Part shown: piece by piece, positions 1 through 64,000 of the stretch | Layout: each line of letters begins with the position of its first letter | Position numbering within the stretch: position 1 is the stretch's first letter | Source: an uncultured Pseudomonadales bacterium | GTDB taxonomy: Bacteria; Patescibacteriota; Microgenomatia; UBA1400; PJMF01 | Direction of reading: 5' to 3' | Assembly (NCBI GenBank): GCA_964412775.1 | Contig: CAYPPX010000001.1 | Span: 141,473-205,472 of the forward strand | Length of the DNA: 64,000 nucleotides | Position numbers and translations under genes: made by a program | The notes under the pieces: generated by a model | Told to the model about the DNA's origin: nothing | The model's database searches: none | The model's input: the letters and a program-made list of their open reading frames with translations, nothing else

Positions 1-125
1 AAACTAAACAAGCTAGCTGAATTTTACATAACTCAGTTCTAGCGACCTGAAGGAGATCAAGAATGAGATTGTGGAGTTGGGCGCTATCGCTAATATCCTT
101 GCTTAAGAGTAACTCACTCAAATTT
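1..125 (-). CDS. partial ORF running off the window start (unknown product)
   Basis: Reverse-strand reading frame stays open from about nt 125 to the window edge. No recognisable motif. Confidence 0.15.
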
Positions 126-331
126 CTACCTACTGAATTAGCATGTTGACCTTGAACAGCCAGCACACAAAACAAAGAGCCAGAAGGATGAGAAATCACT
201 TGAGCCCAACCATCCACTTGAGGCAGGCCGGTAATGGGTGTCAGCTGAAATTTTGACACATTTCCCATTATAACCACATTTTTTGAATATGTCTTGAGTA
301 TATTTTTCTATATAAAAATATATTAATTTTT

Positions 332-1384
332 TCACAGTTCACTAATATCCCAGTGAGGTTTGCGATCTAGTTTTTGAGGTTGAGTTTTTTGATTGATTAC
401 TTGATAGTAACCAGTCACACCAATCATCGCTCCATTATCACCACATAACCTTTTGGTATAGGGAGTTCTAAATTTAAGTTTAAATTCTTGAGCGACTTTT
501 CTCAGTTCAGCTTTAAGTTGCGTATTGGCAGCGACTCCACCACCCAGCCAAAGTTCTTTAACTTCTAGCTGAGCCAAAAGCTTCCGAAGTTTATAAGTAA
601 TGTGTCGAAAGACGCCGTATTGAAGTCCAGCACAAAAATTAATAATAGTTTGTTTATCTAGCTGATTGTTTTGGTCTAGTTTTTCGATCATTTTTCTGGA
701 ATGAGTTTTCATGCCAGAAAAACTCATGTTGAAATCATTACTAGTGGTCATTGGTAATGGGAAATCAAAGGCTTTTGGGTCGCCTTTTTTGGCAAATAGT
801 TCGACAGTTGGTCCGGCGGGGTAGCCAAGACCTAATATTCGACCGACTTTGTCTAAGCACTCACCAGCGGCGTCATCTAAAGTTGTACCAAGTTTTTTGT
901 ATTCACCAATCTTTTTAACTAGGACGAATTCAGTATGTCCACCAGAAACAACTACTGATAAAGCAGGCAACTGTGGTTGAATTGAAGAGAATGCTTTTTT
1001 AGTTGGTTTAGCTTGAGCCAGCACAGACAAAATATGGCCTTCAATATGGTTAACTGCTAAAACTGGTTTATGGTATTTTTTACCAAGTTCAATTACCTTT
1101 TCGATACCGATCTCCAAAGCTGGTGCTAAACCAGGACCTTGGGTAACAGCCAGGTAATCAATTTGTTCAATTTTAAGTTGAGCTTTTTTTAGCGCGGCTG
1201 TGATAGTTGGTTCAATATTTTCCTGATGAGCTTGTTTAGCTACTGTTGGAAAAACGCCACCATATTGTTGATGAAGATTAATTTGTGAGGCAACGACATT
1301 GCTCAAGATTTTTTGACCTTGGTTAACCGCCACAGAGGTCTCATCACAAGAAGTATCAATCGCTAAAATATAAGGATTTTTCAT
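332..1384 (-). CDS. tsaD: tRNA N6-adenosine threonylcarbamoyltransferase TsaD (Kae1/YgjD family)
   Basis: 350 aa. N-terminus is ILAIDTSCDETSVAV, HxEGH metal motif is NHIEGHILS, and the C-terminal GVxAN region is present. Its start overlaps the upstream gene stop (ATGA). Confidence 0.9.
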   Translation of the reverse strand: MKNPYILAIDTSCDETSVAVNQGQKILSNVVASQINLHQQYGGVFPTVAKQAHQENIEPTITAALKKAQLKIEQIDYLAVTQGPGLAPALEIGIEKVIELGKKYHKPVLAVNHIEGHILSVLAQAKPTKKAFSSIQPQLPALSVVVSGGHTEFVLVKKIGEYKKLGTTLDDAAGECLDKVGRILGLGYPAGPTVELFAKKGDPKAFDFPLPMTTSNDFNMSFSGMKTHSRKMIEKLDQNNQLDKQTIINFCAGLQYGVFRHITYKLRKLLAQLEVKELWLGGGVAANTQLKAELRKVAQEFKLKFRTPYTKRLCGDNGAMIGVTGYYQVINQKTQPQKLDRKPHWDISEL

Positions 1385-2454
1385 TGTTCTGACACCTTAA
1401 TTTCTCTAGCTGAAAGGTCGTCTTCAACTTCACTGATCGAGATCTCTAAATCAATCGGTAAATCTGTCGGCCAGTAGTCTTTGACTTGTTGCCACCACTC
1501 GATAATGACAATGTTGTTGGGTTGAACTAAATTTGGGACATTTAGTAATGACCAAGCTGCTTGGCTATCGATTTTCCAGACATCCAGGTGGTGAAGTATC
1601 CCGGTTATTTGGTGTCGGTCAAATTCGTACTGATTCATGTAGGTGTAGGTTGGAGAAGTAATGGGTTGGTTAATGTTCAAAAAATTAGCCACTCCCTGAG
1701 TAAAAATAGTTTTACCGGTGCCAAGTTTGCCATTTAAGCCGATCACTAGACCTTTTTCTTTGACTTGATTCCAGTTTTTGAGCATAAGCTTACCAGCTAA
1801 ACTTTTAGTTTCTTTTGTTGATTTAGTGAGAAAGTTTTTAGTTTTTTCAGTGGAGAGACTGCCCCTAACTTCCAATGGAGTAGAAAGTGTTGTATCAACC
1901 ACAATTGATGGTTCATTGGGAGGTAGTTTGCCAGCATCAATCACTAAGTCTAGGAGATTTTTTTGTTTGTCAGAAATATGGTCAAAAATATCTTGAATAG
2001 TGTAAGGTCGTTTTTTACCAGAAGCATTGGCCGAAGTTGCTGTGACTGGTTTATTAAATTTAGCCACTAAATCAGTGATTAACGGAAAATCAGGAATTCT
2101 AATGCCCAAAGTACCAAACTCTGATTCAACAAATGGGGCAACTTGGTTTTTACCTTGAGAAACAATCGTGTATGGTCCTGGTAAAAATTTTTGGTAAAAG
2201 TTTTTAGCCTGATCAGTTAGTTCAACATATTGTTCGGCCATCGCTTGGTTTTTGACAGCTACAGATAAAGGTTTGCCCTCTCGGCGAGTTTTGTATTTCA
2301 AGAGTTTCTCGACTGCTTGAGGGTTAGTAGCATCAACTCCAATGCCGTAAACAGTCTCAGTGGGATAAATCACTAAACCACCAGCCGCCAAAACTTGGCA
2401 GGCGGTAGCGACAACTTCTGAGTGGTTATTTGCAGTTAGTTTTAGTATTTGCAC
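1381..2454 (-). CDS. tsaC/tsaE: fusion of L-threonylcarbamoyladenylate synthase (TsaC/Sua5/YrdC domain) with the t6A ATPase TsaE (YjeE domain)
   Basis: N-terminal half carries YrdC motifs (YPTETVYGIG, KxR, SANxSG). After a Lys/Thr linker the C-terminal approx 130 aa carry the TsaE P-loop GLNGKLGTGKT and the conserved SPTYT...HxD block. Confidence 0.8.
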   Translation of the reverse strand: MQILKLTANNHSEVVATACQVLAAGGLVIYPTETVYGIGVDATNPQAVEKLLKYKTRREGKPLSVAVKNQAMAEQYVELTDQAKNFYQKFLPGPYTIVSQGKNQVAPFVESEFGTLGIRIPDFPLITDLVAKFNKPVTATSANASGKKRPYTIQDIFDHISDKQKNLLDLVIDAGKLPPNEPSIVVDTTLSTPLEVRGSLSTEKTKNFLTKSTKETKSLAGKLMLKNWNQVKEKGLVIGLNGKLGTGKTIFTQGVANFLNINQPITSPTYTYMNQYEFDRHQITGILHHLDVWKIDSQAAWSLLNVPNLVQPNNIVIIEWWQQVKDYWPTDLPIDLEISISEVEDDLSAREIKVSEQ

Positions 2455-2527
2455 CAGATCTGTATTTTACCAGGTTTGTGAAGTTTTTTGCTTCCTTTAG
2501 TTGCAATCTGCAGTATAATGCCACCAC

Positions 2528-2893
2528 ATGCCAATAAAGAGAAACATTAAAGTTTTTATTGACGATCAACTAACAGAAGAAGCAGATGATCAATTATCAG
2601 CTCAAGTTAGGTTTAATTTATACCAACGCCAACAACAAATTTCGGAAATTAGAGCTATTCTTCAAGATTTATCCCAAAAAGGTCAGTCAGAACAAACCGA
2701 GTGGTTGAGAGAAAACCAAGAGTTTGTCACAGAGTTGGCTGAGGATTTTATTGATGACTCGCTCTATCAACTAGATGGAATTAAATTGGATGGTAAAACC
2801 CTTCAGCTGTCAGTTGAAGTCATGACGCAGCTCAAGGAAACTTTGAACCTTTTCCAGACTATTGTTTATGGAGAGGACAATTTAGAAGCATAA
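2528..2893 (+). CDS. hypothetical acidic helical protein
   Basis: 121-aa ORF with no recognisable motif. The protein is Gln/Glu-rich. Confidence 0.4.
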   Translation: MPIKRNIKVFIDDQLTEEADDQLSAQVRFNLYQRQQQISEIRAILQDLSQKGQSEQTEWLRENQEFVTELAEDFIDDSLYQLDGIKLDGKTLQLSVEVMTQLKETLNLFQTIVYGEDNLEA

Positions 2894-2932
2894 TATCCCA
2901 AATAATTAATTTTTAGGGTAGAATAGTATTCT

Positions 2933-3571
2933 ATGGAATTTGATAGACTAGTTGTTTCATTTTTAGTTGATGAAGTCGTAGGTGGCTTCTTTATTTCTGT
3001 GCCTCCTGGTCAGGTGGCCTGTGTTTATGACCGTGGTCGTGGTGTTTTACCCAAAGTTTGGGGACCAGGTCTTCATCTAAAGATTCCTTTTTGGCAAGTT
3101 GCTAAATTATTTAATGCTCAAGTTTTAGAGTACTCAATTGACAAGACTTTTGATTTGTCTGCCAATAAAGAGGCTTTAGGTGACACACCAATCTTGACCT
3201 CAACTAAAGATGGCAAAGATATTTCTGTCGAAGGGTCAGTCTTATTTAGAATTGATCGAGGCAATGCTCCAGAACTCTGGGAGAATATTGGTGAAAATGT
3301 TGTTTCCAAAGTAGTTCGGCCTTTTTCCAGAAGTAGAATCTCATCTTTGATGAGTCAATATACTTTAAACGAAATTAAGAATAATCGCTCTCAAGTTGAG
3401 GGGATTATTCGCGATGATTTGAGTAAGCATTTTCAAGATCGTGGTCTGAACTGTGAGGGTTTCTTGTTATCAGAGGTAAGACTCTTTACCCCAAGAGGGA
3501 AAGAAGAGACTATTATCGAAAAAGAAACCCCAGCTTTACATCAAGTAGAGCATGAAGTTGTCAAAGAATAA
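2933..3571 (+). CDS. SPFH/band-7 (prohibitin/HflKC-like) domain protein
   Basis: 212 aa. Band-7-like segments (e.g. ILTSTKDGKDISVEGSVLFRI, then a helical C-terminus). Confidence 0.55.
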   Translation: MEFDRLVVSFLVDEVVGGFFISVPPGQVACVYDRGRGVLPKVWGPGLHLKIPFWQVAKLFNAQVLEYSIDKTFDLSANKEALGDTPILTSTKDGKDISVEGSVLFRIDRGNAPELWENIGENVVSKVVRPFSRSRISSLMSQYTLNEIKNNRSQVEGIIRDDLSKHFQDRGLNCEGFLLSEVRLFTPRGKEETIIEKETPALHQVEHEVVKE

Positions 3572-3588
3572 TTTTGCCCAAAAAGTAG

Positions 3589-3626
3589 TTGACAAGTTTT
3601 TAGCAGTCTATTATTATTACTGCTAA
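3589..3626 (+). promoter_or_regulatory. sigma-70-like promoter (TTGACA-17-TATTAT) overlapped by a CIRCE-like inverted repeat (TTAGCAGT-N11-ACTGCTAA), upstream of groES
   Basis: Perfect 8-bp arms. The left arm resembles the CIRCE half-site TTAGCACTC. Further inverted repeats follow at 3633-3649 and 3681-3702. Confidence 0.6.
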
Positions 3627-3717
3627 TTAATGCTGACAATTAGTGTCAGTTTGCCCAAGTATAAAGTAAATTACTTTAGCACTTAGTTAAGTAACTAAGT
3701 AAAAAAGGAGTTTAAAT

Positions 3718-4095
3718 ATGAAAAGTCTTTCTGTCGCTCAATTAAAACCGATGGCAGGTTATGTTTTAGTAGAACCAGCCAAGAGCGAGCAAAAAACCGT
3801 CTCTGGTATTATTTTGCCAGAAAATGATAGTGAAAAACCTCAATATGGTAAGGTTTTAGCTGTTGGTGAACCAGCTTGTGGTGACTGTTGTGATAGTTGT
3901 TGCGATGACCAAAGTGCTTGTTGTGGCAGTGGTTGCTGTGGTGAGGGTTGTTGTGATGACGACAAAAACTGTGAAGTTGAACTCAAAAAGGGTGACATGG
4001 TGGTTTATAAAAAATGGGGTGGTAATGAAGTAATGATTGATGACGTGGAGTATCAATTCTTAAAATTTGAAGACATTTTGGCAGTAGTGAAATAA
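3718..4095 (+). CDS. groES: co-chaperonin GroES with a cysteine-rich insertion
   Basis: Mobile-loop and core GroES signature (YVLVEP..KTVSGIILPE..GKVLAVG...GDMVVY..ILAV). A 13-Cys insert sits at nt 3877-3972. It lies directly upstream of groEL. Confidence 0.85.
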   Translation: MKSLSVAQLKPMAGYVLVEPAKSEQKTVSGIILPENDSEKPQYGKVLAVGEPACGDCCDSCCDDQSACCGSGCCGEGCCDDDKNCEVELKKGDMVVYKKWGGNEVMIDDVEYQFLKFEDILAVVK

Positions 4096-4133
4096 AAAAA
4101 TTGTAAATTTTTGATATAAAGGAGGAAATATAT

Positions 4134-5750
4134 ATGGCAAAACAACTTTTATTTGGTGCTGATGCAAGACAAAAAATGTTGTCTGGTATTACTCAATTAG
4201 CTCAAGCAGTCACCACGACTCTAGGTCCCAAAGGGCGCAATGTGGCTTTGGATAAAGCTTGGGGTGCTCCTAATGTTATTCATGATGGGGTGTCCGTGGC
4301 CAAAGAGATTGAACTAGAGGACAAGTTTGAAAATATGGGTGCTCAGTTAGTCAAAGAAGCTGCATCCAAAACTAATGATGTGGCCGGCGATGGTACTACC
4401 ACTGCTACTTTGTTGGCTTGGAAAATGAGTGAATTGGGCATGAAATATATTACTGCTGGTTCCAATCCAATGATTATGAAACGAGGGATTGATAAAGCTG
4501 TAGACGCGGTGGTTAAAGAAATTCGTAAGGTGGCCAAACCAGTTGAAGAAAGTGATTGGGAAAAAGTCGCGACCATCTCTGCTCAAAACGAAGAGATCGG
4601 CAAGAAAATTGCTGAAGCTTTGAAGTTAGTGGGCAAAGATGGTGTGGTTGAGGTCGAAGAGGGTAAAACCATGGAGATCGAAATTCAACACAAAGAAGGT
4701 ATGGAGTTTGATAAAGGTTACGCTTCACCTTACTTTGTCACTGACTCTGAAAACATGGAAGCAGTGATTGAAGATCCATTTATTTTGGTAACTGATCAAA
4801 AAATCACTAACATCAAGGAAATTCTGCCAGTTTTGGAACAAGTGGTCAATGCTGGTAAAGGTTTAGTGATGATTGCTGATGATATTGAAGGGGAAGCTTT
4901 AACTACTTTAGTAGTGAACAAACTTCGTGGTTCTTTTAAAGCTTTACCAGTCAAGGCTCCAGGTTTTGGTGACAGGAGAAAAGCGATGTTGCAAGATATT
5001 GCTGTTTTGACCGGTGCCGATTTTATTAGCACCGAGACAGGTCGAGCTCTCAAAGATGTTACCATTGAATCTTTGGGTCGAGCAGATAGTGTCAGATGTA
5101 CCAAAGACACCACTAGAATTGTGGGTGGCAAAGGTAGTAAGAACGATATTTCAGCCAGAGTGGCTCAAATTGAAGCTGAGATTAAAAACTCTACTTCAGA
5201 ATTTGATATCGAAAAACTTAATGAACGTAAGGCTCGTCTGACTGGTGGTGTCGCTGTGATCCAAGTGGGTGCTAGCACCGAGATTGAGATGAAGAATCTT
5301 CAAGAGAGAGTCAAGGACGCCAAAGAAGCTACCAAGGCTGCAATTGAAGATGGAATTATTCCTGGTGGTGGTGTAACCCTGCTTAGAACCACCAAAGTTT
5401 TAGCTGACCTCAAAACAGCCAGTGAAGATGAAAAGGCTGGCGTTGATTTGGTTCGAGCTGTGTTGGCTGAGCCACTGAGAATGTTAGCTACCAACTCTGG
5501 TGAAGATGCTGGTTGGGTTGTAGGTCAAGTTTTGGCCAAAGACAGCAACACCTATGGTTTCAATGCTGTGACTAACAAGTTGGAAGACTTGGTGAAAGCT
5601 GGGGTAATTGAACCAGCCAAAGTAGCTATTTCTTCATTAGAAAATGCCGCCTCAGTAGCTTCAATGATTTTGACAACTGAGTGCTTAGTAACCGACATTC
5701 CAAAGGCTGAGCCAGCGATGCCAGCTGGTGGTATGCCAGGAATGATGTAG
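4134..5750 (+). CDS. groEL: chaperonin GroEL (Hsp60)
   Basis: 538 aa. Carries AAKKTNDVAGDGTTTATLLA and a GGM-type C-terminal tail (GGMPGMM). Confidence 0.97.
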   Translation: MAKQLLFGADARQKMLSGITQLAQAVTTTLGPKGRNVALDKAWGAPNVIHDGVSVAKEIELEDKFENMGAQLVKEAASKTNDVAGDGTTTATLLAWKMSELGMKYITAGSNPMIMKRGIDKAVDAVVKEIRKVAKPVEESDWEKVATISAQNEEIGKKIAEALKLVGKDGVVEVEEGKTMEIEIQHKEGMEFDKGYASPYFVTDSENMEAVIEDPFILVTDQKITNIKEILPVLEQVVNAGKGLVMIADDIEGEALTTLVVNKLRGSFKALPVKAPGFGDRRKAMLQDIAVLTGADFISTETGRALKDVTIESLGRADSVRCTKDTTRIVGGKGSKNDISARVAQIEAEIKNSTSEFDIEKLNERKARLTGGVAVIQVGASTEIEMKNLQERVKDAKEATKAAIEDGIIPGGGVTLLRTTKVLADLKTASEDEKAGVDLVRAVLAEPLRMLATNSGEDAGWVVGQVLAKDSNTYGFNAVTNKLEDLVKAGVIEPAKVAISSLENAASVASMILTTECLVTDIPKAEPAMPAGGMPGMM

Positions 5751-5773
5751 GTTTAAATTTAATGAAAAAAAGA

Positions 5774-5803
5774 AAAGCCTCCAGTAAAATGGGGGCTTTT
5801 TTT
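5774..5803 (+). terminator. rho-independent terminator after groEL
   Basis: Hairpin AAGCCTCC...GGGGGCTT followed by a T7 run. Confidence 0.7.
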
Positions 5804-5810
5804 GTTAAGT

Positions 5811-5884
5811 ACCAGGGGTGAGAGTTGAACTCACGACCTTGGGTTTATGAATCCCATGCTCTAACCAACTGAGCTACCCTGGCG
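5811..5884 (-). tRNA. tRNA-Met (anticodon CAT), elongator-type
   Basis: Reverse complement reads GCCAGGGTAGCTCAGTTGGTTAGAGC...GGGATTCATAAACCC...GGTCGTGAGTTCAACTCTCACCCCTGGT. Canonical cloverleaf with a TPsiC loop. CCA is not encoded. Confidence 0.85.
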
Positions 5885-6001
5885 TAATCGCTTTGAATTA
5901 TATCAAGGTTTGGTTTTTTTGACGAGTAAAGTTTTGCCTTTTTCTGGTCTTTGCCTTATAATACAGTTCTTCAGATATTAATCTGGTAAAAAAATTAACA
6001 T

Positions 6002-6070
6002 CGCGGGATAGTGTACGGTGCACGTGAGGCTCATAATCTCACAGGCTGGGTTCGACTCCCCGTCCCGCAA
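6002..6070 (+). tRNA. tRNA-Met (anticodon CAT), probably the initiator tRNA-fMet (C1xA72 mismatch)
   Basis: CGCGGGA...GAGGCTCATAATCTC...TTCGACT...TCCCGCAA. The first base C is unpaired against A72, as in bacterial initiators. The D-arm is unusually short. A divergent promoter lies between the two tRNAs. Confidence 0.6.
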
Positions 6071-6082
6071 CATTACAAAAAT

Positions 6083-6106
6083 AGACGTCTTCAGACGTCT
6101 TTTTTT
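6083..6106 (+). terminator. rho-independent terminator after the tRNA
   Basis: Palindrome AGACGTCT-TC-AGACGTCT followed by a T7 run. Confidence 0.7.
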
Positions 6107-6195
6107 ATAATATTGTGATTGAAGGTGATAGTGTTTTGCTTTAGTTAAATCGAATCTGACCGAGTCTTTGTCATTTTTTCATTGGTATAATATTC

Positions 6196-6642
6196 ATGTA
6201 TATGATTAAAATTTTTGGATCCAACGAAATTAACTTAATTATTGATGTCTGTCTTAGTTTTTTGGCTGGATTTATTATTGGTGCAGAGAGAGAATCTAGA
6301 GGGAAAGATGCCGGTATTAGTACTCACACAATGGTTATTATCGGGTCGATGCTATTTACATATATGTCATCTTTAGTAGATCCTGCTTCAGAGTCACGCA
6401 TTGCGGCTCAAATTGTTTCTGGAATTGGTTTTTTGGGAGCAGGTTTGATAGTTAAAGATGGAGCTAATGTTAAAAATCTTACGACAGCAGCCAGTATTTG
6501 GGTTTCAGGTGCCATTGGTATGGCATTTGGATTTAACTACCATGTTATTGGGATAATTGTGACTTTAGTTATTACTATAATTCCAAGAATTCCTCATTTG
6601 AATAAAAAAAGCCCAGAGTCATTATTAGAAGCAAAAAAATAA
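6196..6642 (+). CDS. MgtC/SapB-family membrane protein
   Basis: The N-terminal LAGFIIGAERESRGKDAGISTHTMV block is the MgtC signature. Hydrophobic throughout. Confidence 0.7.
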   Translation: MYMIKIFGSNEINLIIDVCLSFLAGFIIGAERESRGKDAGISTHTMVIIGSMLFTYMSSLVDPASESRIAAQIVSGIGFLGAGLIVKDGANVKNLTTAASIWVSGAIGMAFGFNYHVIGIIVTLVITIIPRIPHLNKKSPESLLEAKK

Positions 6643-6701
6643 ATTTTAACTTCTTTGTTATCTAGAAGTATCTATATTTATTTTTAATTAATTTTCCAGA
6701 T

Positions 6702-7694
6702 TCAAATTGGGTCGAATTTCCACTTTTTGTTAGTAGTGATTTCTCTAAATAAAGTTTCTGCGTATTGCTGATGCATTTCTTTAGATGGGTGTTTTTCTTT
6801 TTCAGATATTGGTAAATATTCCCTATTTTCGAGGTATGGATTTAATAGTAAACCGCCATTATGACTGATAATTTCATTATATTTAGCATAAACTTGCCAA
6901 AGTTTTGGCATGTCACTAATATTTATATTTTTGAAATCTTCTTCTTGAGGAACATAGCCAAAAGAAAAGTAAAATGTATCAGAGTTATCAATAAGTGAAA
7001 CTATTTTTTTAAAATAATCAATATTGGCATATTCTTCTGAGATTGAAGGAAAATAAATATTTTCTATTTGTTCTTCCCAGGTAAAAAGACTTTCATAAGG
7101 AAACGTTTTTAATTCTTTCTGACAATAGTTGAGTATTTCTGAATAAAGTTCTTTACTAAGTGGATATTGAGTTGATGATTTGTCAAATAGTAGGTCGTTA
7201 TCAACTATTCCTATTATAAATAGATCTATATCTCTATTCTCTTTGGCCTTTTTATATTTTGCGTAATTATCAAGAGCATTATCACCGGGCATGCTATAGT
7301 TTATTATTTTGGTAGGCCTTATTTTATTCAGTTTTTTTTCTAAGATATTTACCAAAGTTTGTTCTTTTTTTACTCCAGTGCCAAAAGACATAGAATCTCC
7401 AATAAAGGCAATTGTAAATTCTTCATTTTTTTGATTTAAGTTTGTTTGGTCAGATAGGTACATTAGCTGATATAGTGGTCTCAGTCTTTCTTTAATTTCA
7501 ATTTCTAGATCGTCAAAACTATTTACGTATGGAATTGGATTACCGAATGGTCCAACTAGAGAATATCCATGGGCTGGTGATTTACGATAAAAAAATTTAT
7601 CAAAAAAGAAATTTTCCCCAATAAAATAGGCTATTTTTACTGAAATTAGTAAACTAATGGCAAAAATAATAGTAGAATTTAATAATTTTTTCAT
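6702..7694 (-). CDS. secreted SGNH/GDSL-family hydrolase (lipase/esterase-like)
   Basis: Signal peptide, then the GDS block FIGDSMSFGTG, and later DxxL-type blocks. Confidence 0.6.
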   Translation of the reverse strand: MKKLLNSTIIFAISLLISVKIAYFIGENFFFDKFFYRKSPAHGYSLVGPFGNPIPYVNSFDDLEIEIKERLRPLYQLMYLSDQTNLNQKNEEFTIAFIGDSMSFGTGVKKEQTLVNILEKKLNKIRPTKIINYSMPGDNALDNYAKYKKAKENRDIDLFIIGIVDNDLLFDKSSTQYPLSKELYSEILNYCQKELKTFPYESLFTWEEQIENIYFPSISEEYANIDYFKKIVSLIDNSDTFYFSFGYVPQEEDFKNINISDMPKLWQVYAKYNEIISHNGGLLLNPYLENREYLPISEKEKHPSKEMHQQYAETLFREITTNKKWKFDPI

Positions 7695-7842
7695 TTTTAT
7701 TAGTTACTTTTGAAAAGATAGCAGATTTTCTTTTAAAAAAGAATAATTGTTAATCTTGGTATTTTTGTAAAAATAATTGATTTTATGTTTTTGATGGTGC
7801 ATAACTCATACAAGATATTTTTTTTGTTAAAAAAACCATATA

Positions 7843-8826
7843 ATGTTTAGTTATAACTATATGAATGAAAATTTAAACAATGGTCCAGAAAAATTACCAG
7901 TCGCAGATTTTGAAAAAAATCTAATTGATTTTATTTTGAAAACAAAAGAATTTATGCATCTAATTTATAATGGTAAATTTGATGTTGGAGAGGTGCAAAA
8001 AATAATTTTAGGAGAGCTAAAAACAGAACTTAGAGTTATCTTGAACCAGTATCCAGAACTTTGGCAAAACCAAGGTGAAGGAGTTACTGCTGAAACCTAT
8101 TTAACGGCGATTTATGAGCCACTAGAAGATGAGTTTACTAAAGAGAGTGTTGATGGAGCAATGAAGTTGGTTAAAGATTTAGATAGAGAGTTTAGTATTG
8201 AGCCTGATGACTTTTTAGCTAGTGAAAATATGAGAGAACGGGCATTAAAACTTTCTGCTGGCGCGTTATTAGCAGATGTTTGGTACTCTGTTTTTCATAC
8301 ACTTTCTAATCGAATGTGGCCCCCTCCTCCAGTAACTCATAAAAGGGATTCTCGTGATGACTATAACTCTTATTATGGTGAGAAAAGCGTCGGTTCTGTA
8401 GAAGAATCACTTTTTACTCCAGAACAAAAAGATCAAATGACAGACTTTTTTGCTAGTTTGAGTTCGCCAATAGATCCAATGTTTTTAGCCGACGGTTATC
8501 GGGAGGCTTATTTAGAAGTGATTGATTCAAATAAAAATTGGAGTCCCAGTGGATTCAAGATTAATTGGCAAATAGAAAAGGGAAAGAGTTTTGATCAAGC
8601 TTTTGAAGAGCTAGTTAATATATCTAAATCAACGGTAAAGATTAAAAAGTTTTTGAAGAATGATTATCCAACTGATGCAGAAGTTGAAAACTTAATAGCT
8701 CTTTATAAAGGTTATTGGCAAAAAAATCCTCATACCAAGGTTGGTTTATTTTATAAAAGAAGAATGGATTTTTATAAAAAAGTGGAAGAAAGTCGAAAAC
8801 TTTTTTCTTCGAGATTTTCTAGTTAA
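7843..8826 (+). CDS. hypothetical protein
   Basis: 327-aa ORF with a consistent frame and a poly-Pro stretch (WPPPPV). No recognisable motif. Confidence 0.45.
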   Translation: MFSYNYMNENLNNGPEKLPVADFEKNLIDFILKTKEFMHLIYNGKFDVGEVQKIILGELKTELRVILNQYPELWQNQGEGVTAETYLTAIYEPLEDEFTKESVDGAMKLVKDLDREFSIEPDDFLASENMRERALKLSAGALLADVWYSVFHTLSNRMWPPPPVTHKRDSRDDYNSYYGEKSVGSVEESLFTPEQKDQMTDFFASLSSPIDPMFLADGYREAYLEVIDSNKNWSPSGFKINWQIEKGKSFDQAFEELVNISKSTVKIKKFLKNDYPTDAEVENLIALYKGYWQKNPHTKVGLFYKRRMDFYKKVEESRKLFSSRFSS

Positions 8827-8946
8827 AGAAATTGTTGAAGTTTTGATAAGAAATGCTATTACTCAAAGTATCGGTGCGTTTGTTGAAAGTGTGAGTATTG
8901 CTGAAAAAGAGGCTACTAAAGAATAATGTGCTAAACTTACTCTAGT

Positions 8947-9480
8947 GTGAAACTTATTTCAGGTAATATTTCCTATTTACCACAATATACTGATCTTCTC
9001 CAAAAAACATACGAGTCAGCTTATGTTGATGACTCTCTTGGCTTGACTAAAGATTGTTTTTCTAGAGAAATTTTTTACAACCAAGCTACCCAAAGTTACC
9101 TCAGATCTAGGTTAGAACTCACTGATCATCTCCAAACTTGGTTGGCTTTTGACCAAGATAAATTAATTGGTTCAATTACCGTGATTTTACTTTCTGACAC
9201 TGAAGCAGAACTGACTGGTTTTTATGTTGATCCAGCTTTTCAAGGCCAAGGTATTGGTAAAAAACTTTACCAGTTAGCTTTAGGGTTTGCTGGTAAGAGA
9301 GCTTTAGTTTTAGATATCTATTTGCATAACCAAAAAACCATTGAACTTTATAAAAAATGGGGTTGGCAATTAGATACAAGTCGAGGGGATAACGGTTATT
9401 TTTATAGGCATTGGCCAGAGTGGCCAGCTGGTTTGCAGGCTAAAGCGATGTATATGAGACTAGTGAAAAAAACTAGGTAA
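8947..9480 (+). CDS. GNAT-family N-acetyltransferase
   Basis: Acetyl-CoA motif A FQGQGIGKKLYQ. GTG start. Confidence 0.75.
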   Translation: MKLISGNISYLPQYTDLLQKTYESAYVDDSLGLTKDCFSREIFYNQATQSYLRSRLELTDHLQTWLAFDQDKLIGSITVILLSDTEAELTGFYVDPAFQGQGIGKKLYQLALGFAGKRALVLDIYLHNQKTIELYKKWGWQLDTSRGDNGYFYRHWPEWPAGLQAKAMYMRLVKKTR

Positions 9481-9527
9481 TTTGTTTAGTTTAGCTAATA
9501 TTTATTATTTAGCTTTATAATTTAATT

Positions 9528-10061
9528 ATGAAAGAAACCGAACGAGTAAAAAATACTGAATCCAAGACTTTCCAGAAAATGCCTGAATTTATTAAAAAAG
9601 GGATTCAGGAATTGGCAGGTCACTTTGGGGAAATTTTTCAGTCAAATCAAGAAAGTAACTTTTTACTTGGTAAGATGCTACAAGATGAAAAAGTTAGAGT
9701 TGCTTTGTTGGCCGTAACGAGAACAGTGCTTAATATTGGTATTTCGGTAGTTGATGTTTTTCCTGGTATTGGTGAAGTAGTTTCATTGGGTGCTGATTTG
9801 GCTAAACTAACAAAGTTTGATTTAACTCCAGATGTAAACAAGGGTTGGGCCTGGGGGACTGAGATTATTGAGTTATTTACTGGTGGGGTTTTTCCTAGTC
9901 ATGCAATTGAAACCACGATGCAGTTTATTAAAGATTTCCCTAGAATAAAAGAGGGTGCAAAGCGAGCTAAAAAAATTTGGGAAGCTCACCAAGCAGTCAT
10001 TAAAACCAAAAAAGTCCAAGATGCTGCCTCAGTTTTTGCTCCAGCCCCTATGGCTGTTTAA
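9528..10061 (+). CDS. hypothetical protein
   Basis: 177-aa ORF. No motif recognised. Confidence 0.4.
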   Translation: MKETERVKNTESKTFQKMPEFIKKGIQELAGHFGEIFQSNQESNFLLGKMLQDEKVRVALLAVTRTVLNIGISVVDVFPGIGEVVSLGADLAKLTKFDLTPDVNKGWAWGTEIIELFTGGVFPSHAIETTMQFIKDFPRIKEGAKRAKKIWEAHQAVIKTKKVQDAASVFAPAPMAV

Positions 10062-10068
10062 GGAAATA

Positions 10069-10302
10069 ATGCCAACTCTCGAAGAAAAACAACAAGCTTT
10101 AGAAACCTTAATTCATCAAAGTATTTTGTTAGATGAAAGTAAAAAACCAGAATTAGTTTATAAAATTCCTCAGATGTCAGAAGCAGATATTGATAATTTA
10201 GGTCGGTTTTTAGCCATGGAAGTGCAAAATGCTGAAAAATTTTATGAGGAAAACTTGCCCAAATTAGAAAAATTTATTGAAGAATTAGATAAGGCTGGGT
10301 AG
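10069..10302 (+). CDS. hypothetical small helical protein
   Basis: 77 aa. Preceded by a good RBS (AAGGAAATAATG) 7 nt after the upstream stop. Confidence 0.4.
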   Translation: MPTLEEKQQALETLIHQSILLDESKKPELVYKIPQMSEADIDNLGRFLAMEVQNAEKFYEENLPKLEKFIEELDKAG

Positions 10303-10345
10303 TTGTTAATAACTTGAAGAATAAGAAACCTCTAAAAGCCTCAAA

Positions 10346-11329
10346 TTAACTGGTTTTTTTAAATTTAGCCACAAACATTGGATCTAAATTATCCAGATGT
10401 GGTTGGACCCTTTTGACCAATTTTTCATCAAAACCATGAACGTAGTTTTTTAACCCAGCTTGGCCAACTTTAAGGTTAAGTGGTTGGATTTTGGCATCTA
10501 AATTTTTTGCTAAAAAATCATTGACGACGTCTTCATTTTCTTCTGGAGTAACGGCACAGGTTGAGTAAACCAAGGTGCCACCTGGTTTTAAGGTTTTCCA
10601 GACGGAACTAAGCAGGTTTTTTTGACGTTTGGCTAGGGTTTTAACTCTAGTTTCACTCCATTTTTTTAATTCTTTTTCTTCATTTAAAATATGTTTTTCA
10701 CTACTACAAGGTGCATCCACCAAAATTTTGTCAAAGTAATTAGGGTATTTATAAAACAAGGTTTCGGCTTTTTGGCCCCAAACTTCAATATGCTCTTTAT
10801 GGTAATCGTTAAAGATTTGTCTCATCGTGCCACGGCGGCCACTAGACAAGTCATTAGCAATTAAATGGCCTTGTCGGTCGAGGAAGTCATCAATCAGCAT
10901 GGCTTTACCACCAGGTGCGGCACAAGCATCCAAGACTAAATCTCCAGGCCCAGCTTCTAGAGCCAAGGCTGGTAGTAACGAGGCGGCGTTCATTGGGTAA
11001 AAGAGTTTTTCTTTAAAGCCTGGTAAAACAGTTCTAGCTGGAGTTTCTTTTGGCCATAATAACGCATAAGGATACCAGGATAGAGTTTTCCAAGTTAAGC
11101 CATTATTTTGCCAAAGTTGTTGGAGTTTTTCTTGATCATGAGGATTAAAACGTAAGACTGGTAGCGAGTTAGTTTCCAACGCTTGTTTCCAGGATAGAAA
11201 CTCAGTTTCTTGGTCAAAAAACTGTTGGTAATAGTCCAAAAAGGCTGTTCGACCGGTTGGTTTTTTATTTTTCATTAAAGAGTTTTTTCCAGGCTTCAAC
11301 TGGGGTGGATGGAGGGAGTTGAAGTTCAC
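10346..11329 (-). CDS. NOL1/NOP2/Sun-family RNA m5C methyltransferase (RsmB/RsmF-like)
   Basis: SAM-binding block LDACAAPGGK, catalytic DAPCSS block, and TLVYSTCA block. Confidence 0.8.
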   Translation of the reverse strand: MNFNSLHPPQLKPGKNSLMKNKKPTGRTAFLDYYQQFFDQETEFLSWKQALETNSLPVLRFNPHDQEKLQQLWQNNGLTWKTLSWYPYALLWPKETPARTVLPGFKEKLFYPMNAASLLPALALEAGPGDLVLDACAAPGGKAMLIDDFLDRQGHLIANDLSSGRRGTMRQIFNDYHKEHIEVWGQKAETLFYKYPNYFDKILVDAPCSSEKHILNEEKELKKWSETRVKTLAKRQKNLLSSVWKTLKPGGTLVYSTCAVTPEENEDVVNDFLAKNLDAKIQPLNLKVGQAGLKNYVHGFDEKLVKRVQPHLDNLDPMFVAKFKKTS

Positions 11330-11621
11330 TACTACTATTTTGGTATTCTAAAGGAATTTGCAAGATATATTCTCCTGGTTTTTGGAGGAGGAGTTCATCT
11401 CTCATAACTTTTTCTTTTGCAAACTCTGAGGATGTGGTTTCTAGGTCTTTTTGTTCAGTGATGATTTGTTGATTAACAGCCTGGAGCTTTTGTTCTAACA
11501 ACTCAATGTTATGTTGGGAAATTAGGCTTTTTGACGCTGTTTTTCTCAGAGAGATAATAAAAAGTAGTGTTATAATAGTTGCAATTAGGATTGTAAATGG
11601 TTTTTCAAGCAGTTGTTTCAT
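11265..11621 (-). CDS. membrane-anchored coiled-coil protein, possibly an FtsB/DivIC-like septation factor
   Basis: N-terminal TM helix followed by a heptad-like helical segment. Overlaps the downstream methyltransferase start by about 65 nt. Confidence 0.35.
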   Translation of the reverse strand: MKQLLEKPFTILIATIITLLFIISLRKTASKSLISQHNIELLEQKLQAVNQQIITEQKDLETTSSEFAKEKVMRDELLLQKPGEYILQIPLEYQNSSSELQLPPSTPVEAWKKLFNEK

Positions 11622-11757
11622 AACTATTGATAAAAATCCTAAAATATGATATTATAAGACGTTAGTTATTTAAACTTAGTAAAAAATTTGATAACTGCCC
11701 CACATCATACACTGGTAGCAATTAGTTTTGCTACTAGATGTGAGGAAAGAAAAAAAT

Positions 11758-12627
11758 ATGCAACAAACTGTGTTAGTTGATGCTCACGCTAAATTTGAAA
11801 AAAGCCTCCGAGAAAAAGGTAAGGCTAATGCTACTGTAATCGCTTACAGTAAAGATATTGAGCAGTTAATTCAATTTGTTGGTGATAAGGGTAAAACCTT
11901 AGTAGCTGAAGTCTCAGTTGATGATATTGATGCTTTCAAAAGTGATTTGAAGCAAAAGCGTTACACTAGTAAATCTGTCTCCAGAAAAATTAACTCAATT
12001 AAGTCATTCTTCCGTTATTTAATTAACGAGGGAATTGTTGATACCAATCCAGCTGACTCGATTACTCATCCTAAAATTGACCAAGCTCCTCCAAGAGTTT
12101 TGGCTAGATTAGAGTACCGAGCATTGCGTGATGCTTGTCGAGGTGATGCCCGTATTTTCGCCATTGTAGAGTTATTACTCCAAACTGGGATGAGAATTAG
12201 TGAGCTAGCTTCTTTAGCCCAAGAAGATGTCGATCTTGAAAGAGGTATCTTATTAATTAAAGCTCAAAACTCTCGTGAAGAGCGAAAAGTGCCTTTGAAC
12301 AAGGCTGCTAAGAAAGCTTTAGTTGATTACCTCAAGATTCGTCCAAGAGCCAAAGAAAAAACTGTTTTCTTGACTAAAACTTGTAGACCATTCTTGGTTA
12401 GAAATATTAGAACCGCTATTGATCGTTACTTCAGATTAGCTGGGATCAAAGACTCTAAAGTTAATGACCTTAGACACACCTTTATTGTTGAACAATTGAA
12501 GGCTGGTACTCCATTAGTTTATGTTTCTCAATTAGTTGGTCATAAGAGAATTACCACTACTGAAAAATATTTAGAGCTAATTGAATCTCCAGACTTAAAT
12601 CCAAACGTTCAAATCGAAGAGTTATAA
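11758..12627 (+). CDS. xerC: tyrosine site-specific recombinase (XerC/XerD type)
   Basis: Core-binding N-domain plus a catalytic domain with RISE...HTFIV...GHKRITTTEKY (R-H-R-Y). ATG at 11758 with RBS GAGGAAAG. The ORF track starts at the TTG at 11728. Confidence 0.8.
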   Translation: MQQTVLVDAHAKFEKSLREKGKANATVIAYSKDIEQLIQFVGDKGKTLVAEVSVDDIDAFKSDLKQKRYTSKSVSRKINSIKSFFRYLINEGIVDTNPADSITHPKIDQAPPRVLARLEYRALRDACRGDARIFAIVELLLQTGMRISELASLAQEDVDLERGILLIKAQNSREERKVPLNKAAKKALVDYLKIRPRAKEKTVFLTKTCRPFLVRNIRTAIDRYFRLAGIKDSKVNDLRHTFIVEQLKAGTPLVYVSQLVGHKRITTTEKYLELIESPDLNPNVQIEEL

Positions 12628-12724
12628 GCTATAATTTAAGCATATGATCTTAACTAACAATTCCAATACCAACTTTGCTTGGTGGAGCCTCTTTGCTTAA
12701 GGGGTTTTGTTAGTCTTGTTGTGT

Positions 12725-12751
12725 AAAAAGCCCCTTTTTTAGGGGTTTTTT
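12725..12751 (+). terminator. rho-independent (bidirectional-type) terminator
   Basis: AAAAAGCCCCT-TTTTT-AGGGGTTTTTT. Confidence 0.7.
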
Positions 12752-12804
12752 AGTAAATTATCCCCTGAAAAAAAACTTTATTAATTTATAATGGGAAAGA
12801 ATTT

Positions 12805-13827
12805 ATGAAAACAAATAAACAAAGAATTTTAGCTGGCATTACACCAAGTGGTAACTCACTGCATATTGGTAACTATTTTGGGGCAGTTAAACCTCATATC
12901 GAGTTACAAAATAACCAAGAACTAGATACGCATTACTTCTTGGCTGATTTACATGCGCTGACGACTGTTCGTGACCAAAAAACTTTGGAGAACAACATCA
13001 CTGGGGTGGTTTTGGATTATTTAGCACTAGGTTTAGATCCAGAAAAATCGGTGTTTTTCCGTCAATCTCAGGTGTCGGAACATAGTCAGCTGGCTGTAGT
13101 TTTGGCTAACTATATTTCTTATGGTCAAATGCAACGAATGCATGCTTTTAAAGATAAACTACAGAAAAATACTAGTGTTGAGTCGATTAACATGGGTTTG
13201 TTTAACTATCCAATCTTGATGGCTGCCGATATTTTGTTATATAGACCAATGGGTGTGCCAGTGGGTGAAGATCAACGTCAACACATTGAGTTGACTAGAG
13301 ATATTGCTGAAAGTTTTAATCATACATATAAGCAGGAGATTTTTCCGTTGCCAGAACCAATGATTGGTAAAAAATCAGGCAAAATTGTGGGCACTGATGG
13401 CCAACGCAAGATGAGCAAATCGCTAGGCAATACCATTGGGATTTTTGAAGACGAAGCCGTGATTCGTAAGCAAATTATGAGTTGTTTTACTGATCCTAAC
13501 CGTAAAAAGGCTACTGATCCAGGTAAAGTCGAAGGTAATCCAGTCTTTATTTACCACGACTTGCTAAATGATAACTTGGCAGAAGTTGAAGAGCTCAAGG
13601 CTAGATACCAAGCTGGTACTGTTGGTGATGTGGAAGTCAAAGAAAAACTTTTTTTGGCTCACCAACGAACTTTTGCTCAGGCTCGTCAAAAGAGAGCTGA
13701 GTTGGCTGGTAATTTAACTTTAGTGAGAGATATTTTGGCTAGTGGTGCTCAAAAAGCTGGTCTAGTTGCCCAGGCAACTATGCAGGAAGTTTATCAAGTG
13801 ATTGGTATTAAAAATAAATTAAATTAG
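12805..13827 (+). CDS. trpS: tryptophan--tRNA ligase
   Basis: HIGH-type motif (GITPSG..LHIGNY) and KMSKS. Confidence 0.9.
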   Translation: MKTNKQRILAGITPSGNSLHIGNYFGAVKPHIELQNNQELDTHYFLADLHALTTVRDQKTLENNITGVVLDYLALGLDPEKSVFFRQSQVSEHSQLAVVLANYISYGQMQRMHAFKDKLQKNTSVESINMGLFNYPILMAADILLYRPMGVPVGEDQRQHIELTRDIAESFNHTYKQEIFPLPEPMIGKKSGKIVGTDGQRKMSKSLGNTIGIFEDEAVIRKQIMSCFTDPNRKKATDPGKVEGNPVFIYHDLLNDNLAEVEELKARYQAGTVGDVEVKEKLFLAHQRTFAQARQKRAELAGNLTLVRDILASGAQKAGLVAQATMQEVYQVIGIKNKLN

Positions 13828-13836
13828 AAGGCAAAA

Positions 13837-14172
13837 ATGAAACCAACTATTGAATACAGTGATTTTGAAAAACTAGATATTAGAATTGGTAAAGTAGTGG
13901 CGGCAGCTGCTCCTGAATGGAGTAAAAAACTTTTGGAGTTTACTGTTGATTTTGGTGAAGAACTCGGGACCAAGACTATTTTTTCTGGAATCAAAGAATG
14001 GTACAAGCCAGAAGATTTTATTAATAATAGTTATATGTTTATTGTCAACTTAGCAGAAAGAAAAATGGGTGAGGGCGTTAGTCAAGGCATGATGATTATG
14101 GCTGATGGTGCTGATTTGCCTGTTCCATTCGCCTTAAAGCCAGAAGTGGCTGCTGGTACGGTAGTGCGCTAA
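13837..14172 (+). CDS. stand-alone OB-fold tRNA-binding domain protein (CsaA/Trbp111/EMAP-like)
   Basis: DFxKLDIRIGKV...EFTVDFGEELG..IFSGI pattern, typical of the Myf/tRNA-binding domain. Starts 9 nt after trpS. Confidence 0.7.
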   Translation: MKPTIEYSDFEKLDIRIGKVVAAAAPEWSKKLLEFTVDFGEELGTKTIFSGIKEWYKPEDFINNSYMFIVNLAERKMGEGVSQGMMIMADGADLPVPFALKPEVAAGTVVR

Positions 14173-14267
14173 GGTTTAAATCTACTCTTGAGTTTTTGAA
14201 GTTTTTTTTGCAAAATACACCTCTAGCCATGCCCTGGTAGTATTGATTTTTAGATACAGGGGAATGT

Positions 14268-15149
14268 GTGGTTGAGCGTCGCTTACCTATAACCAAAGAA
14301 AAATTAACTTTTATAGAGCAACCAGATTTAAAATTAATGGCTGTTAGTTTGTTGGCTGGTCCTTCAGTAGCTACGGTTGAAGTTATCCCAGAATTTAAAG
14401 ATAGAGCCAAAGGTGTTTGTGAAGGTTGTGGGGAAAAACTGGCTAAAAAAGATGCCATTATTGGTCATATGGATCATACTCCTGGTGGCCCTAGGTATAA
14501 CGCTGATAGTAATCTTAGAATTCATTGTTTGGGTTGTGAAGCAACCTGGCACTTAACTCATGTTGGTAGATCCAAAGAAATAGGTTTGTCTGAAGTTGCT
14601 AATGAAAGTACGGTAATTTCTAGACTTTTAGAGTTAGTTCGAAAAAATAAAAAAAGATTTGTGAAGTTAATTGAGACTGAAAGTGGCTACTTTTCTCCAA
14701 GTTTATTTTTTAAACTTTACTTAAATGAACCAGCAAAAATTGACCAAATTTTTACTAAATATAATTTAGAGTTTCCAGTTGATTTAGATCAGGAGATAAA
14801 CAATTTTTTCAAAAAAGAAACCCCAGACTTTATTTACTACTATTTTAGGAGAAAAAAGGCCTTTGATTATTATTTCAAAAACAGAAATTTAGATTTACCA
14901 GTTAATTTAGTTGATTTATTAAATGAACTTTTTATTAATGACTTTGAAAGCTACCTAAAACTTTATTTAAGATACTCTTTAGAAGTTGGCAAAATTTTTC
15001 GGCAAAACCACCAAAAACAGCCTAAAATAAAGACGTACCTAAAAAAATTAGCTAAAACCAATCAAGCAGAGTTTGAGAATTTTGTCTTGAGCTACCCAGA
15101 AATTTTTGATTTATTGGGGCACGAGGTGGTTGAAAACCTGCTTTCTTGA
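14268..15149 (+). CDS. HNH-nuclease-domain protein with an uncharacterised C-terminal domain
   Basis: CEGCGEKL...GHMDHTPGG...NLRIHCLGCEATWH is a CxxC-H-N-H-CxxC HNH signature. GTG start. The C-terminal 180 aa show no motif. Confidence 0.55.
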   Translation: MVERRLPITKEKLTFIEQPDLKLMAVSLLAGPSVATVEVIPEFKDRAKGVCEGCGEKLAKKDAIIGHMDHTPGGPRYNADSNLRIHCLGCEATWHLTHVGRSKEIGLSEVANESTVISRLLELVRKNKKRFVKLIETESGYFSPSLFFKLYLNEPAKIDQIFTKYNLEFPVDLDQEINNFFKKETPDFIYYYFRRKKAFDYYFKNRNLDLPVNLVDLLNELFINDFESYLKLYLRYSLEVGKIFRQNHQKQPKIKTYLKKLAKTNQAEFENFVLSYPEIFDLLGHEVVENLLS

Positions 15150-15179
15150 GCTAGTTACCATGTTACAATACCTGTCACT

Positions 15180-17108
15180 ATGACTGAAAAAGCAGGTAAC
15201 AAAACCGATAAATCTCCTAACAATAAAAAAGAGCAATCACCAGACAAAAAACTCCCTAAAAACCTCAAAGTTTTTCAGGTTAACATGAACTTAAATGATC
15301 TCTTGAATAAAGGGTTTGTAGCCTTGATTTTATTGTTAATTTTTTGGCCAACTCTTAAGAGTTTGTTTGGTTTTACTCCGACTGAATATATTTCTATTAG
15401 TCAATTAGTTCGTGATGTTCGTGACGAAAAGGTTGAGAAGATTCAAGTTTCTAGTACTGAATTGAGAGGTATTTATAAAGACGAAAGTCGTAAATATGCC
15501 ATCAAAGAAGAAGGTCAACAGGCTTTGTCAGTGCTGGATTATGCTGGAATTGATCTAGCTGCAGTTGATGTTACTGTCGAAAACGTTTCTTTTAGACAAC
15601 TTTTCTGGGAACTGATTATTAATTTCTTACCAATTGGTTTGATGATTTTCTTTTTCTTATTTATGTTCCGCCAAGCTCGGGGCGCTCAAGATGGCATTAT
15701 GGGGATTGGTAAAAGTAAGGCCAAGGTTTTTATCAAAGGTAAACAAAATATTACTTTTGCTGATGTTGGTGGCATGGATGAGGCCAAAAAAGAACTCCAA
15801 GAAATTGTTGATTTTTTGAAGTTTCCTAAAAAATACATCAAAGTAGGGGCAAGAACGCCCAAAGGTGTATTGTTAGTTGGTCCATCTGGTACTGGTAAAA
15901 CTTTATTGGCTCGAGCGGTGGCTGGTGAAGCTAACGTTCAGTTTTTATCGATTGCTGGTTCTGAGTTTATGGAGATGTTAGTTGGGGTCGGTGCTTCTCG
16001 TGTCCGTGATTTATTTGACACTGCTAAAAAATTAGCTCCAGCTATTATTTTTATTGATGAAATTGATGCAATTGGTCGCATTCGTGGCCAAGGGAGCATG
16101 GGTGGTCACGATGAGCGTGAGCAGACTCTCAACCAGATTTTAGTTGAGATGGATGGTTTTGCTCGGAATGAAAACGTGATCGTGATGGCTGCTACCAACC
16201 GTGGTGATATGCTTGATCCAGCTTTAGTAAGACCTGGACGTTTTGACCGCCGAGTAACTGTGTCTTTACCAGATTTAGAAGAACGTAAATTTATCTTAAA
16301 GATCCATGCCAAAGGTAAACCACTAGACAAAGATTTGACTTGGGAAAAAATTGCTAAGCGAACCGTTGGCTTTTCTGGCGCTGATTTAGAAAACATGATG
16401 AATGAAGCAGCAATTGCCATTGCTCGTGAGAATAGAACTGAGATCAATATGGAAGACATTGAAGAAGCTTCAATGAAGGTGAAATATGGTCCAAGCAAAA
16501 AGCGCTTGCATGATGAATATGAGCGTGAAATGACCGCTTATCATGAAGCTGGCCATGCAGTTTTGGCTCATATCTTGCCATATGCTGACCCAGTTCACCG
16601 CATCTCGATTGTTTCTCGTGGACATGCTTTGGGTTACACTTTTACTCCTCCAGAAAAAGATAAAGTTCAATTGCTCAAATCTGAGATGCTTGATGATATG
16701 GTCGTGATGATGGGTGGTCGAGCTGCGGAAATGCTGGTTTATAACGAACAAACCGCTGGAGCTAGTAATGACATTGAACGAGCTACTAGAACAGCCAGGG
16801 CGATGGTGGTGGATTATGGCATGAGTGACTTGGGACCCATGAATTTTGCTCCACAATATGAAACTAATTACTCTAGATCCTGGGGTGAACCACAAAAAAT
16901 CTCAAGTAAACTTCAAGAAAAAGTTGATGCAGAGATTCAAAAATATATTGATACAGCTGCTAAAAAATCGCTTGAATTGCTCAAAAAACACCGTAAAGAG
17001 CTTGATGCTGTGACCAAAAGACTGCTTGAGGTTGAGACTTTGGATGGTGACGAATTTACCAAAGTAATGAACATGCCTAAAGCCAGAAAAGAGCTTAAAA
17101 AAGCTTAA
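15180..17108 (+). CDS. ftsH: ATP-dependent zinc metalloprotease FtsH
   Basis: TM region, Walker A GPSGTGKT, second region of homology, and HEAGHA zinc site. Confidence 0.95.
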
Positions 17109-17154
17109 AATTCTGATTGTTCTTGGCTAACTTTTTGCGTATGATATTCTCAGT

Positions 17155-17604
17155 ATGTCTGCCCAGATAGTGCGTCGATTTCCATTAGTGCGTCGGTTGA
17201 GTAGGATCATGATTGTGATCTTGAGTTTGACGATTTTTGCTGGGATGGTGATTATTCCTTTTGAGATGTATGCCAATGGGTCCAAAATCATAACCGGGAT
17301 TGATGGCTTGTGGTGGGCAATTACTACGGTTACCACCGTGGGTTATGGTGACATTGTGCCAGTGACGCCAATTGGTCGGTTGATTGGGGCGGTATTACAG
17401 ATTTCTGGGGCAGTAATGTTTGGTACCTTGGTGGGTACGATTACAGTTTATCTTAATCAGGTTCAAGAAGATTATGAGTGGCGAAGAGTCCATGAGAAAC
17501 TAGATCGTACTGAAGATGAGTTGGTTGCCATTAAACACAAACTTGATTACTTGATTAAAAATAAGGATAACAAACCAGTTCCAACTCAGCGGTGGCGAAT
17601 CTAA
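17155..17604 (+). CDS. small two-TM potassium channel (KcsA-like)
   Basis: Selectivity filter TTVGYGD between two hydrophobic helices. Confidence 0.8.
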   Translation: MSAQIVRRFPLVRRLSRIMIVILSLTIFAGMVIIPFEMYANGSKIITGIDGLWWAITTVTTVGYGDIVPVTPIGRLIGAVLQISGAVMFGTLVGTITVYLNQVQEDYEWRRVHEKLDRTEDELVAIKHKLDYLIKNKDNKPVPTQRWRI

Positions 17605-17662
17605 CTTATTCACTCTTTGTTTTGATTTCAAATTTTTACTAACCTGGTAAAATGGGTAGTTA

Positions 17663-18592
17663 ATGGCAAGAAAAACTTTTTTACTAGTTGATGGGCATGC
17701 TTTAATTTACCGATCATTTTATGGTTTCCCTAAAGAACTCACGACTAAGACTGGTCAATTGATTAATGCTGTTTATGGTTTTTCTAGAATTTTGTTGACG
17801 GTTATTCAACGCCAAGAACCAACTCATATTGCCGTTGCTTTTGATCACCCAAAACCTACCAATCGTCACAAAGAATTTGCTGATTACAAAGCGAATAGAC
17901 CAACGATGCCAGAAGAGCTTCAACATCAGGTGGGGATTATTAAAGAGGTTGTGTCAGCTTTGAACATTCCTCAGTTTGAGGTTGAGGGCTTTGAGGCGGA
18001 TGATCTGATTGGGACGATTAATCGCCAAGTGGAAAAACTAGACAAAGAGTTATTGACGGTAATTTTGACTGGTGACAAGGATATGTTTCAACTAGTCGAT
18101 AATGATACTCATGTTTATTTACCAGGTAGAGGGAAATTTCAAACCGACAAAGAGTATGACATTGAAGGGGTCAAAGAAAAGCTTGGAGTAATGCCAACCC
18201 AAGTCCCAGACCTCAAAGGGCTAATGGGTGATAGTTCTGATAATATTCCTGGGGTTAAAGGGATTGGTCCCAAGACAGCTAGTGGTCTAATTCAAGCCTT
18301 TGGTTCAGTGGAAAAAGTTTACGCAGCCCTAGAAGCTGGTGAAGATCATAAATTGTTTACTCCTTCAGTCAAAAATAAGTTATTGGCAGATAAAGCTAAT
18401 GCATTGGCTAGTAAATCACTAGCCACAATTATTACTGATTCACCAATAGATTTTGTTCTAGATGATTGTTTGGTTAACTCTTACGATAAAGAAAAGATCT
18501 CTAACCTTTTTCTAGAACTTGATTTTAAATCATTAATTAGTTTATTACCTCAAGATGAATTCGAGTCTTCAGTGCAGGAGGCATTGTTTTAA
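17663..18592 (+). CDS. stand-alone 5'-3' exonuclease (Pol I N-terminal domain/FEN family)
   Basis: LLVDGHALIYRSFY, FDxxxPTxR, GDKDMFQLV and the H3TH block GVKGIGPKTA. No polymerase domain follows. Confidence 0.85.
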   Translation: MARKTFLLVDGHALIYRSFYGFPKELTTKTGQLINAVYGFSRILLTVIQRQEPTHIAVAFDHPKPTNRHKEFADYKANRPTMPEELQHQVGIIKEVVSALNIPQFEVEGFEADDLIGTINRQVEKLDKELLTVILTGDKDMFQLVDNDTHVYLPGRGKFQTDKEYDIEGVKEKLGVMPTQVPDLKGLMGDSSDNIPGVKGIGPKTASGLIQAFGSVEKVYAALEAGEDHKLFTPSVKNKLLADKANALASKSLATIITDSPIDFVLDDCLVNSYDKEKISNLFLELDFKSLISLLPQDEFESSVQEALF

Positions 18593-19716
18593 TGACAGTA
18601 ACCACTGCTAAACAACTTAGAGTTGCTTTGGTCCATGATTACTTGAGGGAGTTTGGTGGAGCTGAAAGAGTTTTGGAAGCTTTGCATAATTTGTATCCAG
18701 AAGCACCAGTCTATACGGCTTTTTTTGACCGAGTAGCTTTGGGCGTACATGCTGACCGATTTGCTGGTTGGGAGATTAGAGAAACTTGGCTCAGCAAAAT
18801 TCCAGGTTTCAAAAAACTCCACTCACCCTTGAGGTTTTTGGCACCTTGGGCGTTTGCTAGTTTGGATTTGAGTAACTATGATTTAGTGATTTCTTCATCG
18901 AATGCTTATTTTGCTAAAGCCGTCAAAGTACCAAATGGTAAACATATTTGTTATTGTCATACACCACCCAGGGTTTTGTATGGTTATTCAGCGATGAGTG
19001 ACTGGCAAAGTAACCTGCTGATGCGAGTGGCAGGTCAGTTTCTTAATCATTTTATGAGAGTGATTGATGTTAAGGTTTCTCGGGAAAGAGTGGATCAGTT
19101 CATTGCTAATTCTCAGGAAACTGCTAGCAGAATTAAGAAGTTTTATCGCTTGGCCTCAACTGTAGTTTATCCGCCAGTTGAACTAGCTGAAGTTGACTCA
19201 GCTAAAGTTGAAAAAGGTGATTATTTTTTATATGTTAACCGGTTGGCTTTGGCCAAACATCCAGAACTAGCAGTTGAGGTTTGTAGTAAATTGCAGCTAC
19301 CACTCAAGGTAGTTGGTACCGGTAAAATGTTGGCTAGCTTGCAAGCTATGGCTGGTCCAACAGTTGAGTTTTTGGGCGCGGTTGATGACCAACAATTAGC
19401 AAAACTTTATGCTGGAGCCAAAGCTTTACTGTATCCAGTCGAACACGAAGATTTTGGGATTGTCCCAGTTGAAGCGATGCTTTATGGCACACCAGTAATT
19501 GCTCATAACTCCGGTGGTCCCAAAGAAACAGTGATTAATGGTAAATCTGGAATAGTTTTTGATGATTTGACTGTAACTGGTTTGGAAACAGCTTTAACAG
19601 CATTTGCTAAACAAAAATTTTCTGCCACTGAGATTAAAACTTGGGCCAAAACTTTTAGTAAGACAGCTTTTAATCAAGGCATTAAAAAGTTAGTTGTGGC
19701 AACTTTAACAAAGTAG
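18592..19716 (+). CDS. GT4-type glycosyltransferase (GT-B fold)
   Basis: C-terminal EDFGIVPVEAMLYGTPVIA...GGPKE block. Overlaps the previous stop (TAATG). Confidence 0.75.
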   Translation: MTVTTAKQLRVALVHDYLREFGGAERVLEALHNLYPEAPVYTAFFDRVALGVHADRFAGWEIRETWLSKIPGFKKLHSPLRFLAPWAFASLDLSNYDLVISSSNAYFAKAVKVPNGKHICYCHTPPRVLYGYSAMSDWQSNLLMRVAGQFLNHFMRVIDVKVSRERVDQFIANSQETASRIKKFYRLASTVVYPPVELAEVDSAKVEKGDYFLYVNRLALAKHPELAVEVCSKLQLPLKVVGTGKMLASLQAMAGPTVEFLGAVDDQQLAKLYAGAKALLYPVEHEDFGIVPVEAMLYGTPVIAHNSGGPKETVINGKSGIVFDDLTVTGLETALTAFAKQKFSATEIKTWAKTFSKTAFNQGIKKLVVATLTK

Positions 19717-19731
19717 TTTTTTTCGCTTGCC

Positions 19732-19767
19732 CTTGACTTCCTAGCACTCAATCAGTATTATTGCTAA
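19732..19767 (+). promoter_or_regulatory. promoter (TTGACT-17-TATTAT) with a CIRCE-like half-site TAGCACTC-N9-TATTGCTAA, immediately upstream of hrcA
   Basis: Left arm identical to the CIRCE consensus, right arm partial. No SD sequence before the hrcA ATG, so the mRNA is possibly leaderless. Confidence 0.5.
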
Positions 19768-19770
19768 TAT

Positions 19771-20496
19771 ATGATCGATCTTGTTGCCCGTCAGATTCAA
19801 ATTTTACGCGCTATTATCGAGGAATTCATCGAGACAGCTAAACCAGTTGGTTCCGATACCATCGATAAGAAGTACAATATTGGTGTTTCTCCAGCTACTA
19901 TTCGTAATGAAATGGTTTACCTGACAAAACAAGGTTACTTACAAAAGTCTCACATTTCTGCTGGTAGAATTCCGACTCCCTTAGCTTTGCGCTTATACGT
20001 TAATGAGTTAATGAAAGAGAAAGAGTTATCAGTAGCTGATGAGGTGAGTGCTAAAGAAAAAATTTGGCGTCATCGTCAACAAACTGATGCTTTGCTTTAC
20101 GAAGCAGCCAAGTTATTAGCTGACAGAGCTGGTGCTGTTGGTTTAGCCATGTCTAGTACTGATAGTAGAATTTATCACTCTGGTTACGCAAATTTACTTA
20201 ATATGCCAGAGTTTTTTGATATTAGAGTGACTAGAAATGTTTTGAACTTAATTGAAGAAGTAGACCTGATTAAAGAAGTCTTTGGTTTGGGTCAAAGTGA
20301 GAACCCAATTCATTTGGTTTATGGCAAAGACTTGGGTAACAAAAGTTTAGATCCCATCAGTGTAATTTATATGGATGTTAATGCTGGTGGAACAGTTTGT
20401 AAGCTGGGAGTGCTTGGCTCACACCGTTTCGACTATCCTTACATTATTCCAATGATGAAATACTTTAAAGCTTTAATCGAGGAAATTGCTGGTTAA
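19771..20496 (+). CDS. hrcA: heat-inducible transcription repressor HrcA (short form)
   Basis: N-terminal wHTH: LxxRQIQILRAIIEEF...GSDTI...SPATIRNEM..L...GYL...HISAGRIPT. Confidence 0.8.
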   Translation: MIDLVARQIQILRAIIEEFIETAKPVGSDTIDKKYNIGVSPATIRNEMVYLTKQGYLQKSHISAGRIPTPLALRLYVNELMKEKELSVADEVSAKEKIWRHRQQTDALLYEAAKLLADRAGAVGLAMSSTDSRIYHSGYANLLNMPEFFDIRVTRNVLNLIEEVDLIKEVFGLGQSENPIHLVYGKDLGNKSLDPISVIYMDVNAGGTVCKLGVLGSHRFDYPYIIPMMKYFKALIEEIAG

Positions 20497-20587
20497 GGCG
20501 TTTTATCATGGGAGAAATGTCAGTTTAGTATGAGATAACCCCGTTAGGGGCTGGGGCATTTTTCCTAGTCAAAAACTAGAAAAATTT

Positions 20588-21028
20588 ATGAAGAAAACTA
20601 CTCAAGATCAAAAATTAGCCGCTAAAGTTTTGGAGTTGGAGCAGCAACTTCACCAAGCTCAAGAAAAAGAAAAAAGATCCTTAGCTGATTACCAAAATTT
20701 ACTGCGTAGAACTCAAGAAGAACGTCTAAAAAGTATCAAGCTAGCCAATCAGACTTTACTAGAAGAGTTAGTTCAACCTTTGGAACATTTAGAAATGGCG
20801 GCTGGTCAGTTAAATGATCCTGGTTTGAATATGGTATTGGGTCAACTAAAAAAAGTTTTAACTGAAGCTGGTTTGGCAGAGATTGAAGTGATGGGTAAAG
20901 AGTTTGATGTTAACTTGATGGAAGTGGTGGAAAAACAAGGTGAGGGTAATAAGGTAGCCCAAGTTGTTCGTAAGGGTTATCTACTTAATGGAGTGGTAAT
21001 TCAGCACGCCAAAGTAGTGTTAGCTTGA
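20588..21028 (+). CDS. grpE: nucleotide exchange factor GrpE (short)
   Basis: DYQNLLRRTQEE helix and C-terminal beta-domain GYLLNGVVIQHAKVV. Confidence 0.75.
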   Translation: MKKTTQDQKLAAKVLELEQQLHQAQEKEKRSLADYQNLLRRTQEERLKSIKLANQTLLEELVQPLEHLEMAAGQLNDPGLNMVLGQLKKVLTEAGLAEIEVMGKEFDVNLMEVVEKQGEGNKVAQVVRKGYLLNGVVIQHAKVVLA

Positions 21029-21051
21029 TAAGCAATATCCTATATTTATTG

Positions 21052-21092
21052 CTAGCAATCTATTGACTAGTTTGCTAAAATAGAGTATATAC
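21052..21092 (+). promoter_or_regulatory. promoter (TTGACT-17-TATATA) overlapping a CIRCE-like IR CTAGCAATC-N9-GTTTGCTAA, upstream of dnaK
   Basis: 9-nt spacer as in CIRCE. Also a 12-bp perfect palindrome ATTGCTAGCAAT at 21048-21059. Confidence 0.5.
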
Positions 21093-21145
21093 TTAATTAT
21101 TAGTAATTAAAAATTTAAAAAGCATAAAAATTTTAAGGAGGTAAT

Positions 21146-23071
21146 ATGGCAAATTCTGGAAAAATCATTGGTATTGATCTTGGGACTACTAACTCAGCAA
21201 TTGCAGTAATGGAAGGTAGTTCTCCCAAAATTATTGCGACCGCTGAAGGGCGTAATACTTTTCCATCGATTGTGGCTTTTAAAGGTGATGAAGTCATTGT
21301 GGGCGATGCAGCCAAACGCCAAATGGTGATGAATCCAACTTCTACCGTGCACTCAGTAAAACGTTTCATGGGTCGTAAAGAAAAAGACGCTGCAGTTAAA
21401 AATGCCTTAAAGCATATTGCTTATGAAGTGACTGGGGGCAAAGATGGGATGGCTGTAGTCAAGGTTAATGGTAAAAACTTTACTCCACAAGAAATTTCTG
21501 CCAAGGTTTTGGCTAAAGCTAAGGCTGATGCTGAAAGTTATTTGGGTGAAGCTGTGACTAGAGCGGTGATTACTGTGCCAGCTTATTTTGATGATTCTCA
21601 AAGACAAGCTACTAAACAAGCTGGTGAGATTGCCGGTCTGACTGTGGAGCGTATCGTTAATGAACCGACCGCTGCGGCTTTGGCTTACGGTTTAGATAAA
21701 AAAGGTAGTAAGACGATTGCTGTTTATGATTTAGGTGGTGGTACTTTTGATATCTCTATTTTAGAGATTGGTGATGGTGTTTTTGAAGTGAAATCCACCA
21801 ATGGTGATACCTTCTTGGGTGGTGATGACTTTGATAATGCGATTATTGAGTATGTTTTGGCTGAGTTCAAAAAAGAGCATGGTAAAGATCTTTCCCAAGA
21901 TCCTCAAGCGATGCAGCGAATCAAAGACAGTGCTGAGAAAGCTAAGATCGAACTATCATCTGCTCAGCAATCTGAGATTAATCAACCTTTTATTGCTCAA
22001 GGTGATGCTGGTCAAGCTTTACATTTAACTATGACTTTGACTAGAGCTAAGCTAGAAGAACTGGTTGATGATTTGATCAAAAGATCCTTTGAACCAGTAC
22101 GTAAAGCTTTGAAAGATGCCAAAATAGAACCAAAAGATATTGGTGACGTGGTTTTGGTCGGTGGTCAAACTCGTATGCCTAAGGTTCAAGAAGAAGTTAA
22201 AAAATTCTTTGGCAAAGAACCTCATAAGGGAGTTAATCCAGATGAAGTGGTGGCAATTGGCGCTGCGATTCAAGCTGGGGTAATTGGTGGAGATGTGACT
22301 GACGTGGTGTTACTTGATGTTACGCCACTAACCTTGGGTCTGGAGACTTTAGGTGGCATTCGTACTCCTTTAATCGAGAGAAATACTACGATTCCAACTA
22401 GTAAATCCCAAATCTTTTCGACAGCAGCAGACAATCAAACTCAAGTCGAGATTAACGTTTTACAAGGTGAAAGAGAGATGGCAGCTGATAATAAGAGTTT
22501 AGGTCGTTTTGTTTTGGATGGGATTCCACCAGCTCAACGCGGCATGCCTCAAATTGAAGTGACTTTTGATATTGATTCAAATGGTATTTTAAATGTTTCT
22601 GCAAAAGATAAGACTTCAGGTAAGGAACAAAAGATTACTATTCAAAACAGTACTAATCTTTCTGACGATGAAGTTGAAAAAATGAAGGCCGATGCTGAAA
22701 AACATGCCGAGGAAGATAAACGCAAAAAAGAATTAATTGAGGCCAAAAATAAAGCTACCAGTGTGGCTTTTGAGATGGAAAAACAACTCAAAGACTATGG
22801 TGACAAGTTGGAAACTAAGGATAAAGAAGCTTTAGCAGAAAACATCAAGAAACTCAAAGAAATGGCTGAAAAAGCAGATGTCTCCAAAGAAGATCTGGAT
22901 AAGGCGACTGAAGAAACCTTGAACTCAGCCCAAAAATTGGGTGAAGCAATGCAAAAAGCTCAAGCGGCAGAGGCTAATCAGGCAGCTGGTAAAGATGACA
23001 AAGGTAATAAAAAACCAGACAAAGCTGATGACAAAAAAGATGCAGAGGAAGGTGAAGTAGTAAACGAGTAA
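21146..23071 (+). CDS. dnaK: molecular chaperone DnaK (Hsp70)
   Basis: [17 protein letters not shown] and the remaining Hsp70 signature blocks. 641 aa. Confidence 0.97.
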
Positions 23072-23099
23072 CCAATTTTAGTTTACGAAAACAAAATGG

Positions 23100-23128
23100 A
23101 AGGCCCCGTGACTAACGGGGCCTTTTTT
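23100..23128 (+). terminator. rho-independent terminator after dnaK
   Basis: GGCCCCGT-gactaa-ACGGGGCC followed by T6. Confidence 0.75.
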
Positions 23129-23183
23129 GGATATTTAAAATTCCCTCACAAAAAATTTAAAAAAATTGATATGCTCAAGGGCG

Positions 23184-23876
23184 ATGAAACTTTCTGTCAT
23201 TGTGCCAGTCTATAACGAAGAAGCGACTATCTCAGAGATTTTGAAAAGATTAGTGGCCGTAACAGTTGTAAAAGAAGTGATTTTAGTAAATGACGGTAGC
23301 ACTGACCAAACAGATCAAAAAATTAAGAAATTTCTTAACTCCAAACAAAAGGGTATTAAAAAAATTTCCTATTTTAAAAAAGAAAATGGTGGTAAAGGTA
23401 CTGCTATTCGCTATGGTTTGAGTAAAGTTACTGGTGATTACACTTTAATTCAAGATGCTGATTTGGAATATGATCCAGATGATATTCCCGCTTTGACAGA
23501 GCATATTGTCAAAGGTAGAGTGGATGTGGTTTATGGCTCACGTTTTATTGGGCCACATTCCAATTTACTTTTTTGGCATCGGTTGGGTAATAGTTTGTTA
23601 AATTTTTTGGTGAATATTTTGTACGATACGACTTTGACTGATATGGAAACTTGTTACAAAATTTTACCTACCAAGCTTTTTCGTGAGTTGGATATTCAAT
23701 CTAATAAATTCGATATGGAACCAGAAATTACTTGTAAACTTTTAAAACGTGGTGTGAAGATTTTTGAAGTGCCGATTACTTATGTGGGGCGTGATTTTAC
23801 TGAGGGTAAAAAAATCTCGTGGCGTGATGGCATTGATGCCTTACGAGTGATTTTTGGGCTGAGAATTTTGCCATAA
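23184..23876 (+). CDS. GT2-family polyprenol-phosphate glycosyltransferase (DPM1/GtrB/CsbB-like)
   Basis: LSVIVPVYNEE...VILVNDGSTD...QDADLEYDP (DxD) blocks. ATG at 23184 with RBS. The ORF track starts at the TTG at 23166. Confidence 0.75.
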   Translation: MKLSVIVPVYNEEATISEILKRLVAVTVVKEVILVNDGSTDQTDQKIKKFLNSKQKGIKKISYFKKENGGKGTAIRYGLSKVTGDYTLIQDADLEYDPDDIPALTEHIVKGRVDVVYGSRFIGPHSNLLFWHRLGNSLLNFLVNILYDTTLTDMETCYKILPTKLFRELDIQSNKFDMEPEITCKLLKRGVKIFEVPITYVGRDFTEGKKISWRDGIDALRVIFGLRILP

Positions 23877-23902
23877 GTTAAAACTAAATTGGGAATAAAT
23901 TT

Positions 23903-26287
23903 ATGGTTGTTGATTGGTCAAAGTTAAAGAAATTTTTTAATCAGGAAAACAAAACTTTTTGGTTATTTTTCTTAGTATTTATAGTCATCAGATTTTTACC
24001 CTTTATATTCGGTAAAACTCTAGTTTTTGGCGACAATTATTCATTAATGGTGCCTGGTAAAATTTTTACCGCTGAGTGGTTAAAACAAGGAGTTTTTCCA
24101 GCTTGGAATCCCTATGTTTTTAGTGGTATGCCGTGGGTAGCAGACATCAATCAATCAGTGTTTTATCCCAGTACATTGTTATTTATGATTTTTTCACCAA
24201 CTGTAGCTTTGAACTTACTCTTAATCAGTCACGCTTTAATTGCTTATAGTGGGATGTATTTATTAGCAAAAAAATGGTTCAAGGATCAATGGTTGGCATT
24301 ATTGGCTGGTGGTTTATGGATGTTCTCCACCCAAGTTAGTGGCAGTATGAACAACTTTTCAACGCTTCAATCGATTGTCTGGTTACCTTTGCTGTCATAT
24401 TTGGGGTTGGGTTTAGTAAGAGCAGCGAAACAACGAATTTGGTTTGCAATGGTAGTGGCTTTGCAGTTTTTGGGTGGTTACCCACAACACGTGTTGTATG
24501 GCATTGGTTTGGCAGTGTTGTTATCGGTTTTTACAGAAGTTAAAGCTAAAGGTTTTAAGTTATTTAATTGGTTTAATGCTTGGTTTAGCACGGCAATTTT
24601 AGTTTTACTAATTTCAGCTGTTGCTTGGTTGCCTTTTGTGGAGATGTTGTTGAATTCTACTAGAATGGAACAAACAGCCGAGCAAGCACTAGTTGGTTCA
24701 TTGAATCCAGCTATGTTGATCAAGTTTTTCTTAGCTTACTTTTTTGATAACCCAGCAAGTGGGATGAAGTGGGGGCCAGCTTGGAACGGGCAACCTAATG
24801 TAGGGATTTATGTGACGTGGTTGGGTTGGTTGGCGATTGGAATAACTTTTTTGCAAAGTTCATTTGAGTCAAAAAGTTGGCGCCAAAAACCTAATCGTGA
24901 AACAGTTCTATTTTTTGTTTTTACTATTGCTACTTTAGTTTTTTCATTGGGTGAATATTTACCAGGATTTAATTTTATTCAACAAGTTTTTCCATTATTT
25001 AGAATTGCTCGTTATCCCAGCATGGTAATGATTTTGACTAATGTGGTTTTAATTTTATGGACAGTGAAAGCATTGCAAAATTGGCAAATAACTAAACAGC
25101 AATTTAAAGTTTTTTTGAGTTTAGGTTTAACTAGTTTATTAGTTAGCTTGGTGGGCTTGGTGGTGTCGATTTTTGGCTTTGATTGGTTATGGAAAGCAGT
25201 AGACAGTTTCGTTTCTTTTTCGCTTTCAGCTAGTCCCTTTCACACCTTGGAACGAGACAAAATTATTGTATTCGAAATATTAAGAAATATCTTATTTAAC
25301 AGTATTTTTTTCATTGCATCTTTATTATTTTTTTACCAAAAGAAAATCCGAATAGTGGTGATGATCTTAGTCTTGGAAATTTTAGTGAATACCCAAGGAA
25401 TGTTTTATTTTGCACCCAGCCAAATCTATGACACTTTGACAGTAAACTCACAACAATTAATGGCACAAATAGACTTAAAAAAAACCACTAATGACTACCG
25501 AATTTTAACGCGTAATGTGAATCACCCTTATACCGATTATGGTTCATATTGGGAAGCGATGGTGGTGCGTCAGCCGTTCTCTGATTCTTTTGTCGATGAC
25601 CAGGAACTAAAAGAATTTAACCATGTACAAAACTTGCGCGATGGCATGACTCCTAATTGGAACATGGTCTTTGGGGTGCCGACAGTTCATGGTTACACTA
25701 CGCTGCTACCCAAAGATTACGCTCAGTTGTGGCAAACTTCAGCCAGTCCCAGAATTAACTTTATTGATCAAGTGGAACCCACTAATGAGTTGTTAGATCA
25801 CTGGGCAGTCAAATATTATTTAGTTGATCGTTGGTTTGAGGTTGATGAAGATTTAAGTGAATTTAAGCAGGTTGGGACAGTGGGAAAAGTGGAGTTTATT
25901 GGTGGCTCTGGGGAAGTTGAGAACGAGCATCGTTGGCAGATTTTAGAGCGACCAAATGCCTTACCAAGGTTGAGATTTGAAGATGATAGTAATGAGGGTA
26001 TTGAAATTGTTAAGGAAAATCCTAGGAGAGTAGATTTAAAGATTATAAATAATGGTCATGAGTACTTAGTGATGGCTGATCGTTATGATCGTGATTGGCG
26101 GGTGTTTGTTAATGGTAAAGAACAAACAATAGAAAACTTTAATGGGATGAGAAGAGTGGAGTTGGTCAGTGGTGAAAATATTGTTGTTTTTTCATACTGT
26201 CCCAGAATGTTTGTGTTAGGGTTGGTAGTTAGTGGTTTGACAGTTATTGGTGTTAGTTGGTGGTTACTCAGAAATAGATCTAAATAG
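23903..26287 (+). CDS. large polytopic membrane protein, YfhO-like GT-C glycosyltransferase candidate
   Basis: 794 aa. More than 10 TM helices in the N-terminal approx 500 aa, then a large C-terminal extracytoplasmic domain and a final TM. This architecture and the GT2 neighbour match the CsbB/YfhO pairing. Confidence 0.45.
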   Translation: MVVDWSKLKKFFNQENKTFWLFFLVFIVIRFLPFIFGKTLVFGDNYSLMVPGKIFTAEWLKQGVFPAWNPYVFSGMPWVADINQSVFYPSTLLFMIFSPTVALNLLLISHALIAYSGMYLLAKKWFKDQWLALLAGGLWMFSTQVSGSMNNFSTLQSIVWLPLLSYLGLGLVRAAKQRIWFAMVVALQFLGGYPQHVLYGIGLAVLLSVFTEVKAKGFKLFNWFNAWFSTAILVLLISAVAWLPFVEMLLNSTRMEQTAEQALVGSLNPAMLIKFFLAYFFDNPASGMKWGPAWNGQPNVGIYVTWLGWLAIGITFLQSSFESKSWRQKPNRETVLFFVFTIATLVFSLGEYLPGFNFIQQVFPLFRIARYPSMVMILTNVVLILWTVKALQNWQITKQQFKVFLSLGLTSLLVSLVGLVVSIFGFDWLWKAVDSFVSFSLSASPFHTLERDKIIVFEILRNILFNSIFFIASLLFFYQKKIRIVVMILVLEILVNTQGMFYFAPSQIYDTLTVNSQQLMAQIDLKKTTNDYRILTRNVNHPYTDYGSYWEAMVVRQPFSDSFVDDQELKEFNHVQNLRDGMTPNWNMVFGVPTVHGYTTLLPKDYAQLWQTSASPRINFIDQVEPTNELLDHWAVKYYLVDRWFEVDEDLSEFKQVGTVGKVEFIGGSGEVENEHRWQILERPNALPRLRFEDDSNEGIEIVKENPRRVDLKIINNGHEYLVMADRYDRDWRVFVNGKEQTIENFNGMRRVELVSGENIVVFSYCPRMFVLGLVVSGLTVIGVSWWLLRNRSK

Positions 26288-26342
26288 TAGTAGTTTGATT
26301 AGTTGAAACTAGGGTGGTTTTCCTGAATAATGGTTAGTCAAT

Positions 26343-28001
26343 ATGTGGAAAAAACTATTGTTGTTTTTGGTATTTTTTGTGGCTTTGACTAGTAGTGCTT
26401 GGGCATGGTCGATTAATGATACTCCTGTGTCTTATGGTGAATTTGTGACAACTAATAACTATGGGCAAGTTGTAGTTGACAGCGATGGTAATGTTTATGT
26501 GGCCACAGGTTCAGTGGGGATTAGAAAGTATGATTCGAGTGGGAGTTTGTTAACTACTTTTTCTGGTTCTAATGCTGCTTTTGGAGTCACTATCGATCCA
26601 GATGGTAATATTTTAGTAGCTGATACCAACTCCACAATAGGCTCTATCCCAGGGGTAAAAAAGTACGATTCAGCTGGCAATGCCATTGATATTTCTGGTA
26701 CTGATCTGGGTGGGACTGCTTACTTTGCCTTTGCTTATGGTATTGATACTGATAGTAGTGGCAATGTGTATGTGAGTGATATTACTAGTAATGAAGTTTA
26801 TAAATTTAACTCTAGTGGAGCTTATGTAGCGACAATTGTTGGTAACGGTGGTAGTTTTGATAGTCCACAAATGGTAGCTGTAGATAACTCAGATAATTTA
26901 TATGTTTTAGATTCTAATAATGACCGGATTCAAAAATTTACTGCTGATGGCACTTTTTCATTGGAAGTGACTAATTTGACTACTGGTAACTACCCAGAAT
27001 CATTTACGGTTGATGGAGATGGCAATATGTATGTTTCAGATAGTGACAAAATTAGAATTTTTAATGCAGCTGGTACTTGGGTTCAGGATATTGATGAAAC
27101 AGCTTTTAGTTTGGCTGATGGGGCTGCTTACTTTGTAGGGTTGGGTTTTAGTAATGATGGAATCTTATATGTTGGTGATTATAATAATAAGATTTTTAAA
27201 GCCAACTTTGATCGTACTCCGGCTACTGTTTCTACTCCGAACTTGCCTGGTAATGAAACCACAGATACTACGCCAATTTTTACTGGTACAGTGACCGATA
27301 GTTTATCGATAGTTACAGGAGTGGAGTTTTCGGTTGATGGTGGTGGCTATACTGCTTGTACTGCTGATGATGGAGCTTTTGATGAAACTTCAGAAGCTTA
27401 CACTTGTACGGTTTCAACTCCCCTCAGTGCTGGTTCTCACACGATTACAATTAGGTCTACAGATGATTATGACCATACCAACAGTGGTGACACTTTGGCG
27501 AGTTACACTTTTAGTGTGACTAGTACTACTACTGAAAATGTCGCTTCATCAGGATTTACTCCTCCTGATAAACCAGCGGCCTGCAATGATTTTAAGCCAA
27601 ATGTCGCTCCAGATTTATTTAGAATTGATATGAATGGTTCTCAGGCTACTTTATATTACTCACCTTTGAATGATAGTGATAATTATGTGATTTGGTATTC
27701 AGAAGATCCCAACATTGATCAACACAGTGTGATGACCTACCAAGGTAAATCTACCGGGGTGCTTTATTACACTATTAATGATCTCAAGCCAAATACAACT
27801 TATTACTTCAAAGTTCGTGGCCAAAATGGTTGTATGCCAGGAGACTGGAGTGAGCAATTAACGATTACGACTAAGAGTAAAAATATCAGTCTTTTTAGTA
27901 TTTTTGAAAAATATAATCCAAAGAAAGTTTTAGCCACAGTCAGACAAGTGGTCAAAGAAACCGTTAATCCAATGGTGTTGGAAACTGAAGTAACTCAATA
28001 A
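26343..28001 (+). CDS. secreted NHL-repeat beta-propeller protein with Ig-like and fibronectin-III-like C-terminal domains
   Basis: Signal peptide. Repeated blocks of the form D..GN.YV.D..N.RI.KF. A Big-like domain and an FN3-like tail (TYYFKVRGQNGCMPGDWS). Confidence 0.6.
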   Translation: MWKKLLLFLVFFVALTSSAWAWSINDTPVSYGEFVTTNNYGQVVVDSDGNVYVATGSVGIRKYDSSGSLLTTFSGSNAAFGVTIDPDGNILVADTNSTIGSIPGVKKYDSAGNAIDISGTDLGGTAYFAFAYGIDTDSSGNVYVSDITSNEVYKFNSSGAYVATIVGNGGSFDSPQMVAVDNSDNLYVLDSNNDRIQKFTADGTFSLEVTNLTTGNYPESFTVDGDGNMYVSDSDKIRIFNAAGTWVQDIDETAFSLADGAAYFVGLGFSNDGILYVGDYNNKIFKANFDRTPATVSTPNLPGNETTDTTPIFTGTVTDSLSIVTGVEFSVDGGGYTACTADDGAFDETSEAYTCTVSTPLSAGSHTITIRSTDDYDHTNSGDTLASYTFSVTSTTTENVASSGFTPPDKPAACNDFKPNVAPDLFRIDMNGSQATLYYSPLNDSDNYVIWYSEDPNIDQHSVMTYQGKSTGVLYYTINDLKPNTTYYFKVRGQNGCMPGDWSEQLTITTKSKNISLFSIFEKYNPKKVLATVRQVVKETVNPMVLETEVTQ

Positions 28002-28279
28002 AGTGAATTTGGTATACTGGCACTTAGCTAAATGATCGAAGAAGAATCATTAAATTTATTTCCAGATGAAGTGAAAAAAGCTTTAGATAGCCACGAGATG
28101 GTGGTTTTTTTGTTGGGCTTGTAACCAAGTCTTATATGAAGCCGATAAAATTGATGCTGTTACTAGCCGAGTGGCTTATGAGTCTGCTGTGGGGCATGAA
28201 GATGCTTATACGACTGAAGACCATCAGACAGATGTGTTCCGAAAAGGGGATGAGTTGGTAAATTAGGGATTAAAACGAA

Positions 28280-28307
28280 TTGAGGCGCTCCTTGCGGAGC
28301 GCCTCAA
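28280..28307. terminator. strong GC hairpin (bidirectional terminator-like) at the left edge of the GC-rich island
   Basis: TTGAGGCGCTCC-TTGC-GGAGCGCCTCAA, a perfect 12-bp stem. Confidence 0.55.
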
Positions 28308-28330
28308 AACACTTAATTAATACTTGAACC

Positions 28331-28705
28331 TTATGGGTGGGTAGGCGCCGCGGTTAACTGTTGAAAGTCAAAAATCGCTGGCACCATCCACCTCCAGCCG
28401 AAGAAACCGATTCGTCGCCCACGGGCCTGGAAGGCGATTTGGCTGTTTTCCATCATCCGGTCCCAGTGTAGGGTACCCCAGAAGACGGTATACACACGCG
28501 TGTCTGTGAACTGGACATAGTACGTGTGTGTCGTTGTACAGCCATCATCATCACAACTGGTGTTGGTTTCAACCCATTTACTGGAAATCCAACCGGTGCC
28601 ACTGGCATCAGCAGAATAGAACCAGATCATGAAAATCACCGCAACCACCAGCATTACAATGTAGACAACCGTATTGGTGTCACTACTGGAGGATCGATAA
28701 CGCAT
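28331..28705 (-). CDS. hypothetical membrane-anchored protein (foreign composition)
   Basis: 124 aa. N-terminal TM helix, then a Trp/Tyr-rich extracytoplasmic domain with a CDDDGC motif. Strong RBS GGAGGG. Its ATG lies 1 nt after the upstream stop. About 50% GC. Confidence 0.5.
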   Translation of the reverse strand: MRYRSSSSDTNTVVYIVMLVVAVIFMIWFYSADASGTGWISSKWVETNTSCDDDGCTTTHTYYVQFTDTRVYTVFWGTLHWDRMMENSQIAFQARGRRIGFFGWRWMVPAIFDFQQLTAAPTHP

Positions 28706-28706
28706 G

Positions 28707-29183
28707 TTACCCTCCAGCTTGTTGGTGATGTTTCTCGTTGGGAATGGCTGTCTTCCAGGCTAAGAAATAGCCCAAGCCGGTGACAAGGGTGCCCCAAATG
28801 AAGAACAGGGTCTTTGGGGGAACCATCAGCAAGAATGAGTTGATAGTCTGGCTGAAGGGCAGAACAACCAGTTGGGTTGCCAACACCACTTGGGTGGCGA
28901 AGGTTGTTGCCAGGACGCCCATGACGACTGAAGTCAGTAATCCAAAGCGAAGGTGGCTTTGAGAGCTCATCTCAACCTTGTATTCGTACTTGTCATCGAA
29001 GTAGTCCAAGATTAACGCCACGGCATATCCGAAGATGGCCGGGGCGGCAATCACCAGAAGGACTACCAGGATCTTGCTAGTGAAATCAACGAGCGACAGC
29101 CCCATGATGGCGAAACCGATTAGGTTTGCCAACAGTTCGAACTGGCGATTGGACAGCTTTTGTAAAAAGGTTTTGTTTTGCAT
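28707..29183 (-). CDS. hypothetical 4-TM membrane protein (foreign composition)
   Basis: 158 aa with four hydrophobic helices. RBS GGAGAAA. About 50% GC with GC-ending codons. Confidence 0.5.
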   Translation of the reverse strand: MQNKTFLQKLSNRQFELLANLIGFAIMGLSLVDFTSKILVVLLVIAAPAIFGYAVALILDYFDDKYEYKVEMSSQSHLRFGLLTSVVMGVLATTFATQVVLATQLVVLPFSQTINSFLLMVPPKTLFFIWGTLVTGLGYFLAWKTAIPNEKHHQQAGG

Positions 29184-29460
29184 TGCTTAAATTTCTCCAT
29201 TTCGGAAGGGTATAGTACCCACCTGTTGAGAAAAGCTAGTCTCTAAGGTGGGGAAATAAGTAAATTAATAATTTACTTATTGCCCCACTCAGAGATAAAA
29301 GTATGATTCAAGTATGTTAAAGTGCTAATTTCTTAGATTTGTATGGTGAGTAGCAACTACTTAGACACAAAAATAAGAGAGTTGAATTATACTATTTTTA
29401 TCCTATATTGTCAATATTATAGGACTATTTAATCACTTTACTTTAACTTTAGCTAACTTT

Positions 29461-29487
29461 TTAGCACTCAGCCTTTTTCTCTGCTTA
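29461..29487 (+). promoter_or_regulatory. CIRCE-like element upstream of dnaJ (TTAGCACTC-N9-CTCTGCTTA)
   Basis: Left arm is a perfect CIRCE half-site. Right arm is degenerate. Confidence 0.4.
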
Positions 29488-29524
29488 ATTTTTTACAATT
29501 TCCTTGTTACAATCACTACATTCT

Positions 29525-30385
29525 ATGTCAACTAAACGTGATTATTATGAGATTTTAGGGGTAAAAAAAGGGTCTTCTCAGGCAGAAATTAAATCTGCTT
29601 ATCGCAAGATGGCTCTCAAGTTCCATCCAGATAAAAATAAAGAAAAAGATGCTGAGGCCAAGTTTAAAGAAATCAACGAAGCCTACCAGATTCTATCTGA
29701 TGAAAAAAAACGTCAGGCTTATGATCAATTTGGTCATGCAGCCTTTGATCCTGCTTCTGGTGGTTTCGGGGCTGGTAACCCATTTAGTGGTTTTCAAGGT
29801 GGTGGTCCATTTACTTGGACTTATCAGACATCTAGTAGTGGTGGCACTCAAGATTTTGATTTTAATGATCCATTTGAGATTTTTGAGTCTATTTTTGGTG
29901 GAGGTTTTGGCCGAGCAGCTCGTCGTCCCAGATATGGTTTAACCATCGAGTTTATGGAAGCTGTTCATGGTGTGACTAAGGAAGTTGAGGTGGAAGGCAA
30001 GAAACAGCAGGTCAAGATTCCAGCTGGGGCTAATGATGGCACTAGAATTCGTTTTGAAAGTTTTGATGTCACTATCGAAGTTAAACCTCATGAGCGGTTC
30101 AAACGTGATGGTTATGACGTGTTTTTAACTGAAAAAATTCCTTTATCAACGGCCATTCTTGGAGGTAATATTGAGATTCCCACCTTGAGGGAAGATCATC
30201 TTAAGATGAAGATTAGACCAGGCACCCAATCAGGGAGTTTAATTCGCCTGAGAGGTGAGGGCGTGCCACATCTTAGATCACGGGGTAATGGTGATTTATA
30301 CATCAAGATTACAGTGGATATTCCAGAGAAACTCTCCAGAGAACAAAAACAGTTAGTCAAAGAGCTTCAAGATGCCGGACTCTAA
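29525..30385 (+). CDS. dnaJ: DnaJ-family co-chaperone, type II (J domain + G/F region + C-terminal domains, no zinc finger)
   Basis: DYYEILGV...HPDKN J-domain. Gly/Phe-rich linker. No CxxCxGxG repeats. Confidence 0.85.
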   Translation: MSTKRDYYEILGVKKGSSQAEIKSAYRKMALKFHPDKNKEKDAEAKFKEINEAYQILSDEKKRQAYDQFGHAAFDPASGGFGAGNPFSGFQGGGPFTWTYQTSSSGGTQDFDFNDPFEIFESIFGGGFGRAARRPRYGLTIEFMEAVHGVTKEVEVEGKKQQVKIPAGANDGTRIRFESFDVTIEVKPHERFKRDGYDVFLTEKIPLSTAILGGNIEIPTLREDHLKMKIRPGTQSGSLIRLRGEGVPHLRSRGNGDLYIKITVDIPEKLSREQKQLVKELQDAGL

Positions 30386-30734
30386 CCAACCCCAGATTAG
30401 TTATGATGATTTTACCAAAGTTGATATTCGGGTGGGGCAGATTATTGAAGTCGAACTAATTAAAAATCCCAAGCATAGTACCCATCGGTTAGTCATCGAC
30501 TTTGGTCAGGAAATTGGTCAAAAAGTTTCCTGTGCCAGATTACCTAACTATTCCTTAGAACAACTTCAAGGCAAGTATATTTTGGGAGTAGTGAATTTTC
30601 CAGCCAGACAAATTGGTCAACACTTATCGGAAACCTTGACTTTAGGTGTGCCTGATGGGGAAAACGAGTGTTGGTTGATTGTCCCTGATATGCCAGTTGG
30701 CACTAAGTTACCGCTCGGTGGCAGGTTATATTAA
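30372..30734 (+). CDS. CsaA-like OB-fold tRNA-binding/chaperone domain protein (second paralog)
   Basis: YDDFTKVDIRVGQI...LVIDFGQEIG...GVVNFP pattern, homologous to the ORF at 13837. Overlaps the dnaJ end by 14 nt. Confidence 0.65.
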   Translation: MPDSNQPQISYDDFTKVDIRVGQIIEVELIKNPKHSTHRLVIDFGQEIGQKVSCARLPNYSLEQLQGKYILGVVNFPARQIGQHLSETLTLGVPDGENECWLIVPDMPVGTKLPLGGRLY

Positions 30735-30868
30735 TTTTTCCCAAGAGTTGTGCTATAATAGCTTCTGGCGAAATACTGATGAAAGACGGACTTATTTTGG
30801 TCGCGTCTTTTTTAATAGCTTTTGCCAAGAAGAGTAACAAAACAAATAAAAATTAAAAAAGGAAGACA

Positions 30869-32143
30869 ATGCCAACAGTTTCAACCGTTGCCAGAACAGA
30901 ATTTGCTGCTGCTATCGCACAAATTGCTGCCGAAAGAAAAATTGATCCAGCTTCTATTTATGAAGCTATTAGACAAGCTTTAGTGTCTGCTTATCGAAAA
31001 CAAATGGGTTTTTTGGATGAAGAATTTCACTACTACGTAGAGCTTAATGAAGATACTGGTGAAGCCAAGATTTTGAAGGCTCCAGTTTTAGCTCGTGATG
31101 AAGAGACTTTAGAGCCAACCGAGTGGGATGAAAAGAAATCAGAGGATGTCACTCCAGCTGGTTTCGGTCGTATTGCTGCTCAAACTGCCAAGCAAGTCAT
31201 TTTGCAAAAGATTCGTCGTTCAGAAAAAGACCAAATTATCTCTGAATTTGAAGATAAGGTTGGTGAGATTATGACTGGTCAAGTCTTGAGAATGGATCGC
31301 CGCAGTGTGGTTATGGACTTGGGTCGTGGTCATGGCTGGATGCCTCCAGAAGAGCAAATGAGAGGTGAGTTTTATCGCTTAAACTCTCGTTTGGCTGTAT
31401 TTATCAAAGATATTCGTGAAACTAACAAAGGTCAGGTCGTGGTTGTTTCCAGAGCTGACAAACAATTAGTGGCTAAGCTTTTCGATCGTGAAGTGCCTGA
31501 AGTTTCTTCAGGAGCTGTCGAGATCGTGGCTGTGGCTCGTGAAGCTGGTGTTAGAACTAAACTGTCAGTTCGTTCTACTCAAGATGGCGTTGATCCAGTT
31601 GGTTCATGTGTTGGTCAAAGAGGTGTGCGTGTGCAAAAAGTAATCGAAGAATTAAATAACGAAAAAATCGATATTATTCCTTTCTTTGATGATACCGTGA
31701 TGTATCTCAAGGGTGCTTTGGCCCCAGCTGAAAATTTACTAATTGAAGTTGATGAGGCTAAAAAAGTTGTCACAGTTACCGCTCCAGATGACCAATTGTC
31801 TTTGGCTATCGGTCGTGGTGGGCAAAATGTTCGTTTGGCCGCCAAGTTGACTGGCTACAAGATCACCATCAAATCAGCTGCTGGTAAAGTGCAAACTCAA
31901 GCAACTGGTGAGGAAGAGTATGAAATCGATACTTTTGATGGTTTATCTAGTGAATCTAGAGATATTTTGGTTGAGCACAAATTGACCACCCTTAATGACT
32001 TGGTTCGTTTCCAAGACAAATGGATGGCCATGGAAGATTTAGCTACTGACCAAAAAGACTTGTTATTAAAAAGAGTTGAGGCAGACAAAAAAGCCCAAGC
32101 AGAAATTGAAGCTGCTCGAGCCCAAATGACCGCTGCTGAATAA
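30869..32143 (+). CDS. nusA: transcription termination/antitermination factor NusA
   Basis: N-terminal domain, S1 and two KH domains (IGRGGQNVRLA). Confidence 0.9.
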   Translation: MPTVSTVARTEFAAAIAQIAAERKIDPASIYEAIRQALVSAYRKQMGFLDEEFHYYVELNEDTGEAKILKAPVLARDEETLEPTEWDEKKSEDVTPAGFGRIAAQTAKQVILQKIRRSEKDQIISEFEDKVGEIMTGQVLRMDRRSVVMDLGRGHGWMPPEEQMRGEFYRLNSRLAVFIKDIRETNKGQVVVVSRADKQLVAKLFDREVPEVSSGAVEIVAVAREAGVRTKLSVRSTQDGVDPVGSCVGQRGVRVQKVIEELNNEKIDIIPFFDDTVMYLKGALAPAENLLIEVDEAKKVVTVTAPDDQLSLAIGRGGQNVRLAAKLTGYKITIKSAAGKVQTQATGEEEYEIDTFDGLSSESRDILVEHKLTTLNDLVRFQDKWMAMEDLATDQKDLLLKRVEADKKAQAEIEAARAQMTAAE

Positions 32144-32181
32144 AAGCTAACTCAAAGTTAGGAAAAAGGAAAAACTAGTTT

Positions 32182-33648
32182 ATGGCACTTACATCTCGTC
32201 CACCAATCATTACGATCTTGGGTCATGTTGACCATGGTAAGACGAGTTTACTTGACTATATTCGTAAAACCAATGTTCAAGCTAGAGAACAGGGTGGAAT
32301 TACTCAACATATTGGTGCTTACAGTATTGTCTACAACGGTAAGCCAATTACCTTTATTGATACTCCAGGTCACGCTGCTTTTAACAAAATGCGCCAACGT
32401 GGCGCTCAAATCACTGATTTAGTGATCTTGGTTGTGGCTGCTAATGATGGTGTCAAACCACAAACTATTGAATCAATCCGTTATATAAAACAAGCTAATG
32501 TTCCTTTCTTAGTCGCAATAAATAAAATTGATGTAGAGGGTATCAGACTAGATAATGTTAAAGCTCAACTAGCCGAACAGGAAGTCATTGTGCAAGATTT
32601 TGGTGGTGATATCGAAACTGTTGGAGTGTCTGCTAAAACAGGAGCAGGTGTTGATAAATTACTTGAGACTATTACTGTAATGGCTGAACTTTTAGAATTA
32701 AAAGCAGATCCAGAGCTACCTCTAGAGGCAATTGTGATTGAGTCTTCAAAGGACCCACGCAAAGGACCTTTGGCTAGTGTGATTGTGAAAAAAGGCACTT
32801 TAGCTCCAAGACAAGATATTTTTGTTGATCAAATTCAGGGTAGGGTCAAACTTCTATCAAATGAAAATGGTCAGCAACTTGAGAGCGTTTTACCGGGCTT
32901 TCCAGCAGAAATTGTTGGTTTGAGAGATGTGCCAGAAGTTGGAGCGATTATCAAAGAAGCTGGTAAAGACTATGCAACTGAACTGATTGAAGACGAAGCA
33001 ACCGAGGTTTTTGACCAATGGGCTGGACTTGATATTGATAGTGCTTTTGGTGACAAAATTAAGCTTAATTTAATTGTTAAAGCTGACGTTAAAGGTACTT
33101 TGGAGGCTATCGAACAGAATATTGATCCAGATAGTGTGAATTTAATCTCATCAGGAGTTGGGCCTGTTACTGAACAGGAACTTGAGTTAGCTCAAACTAG
33201 TAAAGCTTTAGTGGTGGCTTTTGGCATGAAAGTGCCTCGAACTACTAAAAACTTTGCCAAGACTCTTGGTGTCAAAGTCAAAGAATATGGCATTATTTAT
33301 CACTTGATTGAAGATCTTCAAAAACTAATGCTCAAAATTCTCGAGCCAACCATTGATGAAGTAGTGACTGGTGAAGCAGAGATCATGCAGATTTTTGAGA
33401 TGAAGGGTGAAAAAATTGCTGGGGTGAAAGTCAAGACAGGTGAAGTTAAAAAGTCAGATTTATTACATCTCAAGAGAAATGATGAAATTGTAGCTAATCC
33501 AGTGATTGCCAACATGAAACACGGTAAAGACGATATTTTAGTGATTAAAACCAAAAATGAAGGTGGTTTGACTTTCAAAAACAAAAAATTGGATTTTCAA
33601 GTTGGTGACGTTATTATTGCTTATAAAAAGGAAGAAGACGAAGAATAA
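32182..33648 (+). CDS. infB: translation initiation factor IF-2 (short form lacking the N-terminal extension)
   Basis: G-domain starts at residue 8 (ILGHVDHGKTSLLD, DTPGH, NKID). 488 aa. Confidence 0.9.
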   Translation: MALTSRPPIITILGHVDHGKTSLLDYIRKTNVQAREQGGITQHIGAYSIVYNGKPITFIDTPGHAAFNKMRQRGAQITDLVILVVAANDGVKPQTIESIRYIKQANVPFLVAINKIDVEGIRLDNVKAQLAEQEVIVQDFGGDIETVGVSAKTGAGVDKLLETITVMAELLELKADPELPLEAIVIESSKDPRKGPLASVIVKKGTLAPRQDIFVDQIQGRVKLLSNENGQQLESVLPGFPAEIVGLRDVPEVGAIIKEAGKDYATELIEDEATEVFDQWAGLDIDSAFGDKIKLNLIVKADVKGTLEAIEQNIDPDSVNLISSGVGPVTEQELELAQTSKALVVAFGMKVPRTTKNFAKTLGVKVKEYGIIYHLIEDLQKLMLKILEPTIDEVVTGEAEIMQIFEMKGEKIAGVKVKTGEVKKSDLLHLKRNDEIVANPVIANMKHGKDDILVIKTKNEGGLTFKNKKLDFQVGDVIIAYKKEEDEE

Positions 33649-33741
33649 AAAAAGATCGAGTGTGATATAATTCATGCTCTAGTATAAAGGTGACTTTATC
33701 AAGCAGGCTACGGCTCGCTTCATAAGGGAGGAAAAAATACC

Positions 33742-34011
33742 ATGGCATTATCAAAAGCCCAAAAAACTCAAATCGTAAAAGACTTTCAATTATTTGAAGG
33801 TGATACTGGTTCTCCAGAAGTTCAAGTTTCTTTATTGACTGCTTCTATTCAAGAACTGACCGATCACTTGAAGAAACACAAGAAAGATAATCACTCTCGC
33901 AGAGGTTTACTAAAGCAAGTTTCCAAGAGACGTCGTTTACTTAGATTTTTGCAAAGTCGTAGTGAAGAGAGATATGCCAAACTAGTTGAGAGACTTGGTT
34001 TGAGTAAATAA
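33742..34011 (+). CDS. rpsO: 30S ribosomal protein S15
   Basis: 89 aa: [31 protein letters not shown]. Confidence 0.95.
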
Positions 34012-34030
34012 TCATTTTTAAGCAAATTGA

Positions 34031-34057
34031 AAGCCCCCTTTTTTTAGGGGGCTTTTT
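34031..34057 (+). terminator. rho-independent terminator after rpsO
   Basis: AAGCCCCC-TTTTTT-AGGGGGCTTTTT. Confidence 0.8.
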
Positions 34058-34143
34058 GTTAGCTCCAAATTAGTGAATAAAACAGAAAAAACTAATTTTC
34101 CTTTGTTTTATTTTCTATTTGTTCTATGATTTAATTAACAAAT

Positions 34144-34350
34144 ATGCAAGAAACAGGACTAATTAGAAGAGTTAAAGAAATGAGAATGGATAAAGCTTTT
34201 TCAGAAGCAGTAGAGTCTGGTGATCAAAGAGCTTGGGATAGGTATACTGAAGTTGTTAGATCAGCTAATCTGGGTGGAAAAAAGAAAAAGTTTGGTGAGG
34301 GCGATCTCCCTCCACAAATTATAGGTGGTAGTCCAAGAGATCCTAAATAG
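34144..34350 (+). CDS. hypothetical small protein
   Basis: 68-aa ORF between the rpsO terminator and the pnp promoter. No motif. Confidence 0.3.
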   Translation: MQETGLIRRVKEMRMDKAFSEAVESGDQRAWDRYTEVVRSANLGGKKKKFGEGDLPPQIIGGSPRDPK

Positions 34351-34597
34351 TTTTATTTTTTAGTTCAATTGGTTAAATTCAACTCTTTCCTGTATAATGC
34401 TTGGTATCGGGAATGAAACTTCCTCGATTGGCAAGGAGTGGTTGAGCCACAGGTACTCCCTGCTTATTGAGGAACTATTATTAATTTTTGCAACATTCCC
34501 CAAATATAGTATGAATAGGTTAGCTCTCGTCCGAGCTTAATTGCCACGCAAGGAATACCTTGAACGTGGGAGTTTGGTGAACTAACAGAAAGAAAAA

Positions 34598-36883
34598 ATG
34601 GGTTACCCAAAATATCCAGATACATATAAAAAGACCTTCACTTTAGGAGGCAAAGAAGTCACAGTTGAGATTGGTAAGTTTTCTGAGCAAGTCAGTGCTG
34701 CTGTTTTGGTTACTTGTGGAGAGACAGTTGTTCACTCTACAGTAGCTTTGGGCAGAAAAGTTGATCTTGGTTATTTTCCATTATCAGTAGAATTTGCTGA
34801 AAAACTTTTTGCTTCTGGAATTATCAAAGGTTCTAGATGGATCAAACGTGATGGTCGTCCATCAGATGATGTGATTTTGAAAGCGAGAGTGATTGATCGT
34901 TCTTTAAGACCAATGTTCCCAGATGGTATTACCAATGAAGTGCAAATCATTAATACTGTGCTTTCCTATGATGAGGAAAATGACCCAGATATGCTTGGTT
35001 TATTAGGAAGCGCCATTGGTTTATCAGTTTCTGATATCCCTTTTGCTGGTCCACTGGCTGGTTTAAGAGTGGGTTATAGAAAAGAAACTAATGAATTTTT
35101 ATTTAATCCAACTAATACTGAAAGAAAAACCAGTGACTTAGATTTAATTGTTTCTGGTAATGCTAATACCATTGTGATGGTTGAGGCTGGTGCCAATGAA
35201 GTATCTGAGTCTGTTATGGTGGAAGGTTTAGTTCTAGCTCAAGAAAAACTTGGTGAGGTTTGTCAAGTTATTGATGAGATTACTGCCAAAGTTGGCAAAG
35301 AAAAATTGGAGTTAGTGACTGCAGATGATTTAGCTGCTACCAAGAAAATTGAAGATTTGGCTACTAAGATTTATGCTGATTTTTCAGCTGAAATTAGAGA
35401 GATCGTTGAAAAAAGTGGTCGGTTATTACCAACCAACGAAGCTGAAGTTAAAACAGCCATTTTTGAAAAGTTAAATGCTGGTATCGAAGATGAGTCTGAA
35501 CAAGTTACTGAAAAAACCATCAGTGAGGCTTTACACTTGTTAACCAAAAAAGAAGCCAGAAAAATGATTATTAATGAGGGTATTCGTCCTGATGGTCGTC
35601 AAACTACTGAAATTAGACCAATCTGGTGTGAAGTTGACCTATTTGCTCGTACCCATGGCTCAGCCATGTTTAAGCGTGGTGCTACTCAAGCTGTGACAAT
35701 TACAACATTAGGTGATCCAACTTTGGGTCAATTAATTGAAAGTATTGATGGTGAAGAGACTAGACACTATATTCATCACTACAACATGCCTCCATACGCC
35801 TCTGGTGAAGCTGGTAGGTTTGGTTCTCCAAAACGTCGTGAAATTGGTCATGGTGCTTTGGCTGAAAGAGCCTTATTACCAATGCTTCCAAGCCAAGAAG
35901 AGTTCCCTTATACCATTCATGTGGTTTCAGAGATTATGAGTTCTAATGGTTCTACTTCTCAGGCTTCAGTGTGTGGCTCTACCTTGTCATTAATGGCAGC
36001 TGGTGTTCCAATCAAACGTCCAGTTTCTGGTATCGCTATGGGTTTGATGAGTGATGGTGAAAAATATGTTGTCCTTTCAGATATTCAGGGTCTTGAAGAT
36101 CATGTCGGTGATATGGACTTCAAGGTAGCTGGTACTGAAGAAGGGATTACTGCTATCCAAATGGACATTAAGCTTAAAGGTGTCCCTAGAGAAGTTTTAG
36201 AGCAAGCCTTATCACAAGCTCGTGAAGGTCGAATGCATATTTTGGGTGAAATGATGAAAGCAATTTCAGCTCCAAGAACTGAGATCTCTAAATATGCTCC
36301 AAAAGTGGTTCAAATTGAGATTCCAGCTGACAAAATTGGTGAACTGATCGGCCCCGGTGGCAAGATGATTAAGTCCATCATTGAGGCAACTGGTGCAGAG
36401 GTCAATGTTGATGAAGACAAAGAAAGAGAAGTTGGTATTGTCAACATTTCTTCTTCAGAGCAAGAAAAGATTGATGCAGCTGTAGCCAAGGTGACAGGTT
36501 TAGTTAGAGTTGTAGAAGTGGGTGACGAATTTGACGGAGAGATTACTAGAGTTGAAAACTATGGCGCTTTTGTTGAATATCTTCCAGGTCGTGAAGGGTT
36601 AGTCCACGTTTCTGAAATGTCGACCGAGAGAATTGAAGACGTAACTGCTGTGGCCAAGATTGGTGACAAAGTTCATGTCAGAATTTCTGAAGTCAAAGAA
36701 GACGGTAAGATCGGTTTATCGATGTTAACCGCTGAACAGTCTGCTGCTAAGAAGCCTAGTGGAGGTGATAGAGGTGATAGAAGAGACCGTGGCAATGGTG
36801 GTGGACGTAGATTTTCTAGAGATAACAACCGTGGAGGTGATAGAAGAGGTGGTTTTAGACCAAGAAGAGATGGTTTTCGCTAA
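34598..36883 (+). CDS. pnp: polyribonucleotide nucleotidyltransferase (PNPase) with an Arg/Gly-rich C-terminal tail
   Basis: Two RNase PH domains, KH (IGPGGKMIK) and S1 domains. The last approx 45 aa read GGDRGDRRDRGNGGGRRF...RGGFRPRRDGFR. Confidence 0.95.
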   Translation: MGYPKYPDTYKKTFTLGGKEVTVEIGKFSEQVSAAVLVTCGETVVHSTVALGRKVDLGYFPLSVEFAEKLFASGIIKGSRWIKRDGRPSDDVILKARVIDRSLRPMFPDGITNEVQIINTVLSYDEENDPDMLGLLGSAIGLSVSDIPFAGPLAGLRVGYRKETNEFLFNPTNTERKTSDLDLIVSGNANTIVMVEAGANEVSESVMVEGLVLAQEKLGEVCQVIDEITAKVGKEKLELVTADDLAATKKIEDLATKIYADFSAEIREIVEKSGRLLPTNEAEVKTAIFEKLNAGIEDESEQVTEKTISEALHLLTKKEARKMIINEGIRPDGRQTTEIRPIWCEVDLFARTHGSAMFKRGATQAVTITTLGDPTLGQLIESIDGEETRHYIHHYNMPPYASGEAGRFGSPKRREIGHGALAERALLPMLPSQEEFPYTIHVVSEIMSSNGSTSQASVCGSTLSLMAAGVPIKRPVSGIAMGLMSDGEKYVVLSDIQGLEDHVGDMDFKVAGTEEGITAIQMDIKLKGVPREVLEQALSQAREGRMHILGEMMKAISAPRTEISKYAPKVVQIEIPADKIGELIGPGGKMIKSIIEATGAEVNVDEDKEREVGIVNISSSEQEKIDAAVAKVTGLVRVVEVGDEFDGEITRVENYGAFVEYLPGREGLVHVSEMSTERIEDVTAVAKIGDKVHVRISEVKEDGKIGLSMLTAEQSAAKKPSGGDRGDRRDRGNGGGRRFSRDNNRGGDRRGGFRPRRDGFR

Positions 36884-36923
36884 CTCTTATGAGTAGTAAA
36901 ACTACTTATTAAATTGCAACAGA

Positions 36924-36953
36924 AAGGCCCCACAAAAGTTGGGGCCTTTTTTT
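36924..36953 (+). terminator. rho-independent terminator after pnp
   Basis: GGCCCCAC-AAAA-GTTGGGGCC followed by T7. Confidence 0.8.
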
Positions 36954-36991
36954 ACTTTTATTCTGTATGGGAACTAGCTATACTTACACTC

Positions 36992-37837
36992 GTGAAAGTA
37001 ACTGCCCTGCAACGACAAGGTATTGGTTTATTGGCTTTAGATGAGGCTTATCAATTTGCTGAAGAGCTGGGTCTAACCATGAATGAACCGAGTAATGTTG
37101 AAAACTTCAATGCTTTGTTAGTTCGTTTTCTCATTCTTTATACCGAGTACACCACTGGAGTAGTGCTTGACCCCACTTATTCGTTACCGTTTTTAAGTTA
37201 TAAACATAAAAACTCTGGTTTAGTCATTAGACTTGAGCAGGATAGGGAGCAAGATCCTTTGGGTGTGCCTAGATTTATTCCTCAGTGGAGTATCGAAGAC
37301 GTTAGAAATAACTATGGATTGGCAAAGTTAGAGCTGTTTTATCATCCAGCAGAGGAGATGGCTAATGAAAAGAAAAAACTAGTTGCTGATCTTTATGATT
37401 TTTGTCAGTACGAGGGTATCGATTTTTTACTAAAATTGGTCATTTATCATCCACCAGGAAAAACTTTAGACACCACTGAGTTTCAAGAGACTCAGTTAGA
37501 AGCAGTCGCAGAGTTGCAACGGTTTGCCAGTATTTTGGCTCTGCAGTATCCACAGGATCCTTTGGCTACGGCAACCTTGACTAGTACTTTGGATATTCCT
37601 TGGTTAGTCAGTGCTGATGGTTTTAGTTATGATCAATTTAAAGATGTTTTAAGAGTGAGTATGGAAAATGGAGCTGAGGGCTTTTTGCTTGGCAAAACCT
37701 TATGGGAAGAACTTGGTTCGATGAGACTTGAAGATCAATCACTTGATTTTGAACAGATTGAGAGATTTTTAAAAACTACTGGTAAGGATCGAGTCATTGA
37801 GTTGATGAGAATTGTGAACGAAGCTAAAGAAGCTTAG
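36992..37837 (+). CDS. class I aldolase-like TIM-barrel protein (LacD/YihT/DeoC superfamily, putative)
   Basis: The N-terminal block QGIGLLALDEAYQ resembles the LacD/YihT AxDQR substrate-binding block. GTG at 36992 chosen because the ORF-track TTG start at 36914 lies inside the pnp terminator. Confidence 0.35.
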   Translation: MKVTALQRQGIGLLALDEAYQFAEELGLTMNEPSNVENFNALLVRFLILYTEYTTGVVLDPTYSLPFLSYKHKNSGLVIRLEQDREQDPLGVPRFIPQWSIEDVRNNYGLAKLELFYHPAEEMANEKKKLVADLYDFCQYEGIDFLLKLVIYHPPGKTLDTTEFQETQLEAVAELQRFASILALQYPQDPLATATLTSTLDIPWLVSADGFSYDQFKDVLRVSMENGAEGFLLGKTLWEELGSMRLEDQSLDFEQIERFLKTTGKDRVIELMRIVNEAKEA

Positions 37838-37927
37838 TTTTTTTTGTAAGACTGCTCACGGCAGTTTGGCCAGTTTTGGTTATAATAATTTTACACACTT
37901 AGTGTTGTTAGTTGAGAAAGGTTACTT

Positions 37928-38539
37928 ATGTCTTACATGCTTCCTAAATTAGCTTATGCTTATGACGCTTTGGAGCCAGCTATTGATGCTCAAACCATGG
38001 AGATTCACCATACTAAGCATCATCAAGCTTATGTTGATAAACTTAACGCTGCTTTGGAAGGTTTGCCAGATATGCAAGATTTGCCTATCGAAACCCTGAT
38101 GCAATCACTCAAAGAAATTGATGATCCAAAAGTGATGATGGCGGTTAGGAATAATGGTGGTGGTCATGCAAATCATTCTTTATTTTGGCAACTGCTTTCA
38201 CCTGAGAAACAAGAAATGCCCAGAGTGTTAAAGGATGACTTAGAAGAAACTTTTGGTTCTATTGAAAAGTTTAAGGAAGAATTTGCTAATGCTGCTGTTA
38301 CCAGATTTGGTTCTGGTTGGGCTTGGTTAATTGTTGATAATGGTAGATTAAAAATTACCAGTACCCCAAACCAAGATAACCCCTGGATGGACAACAAATT
38401 ACCAGTTTTAGGTCTAGATGTGTGGGAACATGCTTATTATTTGAAATACCAGAACCGTCGTCCAGAATATATTGAGGCTTTTTGGCAGGTGGTGAATTGG
38501 TCCAAAGTGGCTGAGCTTTACCAACAAGCGATGAGTTAA
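37928..38539 (+). CDS. sod: Fe/Mn superoxide dismutase
   Basis: [10 protein letters not shown] and DVWEHAYY metal-ligand blocks. Confidence 0.95.
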
Positions 38540-38627
38540 AAGTTTAGTTACTTCAACTCTTTATTTCTACTAAAAAATTCTGTAAGGTAACTGTTATTAT
38601 TTTCTTAAATAGAAATGACTGATTAAT

Positions 38628-39212
38628 ATGTTACAGGTGATTCTTGATGTTGAAACCAAAAAAACTTTTGATGAAGTTGGTGGTTACTTTCCTGATAGAT
38701 TAGGGATTTCCTTTGTCGGGGTTAATGTTAGACATAATTTTGGTGAAGAAGGTGAATATCAGTCTTACTTTGAACAAGATTTGCCTAAATTATTTCCCTT
38801 ACTAGAAAAAGCAGATGTAGTAGTTGGTTTTAATATTGATGGTTTTGATATGCCAACTTTTACCTCATATTATACTGGTGATATCAGCAAAATCCCGACT
38901 TTAGATATTATGTTGAGAATTAAAGATGTTACTGGTCACAGAATTGGTTTAGATGCGGTAGCTAAAGAAACTTTGGGGATTGGTAAAACTGGTGATGGTT
39001 TGGATGCAATTAAGTATTACCAAACTCAGCAATGGGAAAAACTAGAAAAATATTGTTTACAAGATGTGAAAGTGACTAAAGAGATTTTGGATTATGGTTA
39101 CAGTAAAGGTGAAATTAAATTTCGTAATAAATGGAATAGATTAATTACCACACCGGTTGATTTTACTTTTACCCCCCAGAAAAATGCTGGAGTTCAGATG
39201 AGTTTAATCTGA
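38628..39212 (+). CDS. DEDDy-type 3'-5' exonuclease (PolB-exo-like / DnaQ superfamily)
   Basis: Exo I motif LDVETKK, Exo II motif VGFNIDGFDMP, and Exo III motif YCLQDV. Confidence 0.6.
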   Translation: MLQVILDVETKKTFDEVGGYFPDRLGISFVGVNVRHNFGEEGEYQSYFEQDLPKLFPLLEKADVVVGFNIDGFDMPTFTSYYTGDISKIPTLDIMLRIKDVTGHRIGLDAVAKETLGIGKTGDGLDAIKYYQTQQWEKLEKYCLQDVKVTKEILDYGYSKGEIKFRNKWNRLITTPVDFTFTPQKNAGVQMSLI

Positions 39213-39232
39213 AACAATGTTACAATTCCTCT

Positions 39233-39784
39233 GTGCAAAAAGCTAAGTTACCCCCAAAGGTTTGTTTAACGGCAGCTGGTTTTTTAGTTAATGATAATAA
39301 AGTGTTATTGGTTAAACATAAAAAGCTAGGTATTTGGCTGGCTCCAGGTGGCCACATGGAGGAAGATGAGTTGCCACATCAGGCAGCAGAAAGAGAGTTT
39401 TGGGAAGAAACAGCGATTAAAGTTACTGCTCAAAGTACTTTACCGCTTTTGCCAGGAACAGCTAATTCTGCTTATTATCCCACGCCGTTTTCGGTGAATT
39501 TACATTGGATTAGTAAAGAGCTTTATCAGAAGAGATTGGCTAGTAAAACTCCAGAAAAAAGAGTGACCGATAAAACCTGGAAATTAGGTTGTGAACAGCA
39601 CTTAGTTTTTACTTATGTAGTGACCGCTATTGCTGGAGTTGAGTTTAAACAAAATGTTGAGGAAACTTTGGGGATTGGTTGGTTTAGTAAAGATGACTTA
39701 AAAGATTTAGAAACTATTCCGGAAGTTAGAGTTGAAGCCGCTTGGGTTTTGGCTCATCAGGACAAGATGAAAGGTTCACCATGA
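39233..39784 (+). CDS. NUDIX hydrolase
   Basis: Nudix box GGHMEEDELPHQAAEREFWEETAI. Confidence 0.8.
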   Translation: MQKAKLPPKVCLTAAGFLVNDNKVLLVKHKKLGIWLAPGGHMEEDELPHQAAEREFWEETAIKVTAQSTLPLLPGTANSAYYPTPFSVNLHWISKELYQKRLASKTPEKRVTDKTWKLGCEQHLVFTYVVTAIAGVEFKQNVEETLGIGWFSKDDLKDLETIPEVRVEAAWVLAHQDKMKGSP

Positions 39785-40266
39785 AAGTTGCGCATCAACT
39801 AACAGAAAATGTGAAGTTTTTACATAAGGTAGCCTTATTGCACAATGGTAAGGTTTTAGTGCTCAAAAGAGCTAATGATGCAAAAAGCAGACCTGGGGCT
39901 TGGGATTTACCCGGTGGGAATGTTGAGTGGCCAGAAGCTCTCACTGAGTCAAAAAGAAATCTCCATCAGAACGATGTGGCTCGTGAAATAATCGAGGAAA
40001 CAGGCTTAGAAGTGGCTCCAGCTACCTTTGTTTTGGAAAACATGGTCCACTTTTTTAGTTATTTTGATGCTAGAAAACAAATCTACTCGATTGTTTGTGG
40101 TTGGGTTGTAAGCAATCTAACTGACCTAGAACCAGACAAGGTCTTATTATCTGACGAACACGTTGAATACCGTTGGATCGATGAGTCGGAGCTTAATAGT
40201 TTGGATTTTGGAGAGCCTGTTGGGACTTTTGTCAAAACAATTATTGAACAAGCACTTACAAGATAA
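39781..40266 (+). CDS. NUDIX hydrolase (second, tandem)
   Basis: Nudix box GGNVEWPE...AREIIEETGL. ATGA overlap with the previous gene. Confidence 0.75.
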   Translation: MKVAHQLTENVKFLHKVALLHNGKVLVLKRANDAKSRPGAWDLPGGNVEWPEALTESKRNLHQNDVAREIIEETGLEVAPATFVLENMVHFFSYFDARKQIYSIVCGWVVSNLTDLEPDKVLLSDEHVEYRWIDESELNSLDFGEPVGTFVKTIIEQALTR

Positions 40267-40278
40267 AGAAAGTTAATT

Positions 40279-41028
40279 ATGTCGTTACTTAAAGTTACTG
40301 ATCTGGTGACCCAAATTGATGGTCAGCCGATTTTAAAAGGTTTGAACTTGGAAATTGAGGCTGGTAAATCAGTGGTGATTATGGGGCCAAATGGCTCTGG
40401 TAAGTCGACTTTATCCAAAGTTTTGGCAGGTCATCCTGATTATGAGTCGACTGGCTCGATTATTTTTAATGGCAAAGAAATTTTTGAGCTATCTCCTGAT
40501 GAACGAGCCAAAGAGGGTTTGTTTTTAGCTTTCCAATATCCAGTCGAAATTCCTGGTGTTAAAGTGTTGAATTTTTTGTGGACTATTTATACCCAAAAAA
40601 ATCCAGATCGAGAAACCAGAGAATATAAGTCAATTGTTGAGTTTAAAAACTTTTTAGAAACCAAAGCCAAAGAATTAGATATTTCCACAAAACTTCTAAC
40701 CAGAGGGTTAAATGAAGGTTTTTCTGGTGGGGAGAAAAAGCGGTTGGAGATTTTACAGATGGCAGTCCTCAAACCTAAATTAGCCATTCTTGATGAGACT
40801 GACTCTGGTTTAGATATTGATGCTATTCGAGTTGTAGCCCAAGGAGTTGAACAAATCAGACAAGAAACCGGGATGACGGTGTTGATCATTACTCATTACC
40901 AACGAATTTTACAATACATGACTTATGACCAAGTCTTGGTTGTCGCTGGTGGTCGAGTGGTGAAAGAAGGTGGACCAGAATTAGTAGATGAACTAGAACA
41001 AACCGGTTATGGCCAGATTCGCAACTAA
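40279..41028 (+). CDS. sufC: Fe-S cluster assembly ATPase SufC
   Basis: ABC ATPase with Walker A GPNGSGKST and LSGGEKKR. Confidence 0.95.
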   Translation: MSLLKVTDLVTQIDGQPILKGLNLEIEAGKSVVIMGPNGSGKSTLSKVLAGHPDYESTGSIIFNGKEIFELSPDERAKEGLFLAFQYPVEIPGVKVLNFLWTIYTQKNPDRETREYKSIVEFKNFLETKAKELDISTKLLTRGLNEGFSGGEKKRLEILQMAVLKPKLAILDETDSGLDIDAIRVVAQGVEQIRQETGMTVLIITHYQRILQYMTYDQVLVVAGGRVVKEGGPELVDELEQTGYGQIRN

Positions 41029-42436
41029 AAAAACCAAACCAGGAGATGATTTTATCCAAAACGATTATCAGCATGGATATTCTTTTGGGACCAAAGACTA
41101 TGTTTTTCAGGCTGATAAAGGCTTGACCGAGGAGTTGATTCGTCAGATTTCTGCGATGAAGCACGAGCCAGCTTGGATGCTGGAGTTGAGGTTGAAAGGC
41201 TTTGCTGAGTTTAAAGTTAAACAGAATCCTCTTTGGGGAGCTGATTTGTCTGCTATTACTTTTGATGATTTATCTTATTATTTGAAACCAACTGCAGGCC
41301 AAGCTAAGTCTTGGGATGATGTGCCACCAGAAGTAAGAGAGACTTTTGATCGGATTGGTGTGCCAGAAGCAGAAAAACAATATTTAGCTGGTATTAAAGC
41401 TCAATATGACAGTGAAGTAGTTTATGGTTCGCTCAAACAAACTTGGGAAAAAGATGGGGTGATTTTTTTGTCTATGGATGAGGGGTTAGCTAAATACCCA
41501 GATTTGGTCAAAGAACATTTTACTAAAGTAATTGCTCATAATGATAATAAATATGCTGCGTTAAATACGGCGGTGTGGTCTGGTGGGTCATTTGTTTATG
41601 TGCCACCTGGAGTGCAGGTTAAAATGCCACTCCAGACTTATTTTAGAATTAACTCCGAGGCTTTCGGTCAATTTGAGAGAACCCTAATTATTGTGGATGA
41701 AGGGGCTTCAGTTCATTATGTCGAGGGTTGTACCGCTCCTCAATTCTCATCAACGTCACTTCATTCTGCTGTGGTAGAAATTGTGGTAAAAAAAGGTGCG
41801 ACTTGTCAGTACACTACGGTTCAGAATTGGTACAAGAATATTTATAACCTAGTGACCAAGAGATCTTATGTTCATGAAGAAGGTAAGATGATTTGGACTG
41901 ATTTCAACATGGGTTCCAAGGTCACGATGAAATACCCAGGTTTTGTTTTGGCTGGCAAAGGGGCTCATGGTGAAGTTTTATCAATGGCTTTAGCTGGTCA
42001 TGGTCAGCATCAAGATACTGGTGCCAAAGCAATTCATTTAGCTCCATATACTTCTTCAACCATTATTTCTAAATCGATTAGTAAAGATGGTGGTCGAGCC
42101 AGCTACCGGGGAATGGTTCATGTTGGGCCCAAAGCTCATCACAGTAAGAATACGGTAGTGTGTGATGCGTTATTACTGGATGATAAATCTCAGTCTGACA
42201 CTTACCCGTTGGATAAGGTTTTTAATAATCAGATTGAAGTTCAGCATGAAGCGACCGTGTCCAAAATTGGTGATGATCAGCTTTTTTACTTGATGAGTCG
42301 TGGTGTTTCAGAAGAGGATGCCAGAAAAATGATCGTGAATGGTTTCATTGCTGATCTAGTGAAAAAATTACCTTTGGAATACGCAGTGGAAATGAACCGC
42401 TTAATTGACTTTGAGATGGAAGGTTCAATCGGCTAA
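41009..42436 (+). CDS. sufB: Fe-S cluster assembly scaffold SufB
   Basis: 475 aa with the SufB/D beta-helix C-terminal region. Overlaps the sufC end. Confidence 0.9.
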   Translation: MARFATKKTKPGDDFIQNDYQHGYSFGTKDYVFQADKGLTEELIRQISAMKHEPAWMLELRLKGFAEFKVKQNPLWGADLSAITFDDLSYYLKPTAGQAKSWDDVPPEVRETFDRIGVPEAEKQYLAGIKAQYDSEVVYGSLKQTWEKDGVIFLSMDEGLAKYPDLVKEHFTKVIAHNDNKYAALNTAVWSGGSFVYVPPGVQVKMPLQTYFRINSEAFGQFERTLIIVDEGASVHYVEGCTAPQFSSTSLHSAVVEIVVKKGATCQYTTVQNWYKNIYNLVTKRSYVHEEGKMIWTDFNMGSKVTMKYPGFVLAGKGAHGEVLSMALAGHGQHQDTGAKAIHLAPYTSSTIISKSISKDGGRASYRGMVHVGPKAHHSKNTVVCDALLLDDKSQSDTYPLDKVFNNQIEVQHEATVSKIGDDQLFYLMSRGVSEEDARKMIVNGFIADLVKKLPLEYAVEMNRLIDFEMEGSIG

Positions 42437-42438
42437 AG

Positions 42439-42924
42439 ATGACAACGTATCAAATCAAAGCTAACGAACACCAAGCAATTACTTTGGAAAAACCAGGTAA
42501 ATATGTGATTGAGTTGGTGGGTGAAGGTGCCAGTGTAGATATCAAAGGTATCTTTCAAACAAAGCAAAGTGAAACTTGTTTACTAGAGGTAGTAATTCAT
42601 CATCAGGCTCCCCATACCAGAGCTGAAACAGTGATGAAAGGCGCTGCCAAGGATAACTCATTTATTCAGTTCAAAGGCAAAATTGTGATTGATCAGGACT
42701 GTGGTGATACCCAATCATTTTTGACTGAAAGGGTGTTATTGTTAAGTGAAACTGCTAGAGCAGAAGCTGTCCCAGATCTAGAAATCAAGACGGATGACGT
42801 GAAATGTTCTCATGCTGCCAGTATTAGTAGCATTACTGATGAACACCTTTTTTATCTTCAATCTAGAGGGATCGAGAAAGCTGTGGCTGAACAAATGATT
42901 GTTGATGGTTTCTTAGAGGTTTAG
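42439..42924 (+). CDS. sufD: SufD-like protein (short, C-terminal SufB/D domain only)
   Basis: 161 aa. Its C-terminal helices (ITDEHLFYLQSRGIEKAVAEQMIVDGFL) parallel the SufB C-terminus. Confidence 0.7.
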   Translation: MTTYQIKANEHQAITLEKPGKYVIELVGEGASVDIKGIFQTKQSETCLLEVVIHHQAPHTRAETVMKGAAKDNSFIQFKGKIVIDQDCGDTQSFLTERVLLLSETARAEAVPDLEIKTDDVKCSHAASISSITDEHLFYLQSRGIEKAVAEQMIVDGFLEV

Positions 42925-42975
42925 ATTAAGTTACTTTTTGTTTTCTAGTCAAATTTGGGTTAAGATATTAGAGTT

Positions 42976-45186
42976 GTGAATGGTCGAAGCGAATTTATTC
43001 CAGAATCCAAATTACTTTCTTCATATGAAGATGAGGAAAGTTTGTTTACTGATAAATCACCAATAGCATATACTTTTGACCCAGAAGCAATTTTGTTAGA
43101 AGCAGAGATAGCAATAGATGATTTAACTGATTTATCAGAACAAAATGAGTTGGTTTTACCAGATAGAATCGATTGGCTGAATTTTGGTGATCAGATAGGA
43201 TTGATTTACCAAACTATTTCTCTTGGTAATGCTAGTGAAGTTGTTGAGTTACTTCCAGCCAAGATAAAAATTACCGATTATGATTTCAACTTTGAAAGGC
43301 TGCTAGAAAATTTAATTAAAGCTGGTTTTGCGGAACAGATAATATCTAAGTTGGTAAAAATTGATTCTTGTGCTGATTTAGTAGATCCCAATAAAGGTTT
43401 TATTACTAGCTTTTTTAGAATGCTGATTAGACTTGGTTATGTTGATCAATTAGTGGTTATATTGCCTGAAATTTACGGCGATATTACCCTAAATAAATGG
43501 ATAGTTGAGATTTATGCTGATTGTGCAAACTTGAGAGAAACTTATAGGGTAAAGTTGGTTGAGGAAATTTCTAACCTTATTCCTCAAGAGATATCACTGG
43601 AAGATGCTTTTCCTTGGGATTTAGCAAACTTATCTTTATTGGCCAGAATAGATATTCAATTTGTTGAAAATTTTTTAGGTAGGTTTAAAAAAGAGGTGAA
43701 TATTTTGGTTTTAAATGAAAAACAACTAGATTTTTTAAATGATTTAGTTGGATTGGGTTTTTCTAATCAGGTGGTCAAACTAATTAAACCCAGTTGTAAC
43801 AGAAAAATTAGTCGCGAAGCTTGTTATTTATTGCATCGTTTAGCAAAGAACGGTCAAGAAAATATTGCTCTTGAGTTTGTGAAAATTGCTTTGGATAAAA
43901 GTGATAGTACAACAGTTTCTGTTTGTTCCTCTTTAGTTGAAAAAGGTTTTGCTGATGAAGTAATAGCTTTGGGAATTTTACCTGACAATTTTTTAATGGG
44001 TTCCCCCGATTTAAATAAATATATTTCTTTATTTATGGCTTTAGTTAAAGTTGGTAAAGGCAGTGAAATAATAAAAAGAATAACCAGAATTAACTTGAAT
44101 AGTTTAGAACCATTAGAATATGAATTTATAGATAGGTTGATTAAATTTAATTTTTCTGGAGATTTAGCAAGACTTATTTCTGATTATATTGATTACAGTC
44201 ACTTGACTTCTAAAGCCAGAAGATTTTTAGCAAAACTTGCGCCAGTATCTCCTAAAATTAAAGAGGGTTTACTGAGTAATATTCCTGAGAAATTTGACTT
44301 ATCTATGATTAACGAACTGATTTTATATCTTGATGGTTTATTAGACGGACCACTGGCAGATGAAATATTAAGTCGTTTTACTGGTTTAAACCAGCTAACG
44401 GACTTTAAATATGACTTTTATGGCCAAGATAGTGATAGAAATCAATTGTATTTTTTGACAGAAATTGCAATTAGTGGCCATGTTGACCAATTAAATGCTT
44501 TATTTGCAGAAATTTTTAAGAAGATTGAATCAGGGTTGAGACAACCAATTGATCATGAGTCACTATCATTAACTAGAAAAGCAGGGCCACATTTACATGA
44601 ATTAATTAAAAAATTTCCAATTATTGATGGTTATGGAGAATCTTTAAGATTTGGTTGGATCAAAAGAAAAGTCAATAAAGGTGGTAGTGAAAATTTTGTC
44701 TATTTAAACTTAGGAGCTGGCAATTTAAAAGTTATTTTTCGAAGCAGTTTAATTCAACAATCTTATTTAGCTAGTTATCAAAAAGCCTTTAATTTAATTC
44801 CAGACTATGTAGTTGGTGCTAACTATCCAGAGTTACAAAATAATAAAAGTGAAAAAAAATGTCTTAGCGTTGATAGTTTGGGTAGTTATCGAGAAGTTTA
44901 TGCTGGACCAAGTTTGGATTTACTAGATCTCGATGCTTTACCGGTAACAGTAAGAGATTCCATAGAAAATCAGCGTAAATATATTTTGTTAAAGTTGGGT
45001 ATTAATGGTATTAACCATGGTCATGCTCATGAGAGAAACTTTAATGTTCGTTTCCTTTTAACTAAAGGGCAACAAAAAAAACTTTTTTTTGATGTTAATA
45101 TGGCTATTCGTTTTGCTATTGAGCAACAAATGGCTTTAACACCAATTGTGACTTTGAGAGATTGGGATGCAGCGACCAGTAGCTAG
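42976..45186 (+). CDS. large hypothetical helical-repeat protein inserted in the suf operon
   Basis: 736 aa. GTG start. At least 7 degenerate approx 35-aa repeats of the form L[IV]xxG[FY]x[DENS][QE][IV][IV]xL. A distinct C-terminal approx 200 aa includes INHGHAHERNFNV. Confidence 0.55.
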   Translation: MNGRSEFIPESKLLSSYEDEESLFTDKSPIAYTFDPEAILLEAEIAIDDLTDLSEQNELVLPDRIDWLNFGDQIGLIYQTISLGNASEVVELLPAKIKITDYDFNFERLLENLIKAGFAEQIISKLVKIDSCADLVDPNKGFITSFFRMLIRLGYVDQLVVILPEIYGDITLNKWIVEIYADCANLRETYRVKLVEEISNLIPQEISLEDAFPWDLANLSLLARIDIQFVENFLGRFKKEVNILVLNEKQLDFLNDLVGLGFSNQVVKLIKPSCNRKISREACYLLHRLAKNGQENIALEFVKIALDKSDSTTVSVCSSLVEKGFADEVIALGILPDNFLMGSPDLNKYISLFMALVKVGKGSEIIKRITRINLNSLEPLEYEFIDRLIKFNFSGDLARLISDYIDYSHLTSKARRFLAKLAPVSPKIKEGLLSNIPEKFDLSMINELILYLDGLLDGPLADEILSRFTGLNQLTDFKYDFYGQDSDRNQLYFLTEIAISGHVDQLNALFAEIFKKIESGLRQPIDHESLSLTRKAGPHLHELIKKFPIIDGYGESLRFGWIKRKVNKGGSENFVYLNLGAGNLKVIFRSSLIQQSYLASYQKAFNLIPDYVVGANYPELQNNKSEKKCLSVDSLGSYREVYAGPSLDLLDLDALPVTVRDSIENQRKYILLKLGINGINHGHAHERNFNVRFLLTKGQQKKLFFDVNMAIRFAIEQQMALTPIVTLRDWDAATSS

Positions 45187-45220
45187 TGGCAATTTCCAGA
45201 TATCTGTTACAATTTAATTT

Positions 45221-46477
45221 ATGTTTGATCCACAAAAAATTGTTCAAGATTTCCCGATTTTGCACCAAAAGGTTCATGGTGATAAAAGGCTTATTTATTT
45301 GGATAGTGGTGCTACCTCTCAAAAACCAAAACAAGTGATTGAGGCTATTAGTGAATACTATTTAAATGATAACGCCAATGTCCACCGAGGTGTTCATGTC
45401 TTATCAGATAGAAGTACCCAAGTTTGGGAGGAAAGTCGAGCTACAATTGCGAATTTTTTTGGTGCCTTTCCTGAAGAGTTAATTATTACTAGAAATACGA
45501 CTGAGGCTAGTAATGGAATTGCTTATGGTTGGGAACATAATCTCCAGTCAGGAGATGTTTTGGTTAGCACCATGATGGAGCATCACGCTAACTTGGTTGT
45601 TTGGCAAGAATTGGCCAAAAGAACTGGTGCGATTTTAAAAGTAGTTAATTTAAAAAATAAAGCAGAATTAGACCTAGACCACTTAACCGAGATCCTGAAG
45701 CAAGGTAAGGTTAAATTAGTAGCTTTTAATCATGTCTCTAACTCCCTTGGAACTGTCAATCCAGTTGCTGAAATTGTCAAGTTGGTGAAAAAACATGCTG
45801 GTGGAGCTAGAACGGTGGTGGATGCCGCCCAATCTGCCCCGCATCTGCCGATCAACTTTCACCAGTTGAAGGTAGATTTCCTGATTTTTAGTGGTCACAA
45901 AATGTTAGCGCCGATGGGAGTGGGTGGGTTATTGGTTAGAAAAGAGCTAATGGTTAATGAAGAATTTAAGCCATGGTTATTCGGTGGTGGGATGATTGAT
46001 CAGGTTCATGCTGAAACTGCTAGTTATTCTCCAGATTTAGCTGATCGATTTACTGCCGGGACACCTGATGTAGCCTCGACTAGAGGGTTGGCCGTTGCTT
46101 GTGAATATTTATCTAATTTGGATATGACTGAAGTAATGAAGCATGATTTTGAATTAGTCACATATGCTTATGATAAATTGAGCCAAATACCAGGTGTAAC
46201 TGTCGTCGGTCTTAAACCAGAACTAGTGAATGGTTTGCCAAATAGGTCTGGCTCAGTCACTTTTATTCACCAGACGGCTCATCCTCATGATCTAGCTCAG
46301 ATTTTGGATAGTGAAGGGGTAGCTGTTAGATCTGGTCATCACTGTACTATGCCATTACATCTTGCCTGTGACTGGCAGGCTACTACCAGAGCCAGTTTCA
46401 ATGTTTATTCAACTAAGAAAGACATTGATATCTTAGTAGCTGCATTTGCTAAAGTAAATAAAATTTTTGGAGTTTAA
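45221..46477 (+). CDS. sufS: cysteine desulfurase SufS (class V aminotransferase)
   Basis: PLP-lysine block FSGHKMLAPMG and catalytic-Cys region HHCTMP. Confidence 0.9.
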   Translation: MFDPQKIVQDFPILHQKVHGDKRLIYLDSGATSQKPKQVIEAISEYYLNDNANVHRGVHVLSDRSTQVWEESRATIANFFGAFPEELIITRNTTEASNGIAYGWEHNLQSGDVLVSTMMEHHANLVVWQELAKRTGAILKVVNLKNKAELDLDHLTEILKQGKVKLVAFNHVSNSLGTVNPVAEIVKLVKKHAGGARTVVDAAQSAPHLPINFHQLKVDFLIFSGHKMLAPMGVGGLLVRKELMVNEEFKPWLFGGGMIDQVHAETASYSPDLADRFTAGTPDVASTRGLAVACEYLSNLDMTEVMKHDFELVTYAYDKLSQIPGVTVVGLKPELVNGLPNRSGSVTFIHQTAHPHDLAQILDSEGVAVRSGHHCTMPLHLACDWQATTRASFNVYSTKKDIDILVAAFAKVNKIFGV

Positions 46478-46478
46478 A

Positions 46479-46862
46479 ATGAATGATTTTTATCAAGAAG
46501 AGATGATCGCTGAGTTTAAAGAACCCCAAAATAGAGGCAAATTAATTGATGCTGATTTTGAGCATGAGGGCAAGAATGCCTCTTGTGGTGATGAGCTGAA
46601 AGTTTATTTGAAATTTTCTGCTGATGGTCAAAAAATTACTGATGTTAAGTGGGAAGGTCATGGCTGTGTCGTGAGTGTGACCAGCATGAGTTTGTTGTCA
46701 GAAAAAATCAAAGGCAAGACTTTGGCGGAGCTTAAAACTTGGGACAAAAGTAATTTGTTACCTTTTTTTGGGATGGCTGAAGTTAATAAAGGTCGTGAAA
46801 AATGTTTTACTTTAGGTTTAAATGCAGTGCAACAAGCCTTAGAAATCTGGCAAGCTAAGTAA
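46479..46862 (+). CDS. sufU: SufU/IscU-like sulfur acceptor scaffold
   Basis: NPxNxG, GKNASCGDEL, GHGCVVS blocks. RBS GGAG before the ATG at 46479. Confidence 0.85.
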   Translation: MNDFYQEEMIAEFKEPQNRGKLIDADFEHEGKNASCGDELKVYLKFSADGQKITDVKWEGHGCVVSVTSMSLLSEKIKGKTLAELKTWDKSNLLPFFGMAEVNKGREKCFTLGLNAVQQALEIWQAK

Positions 46863-46863
46863 T

Positions 46864-47436
46864 ATGAAAATTTTTGTTGGTTCAGCCAATCCAGTGAAGG
46901 TTAACGCCACTCTTGCCGCTGCTATCGAGACTTGGCCTGATGTGCAGGTTAAGGGTTTTGAGGTGGCTAGTAAAGTTTCAGCTCAACCGCTCAGTGATGA
47001 GGAAACCAGACAAGGGGCAATCAATCGAGCTCAGGCCGCTTTGGTTACTGGTCTTAAAGAGGTTGGTAGTGTTGAAGAAATACTTGGTGTGGGTATGGAA
47101 GGTGGTGTGGTAGATTATGGTAATGAGATGTGGTCTACTGTTTGGGCTGCGGTAGTTGATCAACCAGGCAATGTAACTTTATCTGCTGGGGCTAGATTTA
47201 TGGTGCCCAGTTCGGTAGCTGATTTGATTAGAAAAAAAGTAGAGATGGGTCATGCAGTAGCAGAGATTATTGGTGAAGAAAATAAAAATAAAATCAAGCA
47301 AGAACAAGGTCTGATTGGGATTTTGACGGCTGGTTTTGTTGACAGAACAGAAGAGTATCAAGGTATTATTAAATTGGCTCTTGGTATTTGGTATGGTCGA
47401 GAAAAAGCCAAACAACTTTTTGGTAAAAATATTTAA
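46864..47436 (+). CDS. yjjX: inosine/xanthosine triphosphatase (YjjX family, Maf/Ham1 superfamily)
   Basis: KIFVGSANPVK...AQPLSDEETRQGAINRA matches the YjjX N-terminal signature. Confidence 0.65.
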   Translation: MKIFVGSANPVKVNATLAAAIETWPDVQVKGFEVASKVSAQPLSDEETRQGAINRAQAALVTGLKEVGSVEEILGVGMEGGVVDYGNEMWSTVWAAVVDQPGNVTLSAGARFMVPSSVADLIRKKVEMGHAVAEIIGEENKNKIKQEQGLIGILTAGFVDRTEEYQGIIKLALGIWYGREKAKQLFGKNI

Positions 47437-47445
47437 AGGGAAGAT

Positions 47446-48153
47446 ATGCCTCCACAAGTTTATAAAGTGAAATTAGCTGATAAAGAAGTGCTTAATAATA
47501 AGTTTACTAGGTTTGATTTTGAGTTAGTTGAACCTCATGAACTTGAATTTTTAGCTGGTCAATATGTGTCTTTCTTGGTTTCTGATAAGGGGGAGAGACG
47601 GTCTTACTCTATCTCTAGCTCTCCAGATATTAAACATGGTTTTAGTATCACTGTTGATGTTACTCCGGCTGGTTTGGGAGTAACTTTTTTGAATAACTTA
47701 AAGTTTGGTGATGAAGCTCAAGTTCTGGGGGCAATGGGTGAGTTTAAAATTCAACTTGAGCCAATTGAAGAAGAGTTAGTATTTATTGCCACTGGTTCTG
47801 GAATTGCCCCATTTAGATCAATGGTAATTGATCTGTTGAAGGATAAACAAGACCAGCGAAAAATTACTTTGTACTGGGGGTTACGTCATGAAGAAGACAT
47901 GATTTGGCAAGATTTATTTCAAGATTATGCTCAGACATTTAGTAATTTTAGTTTTCATCCAGTTTTATCTCAAGCTCAACAAGAATGGCCTTTATGTCGA
48001 GGCAGAGTAACTGATTGTTTAAGTATTCATGACTTGCCAGTTAAAGCTGGTTTTTATTTATGTGGCAATACAGCAATGATTGAGGATGTTAAAAAGGTTT
48101 TATTACAACGTGGGGTAGAACAAAAATTAATTCATCATGAGAAGTTTTATTAA
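47446..48153 (+). CDS. FAD/NAD(P)H-binding ferredoxin-reductase-type oxidoreductase (FNR family)
   Basis: RSYSISS (RxYS FAD motif), GTGSGIAPF, and YLCGNTAM blocks. Confidence 0.75.
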   Translation: MPPQVYKVKLADKEVLNNKFTRFDFELVEPHELEFLAGQYVSFLVSDKGERRSYSISSSPDIKHGFSITVDVTPAGLGVTFLNNLKFGDEAQVLGAMGEFKIQLEPIEEELVFIATGSGIAPFRSMVIDLLKDKQDQRKITLYWGLRHEEDMIWQDLFQDYAQTFSNFSFHPVLSQAQQEWPLCRGRVTDCLSIHDLPVKAGFYLCGNTAMIEDVKKVLLQRGVEQKLIHHEKFY

Positions 48154-49763
48154 TTTAGTAGTTCTTCATAGGTGTAATTGTAGTTGAATTGTTGCTTGTT
48201 TTTGATGATCTGGAATTTCCAAACTGTGAAATTAGCTGATTCGAATATTTTTGTATATTCTTTTTCCAAATATTCTCTGGCTTTAATAAATGGGTTTAGA
48301 CATGAAGAGTTAATTATGTTTACAGAGTTATCCATTCTATGATCACAGATAAAGTAAAAAACATCTGCATCTCTGGTTAGTTGAGCAATATTTAGTCCGT
48401 AGTTAACAGTTCTAACCAATTTTGTTTGGGTTAATTTTTCTAGCTGGTATAAAAAGCCAGTCGTTCCCCATTCATCGTATGGTAAGGTGTGATTAACTTC
48501 CAAGGCCGCTAAGACAAATTTTGGGGTTAGATGTTTTTTATCTAAGTAATAGTCCTGATAGATGACTTCAGCAATAGCTTTTTTTTGTTCATAGAAAGAT
48601 ATGTTCGGATGGGTTACTACCAAGTAGTAGGAATTTTGGTACTGATCGATAAAAATAGTTGTTAGTAGTAATAAACCAATTATTTTAGTAAATTTATTGA
48701 TTTTAAAAAGTTGATAAATTCCTATCGACATCGTAATTAGAAAAAATGGCAAGGTTGAGAGTAAGTAGGTTCTAGCTATATAGCCATTAGATAAAAACAT
48801 AAAAAAGGCTGAACCAGCTAAGATTAGAACAATTTTTGTTTTGTTTTTGAGATCTTGATCTTTTTTTATTAGTAGGCCAAGAAGAGTTAAACCAAATATT
48901 ACAATTTCTGAAAAAATAAAACTTTTACTCGGGTAGGTAGTCCAGACAATACTGTTGATGGTGTTTTTAATTTTATCAATCAAAAGCACAGGTTCTTTTT
49001 CGGTAAAGTTAATAATAAAAAATAAAATCTGATCAAATGGATAATATTTATAAGTTGAAAATATCCATAGCAAAAAGATTAGTAGAGCACTAGCCAGGGG
49101 GACAAAAATATTTTTTGGGGAAGGGTCAAGGTCTATGAGTTTGAACCAAAATTTTGCAAGTAAAAATATGCCGACTGGCATGATTAAAAATACCCCATAG
49201 TGGAAATGTAGACCAATAAATAAGAAAAATGCCGCTGCCGATAGGTAAAAGTAATGAGGTTGTTTTTTAGTTTTTAAAATCATTAATAAAAAAAGCGATG
49301 ACAAAACTGGTAGAAAAAAGGGTTGAAGTAGTTGTCTGCTTTGATAAATTAGTTCGCCATTTATGGCAAAAAATAAAGCTACGATTAACCCAAGTTTGCT
49401 ATCTTTTAGTTCTTTGCCGATTAAGTACCCGATAAGTGGAAATAGGCTAAAGAAAAAAGCCCAAACTTTCATAAAAACTACTGGATCTTTGGTGAACAGC
49501 CAAATAATTGCAACGACATAGTAGTAGAAGGGAGAGTTCATTATCCAATTAAATCCACCGGCTGCAAAAGGACCTCTTTTAATCGTTTCCCCGTAATTTA
49601 CTAGGTGTTCAGCCACTAACATGTCTCGGCTTTCGTCATTACCGATTTGTTCCCAGACCATGTTTTCTATGTTTTTAAATCTAAAAAAGAAACTTATTAC
49701 AATGGTAGCTCCAAGAATAAGATGATAAATATTTATTTTTTTTAGGATTTTTACTAATTTCAT
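48150..49763 (-). CDS. GT-C-fold membrane glycosyltransferase candidate (ArnT/PMT-like)
   Basis: 537 aa with about 12 TM helices and an acidic first-loop segment (GNDESRD). Convergent with the FNR gene, with a 4-nt overlap of stops. Confidence 0.45.
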   Translation of the reverse strand: MKLVKILKKINIYHLILGATIVISFFFRFKNIENMVWEQIGNDESRDMLVAEHLVNYGETIKRGPFAAGGFNWIMNSPFYYYVVAIIWLFTKDPVVFMKVWAFFFSLFPLIGYLIGKELKDSKLGLIVALFFAINGELIYQSRQLLQPFFLPVLSSLFLLMILKTKKQPHYFYLSAAAFFLFIGLHFHYGVFLIMPVGIFLLAKFWFKLIDLDPSPKNIFVPLASALLIFLLWIFSTYKYYPFDQILFFIINFTEKEPVLLIDKIKNTINSIVWTTYPSKSFIFSEIVIFGLTLLGLLIKKDQDLKNKTKIVLILAGSAFFMFLSNGYIARTYLLSTLPFFLITMSIGIYQLFKINKFTKIIGLLLLTTIFIDQYQNSYYLVVTHPNISFYEQKKAIAEVIYQDYYLDKKHLTPKFVLAALEVNHTLPYDEWGTTGFLYQLEKLTQTKLVRTVNYGLNIAQLTRDADVFYFICDHRMDNSVNIINSSCLNPFIKAREYLEKEYTKIFESANFTVWKFQIIKNKQQFNYNYTYEELLN

Positions 49764-49861
49764 TATTGAATTCAGCTCTAAAATACTACATGATGTCTTT
49801 AGATCATTTTAATCTAAATGATCTTTATAAAGTAGTTTAATCGAAATAATAGAAAGCGACT

Positions 49862-50137
49862 ATGACAGATGCACAGCCAGATGCCAAAGGCAATTTAACT
49901 AAAAAAGTAGGTAAATATACTGTCAAAGTGATTAGAGAAAAATGTATCAGTGCTGCTACTTGTGTGGCGATTGCTCCTGGTGTTTTTGAACTAGACGAAG
50001 AGCAAATTGCTAAAGTTATTTCTCAAGATGGTAATGACGATGACACCAAACTACTAGCAGCTCAGAGTTGTCCTACTGCTGCAGTGATAGTGACAGACAA
50101 TGAAACTGGTAAACAAGTTTGGCCCATAGTTTCCTAA
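49862..50137 (+). CDS. small single-cluster ferredoxin
   Basis: CISAATC...CP cysteine pattern in 91 aa. Confidence 0.6.
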   Translation: MTDAQPDAKGNLTKKVGKYTVKVIREKCISAATCVAIAPGVFELDEEQIAKVISQDGNDDDTKLLAAQSCPTAAVIVTDNETGKQVWPIVS

Positions 50138-50297
50138 TAAATGGTATTGACGCTAGACTTTTCTCATGGAAAATACTAATCTAGTATTTCAAAGACATCT
50201 TTTGATGCCTTTTATTATAAAAAAACCTGCCTCTCAACCGACAAATTATTGTGTTTGTTGAGCTTTAACAACAAATTTTAGCCTGGGAGGGGCTGAT

Positions 50298-50801
50298 ATG
50301 AAGAAATTTTACCCTTATGTGTTTCCTGCTGTAGCTCTGTTATTTGTTTTGTTTTTATTATTCCGTTGGTACAACCTCAAAACTCAACGTGAGGGTTTAA
50401 CTTCATTACTAAGTGATGGAGTTAAGATTGAAAACTTAGATCCAAGTGACGCTTCCAATTTACTGAAAGGTGCTAGTGACTATAAGACTGCTGACTTAGC
50501 TGGTGAAGGTACTAATATGGGTGAAATCCGTTACGAGGTTAAAGATGGCAAAATGTTGTTTACTGTGAGTGCTGTGTTACCAAAACTTGATGAAGGTTAC
50601 TACCAAGTTTGGTTGAAAGAAGTTACAAGTGAAGGTAAGAGAAAAGCTTTAGTTTTGGAATATCTTAAAGGTGGCTATGTTGGTTCAGCCTCGATTAATG
50701 CTGACACTCTACCATTTGAGGTTTTAGTCACTAAAGAGCTTACTAGTGATGATTCACTAGAGGAGATTGTTTTAAAAGGGATGGTTGAAGAGCAGGACTA
50801 A
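50298..50801 (+). CDS. hypothetical secreted/membrane-anchored protein
   Basis: N-terminal hydrophobic helix. No motif. Confidence 0.4.
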   Translation: MKKFYPYVFPAVALLFVLFLLFRWYNLKTQREGLTSLLSDGVKIENLDPSDASNLLKGASDYKTADLAGEGTNMGEIRYEVKDGKMLFTVSAVLPKLDEGYYQVWLKEVTSEGKRKALVLEYLKGGYVGSASINADTLPFEVLVTKELTSDDSLEEIVLKGMVEEQD

Positions 50802-50898
50802 AACAGAATTGCGTCTTGATAAAGACGTCAAGTATGTTAGGCTTTATTAAGTAGTTACAGACCTCGAGAGTTCTCGGGTCAAAAAAAAGGAGCAAACT

Positions 50899-51102
50899 AT
50901 GGCAAATGCCTACAGTTACACTAACTCCAAGGGTCAAACCTACTACCTCCACACTCGTGAGGTAACCTTGAAGAATGGTCGCGTTCAAAGAATTTATTTC
51001 TTTGCTCGTGATGTTCGCAGTGGTTCTTTGGATGCTGTACCAGCTGGTTACAGTGTTGTCGAAACCAAGAGAACCGGTATGCCAGTCTTGAAAAAGAACT
51101 AG
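50899..51102 (+). CDS. hypothetical small basic protein
   Basis: 67 aa. RBS AAGGAG. Followed by a strong terminator. Confidence 0.4.
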   Translation: MANAYSYTNSKGQTYYLHTREVTLKNGRVQRIYFFARDVRSGSLDAVPAGYSVVETKRTGMPVLKKN

Positions 51103-51122
51103 GCTTATACGTGGTAACTAGG

Positions 51123-51168
51123 CCTTCCCTCGTTGGGAGATATATCTCAACGAGGGAAGGTTTTTTTT
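51123..51168 (+). terminator. rho-independent terminator
   Basis: 13-bp stem CCTTCCCTCGTTG...CAACGAGGGAAGG followed by T8. Confidence 0.85.
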
Positions 51169-51223
51169 GGAGGTTTTTAAACTAGCTTGCTGGATATTTT
51201 GCTTTAACAGGTATAATTCAACT

Positions 51224-51532
51224 ATGGCTTTAACCAAAGAAAAAGTTTTAGAGGCTTTATCGACAGTTTTGGATCCTGAACTGCAGGTTGATATTGTGAG
51301 TTTGGGTTTGATTTATAAAGTTGAGTTGCCAGCAAAAGATAGGGTCAAAATTACTATGACCTTGACTACTCCAGGATGCCCACTAGCACCTATTATTGAT
51401 GATATGGTCAGACAAAGTTTATTTGGTGTATTAAAAGATGTAGAACAGGATTTAGAGGTTGTCTTAACCTTTGATCCACCTTGGGTTCCTGATATGATGT
51501 CAGAAGAAGTTAGACTGGAACTAGGACTATAA
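51224..51532 (+). CDS. DUF59/MIP18-family Fe-S assembly protein (SufT-like)
   Basis: LxxVxDPEL..DIVSLGLIY...TLTTPGCPL conserved-Cys block. -10 TATAAT sits 7 nt upstream. Confidence 0.7.
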   Translation: MALTKEKVLEALSTVLDPELQVDIVSLGLIYKVELPAKDRVKITMTLTTPGCPLAPIIDDMVRQSLFGVLKDVEQDLEVVLTFDPPWVPDMMSEEVRLELGL

Positions 51533-51538
51533 AGGAGC

Positions 51539-51994
51539 TTGATGAAGATTTTTATTGGTGCTGATCATGGTGGGTTTGCTTTAAAAGCAACTTTGATTGA
51601 TTGGTTAAGGAAACAAGATTACCAAGTGGAGGATTGTGGAGCTTTTGTTTTTGACCCTGGTGATGATTATCCAGAAATTGCTTTTACTGTGGCAGAAAAA
51701 ACTGTGGCTGATCCAGGAACGCTGGGTATTTTGCTTTGCAGATCTGGTGGAGGTGTAGCAATTGCTGCTAATAAGGTTAAAGGTGCGCGGGCGGTAGTAA
51801 CTAGTGATGAAGTTTCAGCTAGACATGCCAAAGAACATAATGATGCCCAAATTTTAGTCCTTGGCGCCGACTTTGTTTCTTCTGAGGACAAAGCCAAAAA
51901 AATTATTGAGGTGTTTTTGGCTACTGCTTTTACTCAGGAACCAAGACATCAACGTCGACTTGCTCAAATTCAAAATTACGAAGAAAGAACCTAA
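51539..51994 (+). CDS. rpiB: ribose-5-phosphate isomerase B (RpiB/LacAB family)
   Basis: KIFIGADHGGFALK and LCRSGGGVAIAANK blocks. Confidence 0.85.
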   Translation: MMKIFIGADHGGFALKATLIDWLRKQDYQVEDCGAFVFDPGDDYPEIAFTVAEKTVADPGTLGILLCRSGGGVAIAANKVKGARAVVTSDEVSARHAKEHNDAQILVLGADFVSSEDKAKKIIEVFLATAFTQEPRHQRRLAQIQNYEERT

Positions 51995-51997
51995 ATT

Positions 51998-52675
51998 ATG
52001 AAGATTTATCCATCTATATTAACTGATTCTATTGAAGAAGTTCAGCACCAAGTAGACATAGCTAAGCAATGTTCAGAAACCGAAGTTTTACAAATTGATA
52101 TTGTTGATGGTTTTTTTGCTGATAACTTAACAGTTTCTCCTCAGAATTTATTAGAAATTGATTTTGGTGGTTTAGAAATAGATTTACACTTGATGGTGGA
52201 AGAACCAATGGATATGTTAAATGAAATTGATCCTCTGCTTGATCACTTACCAATTAGAGCAGTGATTGGTCAAATTGAAAAAATGACTTACCAAGATGAC
52301 TTTATCTCAGACCTAAAAAAAATGGGTTTAAAAGCTGGTTTATCACTTGATTTGTATACTCCGGTTGATTCAATTGATAGTCGTGTTTTAGAAAAACTTG
52401 ATGTGTTGCAATTTATGGGCATTGAGGCTGGTTTTCAGGGGCAAAAATTGAATGAAAGTGTTATTGTAAAAATTAAAAACTTTGTAAATGAGTTTTCTTT
52501 GAAAAATCGAGATGGTTTACCAGTCGAAGTAATTTTCGATGGCGGAATTAATCAACAAAACATCAAGCAGTTTTTAGCTTTGGAGATTTCTTCTTTTGCT
52601 ATCGGTAGCACTTTATGGCGGGCTACTGATTTTTGTGAACAATATCAAGCTTATTTGCAGATAGGGAATTCATAA
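51998..52675 (+). CDS. rpe: ribulose-phosphate 3-epimerase (divergent)
   Basis: KIYPSILT...DIVDGFF...HLMV blocks of the Rpe TIM barrel. Confidence 0.65.
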   Translation: MKIYPSILTDSIEEVQHQVDIAKQCSETEVLQIDIVDGFFADNLTVSPQNLLEIDFGGLEIDLHLMVEEPMDMLNEIDPLLDHLPIRAVIGQIEKMTYQDDFISDLKKMGLKAGLSLDLYTPVDSIDSRVLEKLDVLQFMGIEAGFQGQKLNESVIVKIKNFVNEFSLKNRDGLPVEVIFDGGINQQNIKQFLALEISSFAIGSTLWRATDFCEQYQAYLQIGNS

Positions 52676-52696
52676 AAAGTTTGCTACCATGATTTC

Positions 52697-53323
52697 ATGT
52701 CTAAAACCGAAATCATTGTTCCAAGGATAAAAGAATTTTGTACCATTAAACGGGTAGCTATTTTTGGTAGTGCCGATGTGGATGAGAAGCATCCACTTTT
52801 CCAAGAAACTTTCAATATTGCCAGATTTCTGGCTTACAATGGTAAAGCCGTGGTCAATGGTGGTGGTCCTGGGGTAATGTTGGCAGCTACTTTAGGGGCT
52901 GAATCTGTTGGTGGTAAAACAGTGGCAGTGACTTTGAACCCCAAAGACATGCCCGAGTTTGAAGGAGTTGATGGCCAAAACAAAGTCGATAAGGAAATTA
53001 AAGCTACTAACTATATTGAGAGAATGTTTGGCTTGATGGATGAGTCAGATGCTTTTATTTGTGTGCAGGGGGGCACTGGCACCTTGAGTGAATGGGCTAC
53101 TGCCTGGTTATTAGCTCACCTTTACTATGGTAACCACAAACCGCTCATTCTTTATGGTGATTTTTGGCACGAAGTGATGAGAGTGATGGGTGAGTATTTT
53201 TTCATTGGTGAAAAAGAGCATGAAGTTTACAAGATTGCTCGTAATCAGGATGAGTTAATTGTAGCTTTGAATGAATTTGAGGCAGAACTTGCTACACGTT
53301 GTCGGTTGCCTCACAAAGATTAA
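52697..53323 (+). CDS. LOG-family nucleotide 5'-monophosphate nucleosidase (Rossmann, TIGR00730-like)
   Basis: GGGPGVM and QGGTGTLSE motifs. Confidence 0.75.
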   Translation: MSKTEIIVPRIKEFCTIKRVAIFGSADVDEKHPLFQETFNIARFLAYNGKAVVNGGGPGVMLAATLGAESVGGKTVAVTLNPKDMPEFEGVDGQNKVDKEIKATNYIERMFGLMDESDAFICVQGGTGTLSEWATAWLLAHLYYGNHKPLILYGDFWHEVMRVMGEYFFIGEKEHEVYKIARNQDELIVALNEFEAELATRCRLPHKD

Positions 53324-53341
53324 ACAGAGTAAACTAATTTT

Positions 53342-54280
53342 ATGTACGATTTTATTTCTATTGGTTCTACTTTGGTGGACATGTTTATTCATTCTGATGA
53401 GTTTTTGGTTAAAAATTTAAAAGGTGAAAATCAGTTTATTTTGCAGGGTGATAAAGTAGAAATGGATAGTTTCGTGGTCAAAGTTGGTGGTGGGGCTGCC
53501 AATACTTCAGTTGGTTTTTCTCGGTTGGGTTTTAAAACAGCAGTACTTAGTGAGATCGGTAAAGACGATTTTGCAGATGTGGTGACCCACAACTTACAAC
53601 GGGAGAATGTGGATACCCATTTACTAGTTAGAGAAAAGAGAGAAAGAACAGGTGGTTCGGTAATTTTAGTCGATAAAAATGGTCAAAGAACTGCTTTGGT
53701 TCATCGTGGGGCTGCTTCAATGCTTGATCCATTTGACATTCCGACTTTTTGGACAGCCAAAGCTAGGTGGATACATCTTTCTAGTATTGCTGGCCAACTT
53801 GAAACGCTAAAAAAGATTTTTGCATTAGTCAAAGTTAATCCTGATCTAAAATTGTCTTGGAATCCTGGTAAAAGTGAATTGGTTTTGCTTGCTAGTGGCA
53901 AACTTAAAGTCGAGGAGCTTAGTTGTTTAATCATGATTTTAAATGACCAGGAATGGGCAAGTGTGGGTGATCAACAAGCTCAATTAATTGAAGAAATTCC
54001 TCAAATTATTATTACCAAAGGGGCCGAAGGTGGTGAAGTTTACCTAGACGGTAAAAAAGCTCTCAAGTTTTTTGGGGCAACTGGTAAATCCGTCGATGAT
54101 ACTGGCGCTGGTGATGCTTTTTGTACTGGTTATGTGGCCGGTCAATTTCTTAATCTTCACCCACGAACTTCAGTGGAATGGGGGGTGAGAAATGCTGGCT
54201 CAGTAATTAGGTATTTTGGGGCTCAGACTGGGTTATTAGACCGTGATCGGATTAAAGGTCAAGATAAAGCTTTTTTTTAG
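53342..54280 (+). CDS. PfkB-family carbohydrate/nucleoside kinase
   Basis: N-terminal GG motif region and C-terminal DTGAGDAF block. Confidence 0.8.
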   Translation: MYDFISIGSTLVDMFIHSDEFLVKNLKGENQFILQGDKVEMDSFVVKVGGGAANTSVGFSRLGFKTAVLSEIGKDDFADVVTHNLQRENVDTHLLVREKRERTGGSVILVDKNGQRTALVHRGAASMLDPFDIPTFWTAKARWIHLSSIAGQLETLKKIFALVKVNPDLKLSWNPGKSELVLLASGKLKVEELSCLIMILNDQEWASVGDQQAQLIEEIPQIIITKGAEGGEVYLDGKKALKFFGATGKSVDDTGAGDAFCTGYVAGQFLNLHPRTSVEWGVRNAGSVIRYFGAQTGLLDRDRIKGQDKAFF

Positions 54281-54346
54281 GAAATTGATATACAAATGTA
54301 TGGTTGTTTTAGGTGTTTATTTTAAGTTATATTAATAAATTGAAAA

Positions 54347-54958
54347 ATGAAGTTTAAATTTAAACAATTATTGAGTATTGTTTTTATTGCTGGTTTGGTT
54401 TTTATAACCATGGCTAGCTCTGTTGTGGCGGCCACCTTACAACTAAGTACCGTTTCTGGAAAAGCTGTTGGTCAGACAGTCAATATTAATACTACTGATA
54501 CCACCCCAACCTTAGTTGGTGTTGCTTCGCCAGAAGCTACAGTGGATATTTCTCTAGACGATTTAACTGTAGCAGTTTTGGCTGATATAAATGGTGACTG
54601 GACATATACACCTATCACGGCTTTAGATGATGGCACCCATGATTTATCCTTGGCTTCTAATTTGGAAACTTTGAATTATGTCTTGGTGGTTGATACTGGT
54701 ACCAGTGAAAGTACTACTACAACTACCACTACCACCACTGTTGCTGATTTTGTTGGTGTGGGGGGTGCTACTGAAAGTAGTTCTACGACCACGACATTAC
54801 CAGTCTCTGGTGGTTTGACCAACACTTTTTTAATGATGATGGGTGGGTTGTTTTTGATTGGTTTGGGTTTAGTGACCCAACAGTTTTCGCCAGCGATCAA
54901 CGAGATAGAAGAGACCAGCTTTGAACCAGATCCAACAGATCAAGAACAAACTGGTTAG
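54347..54958 (+). CDS. cell-surface protein with Ig-like domain, poly-Thr linker and LPxTG-like (LPVSG) sorting signal
   Basis: Signal peptide and Big-like domain. T9 run encoded by an ACT/ACA/ACC repeat (54712-54741). LPVSG + hydrophobic segment + charged tail. Confidence 0.55.
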   Translation: MKFKFKQLLSIVFIAGLVFITMASSVVAATLQLSTVSGKAVGQTVNINTTDTTPTLVGVASPEATVDISLDDLTVAVLADINGDWTYTPITALDDGTHDLSLASNLETLNYVLVVDTGTSESTTTTTTTTTVADFVGVGGATESSSTTTTLPVSGGLTNTFLMMMGGLFLIGLGLVTQQFSPAINEIEETSFEPDPTDQEQTG

Positions 54959-56039
54959 ACGAGAGAAAATTAGACTGCCCATGACTGATTACAAGCAAGT
55001 TCTTCAGCAAGAAATTCAAAACCTTAGAGATAGGACTAATAAGGCCTCTCTTCCTGAAGAAATGAAGCTCAAAGTCGATAAAGAGATTGTTTCTTTGGAA
55101 CGGAGTGTAGAGCTTGGTAGTTATGATGAAAAATACGAGAAAGTTTCTCGTTATATCAATTGGATTTTGCAAATCCCTTGGACTAAAGAAACCAAAGATA
55201 ATACTGATATTCAAAAAGCCAAAGATGTTTTTAATAAACATCATTATGGTATGCAGGAGGTAAAAGACCGTTTTTTGGAGTATATCTCGGTACTTAATTT
55301 ACGTCAGGAACAGGCTCCAGAAGCAGATTTTAAAGCTCCGATTTTATTACTAGTGGGTTTGGTGGGTACCGGTAAAACAACTTTTGCTTATTCATTGGCA
55401 GAAGCTTTGGATCGCAAACTAGTTCGTATCCCTTTTGGTGGCATGGGTTCAGCTAAAGAATTGCGTGGCAATTCCAGACTTTTACTTGGTTCTGAACCTG
55501 GTAGAGTGATCAAAGGCATCTGTGAAGTAGGAGTAAGAAATCCAGTGATTTTGTTAGATGAAATTGATCGTGGTGCTGACGAGGCTAACATGGATATTAT
55601 GGGTGTCTTGGTAGAGTTATTAGACCCTGCTCAAAATCACTCTTTTACTGATACCTATGTTGATTACCCTGTTAATCTGAGTCATGCTATCTTTTTGGCT
55701 ACAGCCAACAATACCACCAAGATTGCTACAGCTGTGATGGATCGTATGGAAAAAATTACCATGCCTTCATACACCGATACCGAAAAGATCCAGATTGCTC
55801 AACGCTATATTTTGCCCAAACTTTTATCAGATGCTGGTCTCAAGGATGGTCAGTTTATTATTCGTGACGATGTCTGGCAGATGATTACTCGGCCATTGGG
55901 TTATGACATGGGTATCCGTACTTTGCAAAGAACTTTACAGGGAGCGGTGCGTAAAGCTGTCAGAATTATTGTTGAGCGAGGTTTTCAACAAGTGATCATT
56001 ACTAAAGAAAATGCTAAGATATTTATGCCTAGATATTAA
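54921..56039 (+). CDS. Lon-like AAA+ ATPase lacking N-terminal LAN domain and C-terminal S16 peptidase domain
   Basis: Collinear with LonA from the long helix through the AAA+ alpha-lid: HYGMQEVKDRFLEY, GLVGTGKTT, ILLDEIDRG, LDPAQNHSFTD, LATANN. Ends exactly where the protease domain normally begins. Alternative start ATG at 54981. Confidence 0.7.
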   Translation: MNQIQQIKNKLVRREKIRLPMTDYKQVLQQEIQNLRDRTNKASLPEEMKLKVDKEIVSLERSVELGSYDEKYEKVSRYINWILQIPWTKETKDNTDIQKAKDVFNKHHYGMQEVKDRFLEYISVLNLRQEQAPEADFKAPILLLVGLVGTGKTTFAYSLAEALDRKLVRIPFGGMGSAKELRGNSRLLLGSEPGRVIKGICEVGVRNPVILLDEIDRGADEANMDIMGVLVELLDPAQNHSFTDTYVDYPVNLSHAIFLATANNTTKIATAVMDRMEKITMPSYTDTEKIQIAQRYILPKLLSDAGLKDGQFIIRDDVWQMITRPLGYDMGIRTLQRTLQGAVRKAVRIIVERGFQQVIITKENAKIFMPRY

Positions 56040-56048
56040 AGGAAAGAT

Positions 56049-56504
56049 ATGAGAGATCCGAAACTACAACAAATATTTGATAATTTTTTTCAGGAAGTAG
56101 AAAATTACATTTCTAGTAAAACTTTTGTTAAAGAATCAACGGCTAAAACAAATCTAGATTTAAACCTTGATGACCAGCTTTTTGAGCTTGGAAAAATAAT
56201 TAACGAGGTTTCTGAGCATAAGGAAACAAAAGGAAAATCAATTGAAAACTTGATTAGTTTACTAGAAGGTTTAGGGAGTGTTTTAGAGACAAAAGAAACT
56301 GTTAACTTGGAAGAGATTCTTGCTTTAACTGATAGAGAAAGTTATGAGTCTGAGCTTGATTTATATATTGATAAGTTGAATAGCTTGCAGTCTAGTGCAA
56401 AAGTTGCTAGCATGGATACTGCAAGTAGTTCTGATGATAAGAAGGGTGGAATTGCTTACGCTCTGGATTTATTGAAAAAGTATCGAGCTAAAATTAGTAG
56501 TTAG
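56049..56504 (+). CDS. hypothetical protein
   Basis: 151 aa, acidic and helical. No motif. Confidence 0.4.
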   Translation: MRDPKLQQIFDNFFQEVENYISSKTFVKESTAKTNLDLNLDDQLFELGKIINEVSEHKETKGKSIENLISLLEGLGSVLETKETVNLEEILALTDRESYESELDLYIDKLNSLQSSAKVASMDTASSSDDKKGGIAYALDLLKKYRAKISS

Positions 56505-56525
56505 GAAAGTTAAAAAGGAAATCAT

Positions 56526-57170
56526 ATGGTAGACGGACAAAAACCATTTCTTACCAAAGATATTAAAGACCAATATGGCTCTGAGTCGGCCAAGTCTCGC
56601 ATTGATAAAGTAGCTGAGGCTAAATCAGCTGGCAAAGAAAGAAAACAAGCTCGTGATGAAAAAAGAGCTGAAAGTCGTAGAACTTGGTCTGCTCGTTGGG
56701 ATAAGGTTAAGGAGTTTGGTCAAAAAGTTTGGGATAATGTCAAGCAAGTTGGCGAATGGCCAGGACAAATTGTTGATAGTGCTGATCAGCTAAGAACCGA
56801 TGTTGAAGTTGGTTACCAACAATTTAGAGCTGATCTAAGTGAACAGGCTTTCAATATCACTAACCAGGCTGCTGAGGCAGTAGATCAAGCTGTTGGTTTC
56901 GTTGAGAGTCTGCCTGAAAGAGCTAGAGCAAAAGTAGCCGAGCTTAAACTAATGGCTATGAAAGAGGCTGCTTTAGCTGCTAAATCTTTAATTGATTCTA
57001 TTAATTCAGCTATTGAACAAGGTCAAGAAACACCAGGAGAAGCTGTTGTGACCGCCGCTGATAGAGCTAAGGCTAGTGCAGAAGATCATCGAAAAAAATC
57101 TGAAGCTGCTAGAAGTAACGCCCAAGGATTGGGTAAGCTTAGAGGTTGGTTAAGAGATTTCTCTAAATAG
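56526..57170 (+). CDS. hypothetical coiled-coil protein
   Basis: 214 aa, Ala/Lys/Glu-rich, amphipathic. RBS AAAGGAAATCAT. Confidence 0.4.
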   Translation: MVDGQKPFLTKDIKDQYGSESAKSRIDKVAEAKSAGKERKQARDEKRAESRRTWSARWDKVKEFGQKVWDNVKQVGEWPGQIVDSADQLRTDVEVGYQQFRADLSEQAFNITNQAAEAVDQAVGFVESLPERARAKVAELKLMAMKEAALAAKSLIDSINSAIEQGQETPGEAVVTAADRAKASAEDHRKKSEAARSNAQGLGKLRGWLRDFSK

Positions 57171-57209
57171 TTAGTAAGCTAAATGTTAAAAAATTAATAA
57201 AGGAAAAAT

Positions 57210-57521
57210 ATGAGCCCAACCAAAACCCAACTTTTAGAAGAATTAAAGAAACAGGTAGATGAGCAAACTTATCAAGCATTAGTAACAGAGTTTCAAAATT
57301 TACCTGAGCAACTAACAGCTGATGATTTAGCTAAGGTAGATGCTGTTTTAGCAGAATTAGAGGAGACAGAAAAGATTGCTGCTCACACTTATAACAGATT
57401 AGCAGACACTTTAGATAGGACTGCTGATAAGTTAACTGATGCTGCTGATGAGTTTATTGAAAGATCTGCTCAAGCTACTTATGATAATGCTAAGTTAGCT
57501 AAAGACTTGATGTCAGAGTAG
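57210..57521 (+). CDS. hypothetical small acidic helical protein
   Basis: 103 aa. RBS AAGGAAAAATATG. Confidence 0.4.
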   Translation: MSPTKTQLLEELKKQVDEQTYQALVTEFQNLPEQLTADDLAKVDAVLAELEETEKIAAHTYNRLADTLDRTADKLTDAADEFIERSAQATYDNAKLAKDLMSE

Positions 57522-57545
57522 TTTTTACTAAAGGTTAAATAAAAA

Positions 57546-57570
57546 AAGGGAGCCAACTGGCTCCCTTTTG
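57546..57570 (+). terminator. rho-independent terminator
   Basis: GGGAGCC-aact-GGCTCCC followed by T4. Confidence 0.75.
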
Positions 57571-57585
57571 TGTTATTATCACTAT

Positions 57586-58215
57586 ATGTCGGATAAAGCT
57601 GTTTTGCTTGGGGAATTGCGTAAAAAACTTGAAAAATCTTACCAAACTTTGCCTTTAGCGATCAAAAAAGAAGATTTAGTTCACGGTGAAGGTGATCCTG
57701 AAGCCAAGGTAATGTGTATTGGTGAAGCTCCCGGACGAGAAGAGGCAGCTCAGCGTCGACCATTTGTGGGTCGTTCTGGTCAGTTATTAAGAAAAAAGTT
57801 AACCGAAATTGGTTTGCCACCAGAAAAAGTATTTATTAGTAATATTGTCAAAGTACGGCCACCAGAGAATCGTGATCCAACCCCAACAGAAATCTCGGCT
57901 TATCGACCATTTTTAAACCAAGAAATCGAGATTATTAAACCAGAGATTATTGTTACTTTGGGTAGATTTAGTATGGCAAAGTTTTTGCCAGAAGTAAAAA
58001 TTTCGGAAGTTCATGGTCGGCTACATAAAGTTGTTTGGGAAGGCAGAGATTTATTTATTATGCCGATGTATCATCCGGCTGCAGCTTTACGGGCAACAAA
58101 AATGATGGAATCATTTACCTATGATTTTAAAAAGTTACCTAAGATTTTATCTTGGTTAGCAGAACAAACTAAAACTAATAACTTAAAAGGAAATATTAAA
58201 GACATTTTATTTTAG
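57586..58215 (+). CDS. family-4 uracil-DNA glycosylase
   Basis: GEAPG motif, RPFVGRSG block, and HPAA block. Confidence 0.8.
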   Translation: MSDKAVLLGELRKKLEKSYQTLPLAIKKEDLVHGEGDPEAKVMCIGEAPGREEAAQRRPFVGRSGQLLRKKLTEIGLPPEKVFISNIVKVRPPENRDPTPTEISAYRPFLNQEIEIIKPEIIVTLGRFSMAKFLPEVKISEVHGRLHKVVWEGRDLFIMPMYHPAAALRATKMMESFTYDFKKLPKILSWLAEQTKTNNLKGNIKDILF

Positions 58216-58232
58216 ACTTGAAAGGAAAAAAT

Positions 58233-59900
58233 ATGTCAGAACTTAGAATTGTGCCATTGGGTGGCCTAGGAAAAGTAACCCAAAATATGTATTTATACGA
58301 ATATGACAATGAAATTTTGATTGTTGATTGTGGGATTGGTTTCCCAGACGAATATATGCCTGGAGTTGATACCTTAATTCCAGATACTAGTTTCTTGCAT
58401 GAGGAACTCAAAAAAGGTAAAAAGATTGTTGGCATTGCTATTTCTCATGGTCACGAAGATCACATGGGTGCATTACCCTATGTTTTACCAGAGTTTGAAG
58501 AAATTCCACAAATTTGGGGTTCACAACTAACTGTTGGTTTTATTAATAAAAAACTTCAAGATGAAAATATCTCGACCCCACTGAATATTTTTAAAGACTT
58601 AACTCCAGTGAAGTTTGGTCAATATTTTTCGGTGATGACGATTGCCGTAACTCACTCAGTGCCAGACACTAAGCATTTAGTAATTGAAACTCCTGAGGGA
58701 ATTATTTATCACGGTTCTGACTTTAAGTTGGATGAACATCCAATTGATGGAGTGAAGACTGATCTTGAATCAATCAAAAAAGTGGCTGACCAAGGAATTA
58801 CCTTGGCCATGATTGATTGTTTAAGAGTTGAAAACTTAGAGAGAACTCCCTCTGAAGCTGAGACCGGTCCTGAATTGGAAAAACTAATGATTAATACCAA
58901 AGGCAAATACATTGTGACTTTAATGAGTTCACATATTCATCGTATTCAACAAATTGTTGATGCTGCCAAAAGACAAGGCAGAAAAGTGGCTTTTATTGGT
59001 CGCTCGGTCGAACAAAATGTGAAGATTGCGATGGAACTAAATAAACTCCATATGCCAGAGGGCGTAATGATCGATAAGCGTGATACTGATCAGTATCGAG
59101 ATAAAGAACTGTGTATTGTGATCGCTGGTAGCCAGGGTCAGGAAGGCTCATCTTTGATTAGAGCCGTATTTGGTGAACATCGCCAGGTGCAGATTTTGCC
59201 TGATGATAAAGTAGTCTTTTCAGCCAACGTTATTCCTGGTAATGAAATCCCTTACTATCGAGCAATTAATGAGTTAGCCAGTAATGGCATTAATGTAGTT
59301 TACCCTGATGTCGATGCTGATATTCATAAATCTGGTCATGCCAGTGCTGCTGAACAGCGTGATTTAGCCAAAATCCTGAAAGCCAAGTATTTAATGCCGA
59401 TTGGTGGTGAAGATCGCCATCGAGCTAAGTTTAGAGAATATGTTTCTCAATCTTTGGGTTATAAAAAAGAATTCACGGTTATTCCAGCTCACGAAGAAGT
59501 TTTGGGTATTAGTAATGGTGAGATTAAGATTGTTGATCACATCTCGATTAAACCTAGAGCGGTCGATGGTCTAGGTATTGGTGATGTTGGTCCAACAGTG
59601 TTGTCTGACCGACGTTCTTTATCTCAGGCTGGCATGATTGTGTTAATTTTACCAAAGGTTGCTGGTAGATTTGATTTGGCCAAAATGGATGTCGTTTCTC
59701 GTGGTTTTGTGTTTATGAAAGAAGCCAATGAAGTGATTGACTTCATCAAACAAGAAACTGCTAATATTCTAGATCAAGCCGATGAAAAAAATCTTAAGGA
59801 TGATGACAAGTTGGTGATGTTAGAACGAAAACTAGCAAGAAAACTTTACAAGGTAATTCGTCGTGAGCCGATGATTATTCCAGTAATTTTGGATGTATAA
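58233..59900 (+). CDS. rnj: ribonuclease J (metallo-beta-lactamase/beta-CASP)
   Basis: HGHEDH motif, beta-CASP region and C-terminal domain. ATG at 58233 with RBS AAAGGAAAAAAT. Confidence 0.85.
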   Translation: MSELRIVPLGGLGKVTQNMYLYEYDNEILIVDCGIGFPDEYMPGVDTLIPDTSFLHEELKKGKKIVGIAISHGHEDHMGALPYVLPEFEEIPQIWGSQLTVGFINKKLQDENISTPLNIFKDLTPVKFGQYFSVMTIAVTHSVPDTKHLVIETPEGIIYHGSDFKLDEHPIDGVKTDLESIKKVADQGITLAMIDCLRVENLERTPSEAETGPELEKLMINTKGKYIVTLMSSHIHRIQQIVDAAKRQGRKVAFIGRSVEQNVKIAMELNKLHMPEGVMIDKRDTDQYRDKELCIVIAGSQGQEGSSLIRAVFGEHRQVQILPDDKVVFSANVIPGNEIPYYRAINELASNGINVVYPDVDADIHKSGHASAAEQRDLAKILKAKYLMPIGGEDRHRAKFREYVSQSLGYKKEFTVIPAHEEVLGISNGEIKIVDHISIKPRAVDGLGIGDVGPTVLSDRRSLSQAGMIVLILPKVAGRFDLAKMDVVSRGFVFMKEANEVIDFIKQETANILDQADEKNLKDDDKLVMLERKLARKLYKVIRREPMIIPVILDV

Positions 59901-60025
59901 GCCTCGATCTGGCTATGCTATATTGAATGAGTTATAGACCTTGAGGTTATTGTTGTGTTTCTTACTACTTGACTTTAACTAAAAAGTATCCTATAACTTT
60001 TAATAGTGAGATATCCCTAGATGGG

Positions 60026-62191
60026 ATGTTTATGGCTAAAAAAAGACATCGAAGCAAAAGAAATCAGCTCAAAATTACCATTCCACCAGAAACTCTGAAT
60101 TCGGTGGTAGCGGTAGTGTTAATGTTATTTGGGGTGATGATCATGGTGTCTTTCTCTGGCCAAGGTTTACTGTTACAAAAAGTAAATAGCTTTTTTATTA
60201 CCAAGCTTGGTTTGGCCATGTTAGTGTTACCGTTTGTCTTTATCTCTGCTGGTTTGGCGATGCTGAGAGCTAAATGGTCTTGGTCTAAGCCACACGTATT
60301 GCTTGGCACTTTGCTAATTATGTTGTCAATTTTGGGTATGGGTAAGACAGGTGAGGTAGGAAAATCATTATTTACTAATTTAGCGGTATTACTAACACCA
60401 GTTGGTACTTTTATTTTGTTTTTGGCCACTGGTTTGATTGGTTTTTTGGTGATGACTCATTGGTCGATTGCTGAAATAGTGAAGTTTTTAGCTAAGAAAA
60501 AGACAGATAAGGAGGCAGTCAAAGAAGCTAACGATTTATTTAGTACTGATAAAAAAGGTTTCAACTTACCTAGATTGCCACTTGGTAATTTAGGAAAAAA
60601 GAGTTTTGAAATTAACGATGGCAGAAAAGATGTTTTGCCTGAAGAAGTGAAAAAAGAAGTTGCTCCTGCTTCAGTTGAACCAGCTGAAAAAAAACCAGTT
60701 GAAGGACGTAATTTACTGAAACAAACCGATATGATGCCTAAAAATACTCCAGTGCTATGGGAGTATCCTTCTTTAGAATTATTGTCCAACAAACCCGGTG
60801 GTAAAGCCCAACGTGGTGATGTTAAAGCTAATGCCCAAATTATTGAAAACACCTTAGACTCTTTTGGTATTAAAGCCAGAGTGGCAGAAGTTAATTACGG
60901 TCCAGCTGTCACTCAATATGCCTTGGAAATTACCAAAGGTACTCGGTTATCCAAGATTACTAGTTTGGCTACGGACTTAGCTTTAGCCTTGGCTGCACCC
61001 ACTGGTCAGATCCGAGTTGAGGCACCAATTGCTGGTCGTTCACTGGTGGGTATTGAAGTACCAAATCACTCTGCCGAGTTTGTCACTTTGAAAGAGATGC
61101 TGGCTTCTAAGTCAATGAAAGACCATAAATCCAAATTGGCAGTTTCGCTGGGTATTGATGTGGCGGGTAAGCCAATTGTGGCTGACATTTCCAAGATGCC
61201 TCATACCTTAATTGCTGGTGCTACTGGTTCCGGTAAATCTGTGGCGATTAATGCTTTTATGAGCTCGATTCTTTTTAGAGCCAGTCCAGATGAAGTTAAG
61301 TTTATTTTGGTTGATCCCAAACGGGTCGAGTTGACTGGTTACAACGATATTCCTCACTTATTGACCCCAGTGATTGTCGAGCCAAGTAAAGTGGTTTCTG
61401 CTTTGAAGTGGGCAGTTAAGTTAATGGAGGATCGTTACAAGCAATTAGCCGAGGTTGGGGTCAAGAATATTGATTCATATAATGAGTTGGCTGGCTTGGC
61501 GGCAATGCCAAGTGTGGTGATTGTGATCGATGAGTTGGCTGATGTGATGTTATTTGCGCCAAATGAAGTGGAAGAGTGTATTACCAGAATTGCTCAAATG
61601 GCTCGTGCGGTGGGTATTCACTTAGTGCTGGCTACTCAGCGACCTTCTGTGGATGTCATCACTGGTTTAATCAAAGCCAACATTCCTACCCGGATTGCTT
61701 TTAACGTTTCATCTCAAACAGATTCTAGAGTTATCTTGGATGGCCCTGGTGCAGAAAAGCTTCTGGGTCGTGGAGATATGCTGTATTTGCCTCCAGATAA
61801 GGCCAAACCAGTGCGTATTCAGGGTACCTACATCTCTGAGCACGAAACCAAAGCTTTGACTGATTTCTTGCGCTCACAAGGTAAAGAACCTGATTACAAA
61901 GAAGAGATTACTACCAAGTATAAGGCTGGTACAGTTAGTGGTGGTTCAGGTGGCACTGACGGTGAAGATCGTGATGATTTATTTATGGAAGCAGCCAGAT
62001 TATTTTCCAAATATGATAAGGCTTCTTCTTCACTGATTCAGCGTCGGTTGTCAGTGGGTTATGCTAGAGCGGCGAGAATTCTTGATCAGCTTTATGAAGC
62101 TGGGATGGTGGGTCCTCCAGAAGGTAGTAAACCTAGAGAGGTCTTCGTGCAAAAAATTCAAGAATATTTAAGTACTCAGACTGATGGTTAG
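60026..62191 (+). CDS. ftsK: DNA translocase FtsK/SpoIIIE
   Basis: N-terminal TM segments, Walker A GATGSGKS, the HLVLATQRP block, and a gamma-like C-terminus. First in-frame ATG at 60026. The ORF track starts at the TTG at 59969. Confidence 0.85.
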   Translation: MFMAKKRHRSKRNQLKITIPPETLNSVVAVVLMLFGVMIMVSFSGQGLLLQKVNSFFITKLGLAMLVLPFVFISAGLAMLRAKWSWSKPHVLLGTLLIMLSILGMGKTGEVGKSLFTNLAVLLTPVGTFILFLATGLIGFLVMTHWSIAEIVKFLAKKKTDKEAVKEANDLFSTDKKGFNLPRLPLGNLGKKSFEINDGRKDVLPEEVKKEVAPASVEPAEKKPVEGRNLLKQTDMMPKNTPVLWEYPSLELLSNKPGGKAQRGDVKANAQIIENTLDSFGIKARVAEVNYGPAVTQYALEITKGTRLSKITSLATDLALALAAPTGQIRVEAPIAGRSLVGIEVPNHSAEFVTLKEMLASKSMKDHKSKLAVSLGIDVAGKPIVADISKMPHTLIAGATGSGKSVAINAFMSSILFRASPDEVKFILVDPKRVELTGYNDIPHLLTPVIVEPSKVVSALKWAVKLMEDRYKQLAEVGVKNIDSYNELAGLAAMPSVVIVIDELADVMLFAPNEVEECITRIAQMARAVGIHLVLATQRPSVDVITGLIKANIPTRIAFNVSSQTDSRVILDGPGAEKLLGRGDMLYLPPDKAKPVRIQGTYISEHETKALTDFLRSQGKEPDYKEEITTKYKAGTVSGGSGGTDGEDRDDLFMEAARLFSKYDKASSSLIQRRLSVGYARAARILDQLYEAGMVGPPEGSKPREVFVQKIQEYLSTQTDG

Positions 62192-62193
62192 TA

Positions 62194-63417
62194 ATGTCTA
62201 AAAGTTATCAAAACCTAAAGTTAAAATTTTTATTTCTTTTAGCGATTTTACTTCAACTTTCTTATCTACTTTTTGCTTTATTTCAACAGCCATATTTTTA
62301 TTTTTTTCCCCATGGCAACGTCCATGAATTTCAGGGAATGGATTTTTACCAAGTACCGAATGGAGCTCATGCTTTTTTTGAGGGCGGTAGTTTAAATGGA
62401 GTTGTGCCTAAGGGGGAGCGTGGTTACTCATTTGGTAACTATAATGTTTATCATCCATTTTTTACGGTGGTAGTTGGTGGTTTATTACAGCTTTTTCAGC
62501 CAGAAACAGCTTTTTTACTGTGGAAGCTTTTTAATCCACTAGTCAAGTTATTGCTGATTTGGTTGGTTTATAAAAAAGTGATTTTGTCTAGCAACTCAAG
62601 TCAACTAAAAAAAACAGCTGTATTTGCCTTATTTATTTTTTTGGCTAATTTTGCTCAAGCTCTTGAAATGTGGAATGGTCAGTATCACTTTTTACTTGAT
62701 ACTGGAATTATTCTTTTCTTTTTATTTTATAAACATGATTTTTGGGCGGCGTTGGCTTTGGTGCTGACCTTTTTAGTCAAACCAGTTACGGTGTTATGGT
62801 TGCCTTTTTTATTGGTAGAAAAAAGATTTAGATTGGTAGCTTTGAGTGTGGCGATTTTTACCGCTGTTAGTTTACCTTTTTTACTAAATGGTAGTGGTGA
62901 GTATTACTTTACTAATCTTATTACGCGAATTGGTCAGCCAATTGGTGGGCCACCAGGAATTTTTACGCTTGATGCTTTACTTAGAACCTGGCAAGTAGGT
63001 TGGTATATTCAATATGGTTTATACCTAAAGGTCTTTATTTTGGTTGGGATTTTATTTTTACAGTGGCGAAAGCAACTTAGTTTTTGGCAAGTAGCTTTTT
63101 TGCTAACTTCTTTTTACTTGCTGTTTTATGATTTGGTTTTTGAGTATCATTACACCACTCTTGGAGCTTTGTTGGCTTTGGGCTTTTTATTTGAAAAGGC
63201 ATTTAAAGAAAAAATTATTCGACTTTTGGCTGTGAGTAGCATTTTAATGACACCTTATATTTTTATGTATATTTTGCAAGTTTGGACTGTTGGTCATTAT
63301 GTCGATAAAGTTGGTTGGAGTATTTTAGTTTTAAGTAAAATTGTGCCATTGATTTTACTTAATTTTTATTTGTTAAAAGCTAAAAGCAAAAAAACTTTAC
63401 TTAAAACTAGCAAGTAG
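62194..63417 (+). CDS. polytopic integral membrane protein (possible GT-C/DUF2029-like glycosyltransferase)
   Basis: 407 aa, about 10 TM helices, aromatic-rich loops. No catalytic motif identified. Confidence 0.35.
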   Translation: MSKSYQNLKLKFLFLLAILLQLSYLLFALFQQPYFYFFPHGNVHEFQGMDFYQVPNGAHAFFEGGSLNGVVPKGERGYSFGNYNVYHPFFTVVVGGLLQLFQPETAFLLWKLFNPLVKLLLIWLVYKKVILSSNSSQLKKTAVFALFIFLANFAQALEMWNGQYHFLLDTGIILFFLFYKHDFWAALALVLTFLVKPVTVLWLPFLLVEKRFRLVALSVAIFTAVSLPFLLNGSGEYYFTNLITRIGQPIGGPPGIFTLDALLRTWQVGWYIQYGLYLKVFILVGILFLQWRKQLSFWQVAFLLTSFYLLFYDLVFEYHYTTLGALLALGFLFEKAFKEKIIRLLAVSSILMTPYIFMYILQVWTVGHYVDKVGWSILVLSKIVPLILLNFYLLKAKSKKTLLKTSK

Positions 63418-63651
63418 TTTTAGTTTCTTTTCTTTAGTTAATTTTTTTAGTTCGGCTTCACGTTTACTCGCAGCAGATTTATCTGGATGTTTTTCTTGAT
63501 AGACTAGCTTTACTGGAGTTCTGCCACGGGTATATTTGGCACCTTTGCCAGCATTGTGGTTGGTAATTCTTTTTTCTAGATTATCAGAAATACCGGTATA
63601 AAGGGTTTGATCTGCACAGTGGATGATGTAAACAAACCAAGGGTGAGTCAT
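63397..63651 (-). CDS. GIY-YIG nuclease-family small protein (UPF0213/YhbQ-like)
   Basis: WFVYIIHCADQTLYTGISDNLEKRITNHN...YTRGR is the GIY-YIG signature. Confidence 0.75.
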   Translation of the reverse strand: MTHPWFVYIIHCADQTLYTGISDNLEKRITNHNAGKGAKYTRGRTPVKLVYQEKHPDKSAASKREAELKKLTKEKKLKLLASFK

Positions 63652-63681
63652 TTGGCCATTATATATGTAAAGTTAAAATCT

Positions 63682-63984
63682 CTAAAACTGTTCCAACTCT
63701 TCTGGCTCTCTTAGAATCACTGGGTTTTGTTGCACCGCCCAAATCTCATGATGAAACTCATCATAGTCATTAATTCTAAAGCGGTTGAACATCAAAAAAA
63801 TAAATTCCTTAACTTCGGCTTCCAAATATCCACGAGAAGTACCTCTAGCAGTTTTTAGTAGCATTTGGGCAATTTTTTCACCAATTTCTCTAGCCTTAGT
63901 TTTTCTTCTTGGGTTTAAGGTTGCTAATTCATTCATTAAGCTTTCGAAAGTGGCCTCAGTTTCTTTGTTTCTTCTAGACAGCAT
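63682..63984 (-). CDS. hypothetical protein (may extend beyond the window)
   Basis: 100-aa ORF with consistent coding composition. No motif. Confidence 0.3.
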   Translation of the reverse strand: MLSRRNKETEATFESLMNELATLNPRRKTKAREIGEKIAQMLLKTARGTSRGYLEAEVKEFIFLMFNRFRINDYDEFHHEIWAVQQNPVILREPEELEQF

Positions 63985-64000
63985 TTGAGCTCTAATTTCA

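Follow-up and report, generated by a model that had tools for sequence, protein, structure and literature searches.

A TsaC-TsaE fusion protein, encoded next to tsaD in a Pacebacteria-type genome and present in hundreds of related bacteria

The 64-kb window, i.e., the whole stretch of DNA that was analyzed, comes from an uncultured bacterium of the candidate phyla radiation, a member of the Patescibacteria of the Pacebacteria/Microgenomates type, and carries a bicistronic unit whose first gene encodes a fusion of TsaC and TsaE, for which the name TsaCE was coined here, and whose second gene is tsaD. The features of the locus are listed with the source of each assignment in parentheses.

332..1384, minus strand: tsaD, 350 aa, catalytic subunit of the tRNA A37 threonylcarbamoyltransferase, encoded second in the bicistronic unit (Pfam, TIGR03723)
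1381..1384, minus strand: ATGA, tsaD start over tsaCE stop, a junction of the translational-coupling type (sequence)
1381..2454, minus strand: tsaCE, single 357-aa ORF, GTG start, TGA stop (ORF list, sequence, PF01300 and PF02367, TIGR00057 and TIGR00150)
1384..1842, minus strand: TsaE P-loop ATPase domain, aa 205-357 (Pfam, TIGR00150, alignment to T. maritima and B. subtilis TsaE, Foldseek)
1495..1500, minus strand: E319-W320, the TsaE "EW" motif (translation)
1576..1590, minus strand: H289-LDVW-K294, Walker B/Switch II region, HxDx[WY][RK] (translation)
1642..1656, minus strand: S267-PTYT, Switch I SPT(F/Y)T loop (translation)
1708..1731, minus strand: G242-KLGTGK-T249, Walker A/P-loop (translation)
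1843..1863, minus strand: interdomain connector GSLSTEK, aa 198-204, approximately 7 residues (AF2 model, alignments)
1864..2454, minus strand: TsaC (YrdC-type) threonylcarbamoyl-AMP synthase domain, aa 1-197 (Pfam, TIGR00057, PDB sequence matches, Foldseek)
2026..2034, minus strand: S141-A-N143, "SxN" half of the TsaC catalytic tetrad (translation)
2284..2292, minus strand: K55-T-R57, "KxR" half of the TsaC catalytic tetrad (translation)
2455..2527, no strand assigned: upstream intergenic region of tsaCE, 73 nt, divergent (sequence)

The first-pass annotation had described the 357-aa ORF at 1381-2454 without giving its strand. In the ORF list and in the sequence, this ORF lies intact on the minus strand, with neither a frameshift splitting it nor an internal stop. 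The claimed ATGA overlap with tsaD was found as well, bases 1381-1384 reading ATGA on the minus strand. The product of the downstream gene was recognized as TsaD by Pfam (2.8e-78) and TIGR03723 (345.6 bits, cut-off 296.1), and its translation contains the metal-binding motif H113-IEG-H117. The intergenic region at 2455..2527 presumably holds the tsaCE promoter. A consensus scan of its minus strand gave no convincing sigma-70 site; by eye, an extended -10-like element, TGgTAAAAT, lies approximately 9 nt upstream of the tsaCE GTG, and no Shine-Dalgarno motif was seen before this start codon.

The N-terminal YrdC-type domain was matched by PF01300 (Sua5_yciO_yrdC) at aa 21-193 with an E value of 4.8e-47 and 160.2 bits against a cut-off of 25.1, and by the NCBIfam equivalog TIGR00057 (L-threonylcarbamoyladenylate synthase) at aa 8-209 with 170.3 against a cut-off of 123.2. 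The best PDB sequence matches of the domain were the archaeal MTH1692 (1.4e-31) and T. maritima TsaC2 (2.1e-29), and Foldseek superposed it on E. coli YrdC (1hru; TM 0.82, rmsd 2.7) and on YciO (1k7j; TM 0.84). The score for the proteobacterial "type 1 TsaC" subfamily NF007919 stayed at 96.1 bits versus a cut-off of 175, and Pfam gave no match to the C-terminal SUA5 domain PF03481 in TsaCE, the C-terminal half being TsaE. By these sequence matches, the domain is to be classed as a short, SUA5-less TsaC outside the enterobacterial subfamily. The KxR...SxN catalytic tetrad of TsaC, as defined in PMC9654439, is represented by K55-T-R57 and S141-A-N143. In an alignment of 121 homologues, K55, R58, S141, and N143 were invariant and R57 was at least 90% conserved; in a set of 229 homologues, KxR was kept in 217 and [ST]SAN in 224. 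The Asn of SxN was lost in a minority of divergent fused homologues (L009, P0341, P0380, and P0388/389), so that the fusion can persist with a possibly inactive TsaC domain. The TsaC domain of TsaCE itself probably makes TC-AMP from threonine, bicarbonate, and ATP.

The C-terminal domain was assigned to TsaE by PF02367 at aa 211-344 (E 1.6e-24; 86.7 bits, cut-off 26.6) and by the NCBIfam equivalog TIGR00150 (74.7, cut-off 60.1). The TsaE fold was recovered by Pfam, by TIGR00150, and by AlphaFold with Foldseek, and both motifs quoted in the first-pass annotation, GLNGKLGTGKT and SPTYT, are present in the translation. The closest structures were HI0065 TsaE (1htw; TM 0.80, rmsd 2.1), 5np9 (TM 0.73), and the T. 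maritima TsaE chains in 6s84 and 6n9a (TM 0.70-0.73), and the domain aligns residue by residue with T. maritima and B. subtilis TsaE, the N-terminal helix included. Residues G242, L244, G245, K248, and T249 of the P-loop and the E319-W320 pair were invariant in the 121-homologue alignment; among the 229 homologues, EW was found in 226, SPT[FY] in 228, and HxDx[WY][RK] in all. In T. maritima TsaBDE, the SPT(F/Y)T loop touches the ATP gamma-phosphate and adjoins TC-AMP in TsaD, and the Glu of EW is the Mg-coordinating Glu108 of TsaE (PMC6009658), while HxDx[WY][RK] matches TsaE Tyr82/Arg83, which are required for the reset step (PMC6614819). The conservation of Walker A, SPT(F/Y)T, HxDx[WY][RK], and EW, present in 226-229 of the 229 homologues, indicates that the domain has retained the canonical role of TsaE. 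The identities of both domains are well supported.

A Lys/Thr-rich linker had been proposed to join the two domains. Residues 198-222 are indeed rich in these amino acids (6 Lys and 5 Thr among the 25 residues), but aa 205-226 form part of the TsaE fold, which starts with strand 205-210 followed by a conserved N-terminal helix with E215, T216, and A220, and the K/T richness is not kept in homologues. The connector GSLSTEK is the sole coil between strands 194-197 and 205-210 of the AF2 model (mean pLDDT of 86 over aa 191-200 and of 92 over aa 201-210) and an indel hot spot in the homologue alignments. The spacing from PSxVVD to Walker A was 53-63 residues in 227 of the 229 homologues; long junction insertions were seen in P0239, whose TsaE domain begins approximately 100 residues past the TsaC end, and in P0180, with a spacing of 81. 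AF2 models of two members that are 40% identical each formed one compact body (pLDDT 95.1 and pTM 0.89; pLDDT 94.0 and pTM 0.87). As modeled, the junction is structurally constrained, not floppy, and the linker is far shorter than first thought.

The survey of related genomes that the first-pass annotation had suggested found the fused architecture to be common to hundreds of related bacteria. In three homologue searches, all of the 360 matches listed, approximately 350 distinct clusters, combined PF01300 with PF02367, at identities reaching down to about 37%, and in the alignments the homologues were colinear with TsaCE across 100% of its length. A search with the TsaE domain at 50% clustering returned approximately 22 full-length fused clusters among the best 150 representatives, and ten odd-length matches were each TsaC plus TsaE. 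The fusion was carried by 62 retrieved loci, and its named sources were all Patescibacteria, namely, Pacebacteria, Woese-, Roizman-, Collier-, and Dojkabacteria. Far from being peculiar to one genome, the fused form is the rule in a large clade of Patescibacteria. No paper describing a TsaC-TsaE fusion was found in the literature; some annotation pipelines already label it as such.

A frameshift, assembly error, or misjoin merging two genes can be dismissed with near certainty. Split or broken versions do occur on short, low-coverage contigs: in L162, TsaC and TsaE are encoded by two separate ORFs that overlap, and L163 has a TsaC fragment with X residues. Against such an artefact, the identical TsaCE protein was assembled independently in the public run SRR5011273, the same colinear fusion recurs in the 360 of 360 listed matches drawn from NCBI, JGI, ENA, and Logan and in the 62 loci, and the junction is conserved in sequence and length.

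The linkage to tsaD is conserved, too. Among 55 related loci, tsaD lies downstream of the fusion in 46, and 33 of the tsaCE-tsaD junctions are tight, 23 with overlapping genes and 10 with a gap of at most 40 nt; tight junctions come in several types, of which the exact ATGA overlap is only one. In the Dojkabacteria locus L166 and some other loci, tsaD is not adjacent to the fusion.

The first-pass annotation held that tsaC and tsaE are separate genes in most bacteria, in line with published surveys (PMC4615747, PMC3571937), which report no physical or genetic TsaC-TsaE link and only rare four-gene clusters (PMC3571937). The stand-alone TsaC (YrdC) and TsaE (YjeE) that work with TsaB-TsaD in E. 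coli, B. subtilis, T. maritima, and A. aeolicus share families, motifs, folds, and the partner tsaD with TsaCE, and presumably its chemistry of TC-AMP synthesis and ATP-driven transferase reset. They are two proteins, whereas TsaCE is one polypeptide with a connector of approximately 7 residues. Sua5/TsaC2, the best full-length Foldseek matches of TsaCE, likewise have an N-terminal YrdC-type synthase followed directly by a second alpha/beta domain, which is SUA5 in these proteins and a TsaE P-loop ATPase in TsaCE.

Other fusions resemble TsaCE in part. TobZ and HypF combine YrdC-like and Kae1/TsaD-like domains with an internal tunnel for the carbamoyl-adenylate and share the logic of fusing the maker of a labile acyl-adenylate to the consuming machinery. 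In these proteins, the synthase is fused to the transferase; TsaCE instead joins it to the ATPase that regulates the transferase, with tsaD as a separate, coupled gene. TsaCE does not belong to this type, having no Kae1/TsaD domain and only 28 bits for TIGR00143 (hypF) versus a cut-off of 466. Pandoravirus TsaN (TsaD-TsaC-SUA5-TcdA; PDB 8ide) is also a multidomain t6A-module fusion with a TsaC domain but, unlike TsaCE, has no TsaE domain and neither TsaB nor TsaE as a partner; its action is at the nucleotide level, and a channel was not seen (PMC10484737). The archaeal Kae1-Bud32 fusion (e.g., MJ1130 and HVO_1895) is similarly widespread in its lineage (25 of 53 archaea) and involves an ATPase/kinase-type regulatory subunit of the t6A transferase complex. 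There, the regulator is fused to the transferase Kae1 and not, as in TsaCE, to the TC-AMP synthase, and Bud32, which has no relationship to TsaE, binds Kae1 on another face. The lineage-specific gene fusions yeaZ::rimI::ygjD (Coriobacterium) and yjeE-alr (Clavibacter) also involve the TsaB/D/E complex and were used as Rosetta-stone interaction evidence (PMC3571937); neither joins TsaC to a TsaBDE member, as TsaCE does.

TsaCE is best explained, with a probability of roughly 55%, as a bifunctional enzyme in which TC-AMP synthesis is tethered to TsaB-TsaD in its TsaE-bound, tRNA-free state. The gene would be cotranscribed with tsaD and translationally coupled to it, the fusion fixing TsaC:TsaE at 1:1 and the overlap coupling production to that of TsaD. 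The TsaE domain in its ATP form would dock at the TsaD active-site entrance on the TsaB-TsaD heterodimer, and its ATP hydrolysis would reset the transferase between turnovers. TsaE and tRNA would compete for one site on TsaB-TsaD, so TsaE would be in place precisely while the TsaD pocket lacks tRNA and can hold a TC-AMP-like ligand. With docking through the TsaE domain, the short, length-constrained junction would bring the TC-AMP source to tRNA-free TsaD. Labile TC-AMP would be loaded locally, by proximity or through a transient channel, the whole TsaCE would then be ejected by ATP hydrolysis, and tRNA would bind and be modified. The connection that the first-pass annotation drew between the first step and the ATPase cycle is plausible and agrees with published hypotheses. 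TsaE was placed at the TsaD pocket entrance, excluding tRNA, in the study in which an N-terminally His-tagged TsaE construct, with a TEV site for tag removal if necessary, was prepared for crystallization and which proposed that TsaE "prepares" TsaD for TC-AMP from TsaC via a transient quaternary complex (PMC6009658). TsaD holds a TC-AMP mimic while TsaE-ATP is bound, and the role of TsaC in the reset step was called an open question (PMC6614819). Missoury et al. pointed out that TobZ, taken as an analogue, would put TsaC on the TsaD side opposite TsaE, a position that would speak against a simple, direct channel if TsaC is rigidly attached.

Possibly, though with less in its favor than this tethering, the fusion is a streamlining and coexpression device only, giving 1:1 TsaC:TsaE with less regulatory sequence, independent domains, TC-AMP delivery by diffusion, and no kinetic gain. 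The organisms have small genomes with tightly packed, overlapping genes, yjeE-alr and yeaZ-rimI-ygjD are t6A fusions without obvious channelling logic (PMC3571937), and separate TsaC and TsaE suffice in the E. coli, B. subtilis, T. maritima, and A. aeolicus reconstitutions. The few homologues that tolerate long junction insertions (P0239 and P0180) and the existence of split or adjacent versions such as L162 also fit it. However, the junction is held at 53-63 residues in all but two of the 229 members, the compact body predicted in two 40%-identical clades is unexpected for independent beads on a string, lineages as distant as Woese-, Collier-, Roizman-, Pace-, and Dojkabacteria have kept the fusion, and proximity has an obvious benefit for TC-AMP, described as very unstable. 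An unlikely variant, compatible with tethering and not exclusive of it, is that the TsaC domain is the main target of the TsaE domain, which would replace SUA5 and gate or allosterically switch TC-AMP synthesis, so that TC-AMP, costly and labile, would form only while TsaE engages ATP or TsaB-TsaD. The TsaE domain does occupy the SUA5 position, right after the "...PSxVVD...P..VR.G" end of the YrdC domain, and the constrained junction length and the confident interdomain packing of the two AF2 models, with no disordered linker, are consistent with such a switch. Full-length Foldseek superposition on Sua5/TsaC2 nevertheless covers one domain only (TM ~0.5, rmsd 13-14 Å), indicating that the TsaCE arrangement is not Sua5-like, and all TsaE motifs for ATPase activity and for communication with TsaD are conserved.

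The absence of tsaB from the window, claimed in the first-pass annotation, was borne out by every search. Nothing was obtained within the 64 kb by phmmer with an E. coli YeaZ sequence and the window TsaD as queries, a Pfam scan of 20 mid-sized window ORFs gave no TsaB, the three window ORFs without a family bore no resemblance to TsaB when read by eye, and a lineage-specific TsaD N-terminal profile detected no paralogue in the window. Within ±10 kb of the fusion, tsaB was likewise not found in approximately 64 related loci (12 genome, 50 metagenome, and 2 further loci); its presence elsewhere in these genomes is therefore assumed. These results, and the clustering of tsaB with tsaE and tsaD in many other bacteria, would suit a two-gene t6A system that has lost tsaB, with TsaCE acting on a TsaD homodimer like mitochondrial Qri7 plus an ATPase, which we nevertheless regard as quite improbable. 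The searches reached only a small part of each genome, Thiaville et al. report TsaE loss with TsaB kept and not the reverse case in their survey, TsaE contacts TsaB and TsaD fully asymmetrically and binds neither homodimer (PMC6009658), and the TsaE domain of TsaCE is under strong constraint.

The t6A modification at tRNA position 37 occurs universally and is essential in almost all cases; among the proteins discussed as targets for antibacterials are TsaE, TsaB, and TsaD. The primary literature still asks how the very unstable TC-AMP travels from TsaC to TsaD and what the ATPase TsaE is really for. A clade-wide TsaC-TsaE fusion with a constrained junction provides Rosetta-stone evidence that the two act jointly in space and time, and a clue to the TsaC-to-TsaD hand-off that structural papers have proposed and never demonstrated. 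A complex of TsaCE with TsaB-TsaD is expected to show much greater stability than the transient four-protein complex, which has been seen in gel shifts only, and may suit cryo-EM. Most pipelines label the fused proteins "L-threonylcarbamoyladenylate synthase" only, so genome surveys would wrongly score tsaE as absent in Patescibacteria with the fusion. More tentatively, TC-AMP synthesis may be built into the TsaE cycle across much of the Patescibacteria (Microgenomates-type and Dojkabacteria), with docking, loading, and expulsion by hydrolysis and, in an extreme form, without TsaB. If so, the transient TsaC-TsaBDE complex so far only postulated from structures would have a natural, stable counterpart in TsaCE, which would tell when TsaC acts relative to the reset step.

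The fused TsaC-TsaE protein (TsaCE) and the tsaD gene are encoded on the reverse strand of the window as follows.

1381..2454 (-), tsaCE, 357 aa, GTG start and TGA stop
1864-2454 (-), TsaC half, aa 1-197, with the KxR and SxN halves of the catalytic tetrad as K55-T-R57 and S141-A-N143
aa 198-204 (-), inter-domain connector GSLSTEK, about 7 residues
1384-1842 (-), TsaE half, aa 205-357, with Walker A GKLGTGKT, Switch I loop SPTYT, Walker B/Switch II HLDVWK and an EW motif
332..1384 (-), tsaD, directly downstream of tsaCE, TIGR03723 345.6 bits against a cut-off of 296.1

The sequence and the ORF list gave a single frame throughout tsaCE, with no internal stop or frameshift. Both domains were recognized by Pfam well over the gathering scores, Sua5_yciO_yrdC at aa 21-193 (E 4.8e-47) and TsaE at aa 211-344 (E 1.6e-24), and by the NCBIfam equivalogs TIGR00057 for L-threonylcarbamoyladenylate synthase (170.3 bits, cut-off 123.2) and TIGR00150 for TsaE (74.7 bits, cut-off 60.1). 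The KxR...SxN tetrad is defined in PMC9654439, and PMC6009658 and PMC6614819 explain what the TsaE loops do. TsaCE agrees with membership of both families in every feature testable from the sequence and the model, and it most probably is a bifunctional TsaC and TsaE protein (probability about 0.95).

The first-pass annotation had described one ORF carrying both domains and an ATGA overlap with tsaD. The intact ORF and the Pfam and equivalog matches bear out the former, and the tsaD ATG does overlap the fusion TGA at 1381-1384; the strand of the fusion was the sole item missing from that description. The Lys/Thr-rich linker proposed between the domains held only in part. The segment itself is rich in Lys and Thr, but most of it belongs to TsaE, because '...KETKSLAGKL...' aligns, residue by residue, with the ordinary N-terminal helix of TsaE from T. 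maritima and B. subtilis, which leaves the short connector as the true junction. Its Lys/Thr richness is not conserved in homologues and is a feature of the 37% G+C genome of the window. Separate translation of TsaE from an internal start at M224 was rejected, as this residue is unconserved in the alignment.

Among 229 homologues, the TsaC motifs KxR and SAN were kept in 217 and 224, respectively, and the TsaE motifs SPT[FY], HxDx[WY][RK] and EW in 228, 229 and 226. These counts point to purifying selection on both halves as working enzymes. In some divergent fused members, including locus L009 (9995-11071) and the proteins P0341, P0380, P0388 and P0389, the Asn of SxN, or Ser and Asn both, were replaced (e.g., 'TTAAPAS', 'TSAL' and 'TSAV') with all TsaE motifs kept. 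By a crude regular-expression count, such members made up about 12 of the 114 in the most divergent set, and their TsaC domain may be inactive. Two short metagenomic contigs first picked as stand-alone TsaE relatives proved to be broken fusions: in L162 (1-1274) the TsaC ORF ends just past the YrdC domain and overlaps a separate TsaE ORF, and L163 (31-1036) holds a TsaC fragment with X residues. These split forms could be sequencing frameshifts or true gene fissions. A real stand-alone TsaE was present on the short contig L164, where it adjoins a HIT gene, with no TsaB.

The AlphaFold2 model of TsaCE, built with 121 homologues, had a mean pLDDT of 95.1 and a pTM of 0.89 without low-confidence segments. 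In the Foldseek comparison with the PDB, the TsaC half matched E. coli YrdC (1hru, TM 0.82) and the TsaE half matched H. influenzae TsaE (1htw, TM 0.80) and T. maritima TsaE in 6s84 and 6n9a (TM about 0.7); no solved structure with both folds was found, and in full-length alignments with Sua5/TsaC2 one domain only superposed (rmsd 13-14 A). The second AlphaFold2 model, for which a clade-C protein of 40% identity was given an alignment of its own, likewise formed one confident body (pLDDT 94.0, pTM 0.87). The spacing from PSxVVD at the TsaC end to the Walker A glycine was 53-63 residues in 227 of the 229 homologues (median 55; 54 in the window protein). Since the spacing is narrow and the models compact, the manner of joining TsaC to TsaE is also constrained.

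The identical protein was also present in an independent public assembly. A 5.8-billion-protein collection was searched with the window protein, its 40%-identical relative from L012 and the more divergent fused P0380, and all 360 matches listed (120 per search) carried both PF01300 and PF02367. The matches listed represent about 350 distinct 90% clusters of 311-394 aa with identity down to 36-37%, and their named sources are Patescibacteria only (Pacebacteria/Paceibacterota, Microgenomates, Roizmanbacteria, Woesebacteria, Collierbacteria, Dojkabacteria and 'Patescibacteria group'). Most are labeled 'L-threonylcarbamoyladenylate synthase' alone, and a few JGI entries bear a double Sua5/TsaE name. 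With the TsaE domain as the only query, an exhaustive HMMER search of 1.84 billion 50%-identity representatives gave about 22 full-length fused clusters within the best 150, and all 10 odd-length matches checked were TsaC plus TsaE, some truncated or with insertions. The fusion was found in 62 fetched loci, 12 of them from GTDB species genomes and 50 from metagenomes, the 12 genome loci spanning at least three clades at 37-47% identity to one another. An assembly artefact is excluded by the identical independent assembly together with the same fusion in all listed matches, and a one-off event by the number of distinct clusters that share it.

In 55 complete fused genes with downstream sequence, tsaD followed the fusion in 46, with its start overlapping the fusion stop (ATGA or a longer overlap) in 23, after a gap of at most 40 nt in 10 and of 41-200 nt in one, and with one gene inserted in 12. 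The 12 GTDB loci taken alone gave the same picture, and some fused loci were without adjacent tsaD. Operon coupling of tsaCE and tsaD is very probable. In the window the unit is bicistronic, because the gene after tsaD is read in a different frame, from a promoter-like site separate from that of the unit. This gene (~1..268 (-)) starts near 259 or 268 and continues beyond the left edge of the window, is conserved in the related locus L001 as '(M/V)SKFQLTPITGLPQ...GSLFCVLAV.GQ.ANSVG...' and is preceded by the promoter-like AAGACA-17-TATAAT at 295-267. The 65-aa ORF at 138..335 (-), overlapping the tsaD stop, was rejected as spurious, since the conserved gene uses another frame.

Other features of the neighborhood are the following.

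2528..2893 (+), 121-aa ORF without a Pfam family, divergent from tsaCE, with the recurring pattern '...F.LY...R...W..E...FV..L...F.DD....LDG..LD...'
3718..4095 (+), GroES, 125 aa, with a mid-protein Cys/Asp-rich insertion of about 30 residues, ACGDCCDSCCDDQSACCGSGCCGEGCCDDDKNCE
5809..5883 (-) and 6002..6071 (+), two tRNA-Met (CAT) genes, back to back and divergent, just downstream of groEL
8947..9480 (+), GNAT acetyltransferase, 177 aa, RimI-like size
9528..10061 (+), 177-aa ORF, no family

The 121-aa ORF kept its position in 13 of the 62 fused loci, all of the window's own clade (e.g., L001 9543-9917 and L006 9534-9881), and was rejected as a general fusion partner. The GroES insertion, which may be a metal-binding loop, occurred in a shorter form only in the closest relative, L001, and was absent from 16 other GroES proteins of the fetched loci. 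The tRNA pair could be initiator and elongator, or include a tRNA-Ile2 precursor. A HIT-family gene (histidine triad, CxxC...HxHxH; nucleotide hydrolase) recurred beside tsaCE, tsaD or stand-alone tsaE in several Patescibacteria lineages: on the opposite strand between tsaCE and tsaD in L088, L090, L092, L095 and L120, beside stand-alone tsaE in L164 (1102-1500), and on the same strand directly upstream in L165 of Collierbacteria (9458-9901). None is present in the window. Acyl-adenylates are among the compounds that HIT enzymes hydrolyse, and a connection with the labile t6A intermediate threonylcarbamoyl-AMP (TC-AMP) is therefore conceivable. Several GTDB representatives among the loci (L002, L004, L005, L006, L008 and L009) are titled 'uncultured Pseudomonadales', 'Vitreimonas sp.' or 'uncultured Gammaproteobacteria'; these names look unreliable, as gene content and synteny match Patescibacteria loci.

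The absence of tsaB from the window, stated in the first-pass annotation, was confirmed. Only TsaD/Kae1 was matched by phmmer with an approximate E. coli YeaZ sequence and the window TsaD against all window ORFs, 80 genome loci and 80 metagenome loci, or by a lineage-specific TsaD N-terminal HMM in the window and loci, and a Pfam scan of 20 mid-sized window ORFs found no TsaB. No tsaB lay within 10 kb on either side of the fusion at any related locus. The intervening or neighboring ORFs in L003 (164 aa), L006 (301 aa), L009 (302 aa) and L165 (163 aa) were unlike TsaB, and several intervening genes elsewhere encode HIT-family proteins. As rimI lies between tsaB and tsaD in many bacteria, the ORF at 9528..10061 (+) was examined and showed no resemblance to TsaB. 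In the survey of Thiaville et al., loss of TsaE with TsaB kept occurs, both are absent in just two mycoplasmas, and TsaE without TsaB is unreported; the contacts of TsaE with TsaB and with TsaD are asymmetric, and it does not bind a homodimer of either (PMC6009658). For these reasons tsaB is likely to lie elsewhere in the genome, and a t6A system without TsaB, the one argument for which is that tsaB was not found in small genome samples, is most improbable.

TsaCE differs from Sua5/TsaC2 in having no SUA5 domain and from the YrdC-Kae1 proteins TobZ and HypF in having no Kae1 domain. TsaC is not joined to TsaE in archaeal Kae1-Bud32, pandoravirus TsaD-TsaC-SUA5-TcdA, Mycoplasma genitalium TsaC-HemK, yeaZ-rimI-ygjD or yjeE-alr. 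A full-text search of open-access papers and bioRxiv, along with the principal reviews and structural studies on t6A, gave no account of TsaC fused to TsaE or of t6A genes in the candidate phyla radiation; the architecture is visible in public annotation as Pfam domain strings and some JGI product names. The fusion is mechanistically suggestive and unreported in the searchable literature. It is built from textbook TsaC and TsaE and does not represent a system of a new type.

The very unstable TC-AMP is the product of TsaC, and from it TsaD in the TsaB-TsaD heterodimer transfers threonylcarbamoyl to A37. ATP-bound TsaE binds where the TsaD pocket opens, competing with tRNA, and its ATP hydrolysis is needed for multiple turnovers (PMC6009658, PMC6614819). 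A TC-AMP mimic occupies TsaD while TsaE-ATP is bound, and Luthra et al. listed as unknown when TsaC acts in the reset step and what it does there (PMC6614819). Missoury et al. proposed that TsaE opens TsaBD to take TC-AMP from TsaC via a short-lived quaternary complex, which was seen in gel shifts only; they also noted that a TobZ-like placement would put TsaC and TsaE on opposite sides of TsaD (PMC6009658). The crystallisation construct of TsaE carried an N-terminal His-tag, TEV-removable if necessary (PMC6009658), so the complex may also tolerate TsaE that is extended at its N terminus.

Hand-off of TC-AMP from TsaC to TsaE-bound TsaD is a tentative reading of the fusion. Streamlining and stoichiometry only would be a somewhat less likely reason for it, against which stand the constraint on the junction and the compact body modeled in each of two distant clades. 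That the TsaE domain substitutes for a SUA5 domain in gating TsaC is unlikely; such regulation is compatible with the data and need not replace the other readings. Under the hand-off, TsaCE would bring the source of TC-AMP to TsaD in its tRNA-free, TsaE-bound state, and this source would then be removed along with TsaE upon ATP hydrolysis. A conserved covalent link between TsaC and TsaE is what the quaternary-complex model predicts evolution could exploit.

Follow-up and report, generated by a model that had tools for sequence, protein, structure and literature searches.

The G+C-rich pair of genes, A and B, in the window (the whole 64-kb stretch of DNA analysed here) is better explained as an old, conserved cassette of ultra-small, Patescibacteria-like bacteria than as a recent import. 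Together they form the coding core of a predicted transcription unit of about 1.15 kb, which comprises a promoter, a 5'-terminal hairpin, a structured leader of about 196 nt, A, B, a short 3' UTR and an intrinsic terminator. As the best explanation, which we consider probable, this unit is a conserved one specific to a single lineage, a small Patescibacteria-like group; it would produce a closed-loop, RNase-protected mRNA, and its codon usage would be a product of selection, not a foreign relic.

A deviant island organized as one predicted transcription unit

The preliminary description had reported a window of about 38% GC with an island of about 50% GC rich in GCC/CTG-type codons, and had proposed sliding-window GC and codon-adaptation plots as a check. 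Recomputation gave 37.5% for the 64 kb and 49.8% for positions 28320-29200, and of all 880-bp segments of the 64 kb, the one richest in GC falls within this stretch (0.509; mean 0.375, s.d. 0.035). GC3 is 0.59 in gene B and 0.66 in gene A, whereas the remaining 61 ORFs (100 aa or longer) range from 0.19 to 0.44. Measured against the host's own genes, codon adaptation scores 0.43 and 0.38 for the two island genes, where host genes score 0.665 ± 0.036 (z = -6.5 and -7.9). The island prefers C-ending codons and CTG, with shares that differ from those of host genes for TTC (82% versus 13%), GCC (52% versus 17%) and CTG (43% versus 5%). The compositional anomaly is real, and the deviant composition and codon usage by which genomic islands are recognized are found in both genes.

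The gene layout was also as described: two minus-strand genes with products of 158 and 124 aa, a CDDDGC motif in the second, and strong Shine-Dalgarno (SD) sequences in front of both (table 1). The stop codon of A (28707-28709) and the ATG of B (28703-28705) are separated by the 1 nt noted earlier. This tight junction is conserved at all loci, and gene B is predicted to be translationally coupled to gene A.

Table 1. Features of the cassette, with positions in the window.
Feature	Position	Strand	Description
Predicted cassette promoter	29386..29423	-	CCTATAATA upstream element, TTGACA, 17 nt, TATAAT; 12/12 consensus match
Predicted transcript start (~29379) and hairpin P1	29332..29379	-	start inferred 7 nt past the -10 hexamer
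5' strand of long-range helix, TAGCACTTTAACATACTTGAATCA	29304..29327	-	in leader; predicted to pair with 28307-28331
Leader hairpin P2	29240..29296	-	13-bp AT palindrome forms the upper stem
Shine-Dalgarno of gene A, GGAGAAA	29191..29197	-	read from sequence
Gene A	28707..29183	-	ORF; 158 aa, four transmembrane helices
Shine-Dalgarno of gene B, GGAGGG	28710..28715	-	within the end of A; read from sequence
Gene B	28331..28705	-	124 aa; transmembrane anchor and exported OB-fold
3' strand of long-range helix, AGGTTCAAGTATTAATTAAGTGTTT	28307..28331	-	from B stop codon to terminator foot
Intrinsic terminator	28270..28307	-	12-bp GC-rich stem, 4-nt loop, then TTCGTTTT

The -35 hexamer of the predicted promoter is enclosed by the inverted repeat CCTATA-N10-TATAGG, which occurs a single time in the window, and the start of the transcript was placed from the promoter alone. 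An extended promoter motif, CCTATAAYATTGA, is present once in the 64 kb and once at each cassette locus. It is not specific to the cassette, as it also precedes a gene for a 39-aa peptide at locus L009 and a radical-SAM gene at L047.

Two hairpins had been taken for the borders of the island, and both proved to be parts of the conserved unit, one its terminator and the other its leader hairpin. The first (28280-28307) has the perfect 12-bp GC stem reported for it, with TTCGTTTT after it on the minus strand; other cassettes carry a homologous terminator hairpin followed by TTTCGTTT. The second also exists, but the 13-bp AT palindrome forms the apex of a more extended hairpin at 29248-29288, whose 20-nt arms (29248-29267 and 29269-29288) are 95% complementary. 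The promoter motif, a leader motif, P2 and the terminator are common to the cassettes, so that the whole unit is conserved, non-coding parts included. The cassettes at L003 and L008, for instance, share 88% identity across the stretch between promoter and terminator, with no relationship beyond that span.

Products of genes A and B

The structure model of the gene A product (pLDDT 75) has helices at residues 12-30, 34-65, 74-103 and 123-145, with D60, D63, D64, E71 and H77 conserved in the TM2-TM3 loop and both termini probably cytoplasmic. The gene B product is predicted to consist of a short cytoplasmic tail, a single transmembrane helix (residues 8-31) and an exported OB-fold, which carries a Cys-bracketed acidic loop (C51-DDDG-C56); it also has conserved Trp residues. 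The earlier picture of a tightly coupled membrane operon that pairs a four-helix protein with a membrane-anchored exported domain was thus borne out. Between the window and L001, dN/dS is 0.043 for B and about 0.1 for A (overall range 0.04-0.11), which points to strong purifying selection on both genes.

Neither protein matched the Pfam, NCBIfam, PHROGs or PADLOC profile libraries, in line with the lack of a recognizable family signature remarked on before. PADLOC defence-protein models gave no match at E up to 1, and the profile libraries revealed no toxin, bacteriocin or defence domain in A or B. Profile and fold searches assigned no family or fold to A, and sequence-profile searches of the PDB with A and B returned nothing meaningful. 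B resembles DUF2500/YhhM (PF10694; structure 3q6c) in having an N-terminal transmembrane helix followed by an OB-fold, but differs in its Cys-bracketed acidic loop, conserved Trp residues and four-helix partner. PF10694 was matched weakly by 4 of 32 B family members (best E = 0.014), and the window's own gene B matched nothing in Pfam, PF10694 included, even at E = 10. In BFVD, B resembles membrane-anchored OB proteins of Lactococcus phage P162 (X4Y8C9) and Sulfitobacter phage phiCB2047-B (M4PN07), with the same architecture and size and a TM-score of 0.62-0.66 over about 118 columns; these phage proteins are uncharacterized, share only 11-17% identity with B, and at the sequence level B had no match in phage records.

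The most likely arrangement of A and B is a small membrane complex, in which the extracytoplasmic OB-fold would be the ligand-binding or recognition subunit. Assignment of a function draws on fold resemblance and carries low confidence. Our leading guess, equally a low-confidence one, is an envelope or entry-exclusion type of role, to which the only hints are the phage structural look-alikes and a remote homolog of B that occurs without A in a phage-like element.

Distribution and origin of the cassette

A precedes B at 16 loci in Patescibacteria-like genomes. Gene B has 8 close homologs, with 28 cluster representatives among 1.84 billion proteins, and a profile search found 12 for gene A. The two genes define very rare membrane protein families that always travel together. 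Sharp islands of GC and codon usage are usually read as horizontal transfer, and the preliminary description had accordingly proposed acquisition from a higher-GC donor. The pair would then be a recent foreign island, for example from the host of an epibiont, that has not yet ameliorated. Its codon usage far from that of the host, its rare and patchy distribution and the presence of a remote, B-only homolog within a phage- or ICE-like element of 63% GC fit this reading. So does the occurrence of related cassettes in different contexts, often beside tRNA genes: the closely related cassettes L003, L006 and L008 have differing genomic contexts and, while no tRNA lies at the cassette junction in the window, 5 of about 14 independent loci elsewhere have a tRNA gene no more than 500 nt from the cassette. 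These contexts and the tRNA proximity leave room for relocation or lateral exchange inside the lineage.

Inheritance of the cassette nevertheless looks largely vertical. In the only close relative found (L001), the cassette occupies the same locus with the same composition, although dS of A and B between the two is 0.66-1.2, close to that of flanking genes. The island had been described as sitting in an otherwise conserved interval, with a comparison of dnaJ-NHL synteny in relatives as a check and conservation of the genes at this locus, with the same composition, as the outcome that would speak against import. Conservation of the interval could not be read from this one sequence; in the relatives, the outcome against import is largely what we observed. 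L001 retains the island; in a distant relative (L012) the cassette lies near an aaRS-FtsH-exonuclease-GT4 housekeeping block, as in the window, with block proteins 42-56% and B 52% identical to the window's; and at L009 it adjoins an NHL homolog. The L002 and L009 cassettes share an mscL neighbour. A metagenome scan with the neighbouring NHL gene for relatives lacking the island returned almost only distant fn3-domain matches and no close relative, so synteny was drawn from loci fetched via A and B.

Divergence and composition also argue against a foreign donor. The identities of cassette proteins follow those of flanking host proteins in five pairs of loci, and similarity to a donor beyond host relatedness was seen in none of them. 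Cassette GC3 is 0.47-0.67 (about 0.58) at the 16 loci, while host GC3 spans 0.21-0.54; the slope of one on the other, 0.09, is not significant. Coding GC is held at about 0.49 independent of host GC, whereas the cassette's own leaders are AT-rich (GC 0.33-0.43). The seven genome loci with a cassette all fall at 31-50% GC, and A and B together were never encountered in a high-GC genome. We found no integrase, transposase, other mobility gene or flanking direct repeat in the window and no integrase at any locus, and a scan of viral contigs and tblastn against phage and plasmid records gave no matches to the cassette. Like horizontally acquired islands, the cassette departs sharply from its surroundings in GC and codon usage, but it differs from them in its presence at the same locus in a relative, its host-independent composition across the family and its AT-rich non-coding parts, and no mobility genes or target-site repeats were found with it. 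We judge a recent foreign origin to be quite unlikely.

A predicted helix between the leader and the B stop codon

A segment of the leader and a segment that starts in the stop codon of B are complementary and, as far as comparison of the loci indicates, co-vary between lineages. The two strands lie about 970 nt apart and thus span the two-gene operon; the 5' strand is located about 120-145 nt upstream of the A start codon, with the SD outside it. Among 11 clade representatives, cognate pairs of segments gave mean duplex energies of -19.9 kcal/mol compared with -10.7 kcal/mol for non-cognate pairs (s.d. 3.95), and the observed mean was reached in 0 of 20,000 permutations. This test used anchor-defined segments, longer tails being confounded by the GC-rich terminator stems. 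A helix of 14-30 bp was present in the minimum free energy structure, with a probability of about 1, in 13 of 13 predicted full transcripts (935-1122 nt), and its core was recovered independently in a repeat search as inverted repeat I7. Complementary segments in one transcript, as in the 5'UTR-3'UTR interaction class, are therefore found in the predicted transcripts, and the long-range helix is predicted to dominate the fold of each full-length one.

Two local hairpins accompany the helix in the leader. P1 (-12.4 kcal/mol, z = -4.3) is a 5'-terminal hairpin that begins within 4 nt of the predicted transcript start in 11 of 15 loci. The consensus of P2 has 21 pairs, 14 of which are maintained by two-sided changes (11 loci). 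The Rfam 15 covariance models gave only sub-threshold, miRNA-like hairpin matches to P2 in the leader and, at gathering score, two tRNAs and nothing else in the whole window.

Complementarity of this kind could in principle work in DNA, since a strand test revealed no difference between sense and antisense: G.U versus A.C wobbles numbered 8 versus 5, and duplex energies were alike (p = 0.78). The segments would then be the inverted repeats of an inverton, an ON/OFF switch in which the genes flip relative to the promoter, or the termini of a mobile cassette. Inverted repeats do flank the SD and both genes, and gene conversion between repeats would likewise give apparent co-variation. Against this, the order promoter, A, B, terminator has one orientation in 16 of 16 assembled loci, where an inverton would appear in both, and an independent assembly of the same organism (L088) is collinear across the 3' junction. 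No recombinase family occurs among the called neighbours of the loci. The repeats themselves are bipartite, with an internal loop and indels. The conserved promoter and terminator enclose them, and hence they do not form the termini of the conserved unit. We therefore regard a role at the DNA level as very unlikely.

Structure and codon usage of the coding region

The coding region is predicted to be more structured than its own synonymous shuffles, with z = -4.2 in the window and -8.7, -4.8, -3.3, -2.6 and -1.8 elsewhere; no shuffle was as structured as the native sequence in any locus tested. Five host control genes gave z = +0.05 to -2.3 in the same test, so that two family members (z = -1.8 and -2.6) lie close to or inside the control range. 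An expected companion signal was absent: the synonymous rate in A and B is not below that of neighbouring genes, and this undiminished dS runs counter to the prediction of strong structural constraint. Applied to six full transcripts, RNAalifold returned no decisive helices for the coding region and could not align the variable long-range helix.

These results bear on a different account of the codon usage, in which host-rare G+C-rich codons set the translation speed or level of two membrane proteins and RNA structure is a by-product. Codon adaptation 6.5-7.9 s.d. below host genes, GC-richness confined to the coding part and a dS that is not lowered all agree with it. It leaves unexplained, however, the co-varying 5'-3' helix, P1 and P2, as well as the excess of structure over shuffles of identical codon usage, and GC3 is unremarkable in other membrane proteins encoded in the window, YfhO among them. 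We give this account a low but appreciable probability. Its variants, slow co-translational insertion and capped expression, seem to us possible though doubtful, and are compatible with the best explanation.

A closed-loop message would work as follows. The mRNA would close on itself via the 5'-3' helix and, with the 5' hairpin, this helix and the terminator, would have hardly any free ends; its G+C-rich, paired coding region would offer few AU-rich single-stranded sites. Such a molecule should resist both 5' and 3' exonucleases as well as endonucleases. Because the 3' strand overlaps the stop codon of B, terminating ribosomes would have to open the helix, and protection would thereby be coupled to translation. 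Selection, acting on the RNA or on translation rate, would maintain the unusual codon usage, which would not be a relic of a foreign donor.

Comparison with known systems

Pairing between 5' and 3' UTRs of one mRNA has been described for Bacillus subtilis hbs, where the helix modulates RNase Y cleavage and hence stability (PMC5737220). The predicted cassette helix is alike in kind. It differs in that its strands lie on either side of a two-gene operon, its 3' strand begins in a stop codon, G+C enrichment and excess structure are features of the coding region itself, and support comes from co-variation across the family, not from experiment. In Staphylococcus aureus icaR, the 3' UTR pairs with the SD region, which blocks translation and promotes decay (PMC3868564). 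The cassette would share the pairing of a 3' UTR with the 5' UTR of the same bacterial mRNA, but its 5' strand excludes the SD. The SD of gene A is predicted to be about half unpaired with the 3' UTR present or absent, and predicted SD/AUG accessibility was equal with and without the 3' UTR in 8 loci. In these predictions closure leaves the SD as accessible as before, which gives no sign of a regulatory switch.

The pair had also been likened to toxin/immunity modules. Type I toxins are small and hydrophobic, usually of fewer than 60 aa. The cassette could be an addiction module of this general kind, with a membrane toxin and an antidote expressed from a 'locked' stable mRNA similar to those of hok/sok and aapA/IsoA, which fold back through tac/fbi pairing (PMC9841398, PMC6733600). 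Two small membrane proteins within an autonomous unit, and a highly structured mRNA predicted to be closed from 5' to 3', are what one would expect of it; the resemblance extends to the stabilized full-length message, the compact fold and a membrane-protein product. There is also an orphan-immunity-like pattern, with gene A interrupted by a frameshift and B intact at L001 and B alone at L014 and in the phage-like element. The L001 indels may, however, be assembly errors, since a second frameshifted gene lies nearby, and even the part of A downstream of the frameshift is under purifying selection.

None of three hallmarks of type I toxin-antitoxin systems was found, be it a small toxin ORF, an antisense RNA promoter or sequestration of the SD by closure. 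The products of A and B are much larger than type I toxins, contain no toxin, bacteriocin or defence domain and appear strongly conserved by selection within a largely vertical inheritance. No antisense or internal promoters were found in the cassettes; in 15 cassettes, the antisense search covered sigma-70-like sites that matched at 10 or more of 12 positions. Gating of the SD in the manner of hok is likewise unsupported by the predicted accessibilities. No positive evidence for a toxin/immunity function emerged, and we consider it unlikely.

Implications

At the least, the island calls for caution, as its GC and codon usage look like a long-maintained intrinsic property of two genes. To our knowledge, conserved 5'-3' UTR pairing in bacterial mRNAs is limited to a handful of experimentally studied cases, and the RNA biology of bacteria of the Candidate Phyla Radiation (CPR) type is, as far as we know, almost unexplored. 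The pairing predicted here would be operon-wide, has comparative co-variation support across a family and comes from CPR-type bacteria.

More tentatively, and at a probability well short of even, the transcript itself may be what is selected: an mRNA of about 1.1 kb that has its ends paired and its coding region clamped by G+C, and that has kept its fold across deeply diverged Patescibacteria despite genome-wide AT pressure. If this is true, the cassette would represent a class of bacterial message, 'closed-loop' or stored, that has not been described before. Such a message would be stable as long as it is not translated and would be opened by terminating ribosomes; it might also have a role at the RNA level beyond coding. 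A strong local anomaly in GC and codon usage could then mirror RNA architecture instead of foreign origin.

Two coupled membrane protein genes in a G+C-rich island

The GC content of the window is 37.5%, against 49.8% at 28320-29200, a stretch occupied by the ORFs of genes A and B (table below). The 880-bp segment with the highest GC of all 64 kb falls within it (0.509; mean 0.375, s.d. 0.035). GC3 is 0.66 in A and 0.59 in B, compared with 0.19-0.44 in the 61 other ORFs of at least 100 aa, and the codon adaptation index relative to host usage is 0.38 for A (z = -7.9) and 0.43 for B (z = -6.5), against 0.665 +/- 0.036 for the host, with CTG and C-ending codons contributing most of this gap. Both the GC profile and the codon usage thus bear out the compositional island claimed in the preliminary description, and the Shine-Dalgarno (SD) sequences that it listed are present, as is the single nucleotide separating the A stop from the B start. 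The second-highest GC3 of the window (0.44) belongs to a small potassium-channel-like membrane protein of 149 aa (Ion_trans_2; 17155-17604, plus strand).

Positions of the cassette features within the window
Feature	Position	Strand	Description
Gene A	28707-29183	-	ORF, 158 aa
Gene B	28331-28705	-	ORF, 124 aa
Cassette promoter	29386-29414	-	12/12 consensus match

In comparison with L001, the locus of a close relative, B showed a dN/dS of 0.043 at a dS of 0.66 and the two halves of A about 0.1 each at a dS of 1.1-1.2, the flanking genes having a dS of 0.26-1.08. A and B are therefore both protein-coding and under purifying selection. In L001, a 1-nt insertion (~10270-10310) splits A by creating a TAA after codon 60; the frame restarts at the Met codon corresponding to conserved M72, and the downstream half has kept purifying selection (dN/dS 0.11). 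Since a tRNA-binding-domain gene 2 kb from A (L001 8550-8908) is likewise split, these indels may be assembly errors.

A is modelled as a membrane protein with four helices (pLDDT 75). Its invariant residues are P123, G138-Y139, A142-W143 and, all in the TM2-TM3 loop, D60, D63, D64, E71 and H77; the positive-inside rule suggests that this loop faces the cytoplasm. B is better conserved, with 50-70% identity where A has 25-40%; its exposed domain is an OB-fold that carries an acidic loop bracketed by Cys, along with conserved Trp, His and Met residues. A fold search with A returned generic bundles only, and neither protein matched a family in Pfam, NCBIfam, PHROG or PADLOC, in line with the earlier failure to recognize one.

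The cassette is a probable long-term resident of its lineage

Import from a higher-GC donor, as first proposed, is not supported, and the evidence points the opposite way. L001, which is about 85% identical to the window in DNA and syntenic across 20 kb, carries the cassette (promoter, leader, A, B and terminator, ~1.15 kb) in the same place and with the same GC. Across 16 loci, cassette coding GC is 0.44-0.53 and GC3 0.47-0.67, and regression of cassette GC3 on host GC3 (0.21-0.54) gave a slope of 0.09, which is not significant. The leader is AT-rich across loci (GC 0.33-0.43), which counts against recent import because a GC-rich donor should also have brought GC-richer non-coding DNA. High GC3 is found in both the window and L001 cassettes, which have accumulated a dS of 0.66-1.2. 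We infer that cassette composition is a maintained set-point.

More distant loci share context as well. L012 (50% GC) has its cassette 2.3 kb away from a collinear block that encodes a Trp/Tyr-type aaRS, FtsH, a 5'-3' exonuclease and GT4, and the products of this block share 42-56% identity with the proteins encoded at 12805-19716 of the window; B is 52% and A 26% identical. An NHL homologue (46% identity) lies 2 kb from the L009 cassette, mscL adjoins the cassettes of both L002 and L009, and across five locus pairs the identity of the cassettes follows that of their flanking genes. A caveat is that the cassettes of L003, L006 and L008 are 80-88% identical in DNA, yet occur in different contexts. 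A tRNA gene was found within 500 nt (10-460 nt) of the cassette at 5 of ~14 independent loci (L002, L006, L008, L012 and L017; Trp, His, Ser, Met and Ser), where tRNA density predicts roughly 1.5, so that the cassette may insert near tRNA genes. Similar cassettes in different contexts, together with tRNA proximity, therefore indicate that relocation, or exchange within the lineage, probably takes place.

A small ORF that separates the NHL gene from the cassette (28036-28266, plus strand) is frameshifted at a T7 run (28100-28106). Its L001 counterpart (11008-11241, minus strand) has T6 and is intact, with 77 aa; the window copy may have decayed into a pseudogene, may be phase-variable at this tract, or may owe its frameshift to a sequencing error.

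A and B belong to very rare families

B has 8 close homologues among 5.8 billion clustered proteins, an exhaustive profile search for B recovered 28 representatives among 1.84 billion proteins, and a profile search for A recovered 12 homologues; both families are very rare. An A-like gene lies directly 5' of a B-like gene in 16 loci, with a tight or overlapping junction. By record title, the genome matches include Candidatus Gottesmanbacteria and 'Patescibacteria group', and three MAGs with matches bear Gammaproteobacteria or Pseudomonadales as record labels. The viral contigs, phage records and plasmids searched contained no cassette copy.

B also occurs by itself. Locus L014 has B without A, with the same promoter type upstream, and a remote B-only homologue (profile E = 1e-12), counted on at least 24 contigs, is the leading gene of an operon within a region of 63% GC (L089 6001-6375; also L090 and L091). 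This region resembles a phage or integrative element, encoding an integrase, ParB (ParB_N), SSB, DnaB, a Rad52-like protein, a PDDEXK nuclease and DUF6011; the GC of the homologue itself matches that of its host. Several small phage proteins, all uncharacterised, are similar to B in their whole architecture (TM-score 0.62-0.66). These look-alikes, the region of the B-only homologue and the solitary B of L014 make envelope-level recognition or exclusion a reasonable but tentative guess for the role of A and B. Only the gene arrangement speaks for a toxin-immunity module, which we consider quite unlikely.

Both hairpins belong to the transcription unit

An extended promoter, CCTATAAYATTGAC - 17 nt - TATAAT, lies upstream of A in all loci with sufficient sequence, and the 64 kb contain a single copy of this extended motif. 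It is followed, in order, by a 5'-terminal hairpin (P1), the conserved leader motif TTGCACTTTAACA and a long hairpin (P2). In 11 of 15 loci, P1 begins no more than 4 nt from the predicted TSS; 14 of the 21 pairs of the P2 consensus are kept through changes on both sides (11 loci). On the 3' side of B, a perfect 12-bp GC hairpin (28280-28307) and the TTTCGTTT after it form a predicted intrinsic terminator, homologous in other cassettes. L003 and L008 are 88% identical from promoter to terminator and unrelated beyond that span; the GC hairpin and P2 are therefore parts of the transcription unit, not insertion scars. No direct repeats flank the cassette. The GC hairpin and AT palindrome described before thus exist, but as terminator and P2 rather than as bounds of an island.

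An inverted repeat, CCTATA-N10-TATAGG, unique in the window, brackets the -35 hexamer (29402-29423); several other loci have related repeats around the -35, and it may be an operator. L008 (895-940) is missing ~22 nt, the -10 hexamer among them, that its close relatives L003 and L006 have, a loss that may have weakened the promoter. The promoter form CCTATAAYATTGA also lies 5' of a radical-SAM (MiaB-like) gene at an unrelated locus (L047 10905-10917). L009 has a second mini-cassette (3002-3330, plus strand) under the same extended promoter type, with a 5' hairpin and a G+C-rich gene for a 39-aa hydrophobic peptide (MTILMHKKVGDSSYIEDHKPWLAIGVWLALGWRPGPSPS). Judged by eye, this gene has its start codon in a hairpin and comes with a terminator of its own; it resembles a type I toxin gene. 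Just upstream of dnaJ (29455-29490, plus strand), TTAGCACTC is the left half of a CIRCE heat-shock operator, conserved in L001, with a degenerate right half; hrcA lies at 19771-20496. A TTAGCAC like that of this half-site also opens the cassette leader motif.

A covarying helix is predicted to join the two ends of the transcript

The leader motif and the next ~10-14 nt (29304-29327) are complementary to 28307-28331, a 3' strand running from within the B stop codon to the terminator foot; an independent inverted-repeat search also recovered the helix core (pair I7). One part of the helix is conserved in sequence, GCACUU with AAGUGC. The other is variable, both strands changing together between lineages: the window has ACUUGAAUC opposite GGUUCAAGU, L015 and L017 have AAUGAAUCUGA opposite UCAGAUUCAUU, and L012 has UUGAAGCAUCG opposite GAUGCUUCAA. 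We tested duplex formation in 11 clades, one representative each, with segments set only by pairing-independent anchors (the GCAC motif in the leader, the stop codon in the tail). Cognate pairs averaged -19.9 kcal/mol against -10.7 kcal/mol for non-cognate pairs (s.d. 3.95), and 0 of 20,000 partner permutations reached the cognate mean. When whole predicted transcripts (935-1122 nt) were folded, the minimum-energy structure contained a helix of 14-30 bp, with a probability of ~1, at 13 of 13 loci.

The complementary segments might instead act in DNA, as an inverton or element termini, and neither a G.U versus A.C test nor sense versus antisense energies discriminated between strands. A DNA-level role is nevertheless very improbable: all 16 cassette loci are in one orientation, an independent assembly of the source organism is collinear over the 3' junction, promoter and terminator, both conserved, enclose the repeats, which are bipartite and interrupted by an internal loop and indels, and no recombinase was found among the called neighbours of the cassette loci.

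The coding region is unusually structured

Codons were shuffled among synonymous positions, leaving protein and codon usage unchanged. The native A+B RNA of the window was more stable than its shuffles (z = -4.2; 0 of 40 reached native), as were those of five other family members (z = -8.7, -4.8, -3.3, -2.6 and -1.8; 0 of 28 each), while five host genes of like length gave z of +0.05 to -2.3. The direction is the same across the family and the size variable, the two weakest members overlapping the host controls. GC3 could also be set by selection on how fast the codons of the two membrane proteins are translated; this explanation, which does not exclude RNA structure, we regard as rather unlikely.

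A model of mRNA protection

P1, the 5'-3' helix and the terminator would bury both RNA ends, and the G+C-rich paired coding region would offer few AU-rich single-stranded cleavage sites; together these would make the message long-lived. A ribosome terminating on B would have to melt the helix, whose 3' strand includes the B stop codon, and so protection would be coupled to translation.

The closest studied precedent for this pairing is B. subtilis hbs, whose 5' and 3' UTRs interact over 14 bp and thereby modulate cleavage by RNase Y within a structured leader (PMC5737220). Messages of the hok family are closed via 5'-3' pairing (PMC9841398), as predicted here; unlike hok, however, the cassette encodes no small toxin, a search of 15 cassettes turned up no antisense promoter, and closure leaves predicted SD accessibility unaltered (8 loci).

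The cassette is a rare and conserved unit. A covarying 5'-3' helix appears to close its mRNA, and a coding region that is G+C-rich and unusually structured appears to stabilise it. 5'/3'-UTR pairing is a known kind of mechanism, occurring here in a new form and phylogenetic setting and joined to two uncharacterised membrane protein families.

What the first reader, a model, noticed from the sequence alone, without database searches (positions are those of the whole stretch)
42976..45186. Unknown 736-aa helical-repeat protein with a pseudokinase-like tail, wedged inside the suf operon
- sufC-sufB-sufD(short) is followed not by sufS but by a 736-aa GTG-initiated ORF. sufS-sufU follow after a further 35-nt spacer.
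- The protein has at least seven degenerate approx 35-aa repeats built around L[IV]xxG[FY]x[DENS][QE][IV][IV]xL. Examples are LIKAGFAEQIISKLV, LIRLGYVDQLVVIL, LVGLGFSNQVVKLI, LVEKGFADEVIALGI, and LVKVGKGSEIIKRI.
- The distinct C-terminal approx 200 aa contain GINHGHAHERNFNV, which resembles the protein-kinase-like catalytic loop HGDxHxxN with the Asp replaced by His. It could be a pseudokinase, but that is speculative.
- No Fe-S-related motif is visible.
- Its position, presumably co-transcribed within an essential Fe-S operon, is unexplained.
- The repeat architecture suggests a scaffold or adaptor.
Basis: partly seen in the sequence, partly recalled or inferred. Interest (0 to 1): 0.65.

Follow-up and report, generated by a model that had tools for sequence, protein, structure and literature searches.

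The report
Orphan repeat protein with kinase-fold tail
The 736-aa gene between sufD and sufS is real and belongs to a rare, unnamed, fast-evolving protein family of uncultured ultra-small bacteria that joins a helical-repeat arm to a truncated, histidine-substituted protein-kinase fold; it appears to be an accessory gene sitting at a permissive joint of the suf locus, not a part of the iron-sulfur machinery.

Summary
The ORF (42976-45186, +, GTG, 736 aa) is as described and is identical in an independent assembly.

- **Repeats.** They are statistically real. They are degenerate copies of a 33-residue unit that is crisp in distant homologues.
- **Family.** No Pfam, NCBIfam, PADLOC or PDB sequence match exists. 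A full HMMER scan of 1.84 billion representatives found 45 other proteins, none of the ten checked carrying a name.
- **Link to suf.** The two nearest relatives with the same synteny have sufD and sufS 22 nt apart and lack the gene there. One ~35%-identical orthologue sits at the same joint with homologous flanks. The other loci examined (about 15) are not suf-linked.
- **Why this site.** A TGnTACAAT element 5-9 nt before the sufS ATG is conserved in 13 genomes. It suggests sufS has its own promoter, which would make the joint permissive. Six of 13 loci carry unrelated cargo there.
- **Composition.** The gene is AT-richer than its neighbours in the four contigs with clear contrast.

Function is inferred only: a partner-binding solenoid plus an atypical kinase-fold enzyme or pseudoenzyme.

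The parts
42976..45186 (+). 736-aa ORF (GTG start): N-terminal FPE-like motif, degenerate 33-residue helical repeats, C-terminal kinase-fold domain
43156..44385 (+). Degenerate helical-repeat (alpha-solenoid) region, aa ~61-470. Includes the five clear L[IV]xxG[FY]xx[QE][IV][IV] units at aa 113, 150, 257, 320 and 356.
44464..45183 (+). C-terminal protein-kinase-like domain (aa 497-736), the conserved module of the family
45007..45051 (+). Catalytic-loop equivalent GINHGHAHERNFNVR (aa 678-692). H681, H685, N688, N690 and R692 are invariant and H683 is >=90% conserved in A1. H683 is at the catalytic-Asp position and N688 at the Mg-binding Asn position.
45157..45168 (+). RDWD (aa 728-731), the DFG equivalent. 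R728, D729 and D731 are invariant. The protein ends 5 residues later.
42925..42975 (+). 51-nt spacer between sufD and the ORF. Part of it (AGTCAAATT) is shared with the leader of the orthologue in L055. No terminator-like site is predicted in it.
45205..45213 (+). TGTTACAAT, an extended -10-like element 7 nt before the sufS ATG. Its position is conserved in 12 related loci. There is no Shine-Dalgarno sequence.
40279..42924 (+). sufC, sufB and short sufD (context, upstream unit)
45221..46862 (+). sufS and sufU (context, downstream unit)

Best explanation
The ORF encodes a soluble, acidic, two-module protein of a rare and so far unnamed family. The members whose neighbourhood could be placed are from Patescibacteria (CPR).

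- **Module 1 (aa ~61-470).** This is an alpha-solenoid of degenerate 33-residue helix-turn-helix repeats. The repeat number and sequence vary widely between homologues. I infer that it is the partner-binding arm.
- **Module 2 (aa ~497-736).** This is a minimal, C-terminally truncated protein-kinase-like domain. The Mg-binding Asn (N688) and DFG-Asp (D729) equivalents are invariant. The catalytic Asp and the adjacent Lys are replaced by His (H683, H685). I infer that it still binds a nucleotide and metal. I also infer that it either carries out non-canonical transfer chemistry on the bound partner or acts as a nucleotide-dependent switch.
- **Relation to SUF.** The gene is an accessory, fast-evolving gene that is probably exchanged horizontally. 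It is not a SUF component. It sits between sufD and sufS because that joint separates two transcription units: sufS carries its own conserved promoter-like element just before its ATG. The joint therefore tolerates insertions.

Shown here: the ORF, the repeats, the fold, the conserved residues, the distribution, the hotspot and the conserved promoter-like element. Inferred: ligand binding, catalysis, partner binding, horizontal transfer and transcription.
For: **Family and conserved module**
- 46 proteins including the query at E<=1e-10 in a full HMMER scan.
- C-terminal identity to the three closest full-length homologues is 45-52%, against 26-31% for the N-terminal part.

**Fold**
- AF2 with 33 sequences gives pLDDT 91.8.
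- Foldseek gives prob 0.77-1.00 to CK2, SRPK1 and CK1.

**Motifs**
- H185, H189, N192, N194, R196, R232, D233 and D235 are invariant in A1.
- H-x-H-x-H occurs in about 38 of 44 members, and two members have Asp at the middle position.

**Not SUF**
- L002 and L003 share SOD-exo-nudix-nudix-sufCBD-sufSU-NTPase-FNR synteny. In both, sufD and sufS are 22 nt apart.
- About 15 other homologue loci have no suf genes and no conserved neighbour.

**Hotspot**
- 6 of 13 loci carry unrelated cargo at the joint.

**Promoter-like element**
- TGnTACAAT lies 5-9 nt before the sufS ATG in 13 genomes.

**Accessory, mobile character**
- GC is 0.312 (GC3 0.20) against about 0.39 (GC3 about 0.32) for the flanking suf genes.
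- The contrast is 0.367 vs 0.46 in L055, 0.29 vs 0.39 in L038, and about 0.30 vs about 0.50 in L056.
- Copies are split or truncated in L039, L064 and P0019.
- Toxin-antitoxin or AbiEii genes lie nearby in L057 and L061.
Against: - **A second suf-linked copy.** A ~35%-identical orthologue (P0003, L055) lies at the same position before sufS-sufU-NTPase-FNR with homologous flanks. The suf location is therefore old or repeatedly selected, not a one-off accident.
- **Another kinase at the joint.** L006 carries a canonical Ser/Thr kinase at the same joint.
- **ATP-binding pair.** No invariant beta3-Lys/alphaC-Glu pair is seen, so ATP binding is not assured.
- **Residue mapping.** It rests on motif spacing, the order of secondary structure and a non-significant hhalign alignment. 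It was not read from superposed coordinates.
- **No mobility gene.** There is no integrase or transposase, and no convincing target-site duplication, only a 5-bp GTTAC repeat.
- **No phage or defence match.** There are no hits in viral contigs or PADLOC.
- **GC contrast is not universal.** The gene has about the same GC as its contig in L061 (0.423 vs 0.421), L063 (0.273 vs 0.277) and nearly so in L064 (0.367 vs 0.398).
- **GC alternative.** Low GC could also reflect weak selection on a fast-evolving gene rather than transfer.
- **Promoter.** The promoter and the leaderless start are consensus-based inferences.
Confidence: 0.55

Rival explanations
1. The protein is a lineage-specific regulator or accessory factor of SUF. 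Through its kinase-fold domain it would sense iron or nucleotide via the His cluster, or modify SufS/SufU/SufBCD. Its position between sufD and sufS would then be functional.
For: - An orthologous position with homologous flanks occurs in a second genome whose SufS is only 72% identical.
- A Hanks-type kinase whose start overlaps the sufD stop lies at the same joint in L006.
- No terminator-like site is predicted on either side of the ORF.
- A conserved His-rich site could bind a metal.
Against: - It is absent at this joint from the two nearest syntenic relatives.
- About 15 other family loci lie next to unrelated genes such as ruvB, pnp, S1/YchF and epimerase.
- Other genomes carry unrelated cargo at the same joint, such as Fic/Doc and RNase HII.
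- There is no Cys motif or any SUF-family similarity.
Confidence: 0.12
2. The tail is a catalytically dead pseudokinase. The whole protein would be a pure scaffold or adaptor, as in eukaryotic ILK (ankyrin repeats plus pseudokinase).
For: - The catalytic Asp is replaced by His in about 90% of members.
- There is no invariant beta3 Lys or alphaC Glu.
- The C-lobe is truncated right after the DFG equivalent.
- The repeat arm suggests protein binding.
Against: - The catalytic-loop and DFG-equivalent residues (three His, two Asn, two Arg, two Asp) are the most conserved columns of the family. This is unusual for a site that has lost function.
- From my own knowledge, not tested here: other kinase-fold proteins once called pseudokinases (SelO, SidJ) proved to be enzymes with other chemistry.
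Confidence: 0.25
3. It is a non-functional or decaying insertion: a chance ORF or the remnant of a mobile element.
For: - Low GC.
- Patchy presence.
- Truncated or split copies elsewhere.
Against: - An intact 736-codon ORF is reproduced in a second assembly.
- 15 invariant columns are shared across 33 sequences that are only 29-52% identical to the window protein.
- The domain model is confident.
- The N-terminal motif is conserved.
Confidence: 0.03

Closest known systems
Minimal atypical protein kinases of the protein-kinase-like superfamily (Bud32, RIO1/RIO2, WaaP/Kdo kinases) and Hanks-type kinases
   Same: - The order of elements is the same: beta1-3, alphaC, hinge-like REVYAG, alphaE, then the catalytic loop.
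- The spacing is H-x-[D]-x4-N, followed later by a metal-binding Asp (GI.HGH.H..N ... RDWD compared with givHgDl...N ... iDFG).
   Different: - His replaces the catalytic Asp and the following Lys.
- There is no invariant beta3 Lys or alphaC Glu.
- A strand plus a helix are inserted between the Asn and the DFG equivalent, 40 residues instead of about 12.
- The chain ends 3-6 residues after the DFG equivalent, so alphaF to alphaI are missing.
- An N-terminal helical extension is part of the domain.
- No sequence-level match to any Pfam or NCBIfam kinase model, nor to any PDB chain.
Repeat-plus-kinase-fold proteins such as integrin-linked kinase (ankyrin repeats plus pseudokinase), TNNI3K and RIPK4 (architecture recalled from my own knowledge)
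   Same: - An N-terminal array of 33-residue helical repeats is followed by a kinase-fold domain with a non-canonical catalytic loop.
   Different: - The repeats do not match Pfam ankyrin, HEAT or ARM models.
- They lack the TPLH signature.
- The low-confidence full-length model resembles ARM/HEAT/PUF solenoids rather than ankyrin.
- The protein is bacterial, and there is no evidence of common descent.
Kinase-fold enzymes with non-phosphotransfer chemistry (SelO AMPylase, SidJ glutamylase); a functional analogy from my own knowledge
   Same: A kinase-like fold whose canonical catalytic residues are altered while the active-site region stays strongly conserved.
   Different: No detectable sequence similarity. 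The chemistry here is unknown, and none of these families appears among the listed top structural hits.
Integration hotspots between conserved core genes that hold variable accessory cargo
   Same: The sufD|sufS joint holds unrelated cargo in 6 of 13 related genomes, including a Fic/Doc toxin-like gene.
   Different: No integrase, tRNA or clear repeat boundary was seen. The cargo is one to three genes only.

Membership tests
Protein-kinase-like (PKL) superfamily | Bilobal kinase fold: N-lobe beta-sheet with alphaC, then alphaE, catalytic loop and the beta7/8 core | tested here: met
   [not shown]
Protein-kinase-like (PKL) superfamily | Catalytic-loop motif H-x-D-x4-N with Asp as the catalytic base | tested here: not met
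   The spacing and the flanking H and N are invariant. The Asp position is His in about 90% of members. It is Asp only in P0018 and P0040.
Protein-kinase-like (PKL) superfamily | Mg-binding Asn of the catalytic loop and Asp of the DFG motif | tested here: met
   N688 and D729 (A1 N192 and D233) are invariant in 33 sequences. The assignment rests on motif order and spacing, not on superposed coordinates.
Protein-kinase-like (PKL) superfamily | Beta3 Lys / alphaC Glu ion pair for ATP phosphates | tested here: inconclusive
   K/R is common but not invariant at two positions of the third strand (LKVIFR). No conserved Glu is seen in the following helix. K568 (A1 K72), in the beta1-beta2 turn, is nearly invariant.
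Protein-kinase-like (PKL) superfamily | Match to a curated kinase sequence model (Pkinase, APH, RIO1, Kdo, ABC1 and others) | tested here: not met
   There are no Pfam or NCBIfam hits for the window protein, its C-terminal part, or 35 family members. A profile search against PDB sequences found nothing.
Protein-kinase-like (PKL) superfamily | Nucleotide binding and transfer activity | not testable with these tools
   This needs a biochemical experiment.
Ankyrin repeat proteins | 33-residue helix-turn-helix repeat with the TPLH / GH..VV..LL signature, detected by Ank models | tested here: not met
   The period of 33 and a G-[YF]-x-E-h-h-x-x-L-[LP] pattern are present. No Ank model hit occurs even in homologues with crisp repeats. 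PDB sequence search of the repeat consensus gave only a weak hit to a 'CAP repeat' protein at E 0.015.
SUF Fe-S assembly system components | Similarity to a known Suf protein or an Fe-S ligand motif | tested here: not met
   No family hit was found. The six Cys are scattered with no motif.
SUF Fe-S assembly system components | Consistent co-occurrence with suf genes across genomes | tested here: not met
   Only 2 loci (the window and L055) are at the suf joint out of about 17 independent loci. The gene is absent at the joint in the nearest relatives L002 and L003.
Mobile genetic element cargo | Integrase or transposase, terminal repeats or a target-site duplication | tested here: inconclusive
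   No such gene is present in the 2.3-kb insert. Only a 5-bp GTTAC repeat occurs in both spacers, which chance can give. Composition contrast in four contigs suggests foreign origin, but three other contigs show none.
Known anti-phage defence systems / phage proteins | Match to PADLOC models or presence on viral contigs | tested here: not met
   PADLOC gave only E>=0.03 noise. The IMG/VR scan found no relative.

The most novel reading that the evidence does not exclude
The family is a new catalytic class of kinase-fold enzymes. A conserved His pair (H683 and H685, in place of the catalytic Asp and Lys), together with the retained Asn/Asp metal site, would carry out non-phosphotransfer chemistry on a protein captured by the variable solenoid. 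The function would lie in host interaction or conflict in Patescibacteria. In the window lineage and the L055 lineage it might have been recruited to act on SufS/SufU.
Probability: 0.15. Interest if true: 0.75.

Novelty: new variant of a known kind. Interest (0 to 1): 0.45.

Why it matters
- **A new branch of the kinase fold.** It adds an unnamed, structurally confident family to the protein-kinase-like superfamily. The active-site pattern is unusual (HGHxH..N ... RDWD) and the C-lobe is drastically shortened. Such outliers have in the past turned out to be enzymes with new chemistry.
- **Biology of Patescibacteria.** Most genes of these episymbiotic bacteria are unassigned. A fast-evolving protein that pairs a binding arm with a kinase fold is a plausible handle on host interaction or conflict.
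- **Annotation of the suf locus.** The analysis explains the odd placement without invoking Fe-S biology. The sufD|sufS joint is a recurrent insertion site, and sufS appears to have its own, probably leaderless, promoter. This matters for reading 'operons' in these genomes.

Tried and rejected
**Searches that found no named family**
- Pfam, NCBIfam and PADLOC scans of the whole protein, of its parts and of 35 homologues gave no real family. A 34.9-bit EAD11 hit in P0013 comes from summed repeat fragments with no single significant stretch. I did not accept it.
- PDB sequence searches with the protein, the C-terminal profile and a repeat consensus gave nothing significant. The best was 'CAP repeat' 8vd6 at E 0.015.
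- The word-indexed homologue search found only the protein itself, or 5 members with a profile. The exhaustive HMMER scan was needed to see the family.
- The listing of cluster members gave no names or accessions.
- Two literature searches gave nothing relevant.

**Structure-related attempts**
- hhalign of the C-terminal profile against the L006 Hanks kinase was not significant (prob 0.1). It only gives a consistent local register.
- The AFDB library was not available.

**Ideas considered and dropped**
- An alternative TTG start at codon 23, behind a hairpin. The N-terminal motif is conserved in homologues, so I rejected it.
- A conserved neighbour gene. An epimerase is shared by two loci, which I take as chance.
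- A paralogue elsewhere in the window. None was found.
- A loose test for -10 hexamers before all window genes was not enriched over a shifted control, 16 against 12. The leaderless inference therefore rests on the 13-genome conservation before sufS only.
Full report
**1. The observation**

The ORF is present exactly as described: 42976..45186 on the + strand, GTG start, 736 aa. It lies between a short sufD and sufS. The short sufD is 161 aa and matches only positions 97-232 of SUFBD_core (E 1.2e-44). SufS matches Aminotran_5 at E 6.9e-120. SufU, an NTPase_I-T gene and an FNR-like gene follow.

The spacers are 51 nt before the ORF and 34 nt after it. The same protein is encoded on an independent Logan assembly of run SRR5011273, so the ORF is not interrupted there. 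The GTG start is supported by an N-terminal 'xFPE' motif shared with homologues P0002, P0003, P0004, P0008, P0016, P0022 and P0029. The protein is acidic (pI 5.1). It has no hydrophobic segment fit for a membrane span and only six scattered Cys.

**2. The repeats are real**

Distant homologues (P0007, P0009, P0013, P0010 and others) show crisp tandem units of 33 residues. Their consensus is LPDKIDLENLSDGAGLLLRSLISKGYTQELIAR.

An HMM built only from those units scores the window protein at 15.7 bits (E 6.6e-7). It gives seven partial matches between aa 61 and 447. The maximum in 500 shuffles was 7.2 bits. The window protein therefore carries degenerate copies of the family repeat.

The class of solenoid is not resolved:
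- No Ank, HEAT, ARM or TPR model matches any member.
- The single-sequence AF2 model is poor (pLDDT 41.5). It shows helix pairs, with moderate confidence only at aa 310-440.

**3. There is a family, and its conserved part is the tail**

The word-indexed search saw only the protein itself. An exhaustive HMMER scan of 1.84 billion representatives found 46 proteins including the query at E<=1e-10, 27 of them at E<=1e-30. The ten checked are singleton clusters without names.

The shared stretch is aa ~510-735. The N-terminal part varies in length, and family proteins run from about 440 to 860 aa. Against the three closest full-length homologues, the tail is 45-52% identical and the N-terminal part 26-31%.

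An alignment of 33 tails (A1) has 15 invariant columns. In protein numbering these include Y617, E640, G644, Q666, H681, H685, N688, N690, R692, R728, D729 and D731. H683, K568 and W561 are at least 90% conserved.

**4. The tail has a protein-kinase-like fold**

The order of elements in the model fits the kinase core:
- three strands (aa 561-591) and a helix (595-607);
- a hinge-like REVYAG;
- a long helix (657-676);
- the loop GINHGHAHERN;
- strands, then RDWD.

The spacing H681-x-H683-x4-N688 is that of the classical H-x-D-x4-N motif. The only local alignment hhalign finds with a bona fide Hanks kinase puts GINHGHAHERN on GVIHADWNTKN. That alignment is not significant and is used only for register. 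Two family members, P0018 (HNDDH) and P0040 (HNDST), carry Asp at the H683 position.

My reading of the residues is therefore:
- H683 replaces the catalytic Asp.
- H685 replaces the Lys two residues on.
- N688 and D729 are the metal-binding Asn and DFG-Asp.

The differences from known kinases are large:
- There is no invariant beta3-Lys/alphaC-Glu pair.
- About 40 residues (a strand, a helix and a strand) separate N688 from D729, instead of about 12.
- The chain ends 5 residues after RDWD, so the alphaF to alphaI part of the C-lobe is absent.
- An N-terminal helical extension is confidently part of the domain.
- No curated kinase model or PDB sequence matches.

Whether the domain is dead is open. 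The cleft residues are the best-conserved part of the family, which I take as evidence for a working ligand or catalytic site.

**5. Relation to suf**

A scan of species-representative genomes with the short SufD found 13 closely related Patescibacteria loci labelled Pacebacteria, Woesebacteria or Cerribacteria (L002-L014), plus more distant ones.

The two nearest are L002 (SufB 91%, SufS 83%) and L003 (SufB 88%, SufS 72%). Both share the whole SOD-exonuclease-nudix-nudix-sufCBD-sufSU-NTPase-FNR order. In both, sufD and sufS are 22 nt apart and there is no trace of the gene.

One homologue, P0003 (34-36% identical), lies directly before sufS (72%), sufU, NTPase and FNR in L055. Both flanks are homologous to those in the window:
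- the 3' flank reads TAGTGG...CAGATATnTGTTACAAT;
- the 5' leader contains AGTCAAATT.

The placement is therefore shared by two lineages that are about as far apart as the window and L003.

All other loci examined have no suf genes and no conserved neighbour:
- P0002 lies next to ruvB.
- P0004 lies between the pnp 3' end and SOD.
- P0006 lies in a variable region with AbiEii.
- P0008 lies next to an epimerase.
- P0039 lies between an S1 protein and YchF.
- P0019 lies in an island with BrnT/CopG.
- The rest are the metagenome loci L044-L052.

**6. Why this site**

Of 13 related loci where both genes are visible, counting the window and L055, seven have a spacer of 13-31 nt. Six carry unrelated cargo:
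- the window gene;
- L004: a Fic/Doc protein, an unknown ORF and a reversed RNase HII;
- L006: a Hanks-type kinase (Pkinase E 2.8e-22) plus two reversed ORFs;
- L008, L009 and L014: unknown ORFs.

In all 13, a TGnTACAAT-type element lies 5-9 nt before the sufS ATG. L009 has TATAAT, and three loci lack the upstream TG. The bases between the element and the ATG vary, and there is no Shine-Dalgarno. In the window it is at 45205-45213, and the consensus scan also marks it.

I infer that sufS has its own extended -10 promoter and a leaderless or near-leaderless mRNA. The 'operon' would then be at least two units, and a gene inserted before that element need not disturb sufS expression. This is an inference from conservation, not a measurement.

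No terminator-like site flanks the ORF. A weak -10-like TAAGAT lies 9 nt before its GTG, and several homologues have a better hexamer 5-6 nt before their starts. Whether the ORF is read through from sufCBD or has its own start is open.

**7. Signs of an accessory, mobile, fast-evolving gene**

- GC is 0.312 (GC3 0.20), against 0.39-0.40 (GC3 0.31-0.34) for sufC, sufB, sufD and sufS.
- The same contrast holds in L055 (0.367 vs 0.46) and L038 (0.29 vs 0.39). It is most marked in L056, an AT-rich block of about 0.30 in a contig of about 0.50.
- No such contrast is seen in L061 (0.423 vs 0.421), L063 (0.273 vs 0.277) or L064 (0.367 vs 0.398).
- The gene is ~35% identical between the window and L055, where neighbouring proteins are 53-72% identical.
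- Copies are split or truncated in L039, L064 and P0019.
- No integrase is present, and there is no convincing target duplication, viral-contig relative or PADLOC match.

**8. Best explanation and rivals**

Best (0.55): an accessory two-module protein. A variable solenoid would bind a partner. An atypical, truncated kinase-fold domain keeps a metal/nucleotide site but has His at the catalytic positions. The gene sits at a permissive boundary in the suf locus and is unrelated to Fe-S assembly.

The role is inferred from pattern only: fast evolution, patchiness, island contexts and a variable binding arm. On that basis I place it in host interaction or conflict.

Rivals:
- a pure pseudokinase scaffold (0.25);
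- a lineage-specific SUF regulator (0.12), kept alive by the L055 orthologue and the L006 kinase at the same joint;
- junk (0.03).

**9. Novelty and score**

The fold is known. The family, its HGHxH..N/RDWD site, the truncated C-lobe and the 33-residue repeat are not in Pfam 2025, NCBIfam 20 or PADLOC, and no solved structure matches by sequence. I rate it a new variant of a known kind.

Interest is 0.45. It is a solid new kinase-fold family in a poorly known phylum, and the analysis gives a tidy explanation of the odd placement. It has no demonstrated function, and the Fe-S link, the surprising part of the original finding, is mostly removed.

Noticed in passing
window 45205-45213; L002-L014 and L055 just before sufS: A TGnTACAAT element lies 5-9 nt before the sufS ATG in 13 genomes. 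The bases in between vary and there is no Shine-Dalgarno. This suggests an internal promoter and a leaderless sufS mRNA. The same TGTTACAAT lies 6 nt before the nudix gene at window 39233.
   Followed up: partly
L004 454-2495; L006 8480-10800; L008 8447-9475; L009 7576-8340; L014 8468-9022: The sufD|sufS joint is a recurrent insertion site with unrelated cargo. L004 has Fic/Doc, an unknown ORF and a reversed RNase HII. L006 has a Hanks-type Ser/Thr kinase whose start overlaps the sufD stop, plus two reversed ORFs. The others hold unknown ORFs.
   Followed up: partly
L008 5429-7993; L013 928-3495; L030 4825-7338: SufB is interrupted in frame, with no stops, by an insert of about 370 aa. The insert starts with Cys, ends in VHN followed by Cys, and holds a LAGLIDADG-like block. 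These are probable SufB inteins.
   Followed up: partly
window 43014-43041: An 11-bp hairpin followed by a T-rich run lies inside codons 13-22 of the 736-aa ORF. It was flagged by the terminator scan and its meaning is unknown.
   Followed up: no
L056 ~800-3450: The homologue P0004 forms an AT-rich block (GC about 0.30) in a contig of GC about 0.50. It lies between the 3' end of pnp (KH-S1 with an RGG tail) and a 309-aa ORF followed by SOD. This is the strongest hint of horizontal transfer.
   Followed up: partly
L039 8588-10663; L064 2725-4535; L061 10001-10444: Family genes are split into a repeat ORF plus a kinase-fold ORF (444+220 aa and 429+166 aa), or reduced to a 147-aa fragment. They are either decaying copies or true two-gene versions.
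   Followed up: no
window 42439-42924: SufD is only 161 aa in this lineage and matches just the C-terminal half of the SufBD core. This short form is shared by all 13 related Patescibacteria loci.
   Followed up: partly
window 48150-49763 (-): A 537-aa protein with many hydrophobic segments has a GC as low (0.31) as the 736-aa ORF, and it interrupts the + strand gene run. It was not analysed further.
   Followed up: no
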